Assembly: GCA_963749495.1 (NCBI GenBank)
Contig: CAVVMW010000028.1
Coordinates: forward strand, 39,271 to 103,270
Reading direction: 5' to 3'
DNA from: an uncultured bacterium
GTDB taxonomy: Bacteria > Verrucomicrobiota > Verrucomicrobiia > Limisphaerales > UBA8199
Length of the DNA stretch: 64,000 nt
Part shown: piece by piece, positions 1 to 64,000 of the stretch
Position numbering within the stretch: position 1 is the stretch's first letter
Layout: the number at the start of each line of letters is the position of its first letter
Made by a program: the position numbers and the translations under genes
The notes under the pieces: model-generated
What the model saw: only the letters and a program-made list of their open reading frames with translations
Told to the model about the DNA's origin: nothing
Database searches by the model: none

Positions 1-151
1 CAATCGAACCATTGATAGCCTGGTCCCGGAGGCCGAACTGGCCGCGCGAAGAGCCGCCTGGCAGCCCGTCAAACGCGAACTGACCGGCTGGCTGGCGCGT
101 TACCGGAAGCTGGTGACCAATGCCAGCCAAGGGGCGATACTGGGGGGGTAG
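1..151 (+). CDS. ilvD: dihydroxy-acid dehydratase, C-terminal end (partial)
   Basis: Frame 2 reads NRTIDSLVPEAELAARRAAWQPVKRELTGWLARYRKLVTNASQGAILGG*, the characteristic IlvD C-terminus. Confidence 0.85.
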   Translation, partial: NRTIDSLVPEAELAARRAAWQPVKRELTGWLARYRKLVTNASQGAILGG

Positions 152-158
152 GGGGACA

Positions 159-189
159 AGGCTAAAGGCTGAAGGCTAAAGGCTAAAGG
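159..189. repeat. GGCTAAA heptamer tandem repeat; inverted counterpart (TTTAGCC)n at 2363-2390
   Basis: ggctaaa/ggctgaa/ggctaaa/ggctaaa read directly; reverse-complement array lies on the far side of the IS. Confidence 0.8.
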
Positions 190-350
190 ACGGACCACGA
201 AAGAACGGGCTTTGGCTCGCGGCCCAAAGGGCCGGCAGAGCCCAGCCCAGGGCTGAGGCCGCCAGGCCGATGCCCTGGGTACAGGGCCAGCGAAATCAAT
301 CGCGCCCTGAGAGGGCGCAAGACTCTGGCGCCCCTTCAGGGGAATGGCGC

Positions 351-701
351 TTAGTTAGTGCCTAAAACTTTAGCACTGAGGCGCTTGCGTCGATGGGGAT
401 GAGGTGCCCTCCGGAAGATGATTATTCGGGACAGCCGCTCCATGTCCCGTAACAGCCCTCGCACCTGCCGGTAGCGGTTAACGGCTTGGCGCATCTGCTC
501 GAACTGTTCCTGGGTCAGTGAGACGGTCACCGTCTTCTGGGCGACTTTGCGCGTCCATTGGTAGCCGGCACCTCCGCCGGAGCGCCGCGTGCGGTCTTGC
601 ACCGAGCCCTGGCTCAGGTAGCCTATTTGGCCCAAACGGCGCCGCAACTGCTCGTATTGCCGCTGCCAGGAGGCGGTGCCCTTACCCCGATTTTTGTTCA
701 T
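351..701 (-). CDS. IS-borne small basic protein, DUF6788-like (116 aa)
   Basis: MNKNRG...LGQIGYLSQGSV...YQWTRKVAQKTVTVSLTQEQFEQMRQAVNRYRQVRGLLRDMERLS; intact in both IS copies; stop codon lies within the TIR. Confidence 0.75.
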   Translation of the reverse strand: MNKNRGKGTASWQRQYEQLRRRLGQIGYLSQGSVQDRTRRSGGGAGYQWTRKVAQKTVTVSLTQEQFEQMRQAVNRYRQVRGLLRDMERLSRIIIFRRAPHPHRRKRLSAKVLGTN

Positions 702-732
702 TGGCCTCAATTTTAGCTTGCAAGTCAAGCCT

Positions 733-754
733 TGTCCAGTATATATACTGGACA
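733..754. promoter_or_regulatory. perfect 22-bp palindrome between the divergent IS genes (putative operator)
   Basis: TGTCCAGTATATATACTGGACA overlaps the transposase ATG and the -35 of a TGGACA-N17-TAAAAT promoter-like motif for the small ORF. Confidence 0.65.
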
Positions 755-2231
755 TGCACACGCCCTTTTTCCTCCCCTGGCGCTCCTTCCTGGCTCCCCT
801 GGGACCCCGCCTCCAACACGCCGCCCAACCCCTGGGCCGCGCCACTCTCACCGCCATCGAGCAAAGTCTGGCTCCGGCCTTGCCCGCCGACCTCCTCCAA
901 AAGCCTGCCTCCGGACCCCACTGCCGACACCGGATCTTCTTCCAGGCCCGTTCCTTCTGGTGCTGGGTTTGGCAGATGTTCCAGGGCAACACCTCCTGCC
1001 GTGAGGTTGTGCGCCAAGTCCAGGCCCTGCTCGGCCTCCTGGAAGAGCCCCCATTGATGAAAACACCAGCGCTTACTGCCAGGCCCGGGCCAATCTATCC
1101 TTGGGCCTGTTGGAGAAGGCATTCAGCGCCAGCGCTTTAAGCGCCCTCAAGCAAGCCCCCGCCCAAACCCTGCTCCAGGGCCGGCCCATCAAGTTTGCCG
1201 ACGGCTCGACCGTGCGGTTGGAGGACACCCCTGCAAACCGCGCCCAATTTCCTCCCTCCTCAAACCAACACTCCCGTCCGGGCTTCCCCACCCTCAAGAC
1301 ACTGGTGCTCTTCGACCTGGCCAGCGGCGCGGTCCTGGCCCGAGCCACCAGCAGCCTCAAGGTGGCTGAAACGCGCCTGTTGATGAGCTTGGGCCAGCAC
1401 GTCCAGCCCGGCGACATTCTGGGCGGGGACCGCGCTTATGGCCTTTATGTCATGATGCACTGGGCCAAGGGCTTGGGCGCCGATCTCTTTGCGCGGCTCA
1501 ACGCCCGCTCCCGCCGGGTGGACTTCCGCAAGGCCATCAAAAAGCTCGGCCCCAACGACGCGGTGTTCCTGTGGCACAAACCCAAAGCCCCTTCCAAGCT
1601 GCTCACCCCCGAAGAGTGGGTCCAAGTGCCCGATACGATGGAGGTGCGCCTCATCCACATTCGGATTGAGCGGCCAGGCTTTCGCACCCGAGAACTAACG
1701 GTCGCAACCACCCTGCTGGACCCTGAGTTGTACCCAGCCCAGGAGATCCTGGCCGCCTTCCTCAAGCGCTGGCGCCTGGAGATGTGCCTGGATGATTTGA
1801 AAACCACCTTGCAGATGGAACAGCTCAAATGCCGCAAGCCCGAGGGGGTGGAAAAGGAGTTGCTGGTCTTCTTGCTGACCCACAATCTGCTACGCTGGAT
1901 CATGGGCCAGGCCGCCAAAGCCGGCGAGGCGGACCTGGAGCGGATCAGCTTCACCGGCACAATGCACGCCTTCCGGCAGTGGACCGTCGCGCTGGTGCAG
2001 GTGCGCGGACCCGGCAAACTCTCCAAACAAAAGCGCCTGTGGCAACTGTTGCTGTGGATCGTGGCAGCGGATTTGGTGCCGGAACGTCCCGGGCGGCAGG
2101 AACCCCGGGCCGTCAAAAAGAGAAGCAAATACCCGCGCCTGACCAAGCCCCGTGACCAGTATGTCGAACGGTGGAGCCGTAACAAGCGCCGCCGGGTTCA
2201 GCGCGCAAAAAAACATGCCTCGCTAAACTAA
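754..2231 (+). pseudogene. IS4-family DDE transposase, frameshifted (1-bp loss in C-run at about 1048-1052)
   Basis: Motifs DGSTV, GDRAY, KRWRLEMCLDDLK, RPGRQEPRAVK; copy 2 has CCCCCC where this copy has CCCCC. Confidence 0.85.
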
Positions 2232-2436
2232 GCGCCATTCCCCCTTCAGGGCAGCGGGGTCCGCCTCTGCAACGAAACCCAGGGCATCGGCCTGACGGCC
2301 TCAGCCCTGGGCTAGGTTCTGGCGGCCCGTCGGGCCACGGCGAGGCGCACGGCGGTCACATGCTTTAGCCTTTAGCGTTTAGCCTTTAGCAGCCAGGGGC
2401 TAGGCGCCCCTGGCTGCTTGGATTTTGCGGACAGGC

Positions 2437-5400
2437 CTAAGGCCCGGCGCGATAGAACTTCTTCGAGCTCGTGGGGGTGATCACGTACGGCGAAGTCGTG
2501 GACACGACCGTGGTGTATGGGCCGGTGACGTTGTTGGCCGAATAGAGGGTCCCGACGTCCCAACTGAGTTGGACCTGGCTGCCCACCCGCTGGAGGGTCA
2601 GGGTGGGGGCGTTGGTAACGGGGGGACTATAGGCAAAGCTCAGTTTGTTGGAGGCGCCGGCCATGAAGATCGAGGCCGCTTCCAGCGGCGTGAGAGCCCT
2701 GCGCCAGATGCCGATGTCATCGATGTCCCCGGAGGCCGTCACCACGTTCGGCGTCAGCGAATAGGTGCCAGTGGGGTCCTGGCCAATGGTGAACCAATTG
2801 CCGGTATCGATGTCGCCGGCGGCCTGCTCCGAGGTGCCGCCATCCTCTTTGTGGAACGGGACCGCAAGCCCGTCGAGGTAGTTGAACAGGCCCTTCTTGC
2901 GGTCAAACACATGGACCAAGTGGTGCCAGTTGCCGTCGTTGATGGCGCCGACTTCGCCGTAGCCTCCGATGCCGTTGCCGCTGAGGTCGAAGATCGTCGC
3001 GCACCAACTGCCCGCATAGGCCGGAATGGCGGAACCGTTCAGTCCATAGCTATAGGCCAAGACCAGGCCCGGGCTGAATGTGGAACCGATCGCCGTGGAG
3101 ATGAACGGCAGGTCGGCGCCCACGTAATTCTGCGGCGAGCGGATCCAATAGGCCAGCGTGAAGTTGACGTTCGAGCTGAATTGGAGGTCGGGACGCAAAC
3201 CCAAGGTGACGTAAGAATTGTTGGTGGTCGACATGTCGGTCGAGAAGTGCAGGGCGGAGCCGATAGCGCCGTCGCCGACGTAAGTGGGGGCGGCGACGTT
3301 GCTGGAGGAGCCGCTGATATGGATGCCGACGGCGTTGTTGCCGCGGCCGGTGGTGTCCGTGAGGTTGTTATCGAACGGCAGGTGAAGGACCAGGCCCGGG
3401 ATGGCCGGGGCGGTCGTGGGAGGCTGGAGCACGGTGAGCGTTGCAGGGGCGCTGTTGGTGGACCCGAGGCCATTGGAGATGTTGACCGTGTAGCTGCCGG
3501 CATCGCTCGGCGCCAGAGGGCTGATGGTCAGTGTGTCCAAGGTGGCCCCGCTGATCGCCACTCCGTCCTTGGACCATTGGAGGGAGAGAGGCACGGTGCC
3601 TGCCGCGCCCACCGAGAAGGTGGCAGCAAGCGACACGTAATTCGTGAGCGAGACGGGCTGGATGCTGATGAACGGCGCCAGGCTCGAACCGTAAGCGGCG
3701 CCGTAATGCGTCTGGATTTGGGTCTGGGTCAGCGCCACTGGGTAAACCGCCACCTCGTTGATCGTTCCGGTCCAGTAGCCGTCGTAGGCCGGGTCGTTGC
3801 CCAGGTGCTTGGAACCGATGGACACCGGGTCGCTGGAGACGCGCAGGCCGGCCGCGCGCGTGGCGCCCGAGCCGGATTGTTGGCCGTCGACATAGATGTA
3901 CATCGAGGGGGAGCCGCTGATGATGCCGGAGTCGTCGTAAACCCCGACCACGTGCTGCCAGGTGCCGTTGGGGCCGGCCTGGGCGGTGGCCTCGTAGATC
4001 GAGTTGCCGCCTCCGCGCGTGAAGAAATGATAGTAGCCGCCGATCACATCCAGGCCGAACTGCTCGGTTGCGGTGGTGCCGCCGCCCCCGCTCCCGTTGC
4101 CCTTGGCGATGATGGTGGACTCATCGCTCTGGCCCGCGGGGCCTTTGACCCAGGCCTCGAGGCTGAAATTGACATGCCCTGAGAAGTTGACCGCAGTCCC
4201 GCTGATGTTGCCGACGTAAACATTCACGGCGCCGAACTCCGCTGCAGTGTCCGGATCGAGCGTCGAATAGCCCGGCACGCCCAGGGTGACGCCGTGATAG
4301 ATGCCGTCGTTTCCACCCCAGTAGTCATGCGCCGCGGCGCCGTTGGTTTCCCCCAGCCGCCAATAGGAGAGGGGCTTGTCGCCCAGGACCGCCGCGGGGT
4401 AGGCGCTCGGGGCGGGCAGGACGGACAGCGTGGCAGCGTCCGTGTTGGTTGAGCCGAAGACGTTCGTGATCGTGCAGGTGTAGGGCGTGTCAGGGCCGGC
4501 GGCGGCCGTGTTAGTGTAGGACGCGAAGGTCGCCCCGGCAATCGGGGCGCCATTGGCGCTCCACTGGAAGGAGAGCGGCGTGCTGCCGATGACCTGGACC
4601 TGGAAGATGAACTGGGCGCCAGGGAAACGGGTGAGGGATTGCGGCTGCTGTGTGATGAGAGGCGGGCTGGTGAGCACCGTCAGCGGGACGGAACTGGTGA
4701 TGGAGCCATAGGCGTTGGTCACCACCACCGAATAGGTGCCGCTGCTCCCGGACTTGACGCCGTTGAGCACCAGGTTGGTGGCATTCTGGCCCGTAAGCGG
4801 TGTGCCATCCTTCAGCCATTGGTAGTAAAGCGTCGGGCTGCCCTCGGCCCAAACCGAGAAGCTGACCACGGACCCTTCATAGACGGGGCCCGAGGGGGGC
4901 ACCGGCGCGGCAGTGATGACGGGAGAGACGTTGGCGGCGTTGTAGAGGGCGTTGATGTCCGAGGCGCTCAGGGCGGTTTTAAAGATGGCCGGTTCGTCAA
5001 TCCAGCCGCCGAACCGCAGGCCCTCGCCGGGGGTGGGATCGCTTCTGGAACCGATGGACCATCGGTTGGTCACATCCAGGTTGCCTGTGTCTCCCTCGCT
5101 GCCCGCGTAGGAGCCGATCAGCACGCCATTGCGATAAAGGTTCCAGTTGGCGCCATCATAAGTTCCTGCCAGGAACACCCAGTTGCCGATGTCCCCGGGC
5201 GGAATCGGGACCAGGACCGAGTCATAATAGCTGCTGCCATCTGTCACCCCCACTTCGTAGTAATTGCCGTCGCCTGCCCCGGTGCCGCCTGAGCCGCGCG
5301 AGATCCGCAAGAACGTCTCGGCGGCGTTAGCGTCCATGCCGTGGGCGATGATGTCCCGGAAAAAGTCCTGTTCGATCGGCTTGATCCAGGCCATGAGGGT

Positions 5401-6555
5401 GACGTTGCCGGAGAAATGCAGCCCGGCGGCGTCGTTGATCGTAATCCCGCCGTTTTCGCCGTCGAAGAAACAGGCCTGGTTGGTTGCCCCAAAGCCCGCG
5501 TAGCCGGAGCCGCTCTGGTCGCTGAGCGTGCCCCAGGAAAGGGTGCCATTGGCATCGGCGCCCGCGCTGCCGAGGTTGCTCACGACCGGGAACGCGCTCG
5601 GATCCGGGGTCGTGACCGCCGGTTCACCCAGGTTCCAGTAGCCGACCGGGGCGTCGGCGAGGATCTGAGCGCCGTAGTCGGCGGTGTTCGTCGAGGCCGC
5701 GTCGTGGTGGGCGGCGATCGTGGAGGGCGAGAGGACCTTGGTATAGATCGCCACCTCGTCAACCCAGCCGTCCCAGCCCCGGTTTCCGCTATGCCCGGAG
5801 TCGCTGATAGCCGGCACCTCAACATCCAGGTCGCCCGTGAGTGCGGTGCCGCCCATGCGCAAGGCGGTCTGGGGATTGGGCTGCCAACCGGTCGCTGCCA
5901 CGCTAGCGGGGGCGGAGGCAATCTGCACACCGTTTGCATAAATCAGCACCGTCGTGTCGTCCCACGTCGCCACGATGTGCTGCCAGGTCCCGACCGTGGC
6001 ATTGCCGCTGGTGCCAAGCACGTTGGCGGCATAGCCGCTGGTCAGGCCGAGGCGGAAGTTCCAGCGCCCGGCGTTGTTCACATAGAACAGCCATCCGGAG
6101 CGGTTGGCGTCCCCATACCAGTTGTTGTCGAACGAGGAGAGGGGGCACACGCCGGTTGTATCGCTGACGGGGAGGGCGTTGGGTTTGGCCCAGAATTCGA
6201 TGCTGAACGGAGGCGCGGGATTGAGCGCGGGATTGTAAGGGACATTGACTTTGGAGCCGCAGTGTCCGATCGTGACGCCCGGGTTGTTGAACCGGATGCA
6301 GGTGCCCACGATGCCGGGTTCGCCTTTCGTGGCATCCATCACGGCGTAGCCGGTGCCGGCGCTGCCGAGCGTCCCGGAGTTGGACACGGTGTTGAGCGCG
6401 GGCGCCATGGCCGTTTCATCCAGGCGCCAGTAGGCCAGCGGATTGTGCGCGAGAACGGCGGACGGGTAATCCGCCCAGGCGGTCAGGACCGCTGTGCAGG
6501 AGAGCAGGCCTGCCGCCGCCAGAGTTGAACCCAGGTTGCGATTAGTCAATTTCAT
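2437..6555 (-). CDS. secreted LamG-like jellyroll / Ig-like multidomain surface protein (1372 aa)
   Basis: Signal peptide; repeated PLAYWRL..WxHxVxxxD..LYxNG..IDEVAxY LamG units; PxITxQP..YQW.KDG..GTYSV Ig units; C-terminal KKFYRAGP. Confidence 0.88.
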   Translation of the reverse strand: MKLTNRNLGSTLAAAGLLSCTAVLTAWADYPSAVLAHNPLAYWRLDETAMAPALNTVSNSGTLGSAGTGYAVMDATKGEPGIVGTCIRFNNPGVTIGHCGSKVNVPYNPALNPAPPFSIEFWAKPNALPVSDTTGVCPLSSFDNNWYGDANRSGWLFYVNNAGRWNFRLGLTSGYAANVLGTSGNATVGTWQHIVATWDDTTVLIYANGVQIASAPASVAATGWQPNPQTALRMGGTALTGDLDVEVPAISDSGHSGNRGWDGWVDEVAIYTKVLSPSTIAAHHDAASTNTADYGAQILADAPVGYWNLGEPAVTTPDPSAFPVVSNLGSAGADANGTLSWGTLSDQSGSGYAGFGATNQACFFDGENGGITINDAAGLHFSGNVTLMAWIKPIEQDFFRDIIAHGMDANAAETFLRISRGSGGTGAGDGNYYEVGVTDGSSYYDSVLVPIPPGDIGNWVFLAGTYDGANWNLYRNGVLIGSYAGSEGDTGNLDVTNRWSIGSRSDPTPGEGLRFGGWIDEPAIFKTALSASDINALYNAANVSPVITAAPVPPSGPVYEGSVVSFSVWAEGSPTLYYQWLKDGTPLTGQNATNLVLNGVKSGSSGTYSVVVTNAYGSITSSVPLTVLTSPPLITQQPQSLTRFPGAQFIFQVQVIGSTPLSFQWSANGAPIAGATFASYTNTAAAGPDTPYTCTITNVFGSTNTDAATLSVLPAPSAYPAAVLGDKPLSYWRLGETNGAAAHDYWGGNDGIYHGVTLGVPGYSTLDPDTAAEFGAVNVYVGNISGTAVNFSGHVNFSLEAWVKGPAGQSDESTIIAKGNGSGGGGTTATEQFGLDVIGGYYHFFTRGGGNSIYEATAQAGPNGTWQHVVGVYDDSGIISGSPSMYIYVDGQQSGSGATRAAGLRVSSDPVSIGSKHLGNDPAYDGYWTGTINEVAVYPVALTQTQIQTHYGAAYGSSLAPFISIQPVSLTNYVSLAATFSVGAAGTVPLSLQWSKDGVAISGATLDTLTISPLAPSDAGSYTVNISNGLGSTNSAPATLTVLQPPTTAPAIPGLVLHLPFDNNLTDTTGRGNNAVGIHISGSSSNVAAPTYVGDGAIGSALHFSTDMSTTNNSYVTLGLRPDLQFSSNVNFTLAYWIRSPQNYVGADLPFISTAIGSTFSPGLVLAYSYGLNGSAIPAYAGSWCATIFDLSGNGIGGYGEVGAINDGNWHHLVHVFDRKKGLFNYLDGLAVPFHKEDGGTSEQAAGDIDTGNWFTIGQDPTGTYSLTPNVVTASGDIDDIGIWRRALTPLEAASIFMAGASNKLSFAYSPPVTNAPTLTLQRVGSQVQLSWDVGTLYSANNVTGPYTTVVSTTSPYVITPTSSKKFYRAGP

Positions 6556-6738
6556 GTTGGGAGTGTTGTTGGGATTCTAGTTGGTCTAGTTGGGAGTGCT
6601 GTTGGGATTCTGTCTTCGTTGCTACTGAAAAATCTGCGTCTATTCCTCTTCATCGGTGGTTAAACCGCCATCCGCCATGTGAGTTCGAGCTGCTCTCGCC
6701 GCCTTCGAGCTTGCTCGCCGAAACGTAACTGTTCACGT

Positions 6739-6852
6739 GTGGGGCAGACCTCTGGTCTGCCGGTTCACGGAGCCTCCGGCTCCGTGTCCCTTGCAATTGC
6801 AAGGCTCGGGGCCACAGGCCCCTGCAACCGGCAGACCGGAGGTCTGCCCCAC
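6739..6852. repeat. REP-like inverted repeat
   Basis: gtggggcagacctctggtctgccggtt ... aaccggcagaccggaggtctgccccac. Confidence 0.8.
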
Positions 6853-6983
6853 GCGTCCCCACCTGAACGGTTACGCCAAAACAACACACAAACCGGCCCG
6901 CCTTTCTGTTTGGGGATCCGCCGCGCGCGTGGACGATTCGAGTGAGCTTGCAGCAAGGTGAGAGCGCCCCGTCCTGGCCGCCC

Positions 6984-7889
6984 TCAAGGCAATCCACCCC
7001 CAAGCGGGCGAGTCGCACGGTCCTGGAGCCACGCGACGTCCGGGTTGCGAGGGCTGGCTGTTTCGGTCGAGCCATCGAAGGTGAGCGCGTTCTTTTTCAG
7101 GGGCGGGGTGGTGCGCGGGTCCATCCATTTCTTGAGTTCGGAATGGCCATCGGCAAAGGAGAAGCCGCAGGCGTTGCCGTGATAAGCGGCGGGCAGGTCC
7201 GCCAGCTTGTACTCGGCGGCGTTGCGCATCGAACCGCTCGTGGGATAGCCCGTCATGTCGGTATAGAAGTTGCCCCAGTTGATCGCATCCTCCCGCTCGT
7301 CCAGGAATACAAAAATCTTGGCCGCTCCGGGGATGGCCAGATCGGCGTACTTCTTGTAAAGGATCCAAGTTTTAGCGCTAAAGACATCGCTCCCGCTAGA
7401 CCCCCCTCCAGTGCCCTCGAAGCCGCCCAAGAAGAGGTTCATAACCATCGTTCGCACCCGCGGCATGCTCACCCCATTCACCACGACGTAGGAGGTATCG
7501 GACGGGCATTTGAAAATCCCGAGGGCCTTGCCGCAGTATGGCCACATCGGGCTGCGCCAGATATTGACGCTTGGGTCATAATTTGACGGGTTGCCCGGGT
7601 TGAAATCCAGGCCGCCGCTCATCCAGGTGCCTGGCTGCCAGGCGCCACCATTGAGGTTAGCGCTTGCATAGAGCAGGACGTCCCGGTTGTCTTCCGTATA
7701 TTGCCGCCAGGCGTAGGCCAGTTGACGGTGATTGCTCATGCACTGCACGCCCTGGGCCTTGAGCTTGGCCCTGGCCAGCGCCGGCAAGAGCATCGCCGCC
7801 AGGATGGCGATGATCGCTATCACCACCAGCAACTCGATCAACGTAAATCCCCGCTCGTTACAAGCGGCTGTTTCTTGTTTGTGGATCAT
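6984..7889 (-). CDS. prepilin-type N-terminal methylation domain protein with H-X9-DG motif
   Basis: [26 protein letters not shown]-terminal YHGNACGFSFADGHSE. Confidence 0.9.
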   Translation of the reverse strand: MIHKQETAACNERGFTLIELLVVIAIIAILAAMLLPALARAKLKAQGVQCMSNHRQLAYAWRQYTEDNRDVLLYASANLNGGAWQPGTWMSGGLDFNPGNPSNYDPSVNIWRSPMWPYCGKALGIFKCPSDTSYVVVNGVSMPRVRTMVMNLFLGGFEGTGGGSSGSDVFSAKTWILYKKYADLAIPGAAKIFVFLDEREDAINWGNFYTDMTGYPTSGSMRNAAEYKLADLPAAYHGNACGFSFADGHSELKKWMDPRTTPPLKKNALTFDGSTETASPRNPDVAWLQDRATRPLGGGLP

Positions 7890-8383
7890 ATCACTTCACT
7901 TCACACATTCATGGTTTGGGATGCTGCCTCGGGGTAAGCCGTCGCACATCGTGTCAACGCGTTGACCACGATTTGGCCGCACTCGGAGAGGGTCCGCCCC
8001 GCAAACCCCATTATGCCGACCGGCACACAGGGTCTTGCCCAGCCATTTCTTGCCCTTCGTTTTCTCATTCGCAACGTTGCAGAGGCCGGGGCCTCTGCTC
8101 AACAGAATCCCATCGCTCCAGCTCTAGCCCGGACCACCTCGGCGCGCGCGTGCTGGTCGCCGCGCCGCAAGCAGTCCAGACATCCCACAAGCCCCGGAAC
8201 GGCGCGCTGGCCAACGGCCGGCCTGGCACCCCAAACCGGGCAGACGCCGCTCCATCACCCACGCCCAGTTGTCCTTCGGCAGGCTGCTTCCTCGGCAGGA
8301 CCCGCCTCGGTTTCGCTGGCACGCAATGGATTCGTAACGCCAAAATAGAGTTTCTGCCAGCCCCTGTCAAGGGCGATTTTCCG

Positions 8384-9610
8384 TCAAATCTTCATCGGTT
8401 TGACGCGCTGGCCGGGGTGGACGCGGGTGCCGGGATAGAGAATGACCGATTCGCCCTCCTTGAGGCCGTCGAGGACCTGCATTTCGGCGCTGCTGAAGCG
8501 GCCGAGCTTGACGGGCCGCAATTGGGCGCGGCCTTGGGTCAGGACAAAGGCCGCCCACTGGTTGCCTTGGCGGAACAAGGCCCCTGCAGGCACCTTGAGG
8601 GCCTTATCGGTTTCCCAGATGACAATTCGGGCCTCGACGCGGAAGTTGTCGCCGACGCTGGGCCGTTGTTCGGGCGCGGTGAGCAAGTCGGCCACAACCT
8701 TGACGCGTTGTTCCTCGACGCCCAGGGCTGAGACCTTGGTGAAAGCGGCGGGCTCGACGAGCCGGACCCGGCCCTCCATTTGGGGCCGGTCGGGCGCGCC
8801 CCATTGCTCGAGGTAAACCCGGCTGCCGGGCGCGATGGCGGCGCCGTCTCGGGAAAGGACCTCCACGACCGCTTCCAGGTCGCGGGGATCGCCGATCTCG
8901 ACCAAGGGCGTCCCAGCGGCCACAACACGCTCGTTCTCCTCGAAGACGCTCAAGACCCGCCCGTCGGCGGGGGCCTTGACCTCGCTCTGGACACACGGGG
9001 CATTGGTGGCTGCCGGAGCCGGCGGGTCGAATTGGGCCAGCTCGGCCTGGGCCTCGCGCACGGCGCCTTCGGCGGCGGCGGTCTCCTGCCGAGTGGAGTC
9101 GGCTCGAGACTGGGCGGCTTCCAGTTCCTGGATGGAAACGGTGCTGTCGGCAAAGAGCCTGCGCAGGCGCTGCAACTCGCTGGCGGCGAAGGTCTCGCCG
9201 GCGCGCGCCTTGGAGGCGCGGGCGGCGGCCGAGTCGCGCCGCGCCTCGGCCAGGGCGCGCGCCCGCGCATCGAGCATCGTGGGCGGCAGCGGGTCCAGCA
9301 CCGCCACAAGCGTCTGTCCGGCGCGGACCTCGTCGCCCGCCTTGAGCGCAATCCGATGGAGTTGCCCGGCCACGGGCGCCGAGACCACGTAACGTTGTTT
9401 GATGCGCGTCTTGCCTTCCTCGTTCACGGTGGCGCGGAGGGCGCCGACAGTGGCAACGGCGGTCTCGACCGGCACCGGCTGCGGCCAGAGCCCCGCCACG
9501 ATGAGCCCCGCCAATAAAACCGCCCCGGCGTAGGGCAGCCAACGGCGGGTGTGGCGATTGGCCGGGTTGCGCCGGGGGGCCGGCGGGTGTGGATCGTCAG
9601 TCTGCGTCAT
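8384..9610 (-). CDS. HlyD-family periplasmic adaptor subunit
   Basis: N-terminal TM, EEGKTRIKQRYVVSAPVAG, VEPAAFTKVSALGVEEQRV; start taken at MTQTDD. Confidence 0.85.
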   Translation of the reverse strand: MTQTDDPHPPAPRRNPANRHTRRWLPYAGAVLLAGLIVAGLWPQPVPVETAVATVGALRATVNEEGKTRIKQRYVVSAPVAGQLHRIALKAGDEVRAGQTLVAVLDPLPPTMLDARARALAEARRDSAAARASKARAGETFAASELQRLRRLFADSTVSIQELEAAQSRADSTRQETAAAEGAVREAQAELAQFDPPAPAATNAPCVQSEVKAPADGRVLSVFEENERVVAAGTPLVEIGDPRDLEAVVEVLSRDGAAIAPGSRVYLEQWGAPDRPQMEGRVRLVEPAAFTKVSALGVEEQRVKVVADLLTAPEQRPSVGDNFRVEARIVIWETDKALKVPAGALFRQGNQWAAFVLTQGRAQLRPVKLGRFSSAEMQVLDGLKEGESVILYPGTRVHPGQRVKPMKI

Positions 9611-9811
9611 AGCCAGCGGACACACAGTGCCCGATGCGGACCCATCATAATCGAAGGCGGCTCGGGGTAAAACTCGAAATCCAGGGCAGAACCATGGAGG
9701 GAGGGTCGAAGGCAAAATCATTTCTGGCAAAACCATCTTAAGGACTTCTCTGTGCATGGTTTTGCCAACAATGATTTTGCCTTGCGCTTCCTGTCCATGG
9801 TTCTGCCTGGC

Positions 9812-12214
9812 TCATTCCGGCGCCTTGAGCACGCCGACCAGGTTGAGCTGGCTGAGTTTGCGCAGGACGACCAGGGCGGAGAGGGCCGAGGCGATTACCA
9901 CGACCAGCACGGCGAAGGCGTAGTTGCCGGCGGTTAAGACCAGCGGGACGCGAACGGTCTCGGTGTTGATCTGGCGCACGATGCCGGCGGCAAAGCCCGT
10001 GCCCAGCAACAGGCCCAGCGGCACCGCAATCAGCGCCAGAATCACCAGTTCGGTGATCAGCACGGCCCCGACCTCGCGCCGCGAAAACCCGACAACGCGC
10101 AACGTGGCCAGCTCGCGCGCACGTTCCGCCAGGGAGATCCGGGCGTTGTTATACACCACGCCGAAGGCGACGACCAGGGCGAAGGCCAGGTAGAGGTTCT
10201 GAAAGGTCCCGATGCTCTTGGCAGTGGTCTGACGGAAGTTGTCGCGCATCGATTCCTTGATGGCCACGAAGCTGATCCGGGGGATCTCCTTGAGCGCGCG
10301 GAGAAACTCACCCCGATGGGCCGCATCGATCGTGAAGCTGGCACTGGTGATGACGTCGCCCTCCCCCAGGAGCCGGTTCAAGGCACCCAACTCCATGTAG
10401 GCCGCCATGCCCGAGAAGTCCTGGGCCAGGCCCGCCAGCCGCACCGTGCGCACCGGGCGTCTGCCTTCGAGGACCTCGACGGTGAGCGGGTCGCCGGGGC
10501 GCGCGCCCAACACCTCCGCCAGCCTGGCCGAAAGGACCAGGCCCTCGGGCGGCAGCGGCATCTCCCGGGTCTCCTCATCGATGACCCGGTTGTGCTGGCC
10601 GCGAGCGGGCAGGCCCAGGATGCCCAGTTGGCGGCGCTGATGGCCGTAACTGAGCCGCACGAAGGCCTGCCGGGCCGGTTCGACGTGCAGCACGCCGGGC
10701 AGGTGGCTCAAGAGATGGCCCACGCTCAGGCTGCCCGGCTCGACCAGCCCGGCGCTCAGGTCCTGCCGCTGGACAACGTCCCACTGGAAGTCCATGACCT
10801 GCGCAACGCCATCCCGGAAGGCATTGGGCACGATGAGAATGCCGGTCGCCAGGGCCAGGCCCGTAATCGTGAAGAGGGCCTGCACCGGGCGGCGTTCGAG
10901 GTTGCGCACCGCGATGCGGAAGGTGTGCGACAACAGGTGCCCGATGCCCGTGCGCTCGATGAGCGCCGGCCTGTAATTGGCCGGAGGCTCCGGGCGCATC
11001 GCCTCGGCCGGGGGCAGGCGCGCCGCCCGGCGCACAGCGCCCAACACGCCGAGGGTCGCCGCCCCGGCAGCCACCAGAAACGCAAGAGGAAAGGCGGCCC
11101 GGTCCGGGCGAAACGCCAGAACGGGAAACCGGAAAAAAGCATGATACAAGCCCGTCAGGTGGCGGCCCAACACCATCCCGCCCAGGCCGCCCAGCAGCGT
11201 GCCCAACGCCACGATGACGAACGCGAACTTGAGATAGTGCAGGACGATTTGGCGGTTGGTGTAGCCGAAGGCCTTGAGAATCGCAATCTGTTCCCGCTGC
11301 AGGTTCAGGAGCCGCGAGAGCACCGCATTGATCATGAACGCTGCCACGCCCAGGAACACGGTCGGAAACCCGATCGACAAGATATTCAGGATGCGGATCT
11401 CGTCGGTCACGCGGATGTGCGAAGGGTGATCGGCGCGTCCGTAGGCCCCGCGCCCGCCGTAAGGCCGCAGGAGACGGTCCAGCGCCGCGATGACGTGGCC
11501 TTCGGCTGCGCCGGGCGCAAGGGTCAGCGACAGGTAATTGAAGGCGCCGTCCAGGTCGAAGGCCGAGGCCAGGTCCTTGTAGCGCATCCAGAAGATTCCG
11601 TAGGTGCGGTTGTCCGGCAGGGCGGCCCCGGGCCGCGAGATGAAGATGAATTCGGGGCACAGGACAATGCCCGCGATGCGGAGTTGCCTGCGCTTGCCGT
11701 TGAGGAGCATGGCCAGGGTGTCGCCGGGCTGGAGCCGGTTGGCCTCGGCGAAGGCATCGCCGACCAGGACTTCATCGCGGCCGTCCGCAGCCAGCCAGCG
11801 GCCGGATTGCAGGAACAGGCGGTTGAGGTGGGGCTGGCCCAGGGCCTCCGGACCGCCCTCCGGGGCGGCGGCGCCGAAGTCGGGCAGCGACCGCACCAGG
11901 CCGCTGGCCGGCTCGTCCAGTTGCGGGATGTCCAGGGTGGCCTGGACCGAGATGGCCGGCTGCACGGCGGCCACGCCCGGGATTTCGGCCACCTGCCCGG
12001 CCAGCGAATTGGGGGCGCGCTTGAGGGCGGCGAAGACCTCCGCGAAACGATTGGCCTCGTAGTACTCCTGCCGTGTCGTTTCCAGCGAATGAATGAGGCT
12101 GCGCGTGGAGATCATCATCGCCAGGCCGCACGCCATAACCAGCGCCACCGCGATGGCCTGGCCCCGGATACGGCGCAAATCGCGCCAGAGCTTTCGATCA
12201 AGCTGTGAGATCAC
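9812..12214 (-). CDS. ABC transporter permease, FtsX/MacB-like, two repeats
   Basis: [39 protein letters not shown] start overlaps the upstream stop. Confidence 0.88.
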
Positions 12215-12969
12215 CAGTTCAAGGTGCTCGGCGCTGCGCGCCGGGGGTTGTGGTGTGTGTGCTGGACGCGGCCGTCCGAGAGGTGAATCACGCGGTCGGC
12301 CATATCGGCCATGACGGCGTTGTGCGTGATGATGACGGTCAGGGCGCCCAACTCCTGGTTGACGCGCTGGATGGCCTCCAGGACAACGATGCCGGTCTTG
12401 ACATCGAGCGAGCCGGTCGGTTCGTCGCACAGGAGGATTTCGGGCCGCTTGGCGATGGCGCGGGCGATGGCGACGCGCTGCTGTTCGCCGCCGGACAATT
12501 GCGCCGGGAAGTGGTCGAGCCGGGCGCCCAGGTGCACGAGGTCGAGCGCGGCCTCGGGCAACATCGGATCGCGGGCGATTTCCGTGATCAACGCCACATT
12601 CTCGCGGGCGGTCAAACTTGGAATGAGATTGTAGAACTGGAAGACGAAGCCAACCCGCTTGCGGCGGAAGTCCGTCAATTGGTCTTCGCTGGCGGCCGAC
12701 AGGTTCATCTGGCGGTAACGCAGCTCGCCGGCGGTCGGAAAGTCCAATCCGCCGAGATTATTGAGCAGCGTGGTCTTGCCGCTGCCCGAAGGACCCAGCA
12801 GCACGACCAACTCGCCTGCGTAGAGGTCCAAATCAACCCCGGCCAGCGCCCGGACTTCGGCGGCCCCGCTCCCATAGACCTTGGTCAGCCCCCGCACCCA
12901 GAACACCTGGGCGCGCGAGCCGCTCGAAGGTCCGGCCTCATCTGAGGACGTCACAGTCACCCCCCTCAT
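12211..12969 (-). CDS. ABC transporter ATP-binding protein (LolD/MacB-like)
   Basis: [31 protein letters not shown]. Confidence 0.92.
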
Positions 12970-12997
12970 AGACCATACTCCGGCCGGCTTTTCAAGT

Positions 12998-14563
12998 TTA
13001 AGGGATGTCCTTGATGAGGATGTCCTGGTTGCGGAAGACCTCCGGCCAGGCATCGACGGCGGCGCAGATGCGTTCCGGGTAGTGCTCGCGTCTTCGCGTG
13101 CTGCCGGGGTTCGAGGCCACGACGGCATAGCGCACGGGCGACTGGCTGACCAGCACCAGTTTGTTGTAGCCCAGGGCTTTGAGCCGGCGCAGGTCCGCCT
13201 GGTTGCTGAGCAGTTCAAACAGCCCTTTGGGGTTGGGACCCTTGGGGTAGCCCTCGAGGGTTTGCACGCACAGGCCCTTTCGGTCGGAGCGAAACAGCAC
13301 CTCCCCGCCCCAAAGCGGGTCGCACGTATAGACCAGCAACCGGTCGCCGGGCTCGGTGTGCCGCGCGATGACCTCGCCCATCTCCTTGGGAAAGTAATCA
13401 TAGTCGGCGGCGATCTTCATCGTGATGACGCCATCGACGCTGGAAAAGACCAGCACCAGTCCGGCCAGGGCCAGGCGCAACTCGGGCAGGGGCATCTCCC
13501 GCGCCCAGAAATCTTCCCAACGTTCGAGAGTGGCCCCGCACAGCATGGCCACTGCCGGGCAGCACATGAGATAGAAGTGCCAATGCTCCAGGACCAGGTG
13601 CGTGAAGACCAGCGCGGTGAGCAGCGTCGCCAGCAGCCAGAGTTTGGGCAGGCGGTTGCCGGGGCGGACCAGCGCCAGGACCAGCAGCGCGGCCATCGGC
13701 AGGCTGCCCAGGGTCCCGTGCAGAAACCGCCAGCCGCCCTTTATCCAATGCCCGGGGCCGAGCCGGTAGTGGAGGTCGCCGAAAAACCAATAGACCATGA
13801 ACGGGCTCTTCGAGAGCCGCAGCTCGGTGTAGGGGTACTCCGCCTGCGCGGCCAGGGCATTGGTGTGGTGGGTCCAGGCGGCGAAGGCCAGCGCCGCCAC
13901 GGCCCCCACCCCCGCCAGCAGCGCCCAGGACCGCCAGCCGCGGCCCTCCCCGGCCATCAGCAAGAAAAGCGTGAACAACCCCGCGGCAAAGAACAACGGC
14001 ATCTTGAGCAGCGCGCTCAGCGCCGCCAGCAGCGCCGCGGGCCACCACCACCAACCGCTGCCCGCGCGCACCAGCTTGTCCGCAAAGAAAACGAACCAGA
14101 CCGTCGCCACCAGGCACAGACCGTCCGTGGCCGCCTCGCCTGCCATGACGACCACCAGCGGTTGCGCCAGGAAAAAGGCAGTCGCCCACCACGCCGCGCG
14201 CCGGCCCACGTACTGCCGCGCCAGTTCAAAAAACGGCCGGAGGCACGTTGCGAAAAACAGAAGCGAGACCAGGTTGGCCCATCCGTACCAGGTCGAATGA
14301 GCCAGCTTGAAGGCCAGCCCGGCGGCGGCCTGCCACACCGGCAACTCCAGCGCGGTCGGCGTTCCGGTCGCATTGAAACCCACGATCACCGGCCGCAGCA
14401 GGTCCACCGGGCCGCGGGCATATTCCAGGGCCGTGCCCAGGTGGCTGGCGCGGTAGAGCGATTTGCCCAGCACCGCGCCCCCGAGGTGGAACGCCGCTAT
14501 CAGGCCCAGCAATCCCACCACCAGGGGCAGCAGCGGCCGGCCCTTGCTCTCGCTATCTTGCAC
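12998..14563 (-). CDS. polytopic membrane protein, GT-C (ArnT/PMT-like) glycosyltransferase-like
   Basis: About 11 hydrophobic segments, ELPVWQ loop, soluble C-terminal domain. Confidence 0.55.
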
Positions 14564-14694
14564 CCTCGCCTGCTACAAAACATCGCGCCGGGTGTCAAGC
14601 CGGCGGCTGGCGGAACGATCTCAACCGCGGTTCTCGTGCCGCGACGGCCCAGGGCGACTCAGGGGCCGGTATCGTGCGCTATTTGAGGGTGGCC

Positions 14695-15240
14695 TCAGAG
14701 CAACTCCGGCGCGTAGGCGAGCATGCGCTCCGCTTCAAGCGGTGCTCCTTGGTTCAGCCATTCAATGGGTTGGGCATTAGCATCGGCGGGATTGATCCAC
14801 ACCAGATCCCGCAGTTCCGGCGCCTTTGGAAGCGCAACTATCAAGCGTCGGCGGATTGCGCTGTCGCGAGAGGCCACGGGGCTGGCAGTCTCAATGGCTG
14901 CATAGACCAGGTGCAAATCCTTTCGAATCGACTCTGGATCCAACCGGGCAGGGTTAGCTGATAGGATGCGCTGCTCCAGGCCCGCAACCACTTTGGGAGT
15001 GCAATCGCTCACCTTCCGCCGCGCATACATCTGGACCAGCCACTTTCGAGAAAACCGACTCGCATGCGTCTTCCACTCAGTGGCGATGGCCGGCGTGCAA
15101 ACCGCGCGGTGACACACTTCCAGGACAGTTTGCAGGAAGTCCCGGCACGCCTTGCTCGTGCCCGTCATATCGGGGGAATCGCCAGCGGCCCGTGCCACGT
15201 CCGCATCAATGACCAATTGCCGCGAGGCAACCTTGCTCAT
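14695..15240 (-). CDS. PIN-like domain protein
   Basis: LVIDADV (D1), IATEW (E), KDLHLVYAA (D), VASRD (D) match the PIN acidic tetrad spacing. Confidence 0.6.
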   Translation of the reverse strand: MSKVASRQLVIDADVARAAGDSPDMTGTSKACRDFLQTVLEVCHRAVCTPAIATEWKTHASRFSRKWLVQMYARRKVSDCTPKVVAGLEQRILSANPARLDPESIRKDLHLVYAAIETASPVASRDSAIRRRLIVALPKAPELRDLVWINPADANAQPIEWLNQGAPLEAERMLAYAPELL

Positions 15241-16577
15241 GCGGCGCGGCGACGCGCGTCCACAGCGTCGAGGTAGCGGCGTTCAAGATCCAATTCCACC
15301 TTGCCAAAGTCCTCGGGCCAGTCCCCGAAGGATCCACTGCTGTCTATGTCCGCGCTTTGCACTACGGTGGCGCCGTCGGAGGAGTCCCTGGTGAACCAGT
15401 GCAGTTTGACATCTCCCGGGCTGATCTCGGCCCCCTGGGCGGCCAGCGCCTGGATGGCCAGCAACAGAAGCGCGCTGTGGGTCTCAGCGATGACCTGGAC
15501 TCCGCGCCTGATAGCCTTGGCGAGAACAGAAGCAAGGGCCACCTGGGCGCGAGGGTGCAGATGGATTTCAGGCTGCTCAAGATAAACTATCTGACCCGGA
15601 CTGGCCGCCTGTAGCGCAACGGCCACTGGCAGCGCCTGTGAAACCCCGAATCCAACGTCGGCGATGTTGACCAAGTCCCAGGCTCCCCCTACAGCGGCCC
15701 TGGGCAAGCGGCCAACCACAAGCTCCACCTGCGTATCACTGAGACGCTTGGCGGCGACCTTCCACGTGAGACCGAGCGCAAAGAGGTCTTGGTTCAGTTG
15801 GTCCAGCCTTGCGTTGTCCTTTTCGCCCTGCCAGTGGGCGACTATGGCCGCCGTGTAGGTCTCGAAGGTCCCCGGATAGAGCTTGCCCACTGCCGTCATC
15901 GGATAGGTCCGTAGCGGATTGCCACGAAGCCCGGGCAGGTGGATTAGTTCGTGGAGTGCTTTCTCAGTCGCGTCCAATGTCGGGTGCGGCAAAGGAGCAA
16001 TCGCAAAGCCCGAATTTGGTTCCTTGGCACGTGCTCCCAAACCGAGGAGAAAGCGCCGCCTGGGTACGAAATACTCGAGTGCGTGTCCGGGCAGACTCTC
16101 ACCAAAGTCGATGAACCCCCTGTGCTCCGGTGACTGATTCACGATGTCCTCGCTCGTCATTTCAGGGCGCAGTCTGAGCGGTGGGTTCCCGCCGAACTCA
16201 GCCGCAACCACGTCAATCACCTTTGCAGCGTGACGACAGAAGGTCAGCTTGAGCGACGGTGCCCGCCCAAAACGCAGCTCGATTTCGAACCTGTCAGCGC
16301 TCCTTTTTTGGGCGAGCCTGGAGAAGAGCTGCTCGGCTGAAGAAAACCTCACATTAGGTCCCTCCAGCAACAACACGCCTGGATCGTAGGCGACCTCCAG
16401 GCTCTGTTTTAGCAGGAGCAATGCCTGCATGAGGCTCGATTTGCCCGAGCTGTTCGCGCCCGCAAGAATCGTGAGCTTTCGAAATTCGACAGACTGATTC
16501 CGTATAAAAGACTTGAACCCGCCCAAGGCCACGCCGGCCAAGGGGGCCTGTTTGAGCTTATCTCGCTGTTCGGACAT
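15237..16577 (-). CDS. ABC-type ATPase (AAA_15/AAA_21-like) with DUF3696-like C-terminus
   Basis: GFKSF, GANSSGKSS (Walker A), VGFGVSQALP (signature), YLEQPEIHLHP (Walker B/D-loop), ETHS, DSSGSFGDWPEDF. Confidence 0.88.
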   Translation of the reverse strand: MSEQRDKLKQAPLAGVALGGFKSFIRNQSVEFRKLTILAGANSSGKSSLMQALLLLKQSLEVAYDPGVLLLEGPNVRFSSAEQLFSRLAQKRSADRFEIELRFGRAPSLKLTFCRHAAKVIDVVAAEFGGNPPLRLRPEMTSEDIVNQSPEHRGFIDFGESLPGHALEYFVPRRRFLLGLGARAKEPNSGFAIAPLPHPTLDATEKALHELIHLPGLRGNPLRTYPMTAVGKLYPGTFETYTAAIVAHWQGEKDNARLDQLNQDLFALGLTWKVAAKRLSDTQVELVVGRLPRAAVGGAWDLVNIADVGFGVSQALPVAVALQAASPGQIVYLEQPEIHLHPRAQVALASVLAKAIRRGVQVIAETHSALLLLAIQALAAQGAEISPGDVKLHWFTRDSSDGATVVQSADIDSSGSFGDWPEDFGKVELDLERRYLDAVDARRRAA

Positions 16578-16784
16578 CGTTCTCTAAGTTAGCCGGGCCT
16601 GCCTGATTTTGAAAGCCCTGATTTGGCGAGCACGCTTGCCGCAGGCCGCGTTGCGCGTAAACCTGAGGCCTCGCGTGCGCCACCCCTGATGCCCAGCAGT
16701 GGCCTTGGAGCGGCAGAGCCAGAATGACGTCCTCTGTGCGCCCTGCACTAATTGGCTCACGGCCAATCGTCTCCGTTTGGATAC

Positions 16785-16842
16785 GTTCAACCAGCGCGTT
16801 CGCAAGGCTCACCGGCAGGTTCTCGTCGAGGAGAATTCTCAC
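16785..16842 (-). pseudogene. N-terminal remnant of a DUF5615-type PIN toxin
   Basis: GTG-RILLDENLPVSLANAL; similarity lost afterwards. Confidence 0.5.
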
Positions 16843-16904
16843 GCCGCCAGGAATTCTTGAGCGCCCTCTTTCCACGGGGCTGTTCTTGGGGTATAGAGGG
16901 GCAG

Positions 16905-17543
16905 ATGTTCAAGCCGCTGATTGAGAAACTGATAAGCTGGTACATGGACCGGTTGTCGGAGTGGGGTTACCTGCTCATCGGGCTGTTGATGGCGATGGAG
17001 AGTTCCATTGTGCCCCTGCCGAGCGAGTTGGTCATTCCGCCGGCCGCTCACCTGGCCCACACGGGGAAGGTCCCCCTGGGGCTGCCGGGCATTATCCTGG
17101 CAGGGACGATCGGCTCCTGGGTCGGCGCCACGGCGATGTATTGGGCGGCGCGGTTGGCGGGGCGTCCGCTGGTCCTGCGCTACGGACGCTGCTTGCTGAT
17201 CTCTGCCCGCAAGGTCGAGGGGGCCGAGCGCTGGGCGGCGCATTACGGCGCGATGGGCATATTCATCTCGCGCATGCTGCCGGTGGTCCGGCATCTGATC
17301 GGCATCCCGGCCGGGGTCGTGCGCATGAACTACAAGACCTTCTCCCTGTTCACCCTGCTCGGCTCGGCCATCTGGTGCGCTGTGTTGTGCTATGTTGGCA
17401 TCAAGATGGGCCAGGACGAAAAGCTCATGAGAGGCGAGATGCACCGCGTCTCGCTCTGGCTGGGCGGTGCAATGCTCGTGCTGGGCGGCCTCTACTACTT
17501 CTTCGTCCATCGCCACATGAAGGCCGTGGACAAATCCCGATGA
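16905..17543 (+). CDS. dedA: DedA family membrane protein
   Basis: MESSIVPLPSELVIPPA, FISRMLPVVRHLIGIPAG. Confidence 0.88.
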   Translation: MFKPLIEKLISWYMDRLSEWGYLLIGLLMAMESSIVPLPSELVIPPAAHLAHTGKVPLGLPGIILAGTIGSWVGATAMYWAARLAGRPLVLRYGRCLLISARKVEGAERWAAHYGAMGIFISRMLPVVRHLIGIPAGVVRMNYKTFSLFTLLGSAIWCAVLCYVGIKMGQDEKLMRGEMHRVSLWLGGAMLVLGGLYYFFVHRHMKAVDKSR

Positions 17544-17769
17544 AAAAGGCAAACGCACCGCCTTCAAGAACGTGGACATCAAAGTCGCCCCGCGCGTCTG
17601 GCACACGTTGCGCGTGGATTTCCGCGCCAATCGCTTCATCGTCACCTTCGACGGCCGCAAGGTCATCGAGGCGAGCGACGACCATCTCCAGCAACCCGGG
17701 CGCGTGGGCGTGTGGACCAAGGCCGACAGCGTGACGGTCTTCGACAATTTCAGTTTCGGGGCCGAGTAG
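17542..17769 (+). pseudogene. C-terminal fragment of a ConA-like beta-sandwich protein
   Basis: WHTLRVDFRANRFIVTFDG...GRVGVWTKADSVTVFDNF; the frame is closed by a stop inside dedA, so there is no N-terminus. Confidence 0.5.
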
Positions 17770-17907
17770 AAACCGCGCAAAGCAAAATCACTATTGGCAA
17801 AATCGTGGCACAGGACCTTCTGCCTCTGCCGCTCATGATTTTGCCAACAATGATTCTGTGTCGAGAATCTGCGTGCCAAATCGCGGGCCATCGGCTATTT
17901 GTGGAGA

Positions 17908-18447
17908 ATGACCAGTGTGCGCCTCATCCGCAATCTTGCGCTTGTGGGCTTCATGGGCACGGGCAAGTCCAGCGTCGGCAGATTGGCGGCGGATGCGCTG
18001 CATTTCACTTTCCTGGACACCGACCGTGTGATCGAGGCGCGGGCCGGGGCGGCGATTTCCGAGATTTTCGCGCAGCAGGGCGAGCCGGTCTTCCGTGAGT
18101 GGGAGCGGCGCATCGTCGAGGAACTGACCCGGCGGACCAAGACGGTCATCGCCACGGGGGGCGGGTTGCCCGTCAACGAGTCCAACCTGGCGAGCCTCAA
18201 GACCCATGCCCTAGTGGTTTGCCTCTGGGCCTCGGCGGAGGTGATCTTTGGGCGCGTGCGCCATCACGGGCACCGTCCCCTGTTGAACCAGGCCGAGCCG
18301 CTCGAAGAAATCCGCCGCCTCCTTGCGGTTCGTGAGCCACATTATCGCCAGGCCGATGTGCTGGTGAACACGGAGCGGCGCTCGTTGAGGGAAGTGGCCG
18401 CCCAGGTGGTGCACCAGTTTCACCTGGCGCAAGCGGCCCATCCATGA
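17908..18447 (+). CDS. aroK: shikimate kinase
   Basis: GFMGTGKSSVG, DTDRVIE, GEPVFREWE, IATGGG, RPLL. Confidence 0.93.
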   Translation: MTSVRLIRNLALVGFMGTGKSSVGRLAADALHFTFLDTDRVIEARAGAAISEIFAQQGEPVFREWERRIVEELTRRTKTVIATGGGLPVNESNLASLKTHALVVCLWASAEVIFGRVRHHGHRPLLNQAEPLEEIRRLLAVREPHYRQADVLVNTERRSLREVAAQVVHQFHLAQAAHP

Positions 18448-19677
18448 GAGAGGCCATCCGACGCCGTGCGCAGGAATTGGGGTTCGAGGCCTGCCGGTTC
18501 ACCACGGCGGCGCCGCCCCAATCCGCCCCGGCGTTCGGGCAATGGCTGGCCCGGGAGCACCACGGTCAGATGGCCTGGCTCCAGCGCAGTGCCCACAAAC
18601 GAGTGGACCCCCAACTGGTCTTGCCGGGCGCCCGAACCGTCATCACGCTCGCAACCAGTTACGCCCCCCAGGCCGAAGGGCTTCCCCTCACCCCGACCCT
18701 CTCCCCATCCGATGGGGAGAGGGAGAACTTTTTGCAGCCTGTCGACGAATCGCAGCGCGTTGGCACCTTCGAGAACCGGGCTTTGCCGCGCCCTCTCCCC
18801 GTCCGACGGGGAGAGGGTCGGGGTGAGGGGCAAGAGGTGGCCGAGCACATTGGGTTGGTAAAAACCGAGTCGCCTCACGCTGGCTCCGCCCCCCGATCCC
18901 AATGCGGGGTGGTGGCCCGGTATGCCCGCTACGCCGATTATCATCGCGTCCTGGGAGAGCGGCTCCAGCAGTTGGGCGGCTTGGTCGGCCAACTCGGCGG
19001 CCAAGGCGCCCGCTCGCTCTGGTACGTGGACACCGGACCGCTGCTGGAGCGCGACCTGGCCCAGCGCGCGGGCCTGGGCTTCATCGGCAAGCACACCAAT
19101 CTCATCAGCCGCCAGCTCGGCAACTGGGTCTTGCTTTCCGAACTCATCACCACCGTCGAACTGCAGCCCGATGCGCCGGAGCACAACCGCTGTGGCTCGT
19201 GCGCGCGCTGCATCGCCGCCTGCCCGACGGGCGCCATCCGGGCGCCGTTCCAGCTCGATGCCCGCCTCTGCATCTCCTACCTCACCATCGAGCCTCAAAG
19301 GCCCCATCCCAGTCGAGCTCCGGCCCGCTATCGGCAACCGCATTTACGGCTGCGACGACTGCCTGGCCGTGTGCCCTTGGAACCGCTTTGCGCGCCAAGG
19401 CCGGCTCCTGAGCGCCCACGCCCGCCCGGACCTGGCGGCCCCGGACCTGCTGGAATTGCTGGCGCTGGACGAAGCCGGGTTCCGCAGCCGGTTCGCCGGC
19501 ACCCCGATCCTGCGCACACGTCGAAGTGGTCTCTTGCGCAATGTCTGCGTGGCACTTGGCAACACCGCCGGCCCGGCCGCCCTCCCTGCCCTGGAAAGGA
19601 GCGCCTCAGACGCCGAACCCTTGATCGCCGAGCACGGCCGCTGGGCGCGTGAACAGATCCGGGCGCGGGGGAAATGA
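18444..19677 (+). CDS. queG: tRNA epoxyqueuosine reductase; in-frame REP insertion and apparent +1 frameshift at about 19293
   Basis: VDTGPLLERDLAQRAGLGFIGKHTNLI, CGSCARCIAACPTGA, CISYLTIE, then YGCDDCLAVCPWN in the next frame. Confidence 0.88.
18684..18830. repeat. REP-like element (CCCTCACCCC..CCCTCTCCCC..GGGGAGAGGG family) inside queG
   Basis: Inverted arms 18684-18723 and 18791-18830; same family at 25737-25883 and 49703-49742. Confidence 0.85.
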
Positions 19678-19785
19678 CGAATGACGAATGACGAATGACG
19701 AATGACGAAAGGCCCCGAGCCCCAGCGACCGAGAGGGCAACCGCCACGGCTCATTCGTCATTCGTCATTCGTCATTCGTCATTCA
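19676..19785. repeat. inverted pair of TGACGAA heptamer arrays between convergent genes
   Basis: (tgacgaa)x5 followed by (tcattcg)n. Confidence 0.85.
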
Positions 19786-20100
19786 TTTCTGTGCCGAGCA
19801 CCCGTAGGTGCTCGGGCCGGCGCTGACGATGCCGTCCGGCAGCGGCTGCAGCTTGGTGATTTTGACGCGGAACTGCTCGGGGCCCTTTTCCAGGTAATCC
19901 CACTCGAACGTGCCGGGGAATTCCGCCAGGAACTGGCGGCGCATCGGCGCCGGGTCGTGGTCGTTGAGCAGGATGAAATGGTCGCCCACCGCCAGTTCCC
20001 GCCAGGTCTTCAAGACCAGCCCGTGCTTGACGCTGCACGGGACAGCTCGCACGTCCATGACCTTGTTCCGGTCCATCGGAGATTCGCTCTGTGTAGTCAT
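19783..20100 (-). CDS. DUF2249-like domain protein
   Basis: MDVRAVPCSVKHGLV...FILLNDHDPAPMRRQF...EKGPEQFRVKI. Confidence 0.75.
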   Translation of the reverse strand: MTTQSESPMDRNKVMDVRAVPCSVKHGLVLKTWRELAVGDHFILLNDHDPAPMRRQFLAEFPGTFEWDYLEKGPEQFRVKITKLQPLPDGIVSAGPSTYGCSAQK

Positions 20101-20435
20101 GACTTGAAGAGCGTCAAGAGCATCGAGAATTGGCTGGTCGCCTTGACGGCGTGGGGCGCATTGGGGGGCATGTAGAGAAAGCTGCCGGACTTGAGCGCGT
20201 GCGGCTTGCCGAAGAGGGAAAACTCGCACTCCCCGGACAGGATCTGGATGAGGGCGTGCTGGGTCGAGGTGTGCTCGGTCAACTCCTGGCCCTCGGCAAA
20301 GCCAAACAGGACGACGCGCGCGCCGGGCGTTCGCAGCAGCGTGCGGCTGACAATCCCGTTGGGCGCGAACTGGGTCTCGTCCGCGAGCGACAGGATCTTT
20401 TCCCGGCTGATATCGATCAATGGTTGCTCGTTCAT
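20097..20435 (-). CDS. cupin domain protein
   Basis: VVLFGFAEGQELTEHTS...MPPNAPHAVKA. Confidence 0.82.
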   Translation of the reverse strand: MNEQPLIDISREKILSLADETQFAPNGIVSRTLLRTPGARVVLFGFAEGQELTEHTSTQHALIQILSGECEFSLFGKPHALKSGSFLYMPPNAPHAVKATSQFSMLLTLFKS

Positions 20436-20469
20436 ACCGACAATATGCCCTTGAATGGTGGCCGCCGCA

Positions 20470-20483
20470 TTGACGGAGATCAA
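20470..20483. promoter_or_regulatory. FNR/CRP-family box
   Basis: TTGAC-GGAG-ATCAA versus consensus TTGAT-N4-ATCAA, about 35 nt upstream of the cupin-DUF2249 operon. Confidence 0.6.
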
Positions 20484-20533
20484 GGAAAAGGGGATTGCAA
20501 TTTCCCTGCCCTGGCCTCTTACTGGGCGCAGAT

Positions 20534-21391
20534 ATGAAGACACTCCTCTTTCTGGCCGGCGCCATGCTGGGAGCGGGCGGCGCTTTGGCCCAGGACGCCC
20601 TCAAGCCGGACAGCCCCGCTGACAAACTCGGATGGCAAGTGGCCATTCATGCCTACACCTTCAGGGAATTCCCCATAGCCGAGGCGATCGACAAGACGGC
20701 CTCCCTCGGCCTCAAATACATGAGCCTCTCGGGCAGCGTCAACCTGGGCGCTCAGAAAATGCCCCGCACCATTGACCTCCCCGATTCCGAGATGGACGCC
20801 ATCCGCAAACGGGCCCAGGACGCCGGCATCAAGCTGGTCAACATCGGCGTGGTGCAACTGCCGCCCGACGAGGCCCAAAGCCGCAAGGTCTTCGACTTCG
20901 CCAAGAAGTGGGGCATTGATACCCTGGTTGCGGAGCCCGAACCCAGTGCCATGGACCTGGTTGAGAGGCTCTGCAAAGAATACAACATCAAGGTGGCCAT
21001 CCACAATCACCCCAAGCCCTCGCGCTACTGGAATCCGGACACGGTGCTGGAGGCCGTCCAGGGCCGCAGCCCGCTCCTCGGGGCTTGCGCCGACACCGGC
21101 CACTGGATGCGCTCCGGGCTCGACCCTGTCGAGTGCCTCAAGAAACTCCGAGGGCGCATCATCTGCCTCCACTTCAAAGACCTCGCCGAGCGCTCGCTCA
21201 GGACGCACGACGTGCCCTGGGGCACCGGCGCGGGCAATGTCAAAGAAATGATGGCCGAGTTGAAACGCCAGGGCTTCCACGGCGTCTTCGGCATCGAGTA
21301 CGAATACAACTGGAAGAACTCCTTGCCCGAGATCGCCCAGGGCTTGAAGTTCTTCGACGCCACCTGCGCGGAGTTGGCAGCCACGCCCTGA
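20534..21391 (+). CDS. secreted sugar phosphate isomerase/epimerase (xylose isomerase-like TIM barrel)
   Basis: Signal peptide; IHNH, CADTGHW, HFKD, IEYE. Confidence 0.85.
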   Translation: MKTLLFLAGAMLGAGGALAQDALKPDSPADKLGWQVAIHAYTFREFPIAEAIDKTASLGLKYMSLSGSVNLGAQKMPRTIDLPDSEMDAIRKRAQDAGIKLVNIGVVQLPPDEAQSRKVFDFAKKWGIDTLVAEPEPSAMDLVERLCKEYNIKVAIHNHPKPSRYWNPDTVLEAVQGRSPLLGACADTGHWMRSGLDPVECLKKLRGRIICLHFKDLAERSLRTHDVPWGTGAGNVKEMMAELKRQGFHGVFGIEYEYNWKNSLPEIAQGLKFFDATCAELAATP

Positions 21392-21412
21392 GCGGGTGCG
21401 TGGCATAGGCCC

Positions 21413-21655
21413 TCATCGCCGCGACTGCAGGACGGTTTTCGAGAGGGAACTCCTGGATCTTGGTCCGCGCAGGACATCGGCCAGTTCCTCTTCCAGTTCA
21501 CGCCGCCGACGATCGTCGTCGGGTTCCGTGTTGGCGGGGTGGATGACCCACAATGGCTGCCCGTTGTCGGTGACTTGCACAGGCCTGCCCGCGCGGGTCA
21601 TGCGCTTGATTTTCCGCGGCTCGCGGACCAGCGTGCGCAACGTGATCGTCTTCAT
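21413..21655 (-). CDS. Phd/YefM-like antitoxin (orphan)
   Basis: MKTITLRTLVREP...GRPVQVTDNGQPL; followed by an overlapping ATG encoding only MRAYA. Confidence 0.65.
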   Translation of the reverse strand: MKTITLRTLVREPRKIKRMTRAGRPVQVTDNGQPLWVIHPANTEPDDDRRRRELEEELADVLRGPRSRSSLSKTVLQSRR

Positions 21656-21835
21656 GATGACTGACGTTAGTGGCTGACAGCTCGGCCGTCAACCCCGGTT
21701 TCCTGCCGAATCGGACCGCCGTGATCGAGTGAAAACGAGCCTGCCGCTGGATTGGCCGCCCATATTTGCCGGGAAATCATCGTCATGCTCGATTCCGGCG
21801 TTGCCAATGGCCGGGGGGCCGCCTATCGTAACGTG

Positions 21836-22489
21836 ATGCTCACATCGGTTCTGACACACCACAGCGGGCGGAGCGCGTTAGACGAGTTGCTGCAGGCTGA
21901 GCCGTCGGCCAAAGGCGCAGAGCCCGAGCAGCGAGTTGTCTTCTGCGGCATTGCCTGGAACCGCTATCTGTCGTTCGACAAGAGGCTGGGCGACGATCGG
22001 CCTGGCCCGCGCTTGTATTACTTGGATGGGGAACTCGAAATCATGACCACCTCGAACGAACACGAACGAGTCAAGAAATGGATCGGCGACTTTATGGGAG
22101 ACTATTTCCTGGAGACGGGCATAGAGGTCATGCCCCGCGGCCAGGCCACCATGCGGCTTGCTTTGAAAGAGGCCGGCGCCGAGCCGGATGAATCGTGGTG
22201 CGTCGGCCAGGAAAAGGAGTTTCCCGATCTGGTGCTGGAAATTGCCCTGACCAGCGGGGGCATCAACAAGCTGGAAATCTATCGCAGGTTCAATGTGCCC
22301 GAGGTCTGGTTCTGGCGCCGAAACCAGCTTGAGATATTCGCGCTCAACAATTCGGGGAATTACGAATCCTCACGGACCAGCCGCCTTGTTCCCGATTTGG
22401 ACATCGCCCTGCTCGAGCGTTGCGTGGGAATCAGTTCCTGGCAGCAAGCCCGGCGGACCTTCCGGGCGGCGCTATCCAAACCGCAGTGA
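21836..22489 (+). CDS. Uma2 family endonuclease
   Basis: YLDGELEIM, AEPDESW, PDLVLEIALTSGGINKLEIY, VPEVWFW. Confidence 0.88.
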   Translation: MLTSVLTHHSGRSALDELLQAEPSAKGAEPEQRVVFCGIAWNRYLSFDKRLGDDRPGPRLYYLDGELEIMTTSNEHERVKKWIGDFMGDYFLETGIEVMPRGQATMRLALKEAGAEPDESWCVGQEKEFPDLVLEIALTSGGINKLEIYRRFNVPEVWFWRRNQLEIFALNNSGNYESSRTSRLVPDLDIALLERCVGISSWQQARRTFRAALSKPQ

Positions 22490-22572
22490 TTCTCGCTGTG
22501 CCGCCTGAGCACAAGGGGCATTGGGGCGTATTCGGACACTGCCCCCGGGCGCGCGCTCTGCCTCCTGCCGAT

Positions 22573-22645
22573 GGTAGGGCGGGCAGTCCTCTGCCCGCCG
22601 CGGCCTGCACCGGCACACGGCGCGCACGGAGTGACGCGCCCTACC
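22573..22645. repeat. REP-like inverted repeat
   Basis: ggtagggcg...cgccctacc with internal hairpins. Confidence 0.7.
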
Positions 22646-22751
22646 GAGCCGCGCCCTGCCAGGGCGCGACAACGCCCGAATCCATCGCCCGAGGATTGGG
22701 GTCTGAGGGCGTCGGGCTGGGCCAGGCGCCGCGCCCGGCAGGGGCCGTCCC

Positions 22752-25700
22752 TCAGCGGTGGATGGCCTGGGGCCTCTTGGCGCGGCTGCCGGCGCGGCAG
22801 AGGGACTGGATTTCCGAGGCCATCAGCGCGCGGGCGTAGAGCCTGATCTCGTCCATCTTGCCGGCAAACCGCGTCCCCGCCCCGTCATCATAGGGCCGCA
22901 GCCCGAACCAAAGATCGCCCGTCGTCATCGGCCTCACCAGCCCGATGGCTGCCCGCTGGACGGCGTTTCCGTTGAGATACAAAGCCGCAACGCCGCTGGT
23001 CTTGCTGTAGGTCAGCGCCACATGCTGCCAGGCATTGGGCACCACCAGCCCCCCCGTGCTGAAAATCGGATGTGGCTGAAGAGCGACGTCTTTGAGGTCG
23101 GCCCACAATGACCCGGGCCCGCCGCCCGCCGGCAGTGGCCCCGAGAGCCAGAAGTTGACGCCGAAGGAGCCATTGTTCCATTCCACCAGGGGCTGCTCTG
23201 CCGCAACGTCGGCCGGGTTGATCCAGGCCGCCACGGTGAACCCGTCGCCGGCGCCCACATCCAGACTGTCCGAGGGCGGCACACGCACATCGGCGTCCAC
23301 GCCATTGAAGACCAAGGCCCGCCCCACCTCACCGGACGCAAAGGCCAGTCCTCCCTCGGCTTCCCCGTTGTTTGTGCCCGTGCTGTCCAGGGCATTGCCC
23401 TCCCCAGCCCACCACCCAACCAGACCCGAGTGTGGAGAATAGTCGGCGGCGGCCTTTTCTCTGGCGAGCCTGGCTTCGTCATAATCCTGCTGGCTGATGA
23501 CATGGGCATCCCGCAACTCCGTCATGCGCTTGAGTTTAGCGTCGGCTTGCTCAAAACCCAGGCGAGCGGCGGCGTCCTGCCGGCTTTGGCGTGCCCCCTG
23601 CTCCTTGAGCCTGGCCTCCAGACGCGTCACTTCGCTCGACCAGAGGGCGTCCTGCCGGCGGGCCAGGTCCAGCCCGGCCTGCGCCTGCTCGACCTCCGCC
23701 TTTTTGCCGGGGTGAAGCACATCCATTTGAAGCATAGCCTTGGCCGCCGCCAGCCTGGCTTGCCCATCGGCCACGCCGCGCCTGGCCTTGAGGAGTTCAT
23801 TTCGCGCTTGCGCCAGTTGCCATTCCAGGGTGGCGGTCTCATCGGCGGAATGCGGCCGCGCGCCGGCGCCAACCTCGGCTTGGGGCGCTGCGCTCGTAAC
23901 GCCAGGGGCGTACCGCTGGCACAGCCTCACGAGCACCGTCTGATCGGAGAACTCGCGCAGGATGCGCCCGTATTGCGAGCGGGCATCGTCCATCCGGCCC
24001 ATCCGGCGGTAACACTCGCCCATCCGGAAGATGGCGTTGGCCGCCAACGGCCTCTGGGCGTCGAACTGGCTGATGAGCGACTGGTAGGACTGGACCGCGG
24101 CGGCCAGGTCCAGATTGAGGTCCTCCTCGAGGATGCCGCGAGAAAGTGCTCCTTCGTTGACGGGCCGAGGCCGAGGGGCGGCTGGCGAACGGAGCACTTC
24201 GACATTCGAGGGCTCAGGGGCTGGCGGCTCAGCCTCCCAGTTCGGAATCCCGTAAGGCCCGGGCAGCACTGCGCGCGCGGTCATCCTGAAATTGCTCAGC
24301 CTCAGCCCAACGGCCTGTCCTCCGAACCCATTGCCGGTCCACGACCCCACGTGTATTTGATAGTCCCTAAGGAAGAGCGGGTTGCCGGACTGTTTGCCCG
24401 TCAGTACCCAGGCCTCGTCCGGTGAACTCCGATGATAGCCCAGGAGCGTTCCTCCCTGGCGCACCAGCCGCAGAGACCCGTGCTCATCGTCCGTGGGCAC
24501 ATTGACAAAGGGGCCCGCAATGAAGCAGTAATTCTCCCCCCGTTCAGGAGTTGACTCTCGATGCATGCCGACAAACGGCCGAAGACCCAAGCCCAGCCTC
24601 ACCCCGTTGGCCCCAGGCCAGTTCTTGAGTGTGTAATCGATGTCCACCGCGAAGTCCCCGCGCAAGGCGAAGGTCGAAATATACTCGGCACCCAACACGC
24701 TCTCACCGGTTGCCTCGGCCGAATAGTCCACGTCGAAGCCGTTGCCCGACGGGGTCATTTGCACGCCGTCGCCCGTCACGTGGCGGAGCCAGGTGGCGGC
24801 GTCGGCAAAATCGGACCTCCGCTCAGAAGGACCCGAGACCGAGCGGTTGCGCAGGGCGAGGCCCTTGTCACGCGGTGGCTCAGCCTCCCAGTTCGGAATC
24901 CCGTAAGGCCCGGGCAGCACTTTGTCCGCGGTCATGGTGAAGTTGCTCAGCCTGAACCCAACGGCCTGCCCTCCGAACCCATTACCGGTCCACGACACCA
25001 CGTTCACTTGATAGTCCTGCAGGAAGACCGGGTTGCCGGACTGCTTGCCCGTCAGTACCCAGGCCTCGTCCGGCGAACTCCGATGATAGCCCAGAATCGT
25101 TCCTCCCCTGCGCACCAGGCGCAGACTCCCCTGCTGGTCGTCGGTCGGGACATTGACAAAGGGACCCCCCGCGAAACTGTAAATCTCCCCCCATTCAACA
25201 GTCGAGGCTCGATGCGTGGAGACAAACGGCCGAATACCCACGCCCAGTCTCACCCCGTTGGCCTCAGGCCAGTTCTTGAGGGTGTAATCGATGTCGAGCG
25301 TGAAGTCCCCGCGCAGGGCGAAGGTTGAAACGTAACCGCCGCTCAACACGCCTGGGCCGCTCGCCTCGGCCGAATAGTCCACGTCGAACCCGTTGCCCGA
25401 CGGTCTCACTTGCACGCCGTCGCCCGCCACCTGCCGGGTCCAGGTCGCGGCGTCGGCAAAATCGGACCTCTTGTGAGAGCCGCCGGGGTCGGACAAGTCC
25501 CCCGTGGTTAAGCCGGTCGATGGGTTGCCAAGCTGGGAACTCTGCTCAGAGGCACCCGACGGCGGCGCAGCGGCTTGGGGCTGCTCGGCCTGGTCCGCCG
25601 GTTCGGCCGCCACCGCGGTGCAGGCACTCACCCAGGCCGCAGCCAACAGGCCCGCCAACCCTGCGGGCACACACTGCCGAAACCTCGGGCGGCGCAGATG

Positions 25701-25976
25701 GGTTCTTGGCACCTGCGGTCGGTCGGTCGCCCTCTTCCCCTCACCCCGGCCCTCTCCCCATCGGATGGGGAGAGGGAGCAGCAAGGCATGGCTGTCACAA
25801 GCTCCGGCGCGCCGGGATTCCTCGACCGACCCGCGACGGTCCACCCTCTCCCCATCCGATGGGGAGAGGGCCGGGGTGAGGGGCTGCCCCGCTTTGCTCG
25901 CGGCGTTCAAAAACCGATCGCCCAACCTCGAATAGGCATGCAATTTATCTTGGTGTTGTTGTTTCATAGCAAGCAT
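22752..25976 (-). CDS. secreted multidomain protein: duplicated beta-sandwich, TPR, coiled coil, C-terminal LamG
   Basis: Two 198-aa repeats; AANAIFRMGECYRRMGR TPR; GLVGWW..WQHVALTY..LYLNG..MDEIRLY; start uncertain because a REP lies in the 5' part. Confidence 0.75.
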   Translation of the reverse strand: MLAMKQQHQDKLHAYSRLGDRFLNAASKAGQPLTPALSPSDGERVDRRGSVEESRRAGACDSHALLLPLPIRWGEGRGEGKRATDRPQVPRTHLRRPRFRQCVPAGLAGLLAAAWVSACTAVAAEPADQAEQPQAAAPPSGASEQSSQLGNPSTGLTTGDLSDPGGSHKRSDFADAATWTRQVAGDGVQVRPSGNGFDVDYSAEASGPGVLSGGYVSTFALRGDFTLDIDYTLKNWPEANGVRLGVGIRPFVSTHRASTVEWGEIYSFAGGPFVNVPTDDQQGSLRLVRRGGTILGYHRSSPDEAWVLTGKQSGNPVFLQDYQVNVVSWTGNGFGGQAVGFRLSNFTMTADKVLPGPYGIPNWEAEPPRDKGLALRNRSVSGPSERRSDFADAATWLRHVTGDGVQMTPSGNGFDVDYSAEATGESVLGAEYISTFALRGDFAVDIDYTLKNWPGANGVRLGLGLRPFVGMHRESTPERGENYCFIAGPFVNVPTDDEHGSLRLVRQGGTLLGYHRSSPDEAWVLTGKQSGNPLFLRDYQIHVGSWTGNGFGGQAVGLRLSNFRMTARAVLPGPYGIPNWEAEPPAPEPSNVEVLRSPAAPRPRPVNEGALSRGILEEDLNLDLAAAVQSYQSLISQFDAQRPLAANAIFRMGECYRRMGRMDDARSQYGRILREFSDQTVLVRLCQRYAPGVTSAAPQAEVGAGARPHSADETATLEWQLAQARNELLKARRGVADGQARLAAAKAMLQMDVLHPGKKAEVEQAQAGLDLARRQDALWSSEVTRLEARLKEQGARQSRQDAAARLGFEQADAKLKRMTELRDAHVISQQDYDEARLAREKAAADYSPHSGLVGWWAGEGNALDSTGTNNGEAEGGLAFASGEVGRALVFNGVDADVRVPPSDSLDVGAGDGFTVAAWINPADVAAEQPLVEWNNGSFGVNFWLSGPLPAGGGPGSLWADLKDVALQPHPIFSTGGLVVPNAWQHVALTYSKTSGVAALYLNGNAVQRAAIGLVRPMTTGDLWFGLRPYDDGAGTRFAGKMDEIRLYARALMASEIQSLCRAGSRAKRPQAIHR
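25737..25883. repeat. REP-like element in the 5' region of the 22752-25976 ORF
   Basis: cccctcaccccggccctctccccatcggatggggagaggg ... ccctctccccatccgatggggagagggccggggtgagggg. Confidence 0.85.
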
Positions 25977-26035
25977 AACCTTCAGTCTTCGTTCATATAT
26001 GGCCGCGATTGTGGCGCAGGCCGGAGTGGGAGTTG

Positions 26036-26746
26036 TTACCCCTCTGTAACTTCCGGCGGCAATTCCAGGCGATAGCCCGTGCCATGAACGGTGATAATCC
26101 AGCGCGGCCGTTCGGGCTGGTCCTCGATCTTCTGGCGCAGGCCCACGATGTGCCGGTCGACGGTCCGTGTGGTCGGGAAGGCCGCGTAACCCCAGACCAC
26201 ATCCAGGAAACGGTCGCGCGAGATCACCTCGCCGGGATTCTCGAGCAGGAGGCGGAGCATCGCGAATTCCTTGGGGGTCAGTTCAAGAGGCTGGTCCTGG
26301 CGCCAGGCCCGCCGCCGGACAAAGTCAATTTTGACCTTGCCGACGGTGACGGTCGTCAGTTCGCGCGCCTGGCGCTGGGCGCGGCGCCAGAGGGCGCGCA
26401 CTCGGGCCAGCAATTCCTCGCGCGAAAAGGGTTTGACCAGGTAATCGTCGCCTCCGGCATCCAGGCCGGTGACGCGGTCCTCGACCCGGCTCCTGGCGGT
26501 GAGGAACAGGACGGGTGCGCGGTTGCCCAACCGGCGCAGTTCGGCGCAAACGGCGAAGCCGTCCAGTTTGGGCATCATGACGTCCAGCAGGATGAGGTCG
26601 GGCTTTTCCCGGATCGCCCGGTCCAACGCGCTCGGGCCGTCGGTGGCCAGCAGCACCCGGTAGCCCTGACGCTCCAGACAATCCCGCAGCACCGTGCGCA
26701 TGGGCACTTCATCCTCGACCACCAGAATGCGGGGCAGCGGGCTCAT
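26036..26746 (-). CDS. OmpR-family response regulator
   Basis: ILVVEDE, LLDVMMP, DDYLVKPF, TRTVDRHI, TVHGTGY. Confidence 0.93.
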   Translation of the reverse strand: MSPLPRILVVEDEVPMRTVLRDCLERQGYRVLLATDGPSALDRAIREKPDLILLDVMMPKLDGFAVCAELRRLGNRAPVLFLTARSRVEDRVTGLDAGGDDYLVKPFSREELLARVRALWRRAQRQARELTTVTVGKVKIDFVRRRAWRQDQPLELTPKEFAMLRLLLENPGEVISRDRFLDVVWGYAAFPTTRTVDRHIVGLRQKIEDQPERPRWIITVHGTGYRLELPPEVTEG

Positions 26747-28851
26747 GCGGGTCCATCCTGTTCGCCGCGCGGCGCCACCGGCAATTCCAGCGTGAAGCGG
26801 CTGCCCTGGCCGACCGCGCTGCGGACGCTCACCCTTCCGCCATGGGCCTGGGCAACGTATTTGACGATTGCCAGGCCCAAACCGATACCCTGGGTCTCCC
26901 GCCGCAACTCCGAGCCGCGGCGATAGAACCGTTCAAAAATCCGCTCGTGCTCTTCCAGCGGAATGCCCTCGCCCGCATCCTCGACCCAGAGGCGCAGGGT
27001 TGCCGGCCTCCGCCCGTCTTGCGAGGGGCAGCCCGGCCACCCGGGGCCACATTCCACGCCGACGGTGACACCGGCTTCGCCGGGGGAATGTTTGATGGCA
27101 TTATCGATTAGGTTGACCAGCGCCTGTTGGAGCGCGCGGCCATCCAGCTCAGCCGGCTGGCATTCTCCCTGGAACGCCGCCCTCAGCGTGACCCGCCGTT
27201 CGGCCGCGCACGGCTGCATCAGCTTTACCGTCGCCTCGACCAGCGCCCGCACGTCGGTCGGCTCGAAGCTGTATTGTTCACGGCCCTGCTCGTGCCGCGA
27301 GAAATCGAGCACGTTCTCGATGAGCCAGGAGAGCCGCCGGCATTCCTGGTTGATGAGGTGATGGTAGCCGCGGCTCAGGGCGGGGTCCGGGGCCGCTGTG
27401 TCCTCCAGCTCTTCGGACATCAAGCGGATGGAGGCAATGGGCGCCCGGAGTTCGTGCGAGACGGCCGAAACGAAGTTGCTCTTGAGCGCCCCGAGTTGCT
27501 GCTGGCGGCGAAAGGCGCGCCACGCAGCGAAAAAGCCCGCCACCACGGCCGCCACCGCCGCCGCAACGAGCGTGCCGAACCAAATCGTGCGCTTGTGCTG
27601 CAGGGCGTACAATCGGTCCGGCGCGGCCAGGCGGACCGTGACCCGGGCCTCCGGGGCGCCGCTGCCAGGCGAAAGGCCGCCCGTGCCGCCAGCCAACACC
27701 TGGCCGCCGCCTGCCGCACGGACCAGGCTCCGGCCCGCCAGATCGATCGACACCCCCAAATAGGCTGGGATGACCAGGCGTCCCAGGGCGTCGTGAACCA
27801 GTCGCCGAACCTGCTCCTCAGGCAATGCGATCAGCCAATAGTTGGTCTCCGCACCTTGCCAGATGGCCAGCCAATCGTTGGTGGGAGTCAAGCTGAGCCA
27901 CCTGGAGCGGGTCTGCACCGCGCCGTCTGCCCTATCGACGAGGCCGGCCGACCTGGCCTGGCTGTGCAGTGCCCGGGCCAATTCGTGCGTTTGCGCGACC
28001 TCCAGCCACGCGGCGGCCGGTTGCGCTTTGGCGGCCGCAGCGGCCACCTGCGCCAACAACAACTGCGACAGGGCCGAGGGCTTGACCACCGCTTGCGCGC
28101 AGAGGGCCTCGATGACCTCCTCCTTCCGGGACGGGCTCAGGCCCAAAGCGTCGGCCGCCCGCAACAACTGAATCTGCGCGTAGCTCCTCAATGGGTAGCC
28201 CGTCTCGGCCACAGCCCCCGGGTAGCGGCTGGCAACCTGCTCGAGGCATTTCAGGGCCGTATTCGTCTGGCCTTGTCTGAGTTCCAGCAGGCCCATCCGG
28301 TAACAGGCCGCCGCGGCAAAACGCTCGGGCAAGCCCTGGGCGAGGAGCCGCTCGCCGGCAGAGATGGCCATGGCGAGGTCATTGGTGGACGCGGCCGGGC
28401 CGCACATCGCCGCCCAATCGGCGCGCTGTCCCTGGCCCAACTCCTCCAGGTCGAGCGGTTCCGGAGCGGGCGCGGGTGAAAGGGGCGGCGGGTAAAGCAC
28501 GTCTCCATTGGCGCTGACCAGGCATGCAACGCGCCCAGGGGGCCTGCGGGCCAGGTCGAGCACCGGCTCGTCCTGGGGCCGGCCAGGATGCTCGCGCCAT
28601 CTTTCCAAGGCGGCTCGCTCAGAGGGCTCCAGTGCAAACGTCCGCGGCAATAAGTCCCCGACCAGGCCGTCGGCGATGAGCTTGGCCTGCTCGGCCGCCC
28701 CCCGCTCCGCCAAGAGCCGGTCCTGGCGCAACGAGTAGAAGCAGACCCCGCCCAGCACTATGGCCGGCAGCACAATGAGCACCCCCTGCCAGAAAAAGCC
28801 CGGCTTCGTCGCGCCCGCCATGCGCCTCTTGCTGGACCGGTTGACACGCAT
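26743..28851 (-). CDS. sensor histidine kinase
   Basis: Two TMs, VSHELRAP H-box, NLIDNAIK, DAGEGI, GIGLGL; start uncertain (28851 or 28821). Confidence 0.9.
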   Translation of the reverse strand: MRVNRSSKRRMAGATKPGFFWQGVLIVLPAIVLGGVCFYSLRQDRLLAERGAAEQAKLIADGLVGDLLPRTFALEPSERAALERWREHPGRPQDEPVLDLARRPPGRVACLVSANGDVLYPPPLSPAPAPEPLDLEELGQGQRADWAAMCGPAASTNDLAMAISAGERLLAQGLPERFAAAACYRMGLLELRQGQTNTALKCLEQVASRYPGAVAETGYPLRSYAQIQLLRAADALGLSPSRKEEVIEALCAQAVVKPSALSQLLLAQVAAAAAKAQPAAAWLEVAQTHELARALHSQARSAGLVDRADGAVQTRSRWLSLTPTNDWLAIWQGAETNYWLIALPEEQVRRLVHDALGRLVIPAYLGVSIDLAGRSLVRAAGGGQVLAGGTGGLSPGSGAPEARVTVRLAAPDRLYALQHKRTIWFGTLVAAAVAAVVAGFFAAWRAFRRQQQLGALKSNFVSAVSHELRAPIASIRLMSEELEDTAAPDPALSRGYHHLINQECRRLSWLIENVLDFSRHEQGREQYSFEPTDVRALVEATVKLMQPCAAERRVTLRAAFQGECQPAELDGRALQQALVNLIDNAIKHSPGEAGVTVGVECGPGWPGCPSQDGRRPATLRLWVEDAGEGIPLEEHERIFERFYRRGSELRRETQGIGLGLAIVKYVAQAHGGRVSVRSAVGQGSRFTLELPVAPRGEQDGPA

Positions 28852-28887
28852 CTGTTTAGGCCACGGTTCACGAATAGTCCGACACCC

Positions 28888-28945
28888 GAGGGGCGAGTGT
28901 CGAGTGCCGAGTGCCGAGGGGCGAGGGGCGAGGGGCGAGGGGCGA
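28888..28945. repeat. GAGGGGC/GAGTGYC heptamer tandem array
   Basis: gaggggc gagtgtc gagtgcc gagtgcc gaggggc repeated. Confidence 0.75.
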
Positions 28946-29153
28946 GAGAAACCAGATAGGCAGCCCCTCGTCGTTCGTCTCTCGCCCCTCACCCCTCGCC
29001 GCTGCCGCCCGGATACGATCGAACCAAGGTCTATGGATACATTAGCCCGGTGGCGGGAGCAGTTGTTACGGTCTTGTTACGTCGTGCGCATCCCGAGAGA
29101 CCACCCCCGAACTCACGGTGCCGGCGCGGGGCGAGTAGCGATCGAGCGTGCTT

Positions 29154-29462
29154 TTACAGCCCCAGCCAGTCCCGGACCCCAGCCTCGACCGCTGCGAGTT
29201 GCTGACCGGTCAAGCGCCCAAGAAAACGCTCTGCCTTCACCACGGGAATCGTGACTGGGTTTTGAACGAGGAAAGCGCCCGGCCTAAGAAAAGGAACAGT
29301 GGCCGCGACCTCTAAATCGGAACCTCGCAAGGTCGTAGTGTGGGGGATAACCATGATTAGCGCGCGGTCGGTGTCTTTGAAGGACCGATTCAGGACAAGC
29401 GCTGGACGCGACTTTTGTGCCAGGCCAAGGTCCACAATCCAGACCTCACGGCGGCTAGGCAC
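29154..29462 (-). CDS. PemK/MazF family toxin
   Basis: RREVWIVDLGLAQKSRPALVL, MVIPHTT, FLGRLT. Confidence 0.85.
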   Translation of the reverse strand: MPSRREVWIVDLGLAQKSRPALVLNRSFKDTDRALIMVIPHTTTLRGSDLEVAATVPFLRPGAFLVQNPVTIPVVKAERFLGRLTGQQLAAVEAGVRDWLGL

Positions 29463-29643
29463 GCGTCTCCTCCTCGTCAAGCAGCGCAAATGTCTGCGCC
29501 GCAATGGCTGTCAGTTCGGCGTCGGAAAGCGGGCCGTAATCCTGTGGCCCGACGGTGCGTGCGATGGCCTCATACACGCTCAACTGCTCTGCGCGGGGCA
29601 GCTTTATAAACTGCTCCAGGAGGGCTTGGGCATCCGCGCTCAT
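29455..29643 (-). CDS. putative cognate antitoxin (62 aa, acidic C-terminus)
   Basis: Overlaps the toxin start; ...PLSDAELTAIAAQTFALLDEEE. Confidence 0.7.
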   Translation of the reverse strand: MSADAQALLEQFIKLPRAEQLSVYEAIARTVGPQDYGPLSDAELTAIAAQTFALLDEEETRA

Positions 29644-29942
29644 GCACGTGAACATAGACTGTGGCCCCCTGGTTGGCAACACTTTGGAGAAACGCTTACA
29701 CTGCAGGAGCAGGGCCTCTTCAATTCCCAGGCCAATCGAGAGGAGACAGAGAACGGAATACACGGAATGCACAGACAGGGGCCTTCTTCCGTGTGTTCCG
29801 TGTGTTCCGTGGTTCTCAAAAAAAACCTTTAGGCGAGGATTTGGGCGTTGGGCTTGTGGTTTTCTCTTGCAGCTTCCGTTGCGCCGGGGTAAAAGGCTTC
29901 TCGAATCCTATGGCAACTGGCCATTGAAAACCTCTAACCCCT

Positions 29943-31427
29943 ATGCAAGCTCCTCACCAATGTTGCGGCTGCCTTTCCCGGCGGCATTGTCTTCAAATCA
30001 TCTCCACGGCGGCGGCCGGACTGGCCTTGAGCCCCGAGTTGTTCCCGGCCCTGGCAAAGTCCCGCAAGGTGGACCCGGACTTCGTCGACCCCAGCCGGTT
30101 CCGCCCCCGTCCCAAGGTCCGCCTGGACGCGGCCATCCTGCAACAACCGCGCCCCTATTGGCTGGGCTGGCCGGGAAAGTGCTACGATCTGGACCAGCAC
30201 CAGAAGGAATATCGGGCGTCGCTGGCCAACTCCTGCCAGCGCCTGGCCATCGAGCTGCACGAAGAGGACAAACCCATCGAGACCGAGGCCGCGTTCACCT
30301 CTTTCGCCAAGGCCGTTGGGGAGCGCAAGCCCGATGGCGTGGTGGTCATCCTTCAGCACATGAACTGCTGGAGTTGGGTCAATAGTCTGGCCAAGGAAGC
30401 CAGCGTGCCCCTCATTATTTTCGCTCCCATCGGCACTTCTTTCACCGGCCACGTTGCCGGCCTCGGGCGCCAGCGCGGTGTTTATTTGGTCTCCTCGCTC
30501 GAATGGTCCGCGGTCGAAGATGGCCTGCGGATGCTCCGCGCCAAGCGCATGTTCGAGGAAACCCGGCTGCTCTGGATCCTGGGCAAAGAGCACAACGAAA
30601 CCGTCCTGGACCGCCTCGGAACCAAGGTCCGCACCATCCCGCGCAACACCTTCAACGAACTGTTCGATAAAATGCCTGTCACTGAGGAAGTCAAAGACGT
30701 TGCCTCCACCTTCCGCAGTCACGCCAAACGCGTCGTCGAGCCCTCTTGGCAGGACAGTCTCAACTCCGCCCGCGTCTATACGACCACCAAGCGCCTGCTC
30801 TCCGACGAGCAGGCCAACGGCCTTTCGATGGACTGCCTGGGCATGGTCAGCGCTAAACTCATGCCCACCCCGCCCTGCGGCGCCTGGACCATGTTCCAGG
30901 ACATGGGCGTCACCTGCGGCTGCGAGGCCGACCTCTTCGGCGCCACCTCGCTCATGCTGACCAGTTACCTGCTGGACCGGCCGGGTTACATGAACGATCC
31001 GGTGGCCGAAACTGTCAAGAACCTGCTCGTTGCCGCGCACTGCGTTTCCGGCTCGCGCATCAGCGGTTTCCATGAGAAACCGGCCCCGTACATCCTGCGC
31101 AGCCATTCCGAGTCGGGCTTGGGTGTCTCGGTGCAGGTGTTATGGCCGGTGGGTCACGTGGTCTCGCTTGTCCGCTTCCAGAACCCCAATGAACTCATCA
31201 TCGATACCGGCACGGTCGTGAGCAACGTCAACACTCCCCCCGCCGGCGGTTGCCGCACCTCGGTCGAGATCAGGATGGACAACGTCGAGGACTGCCGCGA
31301 TGTGCTCGGCTTCCACCAGGTGGTCACGCTCGGCAACCATCGGCGCATTGTCGAGGACTTCTGCCAGCTCTACGGCATTAAAGTCATCCATTCCCCGGAA
31401 CATCCTGCGCGCGCGAAAGCGGCGTGA
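29943..31427 (+). CDS. Tat-signal L-fucose/L-arabinose isomerase-like protein
   Basis: SRRHCL twin-arginine motif; MDCLGM, PPCGAW, GCEADL, MNDP, AHC, GCRT, FHQVV. Confidence 0.65.
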   Translation: MQAPHQCCGCLSRRHCLQIISTAAAGLALSPELFPALAKSRKVDPDFVDPSRFRPRPKVRLDAAILQQPRPYWLGWPGKCYDLDQHQKEYRASLANSCQRLAIELHEEDKPIETEAAFTSFAKAVGERKPDGVVVILQHMNCWSWVNSLAKEASVPLIIFAPIGTSFTGHVAGLGRQRGVYLVSSLEWSAVEDGLRMLRAKRMFEETRLLWILGKEHNETVLDRLGTKVRTIPRNTFNELFDKMPVTEEVKDVASTFRSHAKRVVEPSWQDSLNSARVYTTTKRLLSDEQANGLSMDCLGMVSAKLMPTPPCGAWTMFQDMGVTCGCEADLFGATSLMLTSYLLDRPGYMNDPVAETVKNLLVAAHCVSGSRISGFHEKPAPYILRSHSESGLGVSVQVLWPVGHVVSLVRFQNPNELIIDTGTVVSNVNTPPAGGCRTSVEIRMDNVEDCRDVLGFHQVVTLGNHRRIVEDFCQLYGIKVIHSPEHPARAKAA

Positions 31428-31443
31428 AACGCGAAGGCCCGGA

Positions 31444-32586
31444 ATGAAAGCGCTCCATGCTTGCTGTGCCCGCTGGTTTTGCGCGCTGGCGCTGCTCGCC
31501 GCCGTTCAAGCGCCCGCCGAGGTCACTTTCACGTCACCGGGCCTGGCACCCACCCGTATGGACGACCAGGGCCGCCTGGTCGAGGATTGGGGCTCGCTTT
31601 CAGTCACGCTGTCCGGCGCCGGCCTGCCCGGGACTGCGCCCGTCACAGTGCAAGGCATCAAGCTGGACGGCCTCATCCCGGCAGCCCAGGCGCTGTCTCA
31701 GCACGGGACCGTTGGGCTCACGCTGACGGCGTTTCGCGCCCCCGTTTGGCCGGCCGGACTCGATGTCCTGACCGTGCGCCTGGTGGAAACCGCCGGACAG
31801 GAAACCCCGGTCCGGCTCTCGCTGGGCCTGCCGGAAGCCGCACGGTTCGGCTCCAAGACCGTTTCTCTCGGTGGCCGGACCGTCCTAAGTTTGCCCACCG
31901 GCACCTCAGTGTCCCAGGCCACGCGCGACTGGGGTTGGGCCGACGATGCTGTAGCGATGCCCGGGTGGGCCACGCCGGCGGTGGATTGCGACCCCGCCTT
32001 CCGGAACATTCGCGCCGGCATGGGCGGCGTTCCGATCCTCTACCGCTTCAAAGTGGACCCCAAGGCCAAAGTCAATGTCGTGCTCGGCTTCTGCGAAAGC
32101 TTCTGGGACCAAGCGGGCCAGCGCCCGGTCCTCTGCCAGGTCGAAGGCGCCCCGCAACAGGAAGTTGACCCGCTGGCGCGCTGGGGCCGGCACCAGCCCG
32201 GCGCCCTCCTGTTCGCCGCCAGCGATGCCAATGGCGACGGCATGCTGGATGTGGCCGTTCTGCCCAAGCCCGGCGCTCCGGATCAGAATCCCATTCTGAA
32301 CGCAATCTGGCTCTTCCCCGCGGAGACCCGCCCGAACCTGGAGCAGGTCATCGCCAGCAAGCTCAACACCACCGCCTTGCGCTACGTCCAGGTCGGCGGC
32401 GGCAACGACCAATCCCTCTACGCGGGCGGCCGTGTGGAATACGCCCTCACACTGCCGGCCCGCGCCACCCAGGAGCTGACATTCCTGGTGGCCTGCCCCG
32501 GCAGTTCGGTTCCCCCGCCCGACCAGAGCGCCTGGACGTTGGAGAAGTTGCGCCAATCCGCCGCCGCAGTCTGGCGCAATTGGTAG
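31444..32586 (+). CDS. secreted protein with malectin-like domain
   Basis: Signal peptide; YRFKV..VVLGFCESFWDQAGQR..PILNAIW. Confidence 0.6.
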   Translation: MKALHACCARWFCALALLAAVQAPAEVTFTSPGLAPTRMDDQGRLVEDWGSLSVTLSGAGLPGTAPVTVQGIKLDGLIPAAQALSQHGTVGLTLTAFRAPVWPAGLDVLTVRLVETAGQETPVRLSLGLPEAARFGSKTVSLGGRTVLSLPTGTSVSQATRDWGWADDAVAMPGWATPAVDCDPAFRNIRAGMGGVPILYRFKVDPKAKVNVVLGFCESFWDQAGQRPVLCQVEGAPQQEVDPLARWGRHQPGALLFAASDANGDGMLDVAVLPKPGAPDQNPILNAIWLFPAETRPNLEQVIASKLNTTALRYVQVGGGNDQSLYAGGRVEYALTLPARATQELTFLVACPGSSVPPPDQSAWTLEKLRQSAAAVWRNW

Positions 32587-32627
32587 CCCAGGTCTCGTCA
32601 CGAGGATTAGCCCAACGGTCGCTGGGA

Positions 32628-32752
32628 ACTCGCCAAGCCCCAGGCGTGGACCGGCCAGTTGGCCTTGGTGCGCGCCTCACCAAGGGTCCGAAAGAACTGC
32701 TTCCGGTCCTCAGCGTCGGCAAAGCTCGCCTGCCGGCGGGCCCCCGGTTCAT
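32628..32752 (-). pseudogene. N-terminal remnant of a Y1 (IS200/RAYT-like) tyrosine transposase
   Basis: With one frameshift reads MNRG-RRQASFADAEDRKQFFRTLGEARTKANWPVHAWGL, matching the Y1 N-terminus just before the HUH motif. Confidence 0.65.
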
Positions 32753-32869
32753 CCTAAAAACGGCAGTTGAAGGAGCTGGCCAAAGCCCCACGGGCCTGAT
32801 TCCCTTGGCCTATCCCACGTCAAGTAAGTCAAATCAGGGCTCCCCTCAGGGTGAGCGCGCCGGTGCGTC

Positions 32870-33137
32870 AGGGCCGAAGGCCTGCAATGTGAGAGCCTGG
32901 GCTGGAGCGAGTCCGACGAGCGGAGGCCCAGGTCAACCACCGTCGCGAAGGTCCCCAGCCCTGTAAGATTCACCCCTCATGTCCCAACCTCCGGCCGACA
33001 CCCTTGTTCGCCTCGTCTTCAGCACCAAAGCCCTCTTTCGCCCCTACAGGGCGGAGGAAACATCTCGTTCGCCCCTTACCTGGGGCTGCGCGCTGCGCGC
33101 TTCACCCCAGGCTTTCACATTGCGGGCCTTCGGCCCT
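32870..33137. repeat. REP-like element, uninterrupted relative of the IS4 copy 2 host element
   Basis: agggccgaaggcc...ggccttcggccct ends; contains cgCCCCTACAGGGc at 33041-33051. Confidence 0.82.
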
Positions 33138-33188
33138 CTCGTTTTCCTAGCGCTCTAACAAGGCCGTCGGCAATGAGCTTGGCCTGGC

Positions 33189-33704
33189 TTGCACTTGAGG
33201 GACGGTCCTGCGACCAGCCTCACCAAAGCCGTACTGGAGGAGTTCGCGCCGCGATTCCTATTCGAACCGGGAGTGGTGAGAGTGCTGCAACCGGGTAGCG
33301 CCACGGGGGTCTGCGGCCCGGATCTCTTTTCAGCACTAACTATCCCGACCAGCCGGCTGAGGCAGATGCCGGAGGTCGTCCTTGTAGATGCGTCGCCCAA
33401 GAAGTTTCGGATCGCATTTGTGGCGCTCGTCCCGGACAGCCGGCCAGCCCATGCGATCACCCCGGCACGCAAGAACGCCTTGTCCCAAGCAGCATCCGAG
33501 GGTGGCCTAACCGAATCTGCGATTTGCCTCGTCTCAGCCTTCTGCCGCCGCGATGGACCGGCCTTCCGTGCGGCGGCAGCCCACATATCATGGGGCACGT
33601 TCGCGTGGTTCGCTGATGAACCGGATAGGCTGCTCGCTTTCCGCGAGGGCCGCACCACCGAGTTGGCCTCACGGTTCGCCTACACCGGGACGAATCGGAC
33701 ATGA
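33189..33704 (+). CDS. degenerate BsuBI/PstI-type restriction endonuclease C-terminal domain
   Basis: TKAVLEEFAPRF, MPEVVLVD, LVSAF..R..AFR...ISWGTFAWFADEPD; start uncertain; no adjacent methyltransferase. Confidence 0.6.
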   Translation: MHLRDGPATSLTKAVLEEFAPRFLFEPGVVRVLQPGSATGVCGPDLFSALTIPTSRLRQMPEVVLVDASPKKFRIAFVALVPDSRPAHAITPARKNALSQAASEGGLTESAICLVSAFCRRDGPAFRAAAAHISWGTFAWFADEPDRLLAFREGRTTELASRFAYTGTNRT

Positions 33705-33778
33705 ACCAACCCCAAATTGCCCTTCCCGGTTCGATCTTCCTGTCGGCGGATGCAGCCAAAGCGTTGCGATGGATCGCT

Positions 33779-33964
33779 GTCCCGGAGGGACACATGAGAA
33801 TAGCCCTATGCTTCAGCATTGGGATGGCGTGCCCCGAAACGGCCCAGTCCCGAAGGGACGGGTGAGCGGCCCGCCATTTTCAGCCGTCCCTTCGGGACTG
33901 GACCGCCTCGGCCGCAGCACCCAACGCTGAAGCGTTGGGCTATTCTCAGGCATCCCTCCGGGAT
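33779..33964. repeat. REP-like element (GTCCCGNAGGGAC family)
   Basis: gtcccggagggac..gagaatagccc / gggctattctc..catccctccgggat with inner gtcccgaagggac and gtcccttcgggac. Confidence 0.8.
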
Positions 33965-34004
33965 GAAAACAAGCACCTCCGTGGCCGGCGGTATGCCCCT
34001 CTTT

Positions 34005-35294
34005 TTAGTCCTCCGTCGTCAGCGCCACGAGGAATGGGGCTGAATCCCCCTGGGTGGACACGAAGTCCACCGTCTCGATGAGCAGGTCCGGCTTGGGATT
34101 CTCGTAGGTCCGTTTGAAGAGTCGGAGAGAGGCGCCTGCCGCCTCCGTCACTGGGTTGGAGCCCGACCAGGCGATCGATGCCGACTTGGCCTCTTTGGGC
34201 TCGGAGTCGTTGGCCCACCAGTCCCGGACATCCACCCCATAAACGATGTTGAGCGTGGCCTGCTGGGCGCCGGCATAATGCAGCACGTATTTGCCCACCG
34301 GCATCCCGTCTTCCGAGCGCCACCCCGCCCCTTGCAGGAAATGCAGCCGCGCGCACTTGCGGCCCACCTTGATGCCGTTCTGCGCCTCCGCAAATGCCGC
34401 CCCGGCGTCCTCCGCCAGGCCCCCCGTGAGCTGGATCACGCCCCGCACGTCGAACTCGACTCCGCCCAGGTTCTGCACGCCCCGGGGCAGCGCGCCCAGG
34501 TGATTGGCCCCCGGCGGGAGCCCGTTCACCTCGGGGTGCCACTGCTCGGTGAGCGGCGCGGTGTACTTGCCGCTCAGATCGATGAGCTGCGGCGCCGCCT
34601 TCGAGTCTCGCGCCGGGATCTTGCTCAGGTCCGGACCCTTGATGGGCGGCGCCTCGCTGGAAATCTTCCGGGCGGGCTTGTCGCCGTCCTGGTGGAGGAC
34701 CAACCCGGTGACCTTCCCGCTCGAGTCCTTAACGAACGTCAACTGGGCATCCACCACACGGTAGAAGAACCTGGTCTCCGATTCCGGGAACACCTGGAAA
34801 CCCGGTTGCCCGGTGAGTTGGGCGCGCAGTTTATCCCCGTCGCGCCGGATGGTGAGGACTGTCCCCGGCTCCAGCTCGTATTGGCCCACCAGCGCATCGA
34901 AGAGCTTGGGGTCCACTTTGGCCGGCACGCGGTCCCTGGGCACCTCGCTCGAAATCTTCTGCGCCTCATGGTCCCCGTTCTGGTGCAGCACCAGTTGTGT
35001 CACCTTCCCGTCCTTGTCCTTCACGAACGTCAGCGAGGCGTTCGCGGTGGGCGAGTAGAATTCCGTCTCCGAGCGCGTCATGAGCCGTGTGCGCGGCTGC
35101 CCGGTGGCTTGGGCCGTGAGCCGCTCGCCCTCCTTCCGAATCGTCAGCACGAAGCCCGGCCCCAGCCCATACTGGCCCACGCAGCTCTCGAGGACCTTCG
35201 CCGGGACGCTCACGCTTGATTCCTGGGCGTGCAGCAGCGCACCCACACAAACCGCCGCTAAGATTCCAATGATCTTCAAAACCGCTTTCTTCAT
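34005..35294 (-). CDS. secreted protein with two DUF3471-like domains and a C-terminal beta-sandwich
   Basis: Repeated VGQY.L.PG.VLTIR.EG..L.AQ.TGQP...SET.F...A.LTFVKD..GKVT.LVLHQ. Confidence 0.72.
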   Translation of the reverse strand: MKKAVLKIIGILAAVCVGALLHAQESSVSVPAKVLESCVGQYGLGPGFVLTIRKEGERLTAQATGQPRTRLMTRSETEFYSPTANASLTFVKDKDGKVTQLVLHQNGDHEAQKISSEVPRDRVPAKVDPKLFDALVGQYELEPGTVLTIRRDGDKLRAQLTGQPGFQVFPESETRFFYRVVDAQLTFVKDSSGKVTGLVLHQDGDKPARKISSEAPPIKGPDLSKIPARDSKAAPQLIDLSGKYTAPLTEQWHPEVNGLPPGANHLGALPRGVQNLGGVEFDVRGVIQLTGGLAEDAGAAFAEAQNGIKVGRKCARLHFLQGAGWRSEDGMPVGKYVLHYAGAQQATLNIVYGVDVRDWWANDSEPKEAKSASIAWSGSNPVTEAAGASLRLFKRTYENPKPDLLIETVDFVSTQGDSAPFLVALTTED

Positions 35295-35449
35295 AGTTCC
35301 ATTCCGCTGCCCACCGGCACGCCCTCGGCCTGGCGCCCGAGGAAGTTCACAGCAAAAAAACGCCGCTCTCCCGCCGAGTCTGCCCGACATGCACCGGCGC
35401 CCGTCGGCCCTGTTTCCAATCCGAATACCCGGCAGCGCGCCCGAAAGTT

Positions 35450-36163
35450 TCACTTCCGCCTTTTCCTGCCCCTCCGCGGTGAGGCTGAGGTGCGCTCAAA
35501 AACAGCCGTTGCACAATGGGCGCACGCCGCTGCCACCACTTTCCAGTCATGCCATTTCGCAGCAAGATCCTTGTACTCCGTCAGCCTTGTTTCCTCCAAG
35601 TCATAGGGAAGGGGATTTGCCAGTTGAATCTGCAACTGCTGCAAGGCCGAGGCGTCGTTCGGCTGCGGATACAGGCTGTCAAAATTCTTCAACGCATCTG
35701 CGGTTTTTTCATCGCCCAACTGGTCCGCCAGCGCGACGAAATCCAGATAGTCCCGCGTCGCATTGCGTCTGAGAATGAGGGCGCTCTTGATTCGCAGGAT
35801 CTCCGGCTTCGTTGGGACAGTAATCGCCTGCCCGCTATATTCGACAACCAGGGTCTCGAGTGGCGCTTCACGAATCAACTGGCGGATGCCGGTTTCGATG
35901 CCATCCAAGCTCCCAAGTATCTGCACCGGCCGCTGAACGCGGGCGGTTTTCCATCCTGCGACAGATTCCAATTGCGCGAGGATTTGGTCGAAACGCTCCC
36001 GCAGACCCGTGAATACATGGTCCGCATCGCGCGAAAAACGGTGCCGGGCATGCAGCGCCGCGGCCGTTCCCCCGACCAACACCGCGCCGGGCAGTATTTG
36101 CTGCAGCCGGGCCGCCGCGGACAGGACCCGTTCCCACTCAGGCATCGGCTTGCTCTTTGACAT
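35450..36163 (-). CDS. nucleotidyltransferase-fold toxin (AbiEii-like)
   Basis: VLVGGTAAALHARHRFSRDADH; K..LILRRNATRDYLD. Confidence 0.75.
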   Translation of the reverse strand: MSKSKPMPEWERVLSAAARLQQILPGAVLVGGTAAALHARHRFSRDADHVFTGLRERFDQILAQLESVAGWKTARVQRPVQILGSLDGIETGIRQLIREAPLETLVVEYSGQAITVPTKPEILRIKSALILRRNATRDYLDFVALADQLGDEKTADALKNFDSLYPQPNDASALQQLQIQLANPLPYDLEETRLTEYKDLAAKWHDWKVVAAACAHCATAVFERTSASPRRGRKRRK

Positions 36164-36362
36164 AATGCACCCAGAAGTGATACCGTTGAGCCCGGGGATC
36201 CGCCACGTGAGCGCGACACACTCGCAGGACTTTCTCCAGAATGGTCCTGTCTGCCAAAACAGCTTCCCGCAACTCCGCCCAGTCTTGGCGGTTCCCGCGC
36301 GAGATCACGTCGTCCACCGCAGCGAGCGTCAGGCCCCGGTGGTTGAGATGGCGATGATCCAT
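36138..36362 (-). CDS. small putative antitoxin partner of the NTase
   Basis: MDHRHLNHRGLTLAAVDDVISRGNRQDW; overlaps the NTase start. Confidence 0.65.
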   Translation of the reverse strand: MDHRHLNHRGLTLAAVDDVISRGNRQDWAELREAVLADRTILEKVLRVCRAHVADPRAQRYHFWVHYVKEQADA

Positions 36363-36532
36363 GCTTGCGCGCGATTTCACCACAAAACCTGGCACTATTC
36401 CAGCCCATCCTGACAGCCTTGTCAACCTTTTGCGCCGCACTCTCCTGACACAGCCTCCTCGGCGTGAAAGGTATAAAAACAGTATAGAAAAAGCGCTTGC
36501 GCTTGAGGCCCAAAACACGGAGCCTCCAGCCT

Positions 36533-36802
36533 GTGCTCTTTGAATTCGACCCGGAAAAATCCAAGCGAACGAAGGCTGACCCCAATCGGCAGATCGATTT
36601 TGTCGAGGCGCAGCGGATATGGAACGATCCTGAACACGTCGAGATCCCGCTGCCCTTCACTGCCGAAACCCGCTGGGCGGTAATCGGCAAGATGAGGGGA
36701 AGGATCTGGACTGCCATCATCGCCAGGAGAGGCGACAACATCCGGATTATCTCGGTTCGCCGGGCGCACAAAAAAGAGGAGGCCCTCTATGAGCAAATCT
36801 AA
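36533..36802 (+). CDS. brnT: BrnT family toxin
   Basis: FEFDPEKSK...IDFVEAQRIWNDP...IRIISVRRA; start uncertain. Confidence 0.82.
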   Translation: MLFEFDPEKSKRTKADPNRQIDFVEAQRIWNDPEHVEIPLPFTAETRWAVIGKMRGRIWTAIIARRGDNIRIISVRRAHKKEEALYEQI

Positions 36803-37097
36803 AAACACAATAAACACAATAACGAGCCGCGACGGCAAGGAAACCATTTCGGCTGAAGAATTCGAAAAACTCTTTGAGCGGGGCGAGGATGTCTCGCGGT
36901 TTATGGACCTGGAGCATGCCCAACGCCCAGGGCGGGCGGCTCAGCGAGTGAATGTTGATTTTCCCAGGCCCTTTTTGGCGGAAATTGATCAAGAATCCAA
37001 ACGCATCGGCGTAACGCGCCAGGCATGGATTAAGACAGCGGTGGCTGATTACCTCGCGCGGCATAAACGGCCGGAAAAGAAAAAGGCGCCCGCCTGA
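36789..37097 (+). CDS. brnA: BrnA / CopG-like antitoxin
   Basis: ISAEEFEKLFERGED...RVNVDFP...IDQESKRIGVTRQAWIK. Confidence 0.82.
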   Translation: MSKSKNTINTITSRDGKETISAEEFEKLFERGEDVSRFMDLEHAQRPGRAAQRVNVDFPRPFLAEIDQESKRIGVTRQAWIKTAVADYLARHKRPEKKKAPA

Positions 37098-37147
37098 TAC
37101 TTGCGCCTTGGCCGCCGAGCAGGATCGGTCAATGTCACTCAACACCA

Positions 37148-37270
37148 CATGCCATCCGCCACCTGGACCCGGCTTGGCCCGGTGCCGGACACCTCACCCG
37201 GCCAGTTCCAATTCACCGACGCCGCCCCGGCCGATGCCCAGCGGTTTTATCGCGTGCGCTCGCCTTGGGC
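37148..37270 (+). pseudogene. isolated C-terminal tail of a surface protein
   Basis: TWTRLGPVPDTSPGQFQFTDAAPADAQRFYRVRSP resembles the tail of the 59636 protein. Confidence 0.5.
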
Positions 37271-37351
37271 AGAGAAGGCATTTCAGGCGACTCCCTCAAA
37301 TCTGCTCGCTTTTGCTATTGCCTTCTGCCGGCCACCGGTTGATGCTTAACC

Positions 37352-37537
37352 ATGAACAGTCTTCAACACCACGGAATTCACGAAGCTCATAAACAACTCC
37401 GTTTGCGAATGCAGCGGAGCGGTCTGTCATCCATAAGGGTCCAGGTCACTCGAAGGGCGGGGAAAATGAAGTTTCACTTCACCGGTCTGGATGAGGAGGT
37501 GACGAAAGCCAAAAAGATCCTCGCCGGCTGGAACTGA
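37352..37537 (+). CDS. small hypothetical protein
   Basis: 61-aa ORF with ATG start and plausible composition. Confidence 0.45.
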   Translation: MNSLQHHGIHEAHKQLRLRMQRSGLSSIRVQVTRRAGKMKFHFTGLDEEVTKAKKILAGWN

Positions 37538-38054
37538 TGTGAGCCTGTCATCTTCCAGCATACTTCGACGGGTTCCGTATCCGGTCGAGCCGTTCGGCTT
37601 CGAATTGGTGCTGCGTGCGCTGCTGGCGCCTTTGCTGAAGGGCGAGCGCGACTGTTTGTGGCAGCAGCCAGGCTTGTTTGACCAGTTCGACCGTTAACAC
37701 CCAGACAAATTTGAATACATACATAAAGTTCGTTCCGTCCAAACGAGGATCTTGCCTGGCTCGGTTGCCGGATTGACGTGTTCCATGTCCTTGGGTTCAG
37801 CTTGAACTGTGCCGCTGGGTGTTCCTCTTCGCGTACGTTGCCGTTCAACGCGTTAGGGATGTCGAAGGCCCAAGCGCGCGTTTCCTGAGCAGTGCATTCC
37901 ATGCACATTGCATGGCGGGCGGGACTGAAGCCGGGCAATTTGCGCGATTCGTTGATCGGGATGGCGGCCGTTGCACAGCCTGCCGGATGCGGATGCAATT
38001 GATCTTCAATGGGTTGCGAGTTGATGCAGATAGTCGGCACTTCGCCTGCTGGCT

Positions 38055-38909
38055 GTGCCCGCGGCGAGATGCTTACTGGTAAGCTGGCTTAAAGTATTTG
38101 GGTGGAAGGTCTCCGGCACCGGCAAAATCTTCGCCGGCCTGGGCTGCCCCAATGGCTGCGACTTCTGCTGCACCTCGCATTTTTTCTCGCGCAAGCACAT
38201 CCGGCTGCTGCCTGAGGGCAAGGACATCTACGCGGTCGCCGAACGTTACCTCGACATGAACCCGGAGCTGGTGTTGCTCATCATCGATGAGGATTTCCTG
38301 CTCAACAAGAAGCGGGCGATGGAGTTCCGCGACTGTGTGATGAAAGGCGGGAAGACCTTGTCCATCTTCGCGTTCTCGAGCGTCAAAGCCCTGAGCCAAT
38401 ATACGGTCGAGGAGATTCTGGAGATGGGCATTGACGGCTTTTGGATCGGATACGAAGGGACGCGCTCCGGCTACGCCAAGCAGCAAGGCCGGCCGATCCA
38501 AGACATCATCACCGAATTTCGCGAGCACGGCATCACGATTCTGACCTCCATGATCCTCGGGTTCGATTACCAGACCCCCGAGGTTGTGGCCCAGGAACTG
38601 GACGGGCTGATGCAGCTCAAACCGGCGCTGGCGCAGTTCCTGATCTACGGTCCGGTCCCCGGCACACCTTTTTACGAACGCGCCATGAAGGAAAACCTGT
38701 TGCAGGAGGCCTACGCCAAAGACAAGGACCTGTTCTACCGGCGGGGCGACGGATTCGCCACGATGATCAAACACCCGACACTCTCGCCCGAGGAAATCGA
38801 GGCTCTCCAGCGATGGTGTTTTAAAGAAGACTTCGAGAAAAACTGGCCGCCCACCGCTCCCGCATCCGGCTCATCCTGCCCAAGCTGGCGGCGGCCCATC
38901 CCGAGGTGA
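38055..38909 (+). pseudogene. radical SAM protein fragment (truncated at both ends)
   Basis: GCPNGCDFC CxxxCxxC motif, IIDEDF, WIGYEG, PVPGTP; N-terminal domain absent; coding register breaks after EDFEK. Confidence 0.72.
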
Positions 38910-38954
38910 TCCTGCTCGCCAGCATGTTCCACACCTATCAGGCCTGAAGCGGCT

Positions 38955-41328
38955 TCAGGAGTATCGGCCGGCAGTCTCTCTGGATGCCTGACGTTTGGCT
39001 GCGTGCTCCAGGACTTGCTGGATGTGCACATCAACCTGCCGGAGGAAGGCGGGCGAGACGGCGTAGCCGTCGCTTTCGTAGGTCAGGATGGGCGTGCCGC
39101 GCTGCAGGCTCAGCGGCTTGAGGATGGCTTCCGAAATCCGGTAGGGCAGGCAGTTGAACGGCCCAATGACAATGATGCCATCATACCCCTCGCTGGCGGC
39201 GTCCAGCCCTTTGCCGATGGTGGGAATAGTCTCGCCATAGAGGGCCGGCGAGACGTGTTCGGCCGCTTTCTCGAACAAAGAGGAGACCTCGTTCGACCCG
39301 GCCACCAGCAGGCCGGTCTCGAAGAACAGACCGCGGTAATGTTGCTCATACCACCGCTCGGCCTGGTAGCCGGCCCACTTCCGCAAATAGTCCTTTCCGT
39401 CCGGCTGGAACATCCGCGAGCAGGCCCTGGCCAGCGCCAGGCCGCCCGGCTTGAGTCCCCAACCGTCGGCGGTCCGGGCGATGCCGTGATAGGCGCCGTA
39501 GAGCAGGAGGTCGCTCAGATCCACCGGCTTGAGAATGATGCCGCGCGCAGCATAAAGCTCAGCGACGCCTTCCATGAAAAACGGACTGAACCGGGTGAAG
39601 AAGTCGCCGGTCACCACGACCCGCGGGCAGGTCAAAGGACTTCGAGTTCGTCGTCAGCGCCCGTGGAATGCCAATCGAAGGTTGCGGGGCCGTCGGCCAA
39701 GGCGGCGAGGATGGAGGGTGGAGGAGCGAGGATGGCAGGAGACGCTGGACCCTGAGGCTGGCGTTCTGGAGCGGGGAGAGGCGCGGTTGGGTGCCTTGGG
39801 CAGAGGCACCCGATTTGTTGATCGCCTGAGATTGGATGCCCTCCTGCCCGGGCCCTCCCTTGGCCGGGGATTGGTTGGCCGAGCCAAAAAGCAGCTTCGC
39901 CCTTTGTTGCACCAGGTCGGGAGCCGGAGCGGTCCGCGACTTGCGTTTCCAGACGTTTTCATAGAGGCTGCAGCGGCCGCCAAAAGGAAAGCGCCGGCCC
40001 GCCACCTCGAAACGGTCAATGCTGCAAGCCAGCTTGCAGGCGCCGCAGGTGAATCGGCCCACCAGCGCCAGCTCAGGACCGGCCAGCGCCAGCAGGTCGC
40101 GTATCTCATCGGCGCCATGCTGCGATCCGCACCGCTGCAGTGCGAGCAGTGCGACCCCCAAGGCCCCGAGCAACTCGGGGTCACGCGGAATGACCACCTG
40201 GCGCCCGACGCTATGGGCAAAGGCGTGCCCCACCGCGTGATTCAAAGCGACGCCGCCCTGCAAGAAGACCTTGCGGCCTACGCAACGCGCTCCCTTCACG
40301 CGGTTGAGATAGTTGCCCGCGATGGCATAAACCAGCCCGGCCACGATATTGCCTCGCGACTGCCCTTCCTGCTGCGCCAGCCGGATATCGGAGTTGATGA
40401 ACGCCGCACAGGTCGCCTTGAACTGCACCGGAGCAGGGGCCGCCAGCGCCAGGTCGGCAATCTCAGATACTGCCACCCCCAAGTCGCCTTGGGCGCTCTC
40501 CTCCAGAAAGGACCCCGTGCCGGCTGAACACGCGTTGTTCATCGCATAGTCAATCGGCACGCCATTGCGCAGATGGATGTATTTGGAGTCTTGGCCGCCG
40601 ATTTCAAATATGGTGTCGACCTCCGGGTCGAAGTGCGTCGCCCCGGCGGCCTGGGCCGAGATCTCGTTATACACATGCTCGGTGCCCAGGTAAGCGCCAA
40701 TGAGTTCCCTCGCCGAGCCGGTAGTTCCCACGAGGCTAACCCGGCCGCAGCCCCTCTGGCCGGCCAGTAACCGGAGGCACTCCCGGACCGCCCCCACCGG
40801 ATCGCCGTTGGTGCGCGTATAATGAGAGGCCACCACGCCGCCAGTCGCGGGGTCCAGCAGAACGGCTTTGGTCGTGGTCGAGCCGGCATCCACTCCCAGG
40901 ACCATTGGACCTTCAGGGGGCGCCTGTCGTACCGCTGCGCCGATGACCTCGACCCGGTCGGCATAGCGGCTCAGCGGTGGAAGATGACCCAGGCTGGCCC
41001 GCACTGAGAAATTGGGCCATGTGTATAGAGGCTCGTCCCGCGCCAGGAGCGCGCTGCCCCAGGCCTCGAACCACGGACTCTCCTGGAGCACCGTGAACTC
41101 CGTGGCTGGGAGTTTCTCCCGCAACGCGGCCACCATCGCTCCGTTGCGGGTCAGGCCGCCGATCAGCAGCACTCGCGGCATCTCGCGTTGTGCCTTCTCC
41201 AGGAGCGCAACCACCTTGCTGGCCATGCTGTCGTGCAACGTGTGCAAGGGGAGAATCGCCATTGCGGCGGCCTTAATTTGGTGTATATTACAAACCGTTA
41301 GGCGAGGCTCCAAGATCTGGCTTCCCAC
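38955..41328 (-). pseudogene. acyl-CoA dehydratase activase (BadF/BadG/BcrA/BcrD-type), internally deleted and 5'-truncated
   Basis: GVDAGSTTTK, EIGGQDSK, MNNACSAGTGSFLEE, LQGGVA; jumps from IPRALTT to the C-terminal GPFNCLP segment in another frame. Confidence 0.75.
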
Positions 41329-41375
41329 CTTTTGGCGATCCCGCGAGAATAGAAAGAGAGTATAAGAGAGTATTT

Positions 41376-42482
41376 ATGGCAGGGGATTCGATTTTCGCCA
41401 AAAGCGATCAGAAAGCGCCAGTTCCCAGGTGGAAGGAGGTCGTGGCCAAGTACCAGCAGCCCGCGCTCCAGCGCAGTCTTTGGCAGCTCATCAACACCTT
41501 GGTGCCTTACGGGGCGCTCTGGTATTTGATGCGCCTGAGCCTGGGCGTATCCTACTGGCTCACGGGGGTGCTGGCGCTCCTGGCGGGAGCCTTTTTGGTG
41601 CGGGTGTTTATCCTTTTCCACGACTGCGGGCATGGTTCGTTTTTCAAGTCCCCCAAAACGAATGATATCCTCGGGTTCATTACGGGCGTTCTGTGCTTCA
41701 CGCCCTATTACCACTGGCGCTGGGAACATGCTCTCCACCACGCCACCGCGGGCGACCTGGATCGGCGCGGCAAGGGCGATGTCTGGACGCTGACGGTGCA
41801 GGAGTATCTGGAGGCCTCGTGCTGGAAGCGCTCCGCCTACCGGTTGGCGCGCAATCCGCTCGTCTTCCTTGTGCTGGCCCCGCTGTTCGTCTTTTTGATC
41901 AAGCAACGGTTTCCCTCAAAAGAGGCCGCCCGGCGGGAGCGGAACTCGGTGTGTTGGACAAACCTGGCTCTGCTGGCAATGGCCGCGGGCTTGGCTTGCC
42001 TGTTCGGCCTCAAGACCTACCTGCTGCTCCAGTTGGGAGTTTTGATGGTCGCCGGCGTGGCGGGGGTATGGTTGTTTTACGTGCAGCACCAGTTCGAGGG
42101 CGTCTATTGGGAACGCCGCCAGGAATGGGATTGGTGCGCTGCGGCGCTGCAAGGCAGCTCGTTCTACAAACTGCCTAAAGTCCTGCAGTGGTTTTCGGGG
42201 AACATCGGGTTCCATCACATCCATCATTTGAGCCCGCGCATCCCCAATTACAACCTGGAAAAGTGCCACCGGTCGGAGCCGCTGTTTCAGGCGGTTAAGC
42301 CGGTGACACTCTTCTCCAGCTTCAAATCATTGACGTTCCGTCTGTGGGACGAGCAGCGCCGCAAACTGGTAGGGTTCCGCGCCGCGAAGAACCGGCCGCC
42401 ATCTGGAACGTGGCGCATTGCCTGGCGCTTTGTCACCGGCCTGTTGCTCGGGCCGGGCCATGTTGGGCGCTCCAAGAACTAA
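41376..42482 (+). CDS. des: membrane fatty acid desaturase
   Basis: His boxes HDCGH, HALHH, HHIHH. Confidence 0.88.
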   Translation: MAGDSIFAKSDQKAPVPRWKEVVAKYQQPALQRSLWQLINTLVPYGALWYLMRLSLGVSYWLTGVLALLAGAFLVRVFILFHDCGHGSFFKSPKTNDILGFITGVLCFTPYYHWRWEHALHHATAGDLDRRGKGDVWTLTVQEYLEASCWKRSAYRLARNPLVFLVLAPLFVFLIKQRFPSKEAARRERNSVCWTNLALLAMAAGLACLFGLKTYLLLQLGVLMVAGVAGVWLFYVQHQFEGVYWERRQEWDWCAAALQGSSFYKLPKVLQWFSGNIGFHHIHHLSPRIPNYNLEKCHRSEPLFQAVKPVTLFSSFKSLTFRLWDEQRRKLVGFRAAKNRPPSGTWRIAWRFVTGLLLGPGHVGRSKN

Positions 42483-42710
42483 CGTCTTGCCGGCCCGCGG
42501 GCCAAGTTGCATTGCAGGGCATGATGAATGTGAATAAATGCAAACAACAGTTGCTTTATTATCCCGTCTCGCTTAGAGTAATCCCACATTTAGCCAACTT
42601 GCCGATTTCGAGGCAGGAAGATCCTCAATGAATTAGCTTCAGTGATGATTTGAAACCCGAGCGTCGGGAACACCCTGGGAAAAGCAATAGACTAAGTTCG
42701 AAATTCACTT

Positions 42711-43010
42711 ATGGGCACCAAACTGTACGTCGGCAATCTCCCCTTCGACATCACCGAAGGCGACCTGAGAAACATGCTCTCCGAGCACGGCGCGGTCAAT
42801 GAAATCGCGGTAATCATGGATAAATTCACCGGCCAGGGGCGAGGCTTTGCCTTTGCCACCATGAACACGCAGGAAGGCGCCAATGCGGCGATCCTCGCCT
42901 TGAACGGCAAAGACTGGAAAGGGCGCGCCTTGACCGTGAATGAAGCCCGTCCGCGCGAGGACCGTTCGGGCGGAGGTGGTTACGGAGGCGGAGGCCGCTC
43001 GCGCCATTGA
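42711..43010 (+). CDS. RRM RNA-binding protein with Gly-rich tail
   Basis: KLYVGNL (RNP2), RGFAFATM (RNP1), VNEARPRE. Confidence 0.92.
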   Translation: MGTKLYVGNLPFDITEGDLRNMLSEHGAVNEIAVIMDKFTGQGRGFAFATMNTQEGANAAILALNGKDWKGRALTVNEARPREDRSGGGGYGGGGRSRH

Positions 43011-43123
43011 CGGACCACGTGCGGGATGGCTACACCCGGCTGGGCCGCGACGGCGGCATCAAGGCCGCTTTGCCGTACTGCGATATTCCCGTGCAAAGCG
43101 CATTGCCTGCGCTGTGGAAGTTT

Positions 43124-43315
43124 ATGCCGTTTCGCGCTTCTGGCCTCGAATCCCGCATCCTAAAGGCCGTCCAGGAGGCCGGTTACACTGAGCCCACGCC
43201 CATCCAATCGGCCGCCATCCCGCATATCCTTTCGAGGCTTAACTTCCTGGTTCTGGACGAGGCCGAGCGCATGCTCGACACGGGATTCCTGCCTGACATC
43301 CGGCGCACCGTATAG
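43124..43315 (+). pseudogene. DEAD-box RNA helicase remnant
   Basis: Q motif GYTEPTPIQSAAIP joined directly to LVLDEAERMLDTGF; Walker A and C-terminal domain missing. Confidence 0.8.
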
Positions 43316-43588
43316 CTAACTTTTTGTCCAGTGCTGAGGCCGCCGGCGGCCCTTTCCCGTCGGACGAGTCAGTTCGATGATCTCGGGCATCTCGAAGCCC
43401 ATTTTGTCGTCGACAATTTCACGCAAGGCGATGTCCGCGGCGCCGAGATTGGCAACGTCCGCCACCAGTGGCCTGCCCCTGCCTCCGCCGCCCAAGTTTA
43501 GCTGGCGGACGCGTTGTGAAACCATGTTGACCAGGACGTTGGGGTTAAGGACTTTCTCCAGGGCTTTTTTAACGAGAGTTGCATTCAT
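43316..43588 (-). CDS. rpoZ: RNA polymerase omega-subunit-like protein
   Basis: ALEKVLNPNVLVNMVSQRVRQL...ADIALREI. Confidence 0.65.
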   Translation of the reverse strand: MNATLVKKALEKVLNPNVLVNMVSQRVRQLNLGGGGRGRPLVADVANLGAADIALREIVDDKMGFEMPEIIELTRPTGKGRRRPQHWTKS

Positions 43589-44248
43589 AGCTTTCCAAAA
43601 GCAGGGAGCATCGGGATGTTGTCGTTGAGCGCGCGCCAGACAGGGTGATTCGGCTTGGCCCGCATCAAAGCACGCGCCCGACACAGGCCATCGCCAGCAC
43701 CGACCTCCGCGAGGTTGCGCTCCAAGCACGCCCCGAGGTGGGTGTCGGTGACATTCACGACTGCCATGAGTCCTCTGCCCAGCTTGGGATATGCCATCGA
43801 GTTTTCCTAATTCGCGTACGTTGCGCCGCAATGGTTTATGGGATTGAGCCAATCGCGGGCGCCTTCTCGTTCCGACCTGATTCGTGCAAAACGCATCGGA
43901 GCCCAGGATGGAACCGAGCAATTTGCACGGTCCGAGAAACCCTTTGAATATCCCTCGGCAGAGGTAGCCGCCGATCTCAAGGGGTTGGAGGTGATCGAAT
44001 ACCGCGAGAGCCAGCGGGAAATGAACCAATTCGACGACGATCTTCGGCGAGGCTCCCCGGTAATGGGTCAGAGATGGCGGGGCTTGGATTCTTTTAACCA
44101 CGGATGGACACGGATAAACACGGATTTGGGCCTTATCTGTGTTCATCCGTGTCCATCCGTGGTTGGAACTCCCGCCGTCACTGAGGCCTTACGCTCCCCG
44201 TCAAGTGCCACTTTCCATCCCTTGACCCCTATGGTAGGGTTCGCAGCG

Positions 44249-45109
44249 ATGAAACCTCCTTGCCGCCGAGTCGAATTCCACGACTTCCTCCGCAACAGCA
44301 GGCGGTTTGCCGCGGGTCTTGCCTTTACGTTGATCGAACTGCTGGTGGTCATTGCGGTCATTGCGATTCTGGCCGCCCTGCTCCTGCCGGCGCTATCGAA
44401 GGCCCGAGCGCAGGGCCTGCGCATCTCGTGCGTGAACAACCAGAAACAACTGGTTTTGACCTGGGCGCTGTATGCCGTCAACTATCGTGAATACCTGGTC
44501 CCGAACGGAGCCGGCCTGCCACGGCGTTCCGGGGCGTATTTGTGGGTGCTTGGGGACGATCACAATTACCTGCCGGCCTTTGTCAACACGCAGTTCCTGG
44601 TCAATCCCACGAACGCCCTGTTCGCCCCTTATCTCAAAACGCCGCAACCCTATAAATGCCCGGCGGACCAATCAACCCTGCAGTTCAACGGGACCAATGC
44701 GCCAAAGATCCGCAGCTACGCCCTCAACTGCTACGTGGGCACGCCTATCGGCACCCTGGAAGACCCTTTCACCCCCTCGCCCGACGCTCGCTACTACCTG
44801 AGGACTTCAGATTTGGCCGTGACGACGCCGGCCGGACGATTCCTCTTCATGGATGTGAACCCGGCGAACATCTGCGCTCCGGCCTTCGGCGTGAACATGG
44901 ACGCGGACATTATTTTCAACTATCCATCCTGTTTGCACAATCTGTCCGGCGTGGTGAGCTTCTCTGACAACCACGTCGAGACCCACAAGTGGGTGGATCC
45001 GAGGACCAGGAAGACCGTTCCCAACGGCCAGGTCATCCACCATACCGATGCTTCGCCCAATAACCAGGATCTGAACTGGATCCGGCTCCGTACCACGGCC
45101 AAGAAGTGA
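44249..45109 (+). CDS. prepilin-type N-methylation / H-X9-DG protein
   Basis: [41 protein letters not shown]. Confidence 0.88.
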
Positions 45110-45264
45110 TCGGGATAGAAATTGTAGTTGTCGTAAACGAACTCGTTAGCGGCGGGGAACCTCTTGCGCAGCGCCCGGCGCACCGCTCGAATCAAGGTTT
45201 GGTGCTGGGGCTCGAACTTATCAATAAAGGCTTTGAGCTGTTTTTCGGGATCAACGGTGCTCAT
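45110..45264 (-). pseudogene. truncated DUF1801/YdhG-like protein
   Basis: EKQLKAFIDKF...LRKRFPAANEFVYDNYNF, then runs into the convergent gene. Confidence 0.5.
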
Positions 45265-45273
45265 TGTTCTTAC

Positions 45274-45603
45274 TCAATGGCCCTTGGCGTCCGTGGTTTG
45301 CTCCGCGGATTGTGGTGCCGCATTACGGGATCGGAGCCTGCGCAACGTGCAGCCTGACAATTTCATCAAGGCGCCGAGCAGTGCCCCAAGGCAGGGCCAG
45401 TATAGAAACCAGAGCACAACGAACAACGAACCAAACTCGAACTTCCGGAGCGAAGGGATTGCCCGTTGGAGTGAAGTTGTGATCCACAGCAACGGCGCCT
45501 CGATGAACGTGCCCTCTGTCGGTCGTTGCTCAAGCAGAAATAGACACGCCGCCAAAGCAACACCTGCGCCAAAGCCTGCAAAGACTAAGATCCACTTTTT
45601 CAT
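45274..45603 (-). CDS. small membrane hypothetical protein
   Basis: Two hydrophobic segments; lower GC than flanks. Confidence 0.5.
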   Translation of the reverse strand: MKKWILVFAGFGAGVALAACLFLLEQRPTEGTFIEAPLLWITTSLQRAIPSLRKFEFGSLFVVLWFLYWPCLGALLGALMKLSGCTLRRLRSRNAAPQSAEQTTDAKGH

Positions 45604-45824
45604 AGACGTGAATGCTGCGACTAACGATTAAGCTGAGCCACGCCGGGCCGACGACCCAGGACAACCTGCGTTCAGGCAAGCCTAAAACCTTGCCCTGATA
45701 AGTCAAGCCCCGATGCTGCCACTCCCAGGGCAGCCCCAGGGCAGCCAAAAACGTCGTCAGGATCATGCGCGAACACCTCGAAGGCTTATTCCCCAAGGCC
45801 TGCGCCAACATGTGGAAGCCCTCC

Positions 45825-47209
45825 TGCAGGCCCACTGATTACTGCGACGAGAACAAGCTCGCCACGCGCGAGCGGTTGGACCTGTTCATCCCGATCTGCC
45901 AGGCCGTCCAGCACGCCCACCAGAAAGGCATCATCCACCGCGACCTGAAGCCGTCGAACATCCTCGTAACACTGCACGATGGCCTGGCGATGGATGTGCA
46001 GCGTCATCTGGGCGATGAGCCGGTGCTGGCCCGGCCGCCGAGCAAAGTGTACCGGTTTCAGAAGATGGTGCGGCGCAATACGTTGGTCTTTGGGGCGGGC
46101 GCCGCGGTGGCGGCATCGCTGGTCATCGGGCTGGGGATCTCCGGCTGGTTCATCATCAAGGAGAAGAAACAGCGCAGGATAGCAGAGGGGGAACGCAACC
46201 GGGCCGCCGCCGCGCAAAAGAAGGCCCAAGCTGCCGAACAGGTCGCGGAGGCGAGGGCAAACCAACTGCGGGAGGCCCTTCGTCTGTGGCATTGGGGCAT
46301 GACCAACCTAAGCCAGACCGAGACGTTCTTCCGCCAGGCATTGCAGACGCAGAGAAAATCGTCAGGAAACGATTCGTTCGACCTGGTGCCCGGGCTCCAG
46401 GACCTGGCCAGCATCCAGCAGATGGAAGGCAAGCTGGGCGAGGCCTCGGCCGCATTGCGTGAGGCCTTGGAATTGCAAAGGAAAACTCTGGGCCAAGAAC
46501 ATCCGGCAGTGGCGGCCGGGCTTCTCGAGCTGGGAGCGATGCTCCAGCGCCAGGGCAAGCTTCAGGAGTCCGAGGCAGCGTTCCGCCAAGCCCTGACCCG
46601 CTGCGCCGCCGCGCCGCAGCCAATCCCTCCGAGGCGGATCACAATCTTGGGATTGTGTTGCACCATTTGGCCGACGTGCTGCGGGAAGAGAAGTCGCTGC
46701 CGGAGGCCCAAGTGCTGGCCCAGGAGGCGGTCACCCTGTATGAGCGCCATTCAGAATGGCCGGCTGCCGAACGCGTCCACGCGCAAAAAGTGCTGGCTAG
46801 CGTGCTTGGAGACTCGGGCAGTCCTTCCGAAGCGCAACAGTTGTTGAGCCGGATGCGCCAGACGCGGAACCTGGCGATGCAGGCCATGCTCCATGCCGTG
46901 CACGGCGAATGGCAGGCGGCGGCTGCGGAAGTGCGCCAAATCACGGAACTCGATCCCTCGGACCACTGGAACTTTTTCGTGCTGGCGCCGCTTCTCATCC
47001 AGAACGGCGATGTGCCCGGTTACCAGAAAAACTGCCGCACGATGCTGGCCCTGTTCGGCAATTCGGACACCCCTGCCATCGCGGAGCGCGTTGCCAAGGC
47101 GTGTCTGTTGCTGCCCTCTGCCATCAGCGCAGACGACCTGGCCAAGATTGGCAGGTTGGCAACGTTGGCCGTGGACTTCGGACAGAGCAGCCAATGGCTG
47201 CATTGCTAA
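45825..47209 (+). pseudogene. Ser/Thr kinase-TPR protein, internally deleted and frameshifted
   Basis: [19 protein letters not shown] fused directly to [10 protein letters not shown]; TPRs follow; frame change near 46600. Confidence 0.78.
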
Positions 47210-47399
47210 GATCGATGAAGCCTTGACATCCCCTCCCTGTCCGGCAGCATGGGACCCGCATGAGCGAGGTGCAACACCAACTCTCCCTCAACTGCGCAGC
47301 GTCAAAGCCAGCGGCGCGGCAGAAGACCAAACTCCTGCCAGTTTTCGTGTTTCGCAATAAATTGTCCCCTTTTCGCCCGGGCTTACATGTATAAGGTGA

Positions 47400-48626
47400 A
47401 TGATGGGCCACGACATGGAGTTGCTGCGGGAGTATGCCGCCCGCCGCTCTGAAGATGCCTTTGCCACCCTGGTTGCGCGGCATATCGGCCTGGTCTATTC
47501 GTCGGCGTTGCGGCAGGTGCGTGATCCCCTTCTGGCCGAGGAAATCACCCAGGCTGTTTTTATCATTCTGGCCCGAAAGGCGGCCTTGCTCAGCGCAAAA
47601 ACCATCCTTCCCGGCTGGCTCTATCGCACCACCCGTTTTACGGCGGCCAATGTGTTGAGAACCGAATCCAACCGTCACCGCCGCGAACAGGAGGCGCAAA
47701 TGCAATCCACAATTGACAATGGCCCGGCGGAAGCGGTCTGGCAGGAATTGTCGCCCATGGTGGATGAAGCCATGAACCGGCTTGGAAAAACCGACCGCGA
47801 TGCCCTGCTGCTGCGCTATTTCGAGAACAAGAGTTTGCGGGAGGTGGGGGCGGCTCTGGGCACGAACGAGGAGGCCGCCAAGAAACGGGTGGCTCGAGGC
47901 TTGGACAAGCTCCGCGCTTTCTTCGCCAAACGGGGCGTTGCGATGTCATCAGTGGCGATTGCCGGGGCCTTGTCGGCCTATTCGGTCCAAGCCGCGCCCG
48001 TCGCGCTGGCAAAAGCAGCGACTGCCCTTGTCATTTGCAAAGGCGCGGCAGTGAGCATTTCAACTTTAACCCTCATCAAAGGAGCATTGAAACTCATGGC
48101 ATGGGCAAAAGCAAAGACGGCGGTAGTGGTTGGCGTGGGAGCGTTCCTCGCGGCGGGAACGGCGACGGTTCTAATCGAAAAGCAGAATGAAGCGAAGCAA
48201 TACACCTTGGCCAGTGAACCTTGGTCGGAAGTTGGGGCGGCAACGCCCAAGGCGACATTGGAAAGCTTGGCGTGGGCATTAACGCAAGAAAAATTTGACC
48301 GTGCCCAAGAGTTGATGCATTGGGATGAAAAAGGCGTGGAACATGCCGCCAATCTCACGCGTCAGCACCAAATCACCTTAAGGTCAACGCTCGCTCCCGC
48401 CCTCAAGGACATCGAGTCGTTCAGGATATTATCAATCGAGCCAACCAAACAAGCGAACGAAGTGATAGTCAAGTTCGAGAAGACTTTCAAAGATAGAAGT
48501 ATTGTGCCGTTTGCCGTAACAGCAAAACTCCGCCGCGTGGGAGGTCGATGGCGCGCGGTTGGCAATATCGAATACTTTGAAGGCGGCGGCGTATCCATGC
48601 GTCTCCCATTTACTGGTTCGTTTTGA
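47400..48626 (+). CDS. ECF-type sigma-70 factor with C-terminal extension
   Basis: [51 protein letters not shown]. Confidence 0.88.
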
Positions 48627-48638
48627 AGATTCGGGATT

Positions 48639-49463
48639 ATGTTTGTCGCTTCAGACAGCAGACCCATGGGCCGTCCTGTACGCCAGGGCTTCACCCTTTT
48701 GGAACTGTTGGTGGTCATCGCCATCATTGCCATCCTGGCCGCGTTGCTCCTGCCGGTGCTGAGCAGCGCCAAGGCCAAGGCCACGGGCGCGAGCTGCCGG
48801 AACAATCTCAAGCAGCTCCAGGCCTGCTGGCAATTGTATGTCGATGACTACCATGGGATGGTGCCGCCCAACCGTTCGCTCCTCGTCAACGGCGTCTGGC
48901 GCAGCACGCCCGATTCCTGGATCGGCTCGAGCAGCGCTCCTTATGACGACAACTTCCAGCCCATCGAGCAGGGCCTGCTCTTCAAATACGACTACAACCG
49001 CTCCCTGGGTGTGTACCGCTGCCCGGCCGACAAATCAACGGTCCGGCGGCTCAACGGGCAGAATACCGGCTTGCCCCGGACCCGCAGCTACTCGATGAGC
49101 GGCTGCCTGGGCGGCCGGACTAACGAGGTCCAAAACACCGTCCTCCGCGCCAGCGACATCCCCAACGCCGGGCGCCTCTTTGTGTTCATCGATGAAAACG
49201 AGGACAGCATCGATGACGCCCACTTCCTCACCTGGCCGGCCCCGGATGACCGCTGGGTCAACATGCCCGCGGATCGCCATGGGCGCGTGGGAGTTCTCTC
49301 CTTCGCCGACGGCCACGCCGAGACCTGGAAATGGAGATGGCCCAAGCAGTTCAAGCAAAAACAGAGCTATTGGAAGCTGGCGGAGAGCCCGGCGGACCTG
49401 GCCGACCTGCGCAGGCTCCAGGGCGTCATCCTCCAGGTCCCGGATTTCGTCCCGCAGCCTTGA
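48639..49463 (+). CDS. prepilin-type N-methylation / H-X9-DG protein
   Basis: [39 protein letters not shown]. Confidence 0.88.
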
Positions 49464-49471
49464 TTGAAGGC

Positions 49472-49610
49472 TACTGCAGCGTCACCAGGGCCAGGACCAG
49501 GCCTTTGCCTTCCGTCAGGTTGCTCATCGCCTTGCCCGGAATCGCCCCTTGGGCCCTGGTCCAATCGGTGACCTTCATCGCGTGACCCGGAGCGCCGGAC
49601 GTGGTCAGCG
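49472..49610 (-). pseudogene. duplicated 3' end of the 50722 gene
   Basis: LTTSGAPGHAMKVTDWTRAQGAIPGKAMSNLTEGKGLVLALVTLQ*; DNA nearly matches 50722-50860. Confidence 0.75.
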
Positions 49611-49835
49611 GGTCTCCCCTTCGGAAGGGCAGAGGCAGAGTTCTCGGTAGCGCTTTGAGGAAGCGGAGACGCCCGGAAGCTCCGGAGACTGCGGACGCTT
49701 CTCCCTCTCCCCGTCGGACGGGGAGAGGGCTGGGGTGAGGGGTCCTCCGGGGACTGTCGCGGCCTTCAATGACCGGTTACGCGGCGGCTGAGATTCCCCT
49801 TGCCGCGCTGGCATTCGCAGCTACATTTTCCTTGA

Positions 49836-50069
49836 ATGAACTCGTTGCTGTCGCGCATCACGATTAATCCGGAGATTTGCCACGGCAAGCCGGTGATTCG
49901 GAACCTGCGGTACCCGGTGGAAACCATGCTGGAATACTTGGCCGCCGACGATGGGATCGAGGACCTGCTGGCTGAATTTCCAGATCTGGAGCGGGAGGAC
50001 TTTCTGGCGTGTCTTGAATTCGCCGCGCAGTCGCTGCGGGTCAAGAGCCAACACCTCGTGCTGTCATGA
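49836..50069 (+). CDS. DUF433 family antitoxin
   Basis: RITINPEICHGKPVIRNLR...FPDLEREDF. Confidence 0.88.
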   Translation: MNSLLSRITINPEICHGKPVIRNLRYPVETMLEYLAADDGIEDLLAEFPDLEREDFLACLEFAAQSLRVKSQHLVLS

Positions 50070-50419
50070 AATTCCTGGTGGACGCGCACCTCCCGCCAGG
50101 AATCTGCGCGCTTCTCCAATCGGCCGGCCACGACGCCGTCCACACCCGGCAGCTTCCTGCGCAAAACCAGACACCCGGCCGGATCATCAACGATCTTTCC
50201 GTCAGAGACCAGCGCGTGGTCATCTCCAAGGACACCGACTTCTACTACTCCCACCTGCTGCTGCAAAGGCCGCACAAACTGTTGCTTATTCGGACCGGCA
50301 ACCTCCGCACCCGGGAACTCAAGGCCCTTTTTGAAGCTCATCTTGGCGAGATCACACACGCCCTCGAAACCAACTCCCTCGTGGAATTGGATCGATCCTC
50401 GGTGCGAATTGTGGTCTGA
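50066..50419 (+). CDS. DUF5615 PIN-like toxin
   Basis: MKFLVDAHLP, GHDAVH, VISKDTDF. Confidence 0.85.
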   Translation: MKFLVDAHLPPGICALLQSAGHDAVHTRQLPAQNQTPGRIINDLSVRDQRVVISKDTDFYYSHLLLQRPHKLLLIRTGNLRTRELKALFEAHLGEITHALETNSLVELDRSSVRIVV

Positions 50420-50460
50420 CGCCGCAGGGTTGTCGGGAGAAAGGATTCCTGAAAAGAGGG

Positions 50461-50661
50461 TCAAACCGTAGTTTGGAGCTGGACCTGTACGCATGCCGCA
50501 ACGGCGGTTGTGGTTTTCTCCTTCGCGTGCAGCCAATGGTGCAGCACGGACTTGGCGCCCTCGGAAGTGCCGATCTGCAGCCTCGCGGCTATCAACTTGA
50601 TGGGCAGCGTCGTTTCCTTTCTCACCCGCTCGGCGACTGCCAGCCTCGCTCGACGCGTCAA
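50461..50661 (-). pseudogene. C-terminal HTH remnant of a Y1/RAYT-like transposase
   Basis: RLAVAERVRKETTLPIKLIAARLQIGTS resembles the C-terminus I recall from verrucomicrobial REP-associated transposases. Confidence 0.5.
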
Positions 50662-50721
50662 GCACCAAAACCACGAAATCCCACATCACAGCCGCGAATC
50701 TGCGGTTTTGACCCATTTCCT

Positions 50722-51750
50722 TTACTGCAGCGTCACCAGCACCAAGACCATCCCTTTTCCCTCCGCCAGGCTGCTCATCGCCTTGCCCGGAATCGCCCCT
50801 TGGGCCCTGGTCCGATCGGTGACCTTCATCGCGTGACCCGGGGTGTCAGAGGTAGTGAGCAGGTCACCAGGTGTGATCGCGCCGAAGGCAGCGTCGGCTT
50901 GAACATAGACGCGTCCGCTCAAGGCAATGTCCTGGCCATCATCCATGGCGCCTTCCTGGTGCAGGCTGATGCCCGGATGGATGCCCTTTGCCCCGCTGAC
51001 GATTCCGGCGACGCGGGTGTCATAAGCGCGGCCGCTCAGTTTGAGTTGGCCGGGATGTTCCTCGTCGATCACCATCACCGCGCCTTTATCGATGTGCCCC
51101 TCGGCAGTAGGAAATGGTTCGGCCAGGTTGCCGCCGCCGCGAATGGTCAAGGAGCAGACGGAAAAGTTGCCGCCACCCACATACGTGTTCGCCCAGTCGC
51201 CGCAGCAGTTGATATCCAAGGTGGTGCCAAGGTCCGACAGCGCCCTGCCGGGGCTGCCCCGCCGCCCCGACCAGCCAATCAACAGGTCGGCACAGCCGAT
51301 CGTGGCCGCAAAATTGTCCCCCACGGTCAGGGGGCCTTGCAGGTTGACTGAGCCACGAACGTCGAGGGTGGCCGCGGGAGTCGAGGTGCCGATGCCAACC
51401 TGGCCGCCTGGGGTGATGGCCATTAAGGAGGAGCCCCAGGAGCCTGGGGAAATACCACGGCCAGGGCTCCAGTGGTAGAACGCCGGATTGGTGATGAAGA
51501 TCTTCTCCACGTTCCGGTTCGATTCCTCACTGTTCAGAATGGTTCCGGAGGCGAACTTCTGGCGGTCCGGCTGCGTGATGGAGCCCGGGCTTTGGACGAT
51601 CTCCGCCGTGGCGTTGTCGTTGTCCATGTCCACCAGGAATTGGATCGTGTATCCGGACTGCGTCGTGTAACGGTTTTGGGTCCCGGCACTGAATCTTGCG
51701 TTCGGGCCATACCGGGCCAGAACGTTGGCTTTGAACTGGTCATAGCTCAA
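50722..51750 (-). CDS. fibre-like protein fragment with C-terminal auto-processing chaperone-like domain
   Basis: GQVGIGTSTPAATLDV repeat; LAEPF...AYDTRVAG...ALSGRV...PGDLLTTS..PGHAM; 5' end appears truncated. Confidence 0.55.
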   Translation of the reverse strand: MSYDQFKANVLARYGPNARFSAGTQNRYTTQSGYTIQFLVDMDNDNATAEIVQSPGSITQPDRQKFASGTILNSEESNRNVEKIFITNPAFYHWSPGRGISPGSWGSSLMAITPGGQVGIGTSTPAATLDVRGSVNLQGPLTVGDNFAATIGCADLLIGWSGRRGSPGRALSDLGTTLDINCCGDWANTYVGGGNFSVCSLTIRGGGNLAEPFPTAEGHIDKGAVMVIDEEHPGQLKLSGRAYDTRVAGIVSGAKGIHPGISLHQEGAMDDGQDIALSGRVYVQADAAFGAITPGDLLTTSDTPGHAMKVTDRTRAQGAIPGKAMSSLAEGKGMVLVLVTLQ

Positions 51751-51835
51751 GCCGGGATGGAGCCAGGTATCATAGGCCTCAAGGAAACCGAAGAATTATG
51801 ATGAAAGCTTTGATAGAATTCGCGGTCTCTAGGAT

Positions 51836-52663
51836 TCACGAATAGGTCCAGGATCGGGTCTGGGAGCCGATAATCGGACAGCCCGGCGCGCACCATGTCC
51901 TCGTCATAGTTGATCTCCGGCAGGTTCGTTGGAACAAAAGCTGGTTCACCAGGTACCGCGCCGCGTTGATGCCCAGCAGGTGGTTTTCTGTTTCCGACAC
52001 ATCAACCGTAGAGTCCACGTGCACGAACTCGAACTCATGCGCGTCTGCCCTCCCGGCTACCCGCCGCCCGCCAGGTATGCCGCTTCGGGTTGCCCCGCCA
52101 AGGAGATCGTTGATGATGTGGTCGCGCAGGGCGATCGAACCTCCGAACGCCGGGTCCGCCAGGTCGCCGTAGTAGCGGTAAACCAGCGGAAGGTAAAAGT
52201 GCATCAAGAAGTCATACTCTGCCTGCGCGGGTGTGCCCTTTGTGGTTCCGGCATAGCCTGGCTGCGCTTGCGGAAGGAAGACCGATGCATCGAGGCGATA
52301 CTGAATCCCGTTCGCCTGGCTGCCCGAGGCATCATCGACGAAATAGTCCAAGTAAGCCCACATCGCGAGAATCGCCACTCCCATCCACGACCCGTCCGAG
52401 TTTATAATCCCGCGGTTTTTTGCCGCTCCAAACACCGCCGCCCCGGTGCGGTCGTTGAGACTCAGCCTGGAGCTCTGGAGGTTTGTCGCCGGCTGAATCC
52501 CGCTTAGATCGATGCCGGGATTATTGAATGCGCTGCCGGGCGCGATTCTCGGCTGCATCGGCGGCTTGTTATAGAGCGGCTGCTGTCCGTTGGCCGGCCA
52601 AAGGCCCGCCAAATAGAGCGCCGGGACGATTTTGAACAATGCTTCGCGCCAGGTCTGCTTCAC
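51836..52663 (-). CDS. secreted hypothetical protein, probably truncated N-terminal part of the 50722 gene
   Basis: Signal-like N-terminus; same strand; coding character is lost near the 3' end. Confidence 0.4.
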   Translation of the reverse strand: MKQTWREALFKIVPALYLAGLWPANGQQPLYNKPPMQPRIAPGSAFNNPGIDLSGIQPATNLQSSRLSLNDRTGAAVFGAAKNRGIINSDGSWMGVAILAMWAYLDYFVDDASGSQANGIQYRLDASVFLPQAQPGYAGTTKGTPAQAEYDFLMHFYLPLVYRYYGDLADPAFGGSIALRDHIINDLLGGATRSGIPGGRRVAGRADAHEFEFVHVDSTVDVSETENHLLGINAARYLVNQLLFQRTCRRSTMTRTWCAPGCPIIGSQTRSWTYS

Positions 52664-52808
52664 ACCTGGTTAACTAAGAATCCCGCGGCCCGGATTACAG
52701 AAAAAGGAGCCAACCGTCCGTATCCCGCCTGGCGGCCCAGCGGGCGGTCAGAACCTGGCCCAGGGCTGGGCTCTCCGGGCGCCTTGCCATTCGGGCCGGA
52801 GACTGGGA

Positions 52809-54241
52809 TCACCGGACAACCTGGACAAGCCGGCCCTCGCGTATGGGGCCGGGCGGAGTGGCGGCTGGGAACTCGGGCCAATCCCAGTCCAGGCCCATGG
52901 CCTTCAACTGGGTGCGGATCAGCGCCAGGTTCCAAAGATGGGCGGTCTTGGCATACCTGGCCGTGACCACGAGTCGCCGGCCGTCGGGGGTAAAGGCCAT
53001 CCAGGTCGAGCGGTCGCCGAAGGGATCCTCGAGCCTGGCGACCGTCCGGCCAGTGGCCGCCTCCTTGAGATGGATGACACCGGGCGCCAGTTCCAGCGCC
53101 ATCAGTTTCTGGTCCGGTGAGAAGGCGACCTGGCCGGGATAGAGCACCTCGTGCTCCAGCCGGAGACTGGCCTCGAAGGTCTCGAGGTGCCGGAGTTCCC
53201 GATCCTCGGGCACGTTACGCACGCTGATGTCCCCCCGCTCGCTCAACCGCGCATAGCGCCGATAAAGACCGTCGAATGCGACAGCCCGAGTATCAGGACC
53301 CCGCCCGGACCAACTGGGCCCGTGTCCCACATCCGGCAACACCATGGCCGCTATCGCTTCGTCTCTCAGGCTGTCCTCGGTCCGGATGCGGGCCGCCTCG
53401 GCCACGGCCGCCAGGCTCTCCAACCGTTGGCCTGGTTGCCGGCTGAAACGGCGGGCTTGGGCCTGGCTGCGCAACGCCTGGAAAAGCTCCTCGCGGGCTT
53501 GCTGCTCGCTTCGGCGCGCTGTTTCCAAGGCGCTGGCCCTTTGCCGCAGGGCGAGGTCTTTCTGGTTTCGCTCCTGCCGGATTCGCACGTTATCCGCGGC
53601 CAGCACTACCACGGCCAGCAATACCGCCAGGGCCAGCACTCCGGCCAGCACGGCCAGCGCCGCAACGGCCCGGTTCCGGCGGCACCAGCGCCAGGCCCTT
53701 TGGAGCCGGCCCATCGGACGGGCCGCAATGGGTTGATCGCGTAAAAAACGGTCCAGTTCCCCAGCGAGGATTTCGGCGGTGTGATACCGGCGAGCGGGCT
53801 CCTTCTCCAGGCACTTGAGGGAGATGCCAGGTCACGCCCCTCGATGAAATCCATCGTAAAGTACGGCTGCCCTTCGGCCTCGCCCACTTCGTGAATGGCC
53901 ACGATATTGGGGTGCTGCAGGCTGGCGGCCGTCCGCGCCTCGGTCCGGAAGCGTTCGAGCGCCGCCCGGCTGGCAAATGGGCCCGAGAGGATCATTTTCA
54001 AGGCCACCTCCCGCCTCAGCGAGATCTGCCGGGCCCGATACACAACCCCCATGCCCCCTCGAGCCACCTCCCCCAGCACCTCGTAGTCGCCGAGCTTCCG
54101 GGGAAACGGCTCCTCGGGAAACCCGCCCGGCTCCAGCCGGCCTTCCTCCCCGAGCGACACCCGGACCAGGCATTCCGGGCAGTGTCCCGCCAACACCCGC
54201 TCAGGCAGCACGGCCCCGCAGAGCGTGCACCGTCCACTCAT
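52809..54241 (-). pseudogene. Ser/Thr kinase-WD40 protein, internally deleted
   Basis: RGGMGVVY, VALK, HPNIV, then jumps at RDL to LKCLEKEPARRY with a frameshift; few WD40 remnants (VAFSPD, MAFTPDG). Confidence 0.78.
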
Positions 54242-54350
54242 ACATGTCGAAAAGCTTGGAGGCGCTCGCCCCGGCCCGCTAACGCCGCTTGTTCCCGTTC
54301 CTCAGTGAATCCGAGATTATCCGTGGCCATCCGTGGTTGAATGGCCGTTT

Positions 54351-54870
54351 TCAGGAGTGCCGGCAAATCGAACTCCGCAATACCGCGATCAAATAGCGCA
54401 TTTCTTCCTCGGCATCCGCGCCGTCCGCCAGCGTGCCGGCAACCTCCCCCCGCACCATCTCCCTCAGCCGCAGCCGCAACCGGCGCACCGCCACCCCCAC
54501 CGCCCCAATGCTCATCTCCAGTTGCCCGGAAATCCTCTCGTAATCCCCCGGTTCCGCTTCGCGCGACAAGAACGGGCCGAGCAGCTCGAATTGCCTCGCC
54601 TTGCCGCTCGCCTCCGCTTCCTCTCTCAAGGCAGACAGGGCTTGGTCCATCAGGGCCAAGGCCCAGCCGCAATCAAAGAGGCCCTCCGGCGCCTCGCCAG
54701 CCGCCGGCTCGCGCAAATAGCGCCCTTCGGCCTGCTCCTGGTCCAGCGAAAAGACCGTCCGCCCCCCGCCGCGCTTGAGCGCCCTGTTCCGGTCATATTC
54801 ATTGCACAAGAACCGGTTCAAGGCCGTCAGCAGGAACGAGCGAAAGCGCCGCGATGGCCCGGGCCGCAGG
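54351..54870 (-). pseudogene. ECF sigma factor, C-terminal fragment
   Basis: RFRSFLLTALNRFL, RALKRGGG, VGVAVRRLRLRLREMVRGEV..EEEMRYL; N-terminus absent. Confidence 0.72.
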
Positions 54871-54927
54871 GAACGTGAATTTGGCTTTTCAACGAAGGCG
54901 CGTATGTTAGGGTCCATGCTTGACGCC

Positions 54928-56310
54928 ATGACAAACGGTAAGCGGATTTTCGGCACCGACGGGGTGCGTGGGACGGCGAACATCGAGCCCGTGACTGCCG
55001 AGACGGCCCTGCGGCTGGGCCGGGCGGCGGGCCATGTCTTCAGGACCCTCCAGACCCAGGCGCGCGACCGGGTGCGCCACCGCATCGTCCTGGGCAAGGA
55101 CACGCGGCTGTCCGGCTACATGCTCGAGAATGCCCTCTCCTCGGGCATTCTCTCGATGGGAGTGGACGTGCTGTTCATCGGCCCCCTGCCCACGCCCGGC
55201 GTGGCCTATGTCACGCGCAGCCTCCGGGCCGATGCCGGCATTGTCATCACCGCCTCGCACAACCCTTACGACAACAACGGCATCAAGTTCTTCCGCGCCG
55301 ACGGCTACAAGCTCGATGACAAGATCGAACAGCAGATCGAGGGCCTGGTCTTCAGCGGCGAGATCGAGAACATCCGCCCGACGGCCGATGCGATTGGCAA
55401 GGCGGTGCGCATCGAGGACGCCTTGGGCCGCTACATCGAGCACGCCAAGGCCTCGTTCCCGCGCGGCCTGGTCCTGGAGGGCCTGCGCATCGTGGTGGAC
55501 TGCGCCCACGGCGCGGCCTACAAATCTACGCCCTGCGTGCTCCGGGAGTTGGGCGCCGATGTCATCGTTTATGGCAACCAGCCCGACGGCAAGAACATCA
55601 ATCAGGAGTGCGGTTCGATGCACCCCGGCCTCCTCTGCCAGAAGGTCTGGGAGCACCGCGCCGACGTCGGCCTGGCCCATGACGGCGATGCCAACCGGGT
55701 CCTGTTGTGCGACGAGACCGGCAAGCTCATCAATGGCGACAACATCATGGCCATAACCGCCGTGGAGTTGCTGGCCCAGGGCACGCTCCGCCACAAGACC
55801 CTCGTGGCCACCGTCATGAGCAACGCCGGCCTGGACGCCCTCATCCACGAAGCCGGGGGCCGGGTCGCCCGCACTGCCGTGGGCGACAGGAGCGTCATTG
55901 ACGAAATGCTGCGCAACGACTTCAACGTCGGGGGCGAGCAGAGCGGCCACATCATCTTCCGCGATTTCAGCACCACGGGCGACGGCCTGGTCGCCGCATT
56001 GCAGGTGCTGCGCATCATGAAGGCCAAGGATGCCCCGCTCTCCCGCCTGACCCAGTGCTGGACCCGCTTTCCCCAAATCCTCACCAACGTCATGGTCCGC
56101 GAAAAACGGCCGTTCGACCAACTGGAGGGCCTGCTCCAGCTCGTGGCCCAGGCGGAAACCGAACTCAAATCCCAAGGCGGCCGCGTGCTCCTCCGCTACT
56201 CCGGCACCGAGCCCAAGGCGCGCCTGCTCGTCGAGGGCCGCGACCCCGCCGCCCTTAACCGCTGGTCAAAGCAGATTGTTGAAGCCATACGCAAGGAAGT
56301 CGGGGCGTAG
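54928..56310 (+). CDS. glmM: phosphoglucosamine mutase (four apparent D>N changes at conserved sites)
   Basis: FGTDGVRG, GKDTRLSG, TASHNP, DGDANR, GGEQSGH, RYSGTEP. Confidence 0.92.
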   Translation: MTNGKRIFGTDGVRGTANIEPVTAETALRLGRAAGHVFRTLQTQARDRVRHRIVLGKDTRLSGYMLENALSSGILSMGVDVLFIGPLPTPGVAYVTRSLRADAGIVITASHNPYDNNGIKFFRADGYKLDDKIEQQIEGLVFSGEIENIRPTADAIGKAVRIEDALGRYIEHAKASFPRGLVLEGLRIVVDCAHGAAYKSTPCVLRELGADVIVYGNQPDGKNINQECGSMHPGLLCQKVWEHRADVGLAHDGDANRVLLCDETGKLINGDNIMAITAVELLAQGTLRHKTLVATVMSNAGLDALIHEAGGRVARTAVGDRSVIDEMLRNDFNVGGEQSGHIIFRDFSTTGDGLVAALQVLRIMKAKDAPLSRLTQCWTRFPQILTNVMVREKRPFDQLEGLLQLVAQAETELKSQGGRVLLRYSGTEPKARLLVEGRDPAALNRWSKQIVEAIRKEVGA

Positions 56311-56317
56311 CACGCCT

Positions 56318-56390
56318 GACCTTTGCCGCGGCCTTTGTCGCAACAGAGCCAACCCGACAAAGGCTCCGACAAAGGTTGCGACAAAGGTCG
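56318..56390. repeat. CGACAAAGG-based 12-mer repeats (related copy at about 58668-58694)
   Basis: cgacaaaggctc cgacaaaggttg cgacaaaggtcg preceded by inverted cctttgccgcgg cctttgtcgc. Confidence 0.7.
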
Positions 56391-56638
56391 TGCCGGGCGC
56401 ATGCGGACACCGCCCCCGCCGGGCGCAACGGGATGGGAGGGCGCCTTTGCTCGGACGCATTCCGGCGTCGGTCTCCGAAGGCGCCCCAGGGCCGAAGGCC
56501 CGTCATGTGATAGCCCAGGCTGGAGCGGAGCGGAGGCCTGGGTAAGCCAAGCCCAGCGAAAACCTCCCTGGCCTGCTAAGGCCGGGACCTGTTGCCCAGG
56601 GATTCGGGCCTTGTCGCGCCCCTACAGGGGAATGGCGC

Positions 56639-58117
56639 TTAGTTTAGCGAGGCATGTTTTTTTGCGCGCTGAACCCGGCGGCGCTTGTTACGGCTCCACC
56701 GTTCGACATACTGGTCACGGGGCTTGGTCAGGCGCGGGTATTTGCTTCTCTTTTTGACGGCCCGGGGTTCCTGCCGCCCGGGACGTTCCGGCACCAAATC
56801 CGCTGCCACGATCCACAGCAACAGTTGCCACAGGCGCTTTTGTTTGGAGAGTTTGCCGGGTCCGCGCACCTGCACCAGCGCGATGGTCCACTGCCGGAAG
56901 GCGTGCATTGTGCCGGTGAAGCTGATCCGCTCCAGGTCCGCCTCGCCGGCTTTGGCGGCCTGGCCCATGATCCAGCGTAGCAGATTGTGGGTCAGCAAGA
57001 AGACCAGCAACTCCTTTTCCACCCCCTCGGGCTTGCGGCATTTGAGCTGTTCCATCTGCAAGGTGGTTTTCAAATCATCCAGGCACATCTCCAGGCGCCA
57101 GCGCTTGAGGAAGGCGGCCAGGATCTCCTGGGCTGGGTACAACTCAGGGTCCAGCAGGGTGGTTGCGACCGTTAGTTCTCGGGTGCGAAAGCCTGGCCGC
57201 TCAATCCGAATGTGGATGAGGCGCACCTCCATCGTATCGGGCACTTGGACCCACTCTTCGGGGGTGAGCAGCTTGGAAGGGGCTTTGGGTTTGTGCCACA
57301 GGAACACCGCGTCGTTGGGGCCGAGCTTTTTGATGGCCTTGCGGAAGTCCACCCGGCGGGAGCGGGCGTTGAGCCGCGCAAAGAGATCGGCGCCCAAGCC
57401 CTTGGCCCAGTGCATCATGACATAAAGGCCATAAGCGCGGTCCCCGCCCAGAATGTCGCCGGGCTGGACGTGCTGGCCCAAGCTCATCAACAGGCGCGTT
57501 TCAGCCACCTTGAGGCTGCTGGTGGCTCGGGCCAGGACCGCGCCGCTGGCCAGGTCGAAGAGCACCAGTGTCTTGAGGGTGGGGAAGCCCGGACGGGAGT
57601 GTTGGTTTGAGGAGGGAGGAAATTGGGCGCGGTTTGCAGGGGTGTCCTCCAACCGCACGGTCGAGCCGTCGGCAAACTTGATGGGCCGGCCCTGGAGCAG
57701 GGTTTGGGCGGGGGCTTGCTTGAGGGCGCTTAAAGCGCTGGCGCTGAATGCCTTCTCCAACAGGCCCAAGGATAGATTGGCCCGGGCCTGGCAGTAAGCG
57801 CTGGTGTTTTCATCGATGGGGGGCTCTTCCAGGAGGCCGAGCAGGGCCTGGACTTGGCGCACAACCTCACGGCAGGAGGTGTTGCCCTGGAACATCTGCC
57901 AAACCCAGCACCAGAAGGAACGGGCCTGGAAGAAGATCCGGTGTCGGCAGTGGGGTCCGGAGGCAGGCTTTTGGAGGAGGTCGGCGGGCAAGGCCGGAGC
58001 CAGACTTTGCTCGATGGCGGTGAGAGTGGCGCGGCCCAGGGGTTGGGCGGCGTGTTGGAGGCGGGGTCCCAGGGGAGCCAGGAAGGAGCGCCAGGGGAGG
58101 AAAAAGGGCGTGTGCAT
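56639..58117 (-). CDS. IS4-family DDE transposase (492 aa)
   Basis: Uninterrupted ORF from MHTPFF; DDE motifs as in copy 1. Confidence 0.9.
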   Translation of the reverse strand: MHTPFFLPWRSFLAPLGPRLQHAAQPLGRATLTAIEQSLAPALPADLLQKPASGPHCRHRIFFQARSFWCWVWQMFQGNTSCREVVRQVQALLGLLEEPPIDENTSAYCQARANLSLGLLEKAFSASALSALKQAPAQTLLQGRPIKFADGSTVRLEDTPANRAQFPPSSNQHSRPGFPTLKTLVLFDLASGAVLARATSSLKVAETRLLMSLGQHVQPGDILGGDRAYGLYVMMHWAKGLGADLFARLNARSRRVDFRKAIKKLGPNDAVFLWHKPKAPSKLLTPEEWVQVPDTMEVRLIHIRIERPGFRTRELTVATTLLDPELYPAQEILAAFLKRWRLEMCLDDLKTTLQMEQLKCRKPEGVEKELLVFLLTHNLLRWIMGQAAKAGEADLERISFTGTMHAFRQWTIALVQVRGPGKLSKQKRLWQLLLWIVAADLVPERPGRQEPRAVKKRSKYPRLTKPRDQYVERWSRNKRRRVQRAKKHASLN

Positions 58118-58169
58118 GTCCAGTATATATACTGGACAAGGCTTGACTTGCAAGCTAAAATTGAGGCCA

Positions 58170-58520
58170 ATGAACAAAAATCGGGGTAAGGGCACCGCCT
58201 CCTGGCAGCGGCAATACGAGCAGTTGCGGCGCCGTTTGGGCCAAATAGGCTACCTGAGCCAGGGCTCGGTGCAAGACCGCACGCGGCGCTCCGGCGGAGG
58301 TGCCGGCTACCAATGGACGCGCAAAGTCGCCCAGAAGACGGTGACCGTCTCACTGACCCAGGAACAGTTCGAGCAGATGCGCCAAGCCGTTAACCGCTAC
58401 CGGCAGGTGCGAGGGCTGTTACGGGACATGGAGCGGCTGTCCCGAATAATCATCTTCCGGAGGGCACCTCATCCCCATCGACGCAAGCGCCTCAGTGCTA
58501 AAGTTTTAGGCACTAACTAA
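58170..58520 (+). CDS. IS-borne DUF6788-like protein
   Basis: Identical to 351-701. Confidence 0.75.
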   Translation: MNKNRGKGTASWQRQYEQLRRRLGQIGYLSQGSVQDRTRRSGGGAGYQWTRKVAQKTVTVSLTQEQFEQMRQAVNRYRQVRGLLRDMERLSRIIIFRRAPHPHRRKRLSAKVLGTN

Positions 58521-58730
58521 GCGCCATTCCCCCTTCAGGGCGCAGAGATTGATGTGCTCGCAACCTGGGCCTCCGCTCGCAAGCTCGCTCCAGCCCAGGC
58601 TGTCACATCTCGGGCTTTCAGCCCGAGGAAGCGCGCACGCCCGGGGGCAGTGTTCGAATGCGCCCGGTTGCGACAAAGGCCGCGACAGAGGTTTGGCACC
58701 GGAGCCTCCGCGCTAATTTTGCCCGCCGTT

Positions 58731-59633
58731 CTACGGCACGTTCAATATCTCCGGCCTTAGCCGTCCTACGAACTGGCTGGGCATCCTGGGGTCGATCGAG
58801 CCGGGCACAGGGGCCTCCTGCGCCAGGTGGCCGTCGCAGAAGGCGGCCTGGGCCTTGTGCGCGTGGCGGAAGTGGCCGTTGGGTTGATTGGAGTTGTTGT
58901 CCACGTAATACCATTCCTCGAGCATCGGGTTGGCCGTCGAGGCGGGGGCCTGCCAGGTGTTCACCTGGGCGGCGTCGGCCAGGACCGCGGTGAGGGCGGG
59001 CCGGGCCAGCCGACCCAGGTTGACGGGCGGCTGCCCTTGAGGCGCCGACAAGTAGAGGTTGTAGCCATAGCCGTAGGTGGCGCCTTGGGCCTTGGCCTTG
59101 AAATGCGACATGAAATAGTCGAAGGCCGGGCAACGCTCGACGCCGCGTCCTCGCAGGTAGGGGTAGAGCGCCCCGGGCGTGGCATCGAAGGGGCGCTGGC
59201 CTTCCGGTCCCGGCCCGATCCAGCCAAACCAGTAAAGCTGCCCGCCGTTGGTAAAGCCCCCGCCATAGCGGAAGCAGTTGCCGCCGTTGTCGTCCCAATA
59301 CAGATTGGCCGCCAACTCGAGCTGGTGCAGGTTGCTCACGCACTGGACGCGCTGGGCCGAGGCCTTGCTCCGCGACAAGGCGGGCAGGAGCAAGCCCGCC
59401 AGGATAGCAAGAATGGCGGTGACCACCAGCAACTCGATAAGCGTGAAGGCCGCCAGGGGCGGCCTCCATGATTCTGCGACCCCGCATTGGGAGCATGGAC
59501 CTAACTGGCGGGCCCGGGCGCGAAGCGTTTTGGACTGCGGCAGTCCTCTGCCGCTGTTCAGTCCCTTGGTTGGCGACGCCAAAGCGGCAGAGGACTGCCG
59601 CAGTCCAAAACCTTGCGGGCTTCGACGCTTCAT
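58731..59633 (-). CDS. prepilin-type N-methylation / H-X9-DG protein, REP-derived leader
   Basis: [42 protein letters not shown] 2 nt after the upstream stop. Confidence 0.85.
   Translation of the reverse strand: MKRRSPQGFGLRQSSAALASPTKGLNSGRGLPQSKTLRARARQLGPCSQCGVAESWRPPLAAFTLIELLVVTAILAILAGLLLPALSRSKASAQRVQCVSNLHQLELAANLYWDDNGGNCFRYGGGFTNGGQLYWFGWIGPGPEGQRPFDATPGALYPYLRGRGVERCPAFDYFMSHFKAKAQGATYGYGYNLYLSAPQGQPPVNLGRLARPALTAVLADAAQVNTWQAPASTANPMLEEWYYVDNNSNQPNGHFRHAHKAQAAFCDGHLAQEAPVPGSIDPRMPSQFVGRLRPEILNVP
59521..59618. repeat. REP-like element (TTTTGGACTGCGGCAGTCCTC family); second copy at about 61401-61500
   Basis: ttttggactgcggcagtcctctgccgct...agcggcagaggactgccgcagtccaaaa. Confidence 0.82.
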
Positions 59634-59635
59634 GG

Positions 59636-60644
59636 TCAGTCCACCCGGACGCGGTAGAAGGCGCGAGCCGCCGGTGCGGCGGGGTCCTTCAGGACCAGAT
59701 TGGCGCCGATGCCCGCTGTGGCGGGCGAGACCGGGATCCAGGACTGGAAATCGGCCGTGCGCTCCAGGGTGTAGAGGCGGTTGGTGCGGCTCAGGAATTG
59801 CACCTGCCAGGCGCCCCGGACGAAACCGCCCGCCAGGTCCGGGGGCGGCGGCACGGTGATGCTCACCTGGATGTTGTCCAACACGCCGTGGGCCAGGAGC
59901 GAGCCGGCATACGCCGGGTCCTGCCCCGCGTCACTGTAGCTGCAGACGGCCACGTGATCGAGGCGGAAGTCCAGAAAGTTGGTCCCCAGAGTGGTGTCTG
60001 CGAGTGTCCCATAGGGCTGCCCGTTGCACGTCAGGCTCGTCCGCAGGACACGCTCGGCGGCGCTGTAGGCCAGGTCCACGTGGAACAGGTCGTTGGTGCT
60101 CAGGCCCAGCGGGGCAAAACCGCCGGACGACCAGTTGGTGCCGGTCCAGTCACAACACATGGCCGTCAGCGAAGGGCCCCAGACCCATGCCCCGCCCGGG
60201 TCGGGAAAGAAACTGAACTCGGCCAGGTCCGGTGAGTTCAGGCCGGTGCCGCGCACGAAACCGGCCTGAGTGGCCTCGGCAAGGTTGATCAGCCCCACAG
60301 ACAGGCTCGAAGGGGTTGGGTTTGGCCGGATCGATGCCGGCGGCGAAGTCGCTCAGGCGCAGGTCAAAACCGAGGCTGAAGTCCTCCTGTGCGCCCAGCA
60401 CGCTCCCGAGGGGGTGGGCGAAGTAGCTGTTGGGGCGCGAGGAATCCCAGGTGACCTCCAGGTCCTGGTTGAGCGCGTCCCACTGGAAGAGCGTGGCGTC
60501 GCCCAACGCCGTCCAGCCTCGCCCCGCGGGGTCGGCGGAGAAGTCTTCCTGGACTGTGACGGCCGCCGGGCTGTTCACCAGGGCCAAGAGCCAGCCCGCC
60601 AGGGCCGGCACGCACCAAGACCAACCAATCGCTTTCGTGTTCAT
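59636..60644 (-). CDS. secreted beta-rich protein with C-terminal FYRV tail; apparent +1 frameshift at about 60304
   Basis: Signal peptide; removing one base restores PFELSVGLINL; ends YTLERTADFQSW...RAFYRVRVD. Confidence 0.72.
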
Positions 60645-60699
60645 ACACTGATCTTTCTAATGCAAGCAGGTTTCGGTAGAGAGACCAGCGCGGGGCCTG

Positions 60700-60743
60700 A
60701 AAACAAAAAACCTTCAGACCCCGCCAAATCGGAGAATGAAGGC
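60700..60743 (-). terminator. intrinsic terminator, riboswitch expression platform
   Basis: CCTTCA...TGAAGG stem followed by TTTTTTGTTTT on the minus strand, between aptamer and CDS. Confidence 0.65.
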
Positions 60744-60879
60744 ACTCGGCGAATCCGGCTGCGCACCCGCGCCGCCGGCTGGCCTCATCCTTCTCTTGGA
60801 CGGAGAAGTGGGCCGTTTGGAGGGCGGGCCTTGCTGCCGGGCCCCGGACGCGATGCGTCGGTCAAACGGCCATGACGAG

Positions 60880-61039
60880 CACAACCAAGCCGGTATCCTG
60901 GCTTCGGGTCTTGGAACCTTGCTCCCGCCTTCCCGGTCTTGCCCGATCGAGGACAAACCAGTGGCCTTGGGAGTTTGTAACCCGTTACAGTGGCGCAACC
61001 GTCCCCGATTCTCACGGGGTTCCCTGACGCCTGGCTGTG
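60880..61039 (-). ncRNA. cobalamin (B12) riboswitch
   Basis: Minus strand AGGGAA-CCCCGTGAGAATCGGGG-ACGG-TTGCGCCACTGTAA...GCCACTGG...CCGGGAAGGC...AAGCCAGGATACC; P1 CACAGCCAGG/CTTGGTTGTG. Confidence 0.9.
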
Positions 61040-61169
61040 TTTTTTCAAAGAACACCCCCTGCTTACGCCCGGCCAAGCGATTTGCCAAGAAAAATCGAGC
61101 GCAGGTCGAGGCGGGGGACCCACGACAGCAATCCTCGGGTGCGGGATGGAACCGGCCGTGCGTGCTCTG

Positions 61170-61795
61170 GACGCCAAAGGCGTCGTTCATACCAGCCCAG
61201 GGCATACGCCCTGGGTACCGCCGCCAATAATCATCTGGAGCGCTGAAAGCGCGATTCATCCTTGGTCCTGCTCTGTGCCGCAACAGGAGCAATCCGCCTC
61301 ATTCCCAAACAGACCTTTCCTCAACGTCGGTTCATGGAGGGCCCCCTTTGCCTTCTGCCAATGCATTGGGACCATGAACCGGTCAGGGGTCCGGAGGCTG
61401 CGAAGCGTTTTGGACTGCGGCAGTCCTCTACCGTTTTGGTGTCCCCTGCGTCTGGGTCCAAAAAAAGCGCAAGAGGACTGGCGCAGTAGAAAACCTTCGG
61501 GCTTCGCGACGGTTCATGGGGCGCATCTCGTCAGTACCACCACCTTCAGCCAGGAGCAGCGGCTCGGGGCAACCCGGAGGGTTGCCAGATGGTAGCCGGG
61601 GGTCGCGGCGTCGCTGCGACCCCCGGTTTGCGGCCAGAAGGGGCTGCACCCCGGAACGGGGTGCCAGAAGGCTGCTCACAACGAGGAGGTGGCCTTCTGG
61701 CATCCCTCCGGGATGCTGACCCACACTGCCTCTGAACCGGGGGTCTCGCCTGCGCTTCGACCCCCGGCTACCATCTGCCATCCCTCCGGGATGAA
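61170..61795. repeat. cluster of at least three REP-like families
   Basis: gacgccaaaggcgtc/cccagggc..gccctggg; ggttcatgg..ccatgaacc; ccggagggttgccagatggtagccggggg..cccccggctaccatctgccatccctccgg. Confidence 0.75.
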
Positions 61796-61961
61796 TTCCT
61801 GGGCGGCGGGCACTCTCGCTGACCTCAGGGCTCACATGCTGCTACTGACGAGATGCGCCCCGGTTCAGGGGAGAGGGCAATCCTTGCTTGTGCGGCGGCG
61901 TGGATCGATGTTATAGAATCTGCGCAAAGGTCATCACGCGCTTAGGAAGGTCTGGCGTCCT

Positions 61962-63830
61962 GTGGCAAGCGAGCATCGTCGGAACAGCAATGCGAGCGGC
62001 ACCGTCTTTTTGACGGTGGTTGTGGTTGTGGCGGTGCTTTATTTTGCGCGGGCGCTGTTCATCCCGCTGGCGCTGGCGGTGCTGTTCGCGTTTTTGCTGG
62101 CGCCCCTGGTCACGCGTCTGAGGCATTGGGGCCTGGGGCGCGTGCCCTCGGTGGCCGTGGTGGTCCTGTTGTCCTTCCTGGTCATGGCCAGCATCGGCAT
62201 GATCATGGCCTCTCAGCTTGGCGAGTTGGCGCGCAAGCTGCCCGAGTACCAGCACAACGTCCGGCAGAAGCTGGAATCCCTGCGCAACTCCGGCAGCGGC
62301 CTGGTCAACGAGTTCTCGAGGGTGGTCAATAACGTGACCGAGGGATTGAGCGCCGCACCCACGAACGGCGCGCCCGCGCAACCGGCCGGGGAGAGGCCCC
62401 TGGCGATCGAAATCCACCGCAACCCCTTCTCGCCGATGGAGGCGATCCAGAAGATCCTCGGTTCGGTGCTGGGCATCCTGCTCACGGCGGGCATCGTGGT
62501 GGTGTTTGTCATTTTCATGCTCATCCAGCAGGAGGACCTGCGCAACCGGCTGATCGGGCTGGCCGGGGCGGGGCGCATCAACGCAACCACGCAGTTGCTG
62601 GACGAGGCGGCGCGGCGAGTGAGCCGTTACCTGGTGGCGCAGGTGGTCATCAACGCCTCCTACGGCGCGCTAGTGGGCCTGGCCTTGTCTTTGATGCGAG
62701 TGCCCAATCCCCTGTTGTGGGCCATGCTGGCGGCCCTGCTGCGCTACGTCCCGTACCTGGGGATCTGGGTCGCCGCCGCGATGCCTGCCGCCATCGTCTT
62801 CGCCGTCAAACCTGGGTGGGTGGAGGCGCCCCTGGTCCTTGGCATCTACTTCGGCATCAACCTGCTCATGTACAATGTCGTGGAGCCGCTCTTGTACGGC
62901 ACTTCCACCGGGGTGTCACCGATTGCCATCCTGGTGACGGCGGTCTTTTGGACCTGGCTGTGGGGCCCGGTGGGCCTCCTCTTGGCCATGCCGCTCACGG
63001 TTTGCCTGGTGGTCACGGGCCGGTATGTGCCCCAACTGCAGTTCCTGAGCGTGATGCTCAGCGACGAGGTCGTGCTCACGCCCGAGACCCGCTTTTATCA
63101 GCGCCTGCTCGCCCTGGACGCCACGGAAGCCACGGAGATTGCCGAAGACTATCTCAAGGGCAAGTCGCTGGCGGACCTTTACGATGATGTCATCATCCCG
63201 GCGTTGAGCCTGGCCGAGGAAGAGCGCCACCGCGGACGCCTCGAGGCGGCCCGCCAACAATTCATCCTCCAAAACACGCGCCTCCTGGTCGAAGACCTGG
63301 GCGAGCACGCCGGGGCTTTGACCGCCCGCAACGGCCGCACGGAGACCCGCAACCCAACCCAGGGCGCCGAGCCCTGTCCGGCTCCGCCTCCTGCCGGCCA
63401 CCCCGTTGTCCTCTGCACCCCCGCCCGCGACCAGGCCGATGAAATCGCCGCCCTGATGCTGGTGCAGTTGCTCCGCCAGCGCGGGGTCAGCGCCAAGGAC
63501 CTGCCCGCCGGCGCCTCCGCCGGCGAGGCCCTCGAACAGGCCGACCCTGACCACGTCAGGATTGTGTGCGTGACGGCGGTGCCCCCGTTCGGCTTCATGC
63601 ACGCCCGCTATTTGTGCCGCCGCCTCCGCGCCCAGTTCCTCGACCTCAAGCTCATCGCCGCCGTTCTCACCGAAGACGATGCCTCCCAGGCGGGGCAACA
63701 CCGGCCCGCCATCTGCGCCGATGAGGTCGCCTCCAGCCTCAAACAGGCCCTGGCTCACATCACCTCGTTCCTGCCGCTCCCGGCCCGCCCGCCCCAGGAC
63801 CCAGCCCTCGCCGCCCCCGGCGGCAAGTGA
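61962..63830 (+). CDS. AI-2E family transporter with C-terminal extension
   Basis: PLALAVLFAFLLAPLV, LLRYVPYLG, FWTWLWGPVGLLLAMPLT, RFYQRLLA. Confidence 0.88.
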   Translation: MASEHRRNSNASGTVFLTVVVVVAVLYFARALFIPLALAVLFAFLLAPLVTRLRHWGLGRVPSVAVVVLLSFLVMASIGMIMASQLGELARKLPEYQHNVRQKLESLRNSGSGLVNEFSRVVNNVTEGLSAAPTNGAPAQPAGERPLAIEIHRNPFSPMEAIQKILGSVLGILLTAGIVVVFVIFMLIQQEDLRNRLIGLAGAGRINATTQLLDEAARRVSRYLVAQVVINASYGALVGLALSLMRVPNPLLWAMLAALLRYVPYLGIWVAAAMPAAIVFAVKPGWVEAPLVLGIYFGINLLMYNVVEPLLYGTSTGVSPIAILVTAVFWTWLWGPVGLLLAMPLTVCLVVTGRYVPQLQFLSVMLSDEVVLTPETRFYQRLLALDATEATEIAEDYLKGKSLADLYDDVIIPALSLAEEERHRGRLEAARQQFILQNTRLLVEDLGEHAGALTARNGRTETRNPTQGAEPCPAPPPAGHPVVLCTPARDQADEIAALMLVQLLRQRGVSAKDLPAGASAGEALEQADPDHVRIVCVTAVPPFGFMHARYLCRRLRAQFLDLKLIAAVLTEDDASQAGQHRPAICADEVASSLKQALAHITSFLPLPARPPQDPALAAPGGK

Positions 63831-63847
63831 GGGGGTGGGACAAAAAG

Positions 63848-64000
63848 GGGTGCGCGACAAAAAAGTAACCAAAATTTGAGCAGGCCCGCCTGCTGATTGA
63901 TTTTTGTTGCTATATTGTATCTAGTTAGATACAATACGCACCATGACCGCTTCGCTTTCTCAGCTCGAAGACCGGCGCGAGCAGATCCTTGAACAGATCA
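63848..64000 (+). mobile_element. probable left end of an ISKra4-like element with the start of a DUF6788-like ORF (63943 onward, partial)
   Basis: GGGTGCGCGACAAAAAAGT resembles ISKra4-type ends; AT-rich promoter with palindrome; MTASLSQLEDRREQILEQI; window ends before any transposase. Confidence 0.5.

Follow-up and report, generated by a model that had tools for sequence, protein, structure and literature searches.

What places two copies of an insertion sequence (IS) at the same 11-bp site of a palindromic repeat is the question raised by a 64,000-nucleotide stretch of an uncultured member of the Verrucomicrobiota (contig CAVVMW010000028.1, positions 39,271 to 103,270), referred to here as the window. 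A first-pass annotation had proposed that an IS4-family element targets the hairpin core of REP-like repeats by sequence or structure and uses these repeats as safe harbours. Based on a census of the genome and of related elements, we consider it likely that this is an IS4-subgroup element which inserts site-specifically, by means of a symmetric complex acting on duplex half-sites at REP cores.

A two-gene element of the IS4 family

The window contains two inverted copies of a two-gene IS4-family element, here called subfamily A, which are 99.8% identical (342-2240, plus strand, 1899 bp, and 56630-58529, minus strand, 1900 bp; two mismatches and one gap between copy 1 and copy 2) and are both located between ORFs. 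The terminal inverted repeat is perfect over 15 bp, and this end, GAATGGCGCTTAGTT, occurs four times in the window (342; 2226, minus strand; 56630; 58515, minus strand) compared with 0.07 occurrences expected by chance. Copy 1, whose left and right terminal repeats lie at 342-356 (plus strand) and 2226-2240 (minus strand), is defective, as its transposase gene (754-2231, plus strand) is frameshifted by a 1-bp deletion in a C run near 1058-1066. Copy 2 has both ORFs intact and encodes a transposase of 492 aa (P0001; 56639-58117, minus strand) recognised by Pfam DDE_Tnp_1 and an NCBIfam IS4-family model. The second gene is a small ORF encoding a 116-aa protein assigned to Pfam DUF6788 (351-701, minus strand, in copy 1; P0002, 58170-58520, plus strand, in copy 2), which in copy 1 points outward and has its stop codon within the left terminal repeat. 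A perfect palindrome, CCAGTATATATACTGG, lies between the divergent ORFs of copy 1 (736-751) and may serve as an operator or promoter region.

The 11.37-Mb genome encodes two subfamily A copies, namely those of the window, and nine copies of a sister element, subfamily B, with element sizes of 1887-1900 bp across both. Subfamilies A and B share the same ends and a left portion of 440 bp that is ~89% identical (87-93%), whereas their transposases are only ~47% identical, and their alignment is a mosaic, with 87-93% identity in columns 1-400 and 48-73% in the remainder. The B copies differ from each other at only 0-21 of 1888 positions. Subfamily A is represented by a single intact copy and carries F in place of Y in the YREK motif; judged from these sequences, its present activity is unproven.

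The transposase scores 163.5 bits against the NCBIfam IS4-family model NF033592 (cut-off 115), matches DDE_Tnp_1 with E = 2.9e-12, and shares 31-37% identity with the nearest annotated plasmid genes, which are labelled 'IS4 family transposase'. The DDE positions of the copy 2 protein are D150, D226 and E343 and its YREK positions F336-R339-E343-K350; in an alignment of 10 transposases, D226, R339, E343 and K350 are invariant and D150 and Y336 nearly invariant, with F336 in subfamily A. A profile built from these 10 sequences gave only a weak match to the Tn5 transposase, in the YREK region (E = 0.19), a phmmer search of the transposase against PDB sequences returned no match at E <= 1, and a pattern search of genome contigs with the transposase gave 28 matches, none of which was confirmed. 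The family membership proposed by the first-pass annotation, that of an IS4-family DDE element, is borne out by the IS4 model, DDE_Tnp_1 and the DDE/YREK columns. With regard to the subgroup, the ends GAATGGCGCTTAGTTA, including the left terminal repeat of copy 1, match the IS4-subgroup consensus -AATR--------WTW, and the 11-bp duplication described below falls in the subgroup range of 10-13 bp, as both are given in the accessible text of the subgroup description (PMC2266710). The element exceeds the 1400-1650 bp and single ORF of the IS4 subgroup, a size that is typical but not strictly required, because it carries the extra divergent DUF6788 ORF. These sequence features place the element among the DDE transposons of the IS4 family, in the IS4 subgroup.

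A dyad-centred duplication in REP-like foldbacks

Both window copies are flanked by an 11-bp duplication of the form CCCCT(T/A)CAGGG, as the first-pass annotation had noted. The duplication of copy 1 is perfect, with CCCCTTCAGGG on both sides (331-341 and 2241-2251), and that of copy 2 reads CCCCTACAGGG at the window-left side (56619-56629) and CCCCTTCAGGG at the window-right side (58530-58540), a single mismatch at the central position. An inversion between the two window copies was rejected as the source of this mismatch, since the flanks of copy 1 match each other and no reciprocal hybrid is found. The motif CCCCTWCAGGG occurs five times in the window (331, 2241, 33041, 56619 and 58530; 0.07 expected), the one occurrence away from the copies being the previously reported unoccupied site at 33041-33051, within the target CGCCC-CTACA-GGGCG (33039-33053) of another foldback repeat. 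Across the 11.37-Mb genome the 11-mer occurs 75 times on both strands, and chance therefore fails to explain the pattern, which removes the concern that the site might simply be common.

All 11 genomic copies have an 11-bp duplication (nine perfect, two with one mismatch), a length backed both by an insertion into a non-palindromic site, with the unambiguous repeat ACCTGACCGGG, and by comparison with empty sites. Empty sites rebuilt by script from the flanks match between 14 and 69 intact paralogous repeats for each of the 10 palindrome sites, and one paralogous gene for the off-target site; every intact paralogue has a single copy of the 11-mer. Ten of the 11 copies are positioned on the dyad of CGCCC-N5-GGGC(G), with CCC+N5+GGG duplicated, and these are oriented six one way and four the other. 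Under random insertion, the probability of at least 10 of 11 copies at such sites is ~3e-47. The eleventh copy disrupts an SdhB-like gene at the non-palindromic site gaggACCTGACCGGGcgcgg.

The palindromes hit by the element belong to three unrelated families of ~220-bp foldback repeats that have a common core of only 15-25 bp. Within one family the foldback arms are 78-96% alike, the flanks of the insertions are unique beyond ~110 bp, and single-strand folding of the foldbacks yields -106 kcal/mol (261 nt) and -111.5 kcal/mol (236 nt). Copy 1 is inserted in a family-1 foldback (arms at approximately 206-330 and 2252-2345) that also contains an unoccupied twin mini-palindrome, GCGCCC-TGAGA-GGGCGC (302-318), and copy 2 in a family-3 foldback, an arm of which comprises an Acido-Lenti-1 (RF01687) hairpin module (56488-56542, minus strand). 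Elsewhere in the genome, an IS200-like Y1_Tnp gene (G000:C4:428180-428632; Pfam 76.2 bits; 49.6 against the NCBIfam IS200 model, below its cut-off of 55) is located between two inverted arms of a family-1 foldback and is bordered by GCGCCC-TGACA-GGGCGC and GCGCCC-CTTGA-GGGCGC. Each of these arms has ~123 matches in the genome, and blastn aligns them with an intact family-1 member at 87-88% identity over 106 and 119 bp. Because inverted copies of the palindrome flank this IS200-like gene, the family-1 palindromes are REP-like in the strict sense, a tyrosine transposase link that applies to family 1 only. The genome-wide census, with 10 of 11 copies placed identically within one type of mini-palindrome, supports the proposed targeting of REP-like repeats.

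This distribution could in principle reflect random insertion followed by survival in harmless repeats, or passive spread inside foldbacks mobilised by a tyrosine transposase, and we give this almost no credence. The sole copy within a gene is the youngest, having no differences from another copy, and would fit the purging of harmful insertions. However, selection could not explain why 10 insertions share one base position of a 15-17-bp core in 220-bp repeats, and the two IS subfamilies are found independently in the same repeat type. Moreover, the repeats that carry the copies come from three families and resemble each other at 78-96%, compared with at least 98.9% among the IS copies; this divergence and the three repeat families rule out passive spread and a survival-only bias. 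Site specificity is therefore a property of the element, as read from fixed copies already filtered by selection. Since the only off-target copy is both young, being identical to another copy, and in a gene, the intrinsic specificity may be below 10 of 11.

What reads the target

Most likely, a transposase complex holding both IS ends reads the duplex (G)CGCCC-N5-GGGC(G), each protomer recognising one of two half-sites whose spacing is fixed. The joints between IS ends and target strands would then lie 3 bp inside each arm with an 11-bp stagger, which would duplicate CCC+N5+GGG, and insertion would occur in either orientation because the target site is symmetric. As the palindrome is the REP-type hairpin core that forms the apex of the ~220-bp foldbacks, nearly all insertions would fall in non-coding repeats and the element could multiply with little harm to its host. 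Such a safe-harbour benefit is plausible, as the first-pass annotation had suggested.

The unoccupied sites of the genome bear on how the palindrome is recognised. There are 189 unoccupied CGCCC-N5-GGGCG sites, and 97 with the strict 6-bp arms, GCGCCC-N5-GGGCGC, compared with 12.6 expected by chance. The hit loops give no demonstrable preference for sequence, as all 10 read YTNCA or TGNAR but so do 70 of the 97 free strict sites. The same arms occur 11-16 times each with spacers of 3, 4 or 7 nt, whereas with a 6-nt spacer there are 233 palindromes (6-bp arms) or 335 (5-bp arms), none of which is occupied. Assuming that N5 and N6 sites are equally usable, the probability of no N6 insertion is 5e-5, although the N6 palindromes differ in loop sequence too, so that spacing and structure are not cleanly separated by this comparison.

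Alternatively, the transposase or a host factor could read the extruded hairpin or cruciform of the REP palindrome and integrate at its loop, which we regard as unlikely. Each of the 10 on-target sites is the GC-rich core of a hairpin that caps a long, strongly folding foldback, and the cuts fall symmetrically on either side of the loop, each 3 bp into the stem. In a congeneric genome (G003), all 11 copies of a relative for which both ends were found are located in GSC-N4-GSC hairpin cores, and their duplication, centred on the dyad, drops to 10 bp with the 4-nt loop, as if measured from the stem. Against such a mechanism, the 233 palindromes that combine identical 6-bp arms with a loop of 6 nt have never been used, and the off-target site is unable to form the hairpin yet retains the right half-site GGGCGC. 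It would also depart from what is known of Tn5 and Tn10, whose IS4-family DDE enzymes capture duplex targets with symmetric consensus sequences (for Tn10, the hotspot GCTNAGC). The specificity claimed by the first-pass annotation is thus supported by 10 of 11 copies, and of its two options the evidence favours recognition of sequence and spacing over that of a pure hairpin; the choice between duplex and extruded hairpin, which rests on one off-target site and the N6 palindromes, is not settled.

A further candidate for the target selector is the DUF6788 protein, as the left module common to A and B could explain how two ~47% identical transposases come to use one site. The shared 440 bp at 87-93% identity, DUF6788 proteins that are ~90% identical between A and B, and the retention of the ORF in every relative examined are in line with this possibility, which we nevertheless find very improbable. 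Targets go with the transposase tree, in which A, B and a relative from genome G030 form one clade with 98/98 support among 10 transposases, all three targeting CCC..GGG palindromes, whereas near-identical 'GYVQDRGPGAGGPCYQWTRKVKAKTVSVALS'-type DUF6788 proteins accompany at least four different targets. DUF6788 matches number 47 across the genome and are spread over at least five further families of mobile elements, among them DDE_Tnp_1_4, DDE_Tnp_1 and a large serine recombinase, and four DDE or unassigned families that bear DUF6788 hit varied non-palindromic sites. The AlphaFold2 model of the protein (pLDDT 85.6) predicts a helix, a three-stranded sheet and a long helix; Foldseek returned nothing for it at E <= 0.001 and VIA-align only generic helical hairpins (Z <= 6.3), so that it is uninformative in this respect. 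Our search for literature on DUF6788 returned none. DUF6788 was rejected as target selector since the target follows the transposase tree and the DUF6788 type does not follow the target. Target choice thus tracks the phylogeny of the transposase.

Relatives and known REP-associated elements

Relatives in other genomes use other 10-12-bp sites. In G003, the strict palindrome GCCGGC-N4-GCCGGC occurs 113 times compared with 4 for the control. The flanks of relatives L005 and L007 are inverted rather than direct, which IS-mediated inversion or recombination would explain, those of L002, L010, L012 and L025 are unrelated, and for L006 and L023 the script probably paired the ends wrongly. The targets recorded in this group are CCC-N5-GGG here, GSC-N4-GSC in the congener and other 11-mers elsewhere. 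We tentatively suggest that the GAATGGCNCTTA-ended, DUF6788-bearing IS4-subgroup clade might carry DDE transposases that, by protein alone, are almost absolutely specific for sites of 10-17 bp and have been repeatedly re-tuned to the REP hairpin core of the host. If so, nature would have supplied, in this clade, a set of site-specific transposases with altered targets, and comparison among them could locate the residues that read the target.

Most DDE insertion sequences are loose in their choice of target, and to our knowledge elements directed to a single defined site by neither an RNA guide nor a dedicated targeting protein are few. Such single-site elements are well suited to studying how transposases recognise their target. 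The present genome offers a clean natural experiment, in which two 47% identical transposases use one 15-17-bp palindrome and leave untouched more than 200 look-alikes with a spacer longer by one base, and to which the differing sites of the relatives, following the transposase tree, add further cases. It also presents RAYT-type REP hairpins as sites where other mobile elements land, in a phylum far from the enterobacteria, pseudomonads and rhizobia of the first descriptions.

The first-pass annotation had named precedents for REP targeting in the IS3 and IS110 families only; both exist, but the IS4 family has one as well, ISRm22 (PMC1525189, available text). All copies of ISRm22 in Sinorhizobium meliloti 1021 are reported in REP, at the axis of palindromy of a conserved palindromic consensus, in the accessible parts of PMC1525189 and PMC2266710. 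Like ISRm22, the present element is an IS4-family DDE element at REP dyads with some imperfect duplications, which for ISRm22 were ascribed by the authors to recombination between copies (PMC1525189, same text). Compared by description, it differs in subgroup, ISRm22 belonging to IS4Sa (De Palmenaer et al. 2008, PMC2266710, excerpted), and in its direct repeats, which are 11 bp here and 6 bp in ISRm22. With the IS4 subgroup (type element IS4, E. coli), for which PMC2266710 notes a 'spectacular' specificity, it shares the end consensus, direct repeats of 10-13 bp and the YREK motif, but not the typical length of 1400-1650 bp, measuring 1887-1900 bp with the DUF6788 ORF.

Similar to IS10/Tn10 and IS50/Tn5, a symmetric transposase complex would prefer a symmetric target consensus within the duplicated sequence, which is 9 bp in those elements. 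However, their preference, described as palindromic for Tn5 in the available portion of PMC1525189, is loose with many usable sites, whereas the element described here uses a 15-17-bp palindrome almost exclusively and an 11-bp stagger. IS1397 and ISKpn1 of the IS3 family are DDE elements with experimentally established specificity for REP (palindromic units), for which the transposases appear responsible (PMC1525189, as accessible); by description they differ in their two-ORF frameshift transposase, family and duplication length. In the IS110 family, all copies of IS621, ISPpu9, ISPpu10 and ISPa11 are placed at one position of the host REP (PMC1525189, text as available). IS110-family elements employ a DEDD recombinase and a bridge or seek RNA guide and lack a DDE-type duplication, according to the accessible text of PMC11208160 and PMC11187229, whereas the present element shows no sign of an RNA guide. 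With 10 of 11 copies on the dyad, it falls among the REP-recognising IS of 'type 1 association' (Tobes and Pareja 2006). This kind of specificity has already been described for the IS4 family, to which the element adds one member and no new principle.

Element architecture and a sister subfamily

Four copies of the end motif GAATGGCGCTTAGTT are present in the window, where chance predicts 0.07; they delimit two elements at 342-2240 (copy 1, 1899 bp) and 56630-58529 (copy 2, 1900 bp, inverted), which differ by two mismatches and one 1-bp gap. The coordinates and sequences in the first-pass annotation were borne out. The transposase frame of copy 1 is broken by a 1-bp deletion, so that the intact transposase gene of the pair is that of copy 2 (56639-58117, minus strand). 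Its 492-aa product, P0001, scores 163.5 bits against the NCBIfam IS4-family model (cut-off 115 bits) and also passes Pfam DDE_Tnp_1, confirming the proposed IS4-family DDE element. An alignment of P0001 with nine relatives shows conservation of the Y(2)R(3)E(6)K motif and of the candidate DDE residues D150, D226 and E343. The YREK tyrosine is found in 9 of the 10 sequences and is replaced by Phe at residue 336 in subfamily A, to which both window copies belong. A profile built from this alignment had a weak match (E = 0.19) to the part of Tn5 transposase that contains YREK. Divergent from the transposase gene is a 116-aa ORF (Pfam DUF6788, E = 4.8e-14) that ends within the left terminal repeat; the intergenic region contains a perfect palindrome of 16 bp, CCAGTATATATACTGG. 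The window also holds a cobalamin riboswitch (60871-61049, minus strand; Rfam RF00174, 76 bits).

A blastn search of the host assembly (11.37 Mb, 31 contigs, the window being C28:39271-103270) with copy 2 recovered the two window copies as the only members of subfamily A, together with nine further loci whose similarity is largely confined to nt 1-469 (88.5-89.3% identity). These loci are full elements of 1887-1888 bp, here subfamily B, with ends near-identical to those of A (GAATGGCACTTA...TAAGCGCCATTC) and 0-21 differences among themselves in 1888 positions. Their transposase is intact (488 aa) in six copies, frameshifted in three, and about 45-47% identical to that of A (tblastn, 45-46% over 486-491 aligned residues). 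Alignment columns 1-400 are 87-93% identical between A and B, whereas the remainder is 48-73% identical, with the break near column 444, a few codons inside the transposase gene. The high-identity left ~440 bp (window 342-800 compared with contig C6 from 867182 onward) comprises the left end, the DUF6788 gene, the intergenic palindrome and the first transposase codons. Such a mosaic suggests that the left module was exchanged between two old lineages not long ago.

Insertion sites and target recognition

The 11-mer CCCCTWCAGGG occurs five times in the window (0.07 expected); four occurrences adjoin the two elements and the fifth, at 33041, is unoccupied, as had been claimed. The duplication is perfect at copy 1 and imperfect at copy 2, where the two sides read CCCCTACAGGG and CCCCTTCAGGG. 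The genome-wide census upheld the proposed association with a single mini-palindrome, since 10 of the 11 A and B elements lie in (G/C)CGCCC-N5-GGGC(G)(C/G), with CCC+N5+GGG as the 11-bp duplication. The arms are perfect GCGCCC/GGGCGC at seven of these ten sites, CCGCCC/GGGCGG at two and GCGCCC/GGGCAG at one (window copy 1). Read in IS orientation, the loops are TGNAR in six and YTNCA in four, and thus both insertion orientations are used. For copies that have passed through selection, as all those surveyed have, the probability of at least 10 of 11 random insertions falling on 199 N5 positions in 11.37 Mb is ~3e-47. Unoccupied sites number 189 for CGCCC-N5-GGGCG (133 expected from half-site frequencies) and 97 for 6-bp arms (12.6 expected), of which 82 and 70, respectively, have YTNCA or TGNAR loops.

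The eleventh element, at C1:326566, is inserted in gaggACCTGACCGGGcgcgg, its boundaries being set as G...C by an unambiguous 11-bp duplication. This site retains the right half-site GGGCGC without a matching left arm, and the gene disrupted encodes an SdhB/FrdB-like iron-sulfur subunit with a paralogous operon on contig C6. The copy has zero differences from another copy. We infer, in line with the first-pass annotation, that REP repeats serve as a 'safe harbour' for the element, which is consistent with the sole genic insertion also being the youngest copy.

When the empty versions of the ten palindrome sites were rebuilt by script, each matched between 14 and 69 intact paralogous repeats that span the junction and carry the 11-mer once. 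The repeated unit is only ~220 bp, with unique flanks beyond, and belongs to family 1 at six sites (78-96% pairwise identity), family 2 at two (88-89%) and family 3 at two (81%). Because these three families have only a 15-25-bp core in common, the element moved by itself, and passive carriage of the IS by the repeats is rejected. On these sequence comparisons, the 11 insertions are independent events.

Palindromes with the same arms and a 6-nt spacer are abundant in the host genome (233 with 6-bp arms, 335 with 5-bp arms), yet none of the 11 A and B copies is inserted in one (P = 5e-5 on the assumption that N5 and N6 sites can be used equally well). Most of these 6-nt-spacer sites belong to a mini-palindrome family of ~200 copies, GCGCCC-GTCCYC-GGGCGC. 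The most likely mechanism is that a two-fold symmetric transposase complex captures duplex target DNA, each protomer reading one CGCCC half-site, with symmetric cuts 3 bp inside each arm. Such duplex half-site reading fits the palindromic target, the symmetric cuts, the use of both orientations, the strict 5-nt spacer and the half-site kept at the off-target insertion. Its main rival is recognition of an extruded target hairpin. The suggestion of a sequence- or structure-specific element stands as regards site specificity (10 of 11), with sequence and spacing favoured over structure.

Imperfect duplications are found at two of the 11 elements, copy 2 of the window (A against T) and C6:289051 (A against C). 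In each, the mismatch is at the middle base of the loop, which is also where the sites vary most. A difference confined to this base would result if IS copies lodged in different REPs had recombined (IS-IS recombination), an explanation that Tobes and Pareja put forward for three of nine ISRm22 copies (PMC1525189). Gene conversion among repeats would leave the same central-base difference. A simple inversion with copy 1 was rejected as the cause of the copy 2 mismatch, since the flanks of copy 1 match.

Family-1 repeats are near-perfect foldbacks of ~210-220 bp, with predicted single-stranded DNA folding energies of -106 (261 nt) and -111.5 kcal/mol (236 nt). Their apex carries two inverted 17-bp mini-palindromes ~9 bp apart, and either is used, the first by C6:867182 and the second by C22:63447 and window copy 1. 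Among 24 Pfam Y1_Tnp matches in the host genome, the gene at C4:428180-428632 (locus C4:428040-428760) lies exactly between two family-1 foldback arms, beside the palindromes GCGCCC-TGACA-GGGCGC and GCGCCC-CTTGA-GGGCGC. It encodes a 150-aa IS200-like tyrosine transposase scoring slightly below the NCBIfam IS200 cut-off. The gene occurs once in the genome, and two 142-bp fragments from its 5' end remain at C6:677021 and C21:610206. The arms match an intact family-1 member at 87-88% identity over 106 and 119 bp (blastn), and each has ~123 blastn hits in the genome. Because a tyrosine transposase gene between repeat arms is the layout of REP-associated tyrosine transposases (RAYTs), the earlier description of the target as REP-like is justified for family 1, to which the RAYT link is limited.

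Short tandem motifs flank both IS-bearing repeats of the window outside the foldback arms, in inverted orientation on the two sides: GGCTAAA-type motifs around copy 1 (160-195 and 2360-2392) and GACAAAGG-type motifs around copy 2 (56320-56395 and 58665-58690). GACAAAG-type motifs also occur beside one copy of a serine-recombinase element family and inside that family's ends. Rfam Acido-Lenti-1 matches lie at 33920-33965 (plus strand) and 56488-56542 (minus strand), the latter within an arm of the family-3 repeat holding copy 2; judged by this context, the 'sRNA' motif here is a repeat module.

Relatives and the DUF6788 module

Matches at E <= 1e-20 were found in 20 of 61 related genomes, the host included, and all full-length relatives examined have GAATGGCNCTTA ends and the DUF6788 ORF. 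We surveyed the flanks of 18 elements from other genomes whose two ends were paired by script. Perfect 11-bp direct repeats flank seven (AGGMCTGACAC twice in G026, GGCTCTGATCK twice in G003, and GGATCAGACCC, GGGACTGACAC and CCCCTTCCGGG), a 12-bp repeat, TCCCGCGAGGGA, flanks one in G030, and one has flanks matching at 10 of 11 positions. Flanks are inverted copies of each other in two and unrelated or doubtful in seven. In the two with inverted flanks, L005 (G018) and L007 (G001), the 11 bp on either side are reverse complements without a direct repeat, as expected if inversion had occurred between oppositely oriented copies in like sites.

A distant relative in the congeneric genome G003 (38% transposase identity, ~1902 bp) retains both ends in 11 of 12 copies examined. 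Each of the 11 is inserted in a C-GSC-N4-GSC-G hairpin core; both orientations occur, and the duplication is of 10 bp with the dyad at its middle (perfect in 10, a single mismatch in one). The strict form of this core, GCCGGC-N4-GCCGGC, has 113 occurrences in G003, compared with four for a reversed-pattern control, and is often found as inverted pairs ~26 bp apart.

A maximum-likelihood tree of 10 transposases places A, B and the G030 element, all with CCC..GGG palindromic targets, in one clade (support 98/98), and a second clade unites four elements (100/99), three of them beside GKGTCAGKCC-type sites. Clades with like targets indicate that target choice follows the transposase. DUF6788 was considered as target selector because A and B have both this module and the target in common. 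The protein probably selects no target, given that the target tracks the transposase tree instead, that one DUF6788 sequence type occurs with at least four different targets, and that the target sites of other DUF6788-bearing families, DDE and unassigned, are varied and not palindromic.

DUF6788 has 47 matches in the host genome; beyond the 11 IS4-type copies it occurs in at least five further multicopy mobile-element families of 3 to 12 copies each (example loci C4:252565-255708, C4:763544-765835, C4:716578-719084, C23:513712-515547 and C12:501634-503606). By Pfam, a DDE_Tnp_1_4 transposase is carried by one family, a DDE_Tnp_1 transposase by another and a large serine recombinase by a third (3.1 kb); two further families have no Pfam match. 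This small uncharacterised protein is thus common to mechanistically unrelated mobile elements. A 1.8-kb DUF6788-bearing element without a Pfam-recognisable transposase has 12 copies, including tandem pairs ~9 bp apart at C23:38260-41931 and C2:62305-65981. The predicted fold (pLDDT 85.6) gave no informative structural match, and a literature search on the family returned no paper mentioning it. Our guess is that DUF6788 regulates the element.

Relation to known IS4-family elements

Within the IS4 family, Tn10 has a symmetric target hotspot, with a looser preference. The symmetric-target principle of Tn5 and Tn10 resembles that proposed here, but their preferences are looser; a palindromic target preference is cited for Tn5 (PMC1525189). 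For the IS4 subgroup, an end consensus of -AATR--------WTW, direct repeats of 10-13 bp and a typical size of 1400-1650 bp are given (PMC2266710). The ends and the 11-bp duplication described here fit these values, whereas the elements are longer than typical.

Tobes and Pareja (2006) named five families with members that recognise REPs, IS4 being one of them; all copies of ISRm22 lie in REPs at the axis of palindromy (PMC1525189). De Palmenaer et al. (2008) assigned ISRm22 to subgroup IS4Sa and noted 'spectacular apparent insertion specificity' in some IS4-subgroup members (PMC2266710). The present element is therefore not a new kind; it adds a RAYT-linked target (family 1) in a different bacterial lineage, a target common to two co-resident transposases that are about 45-47% identical, a clean spacing control (N5 versus N6), and targets that shift across the whole clade.
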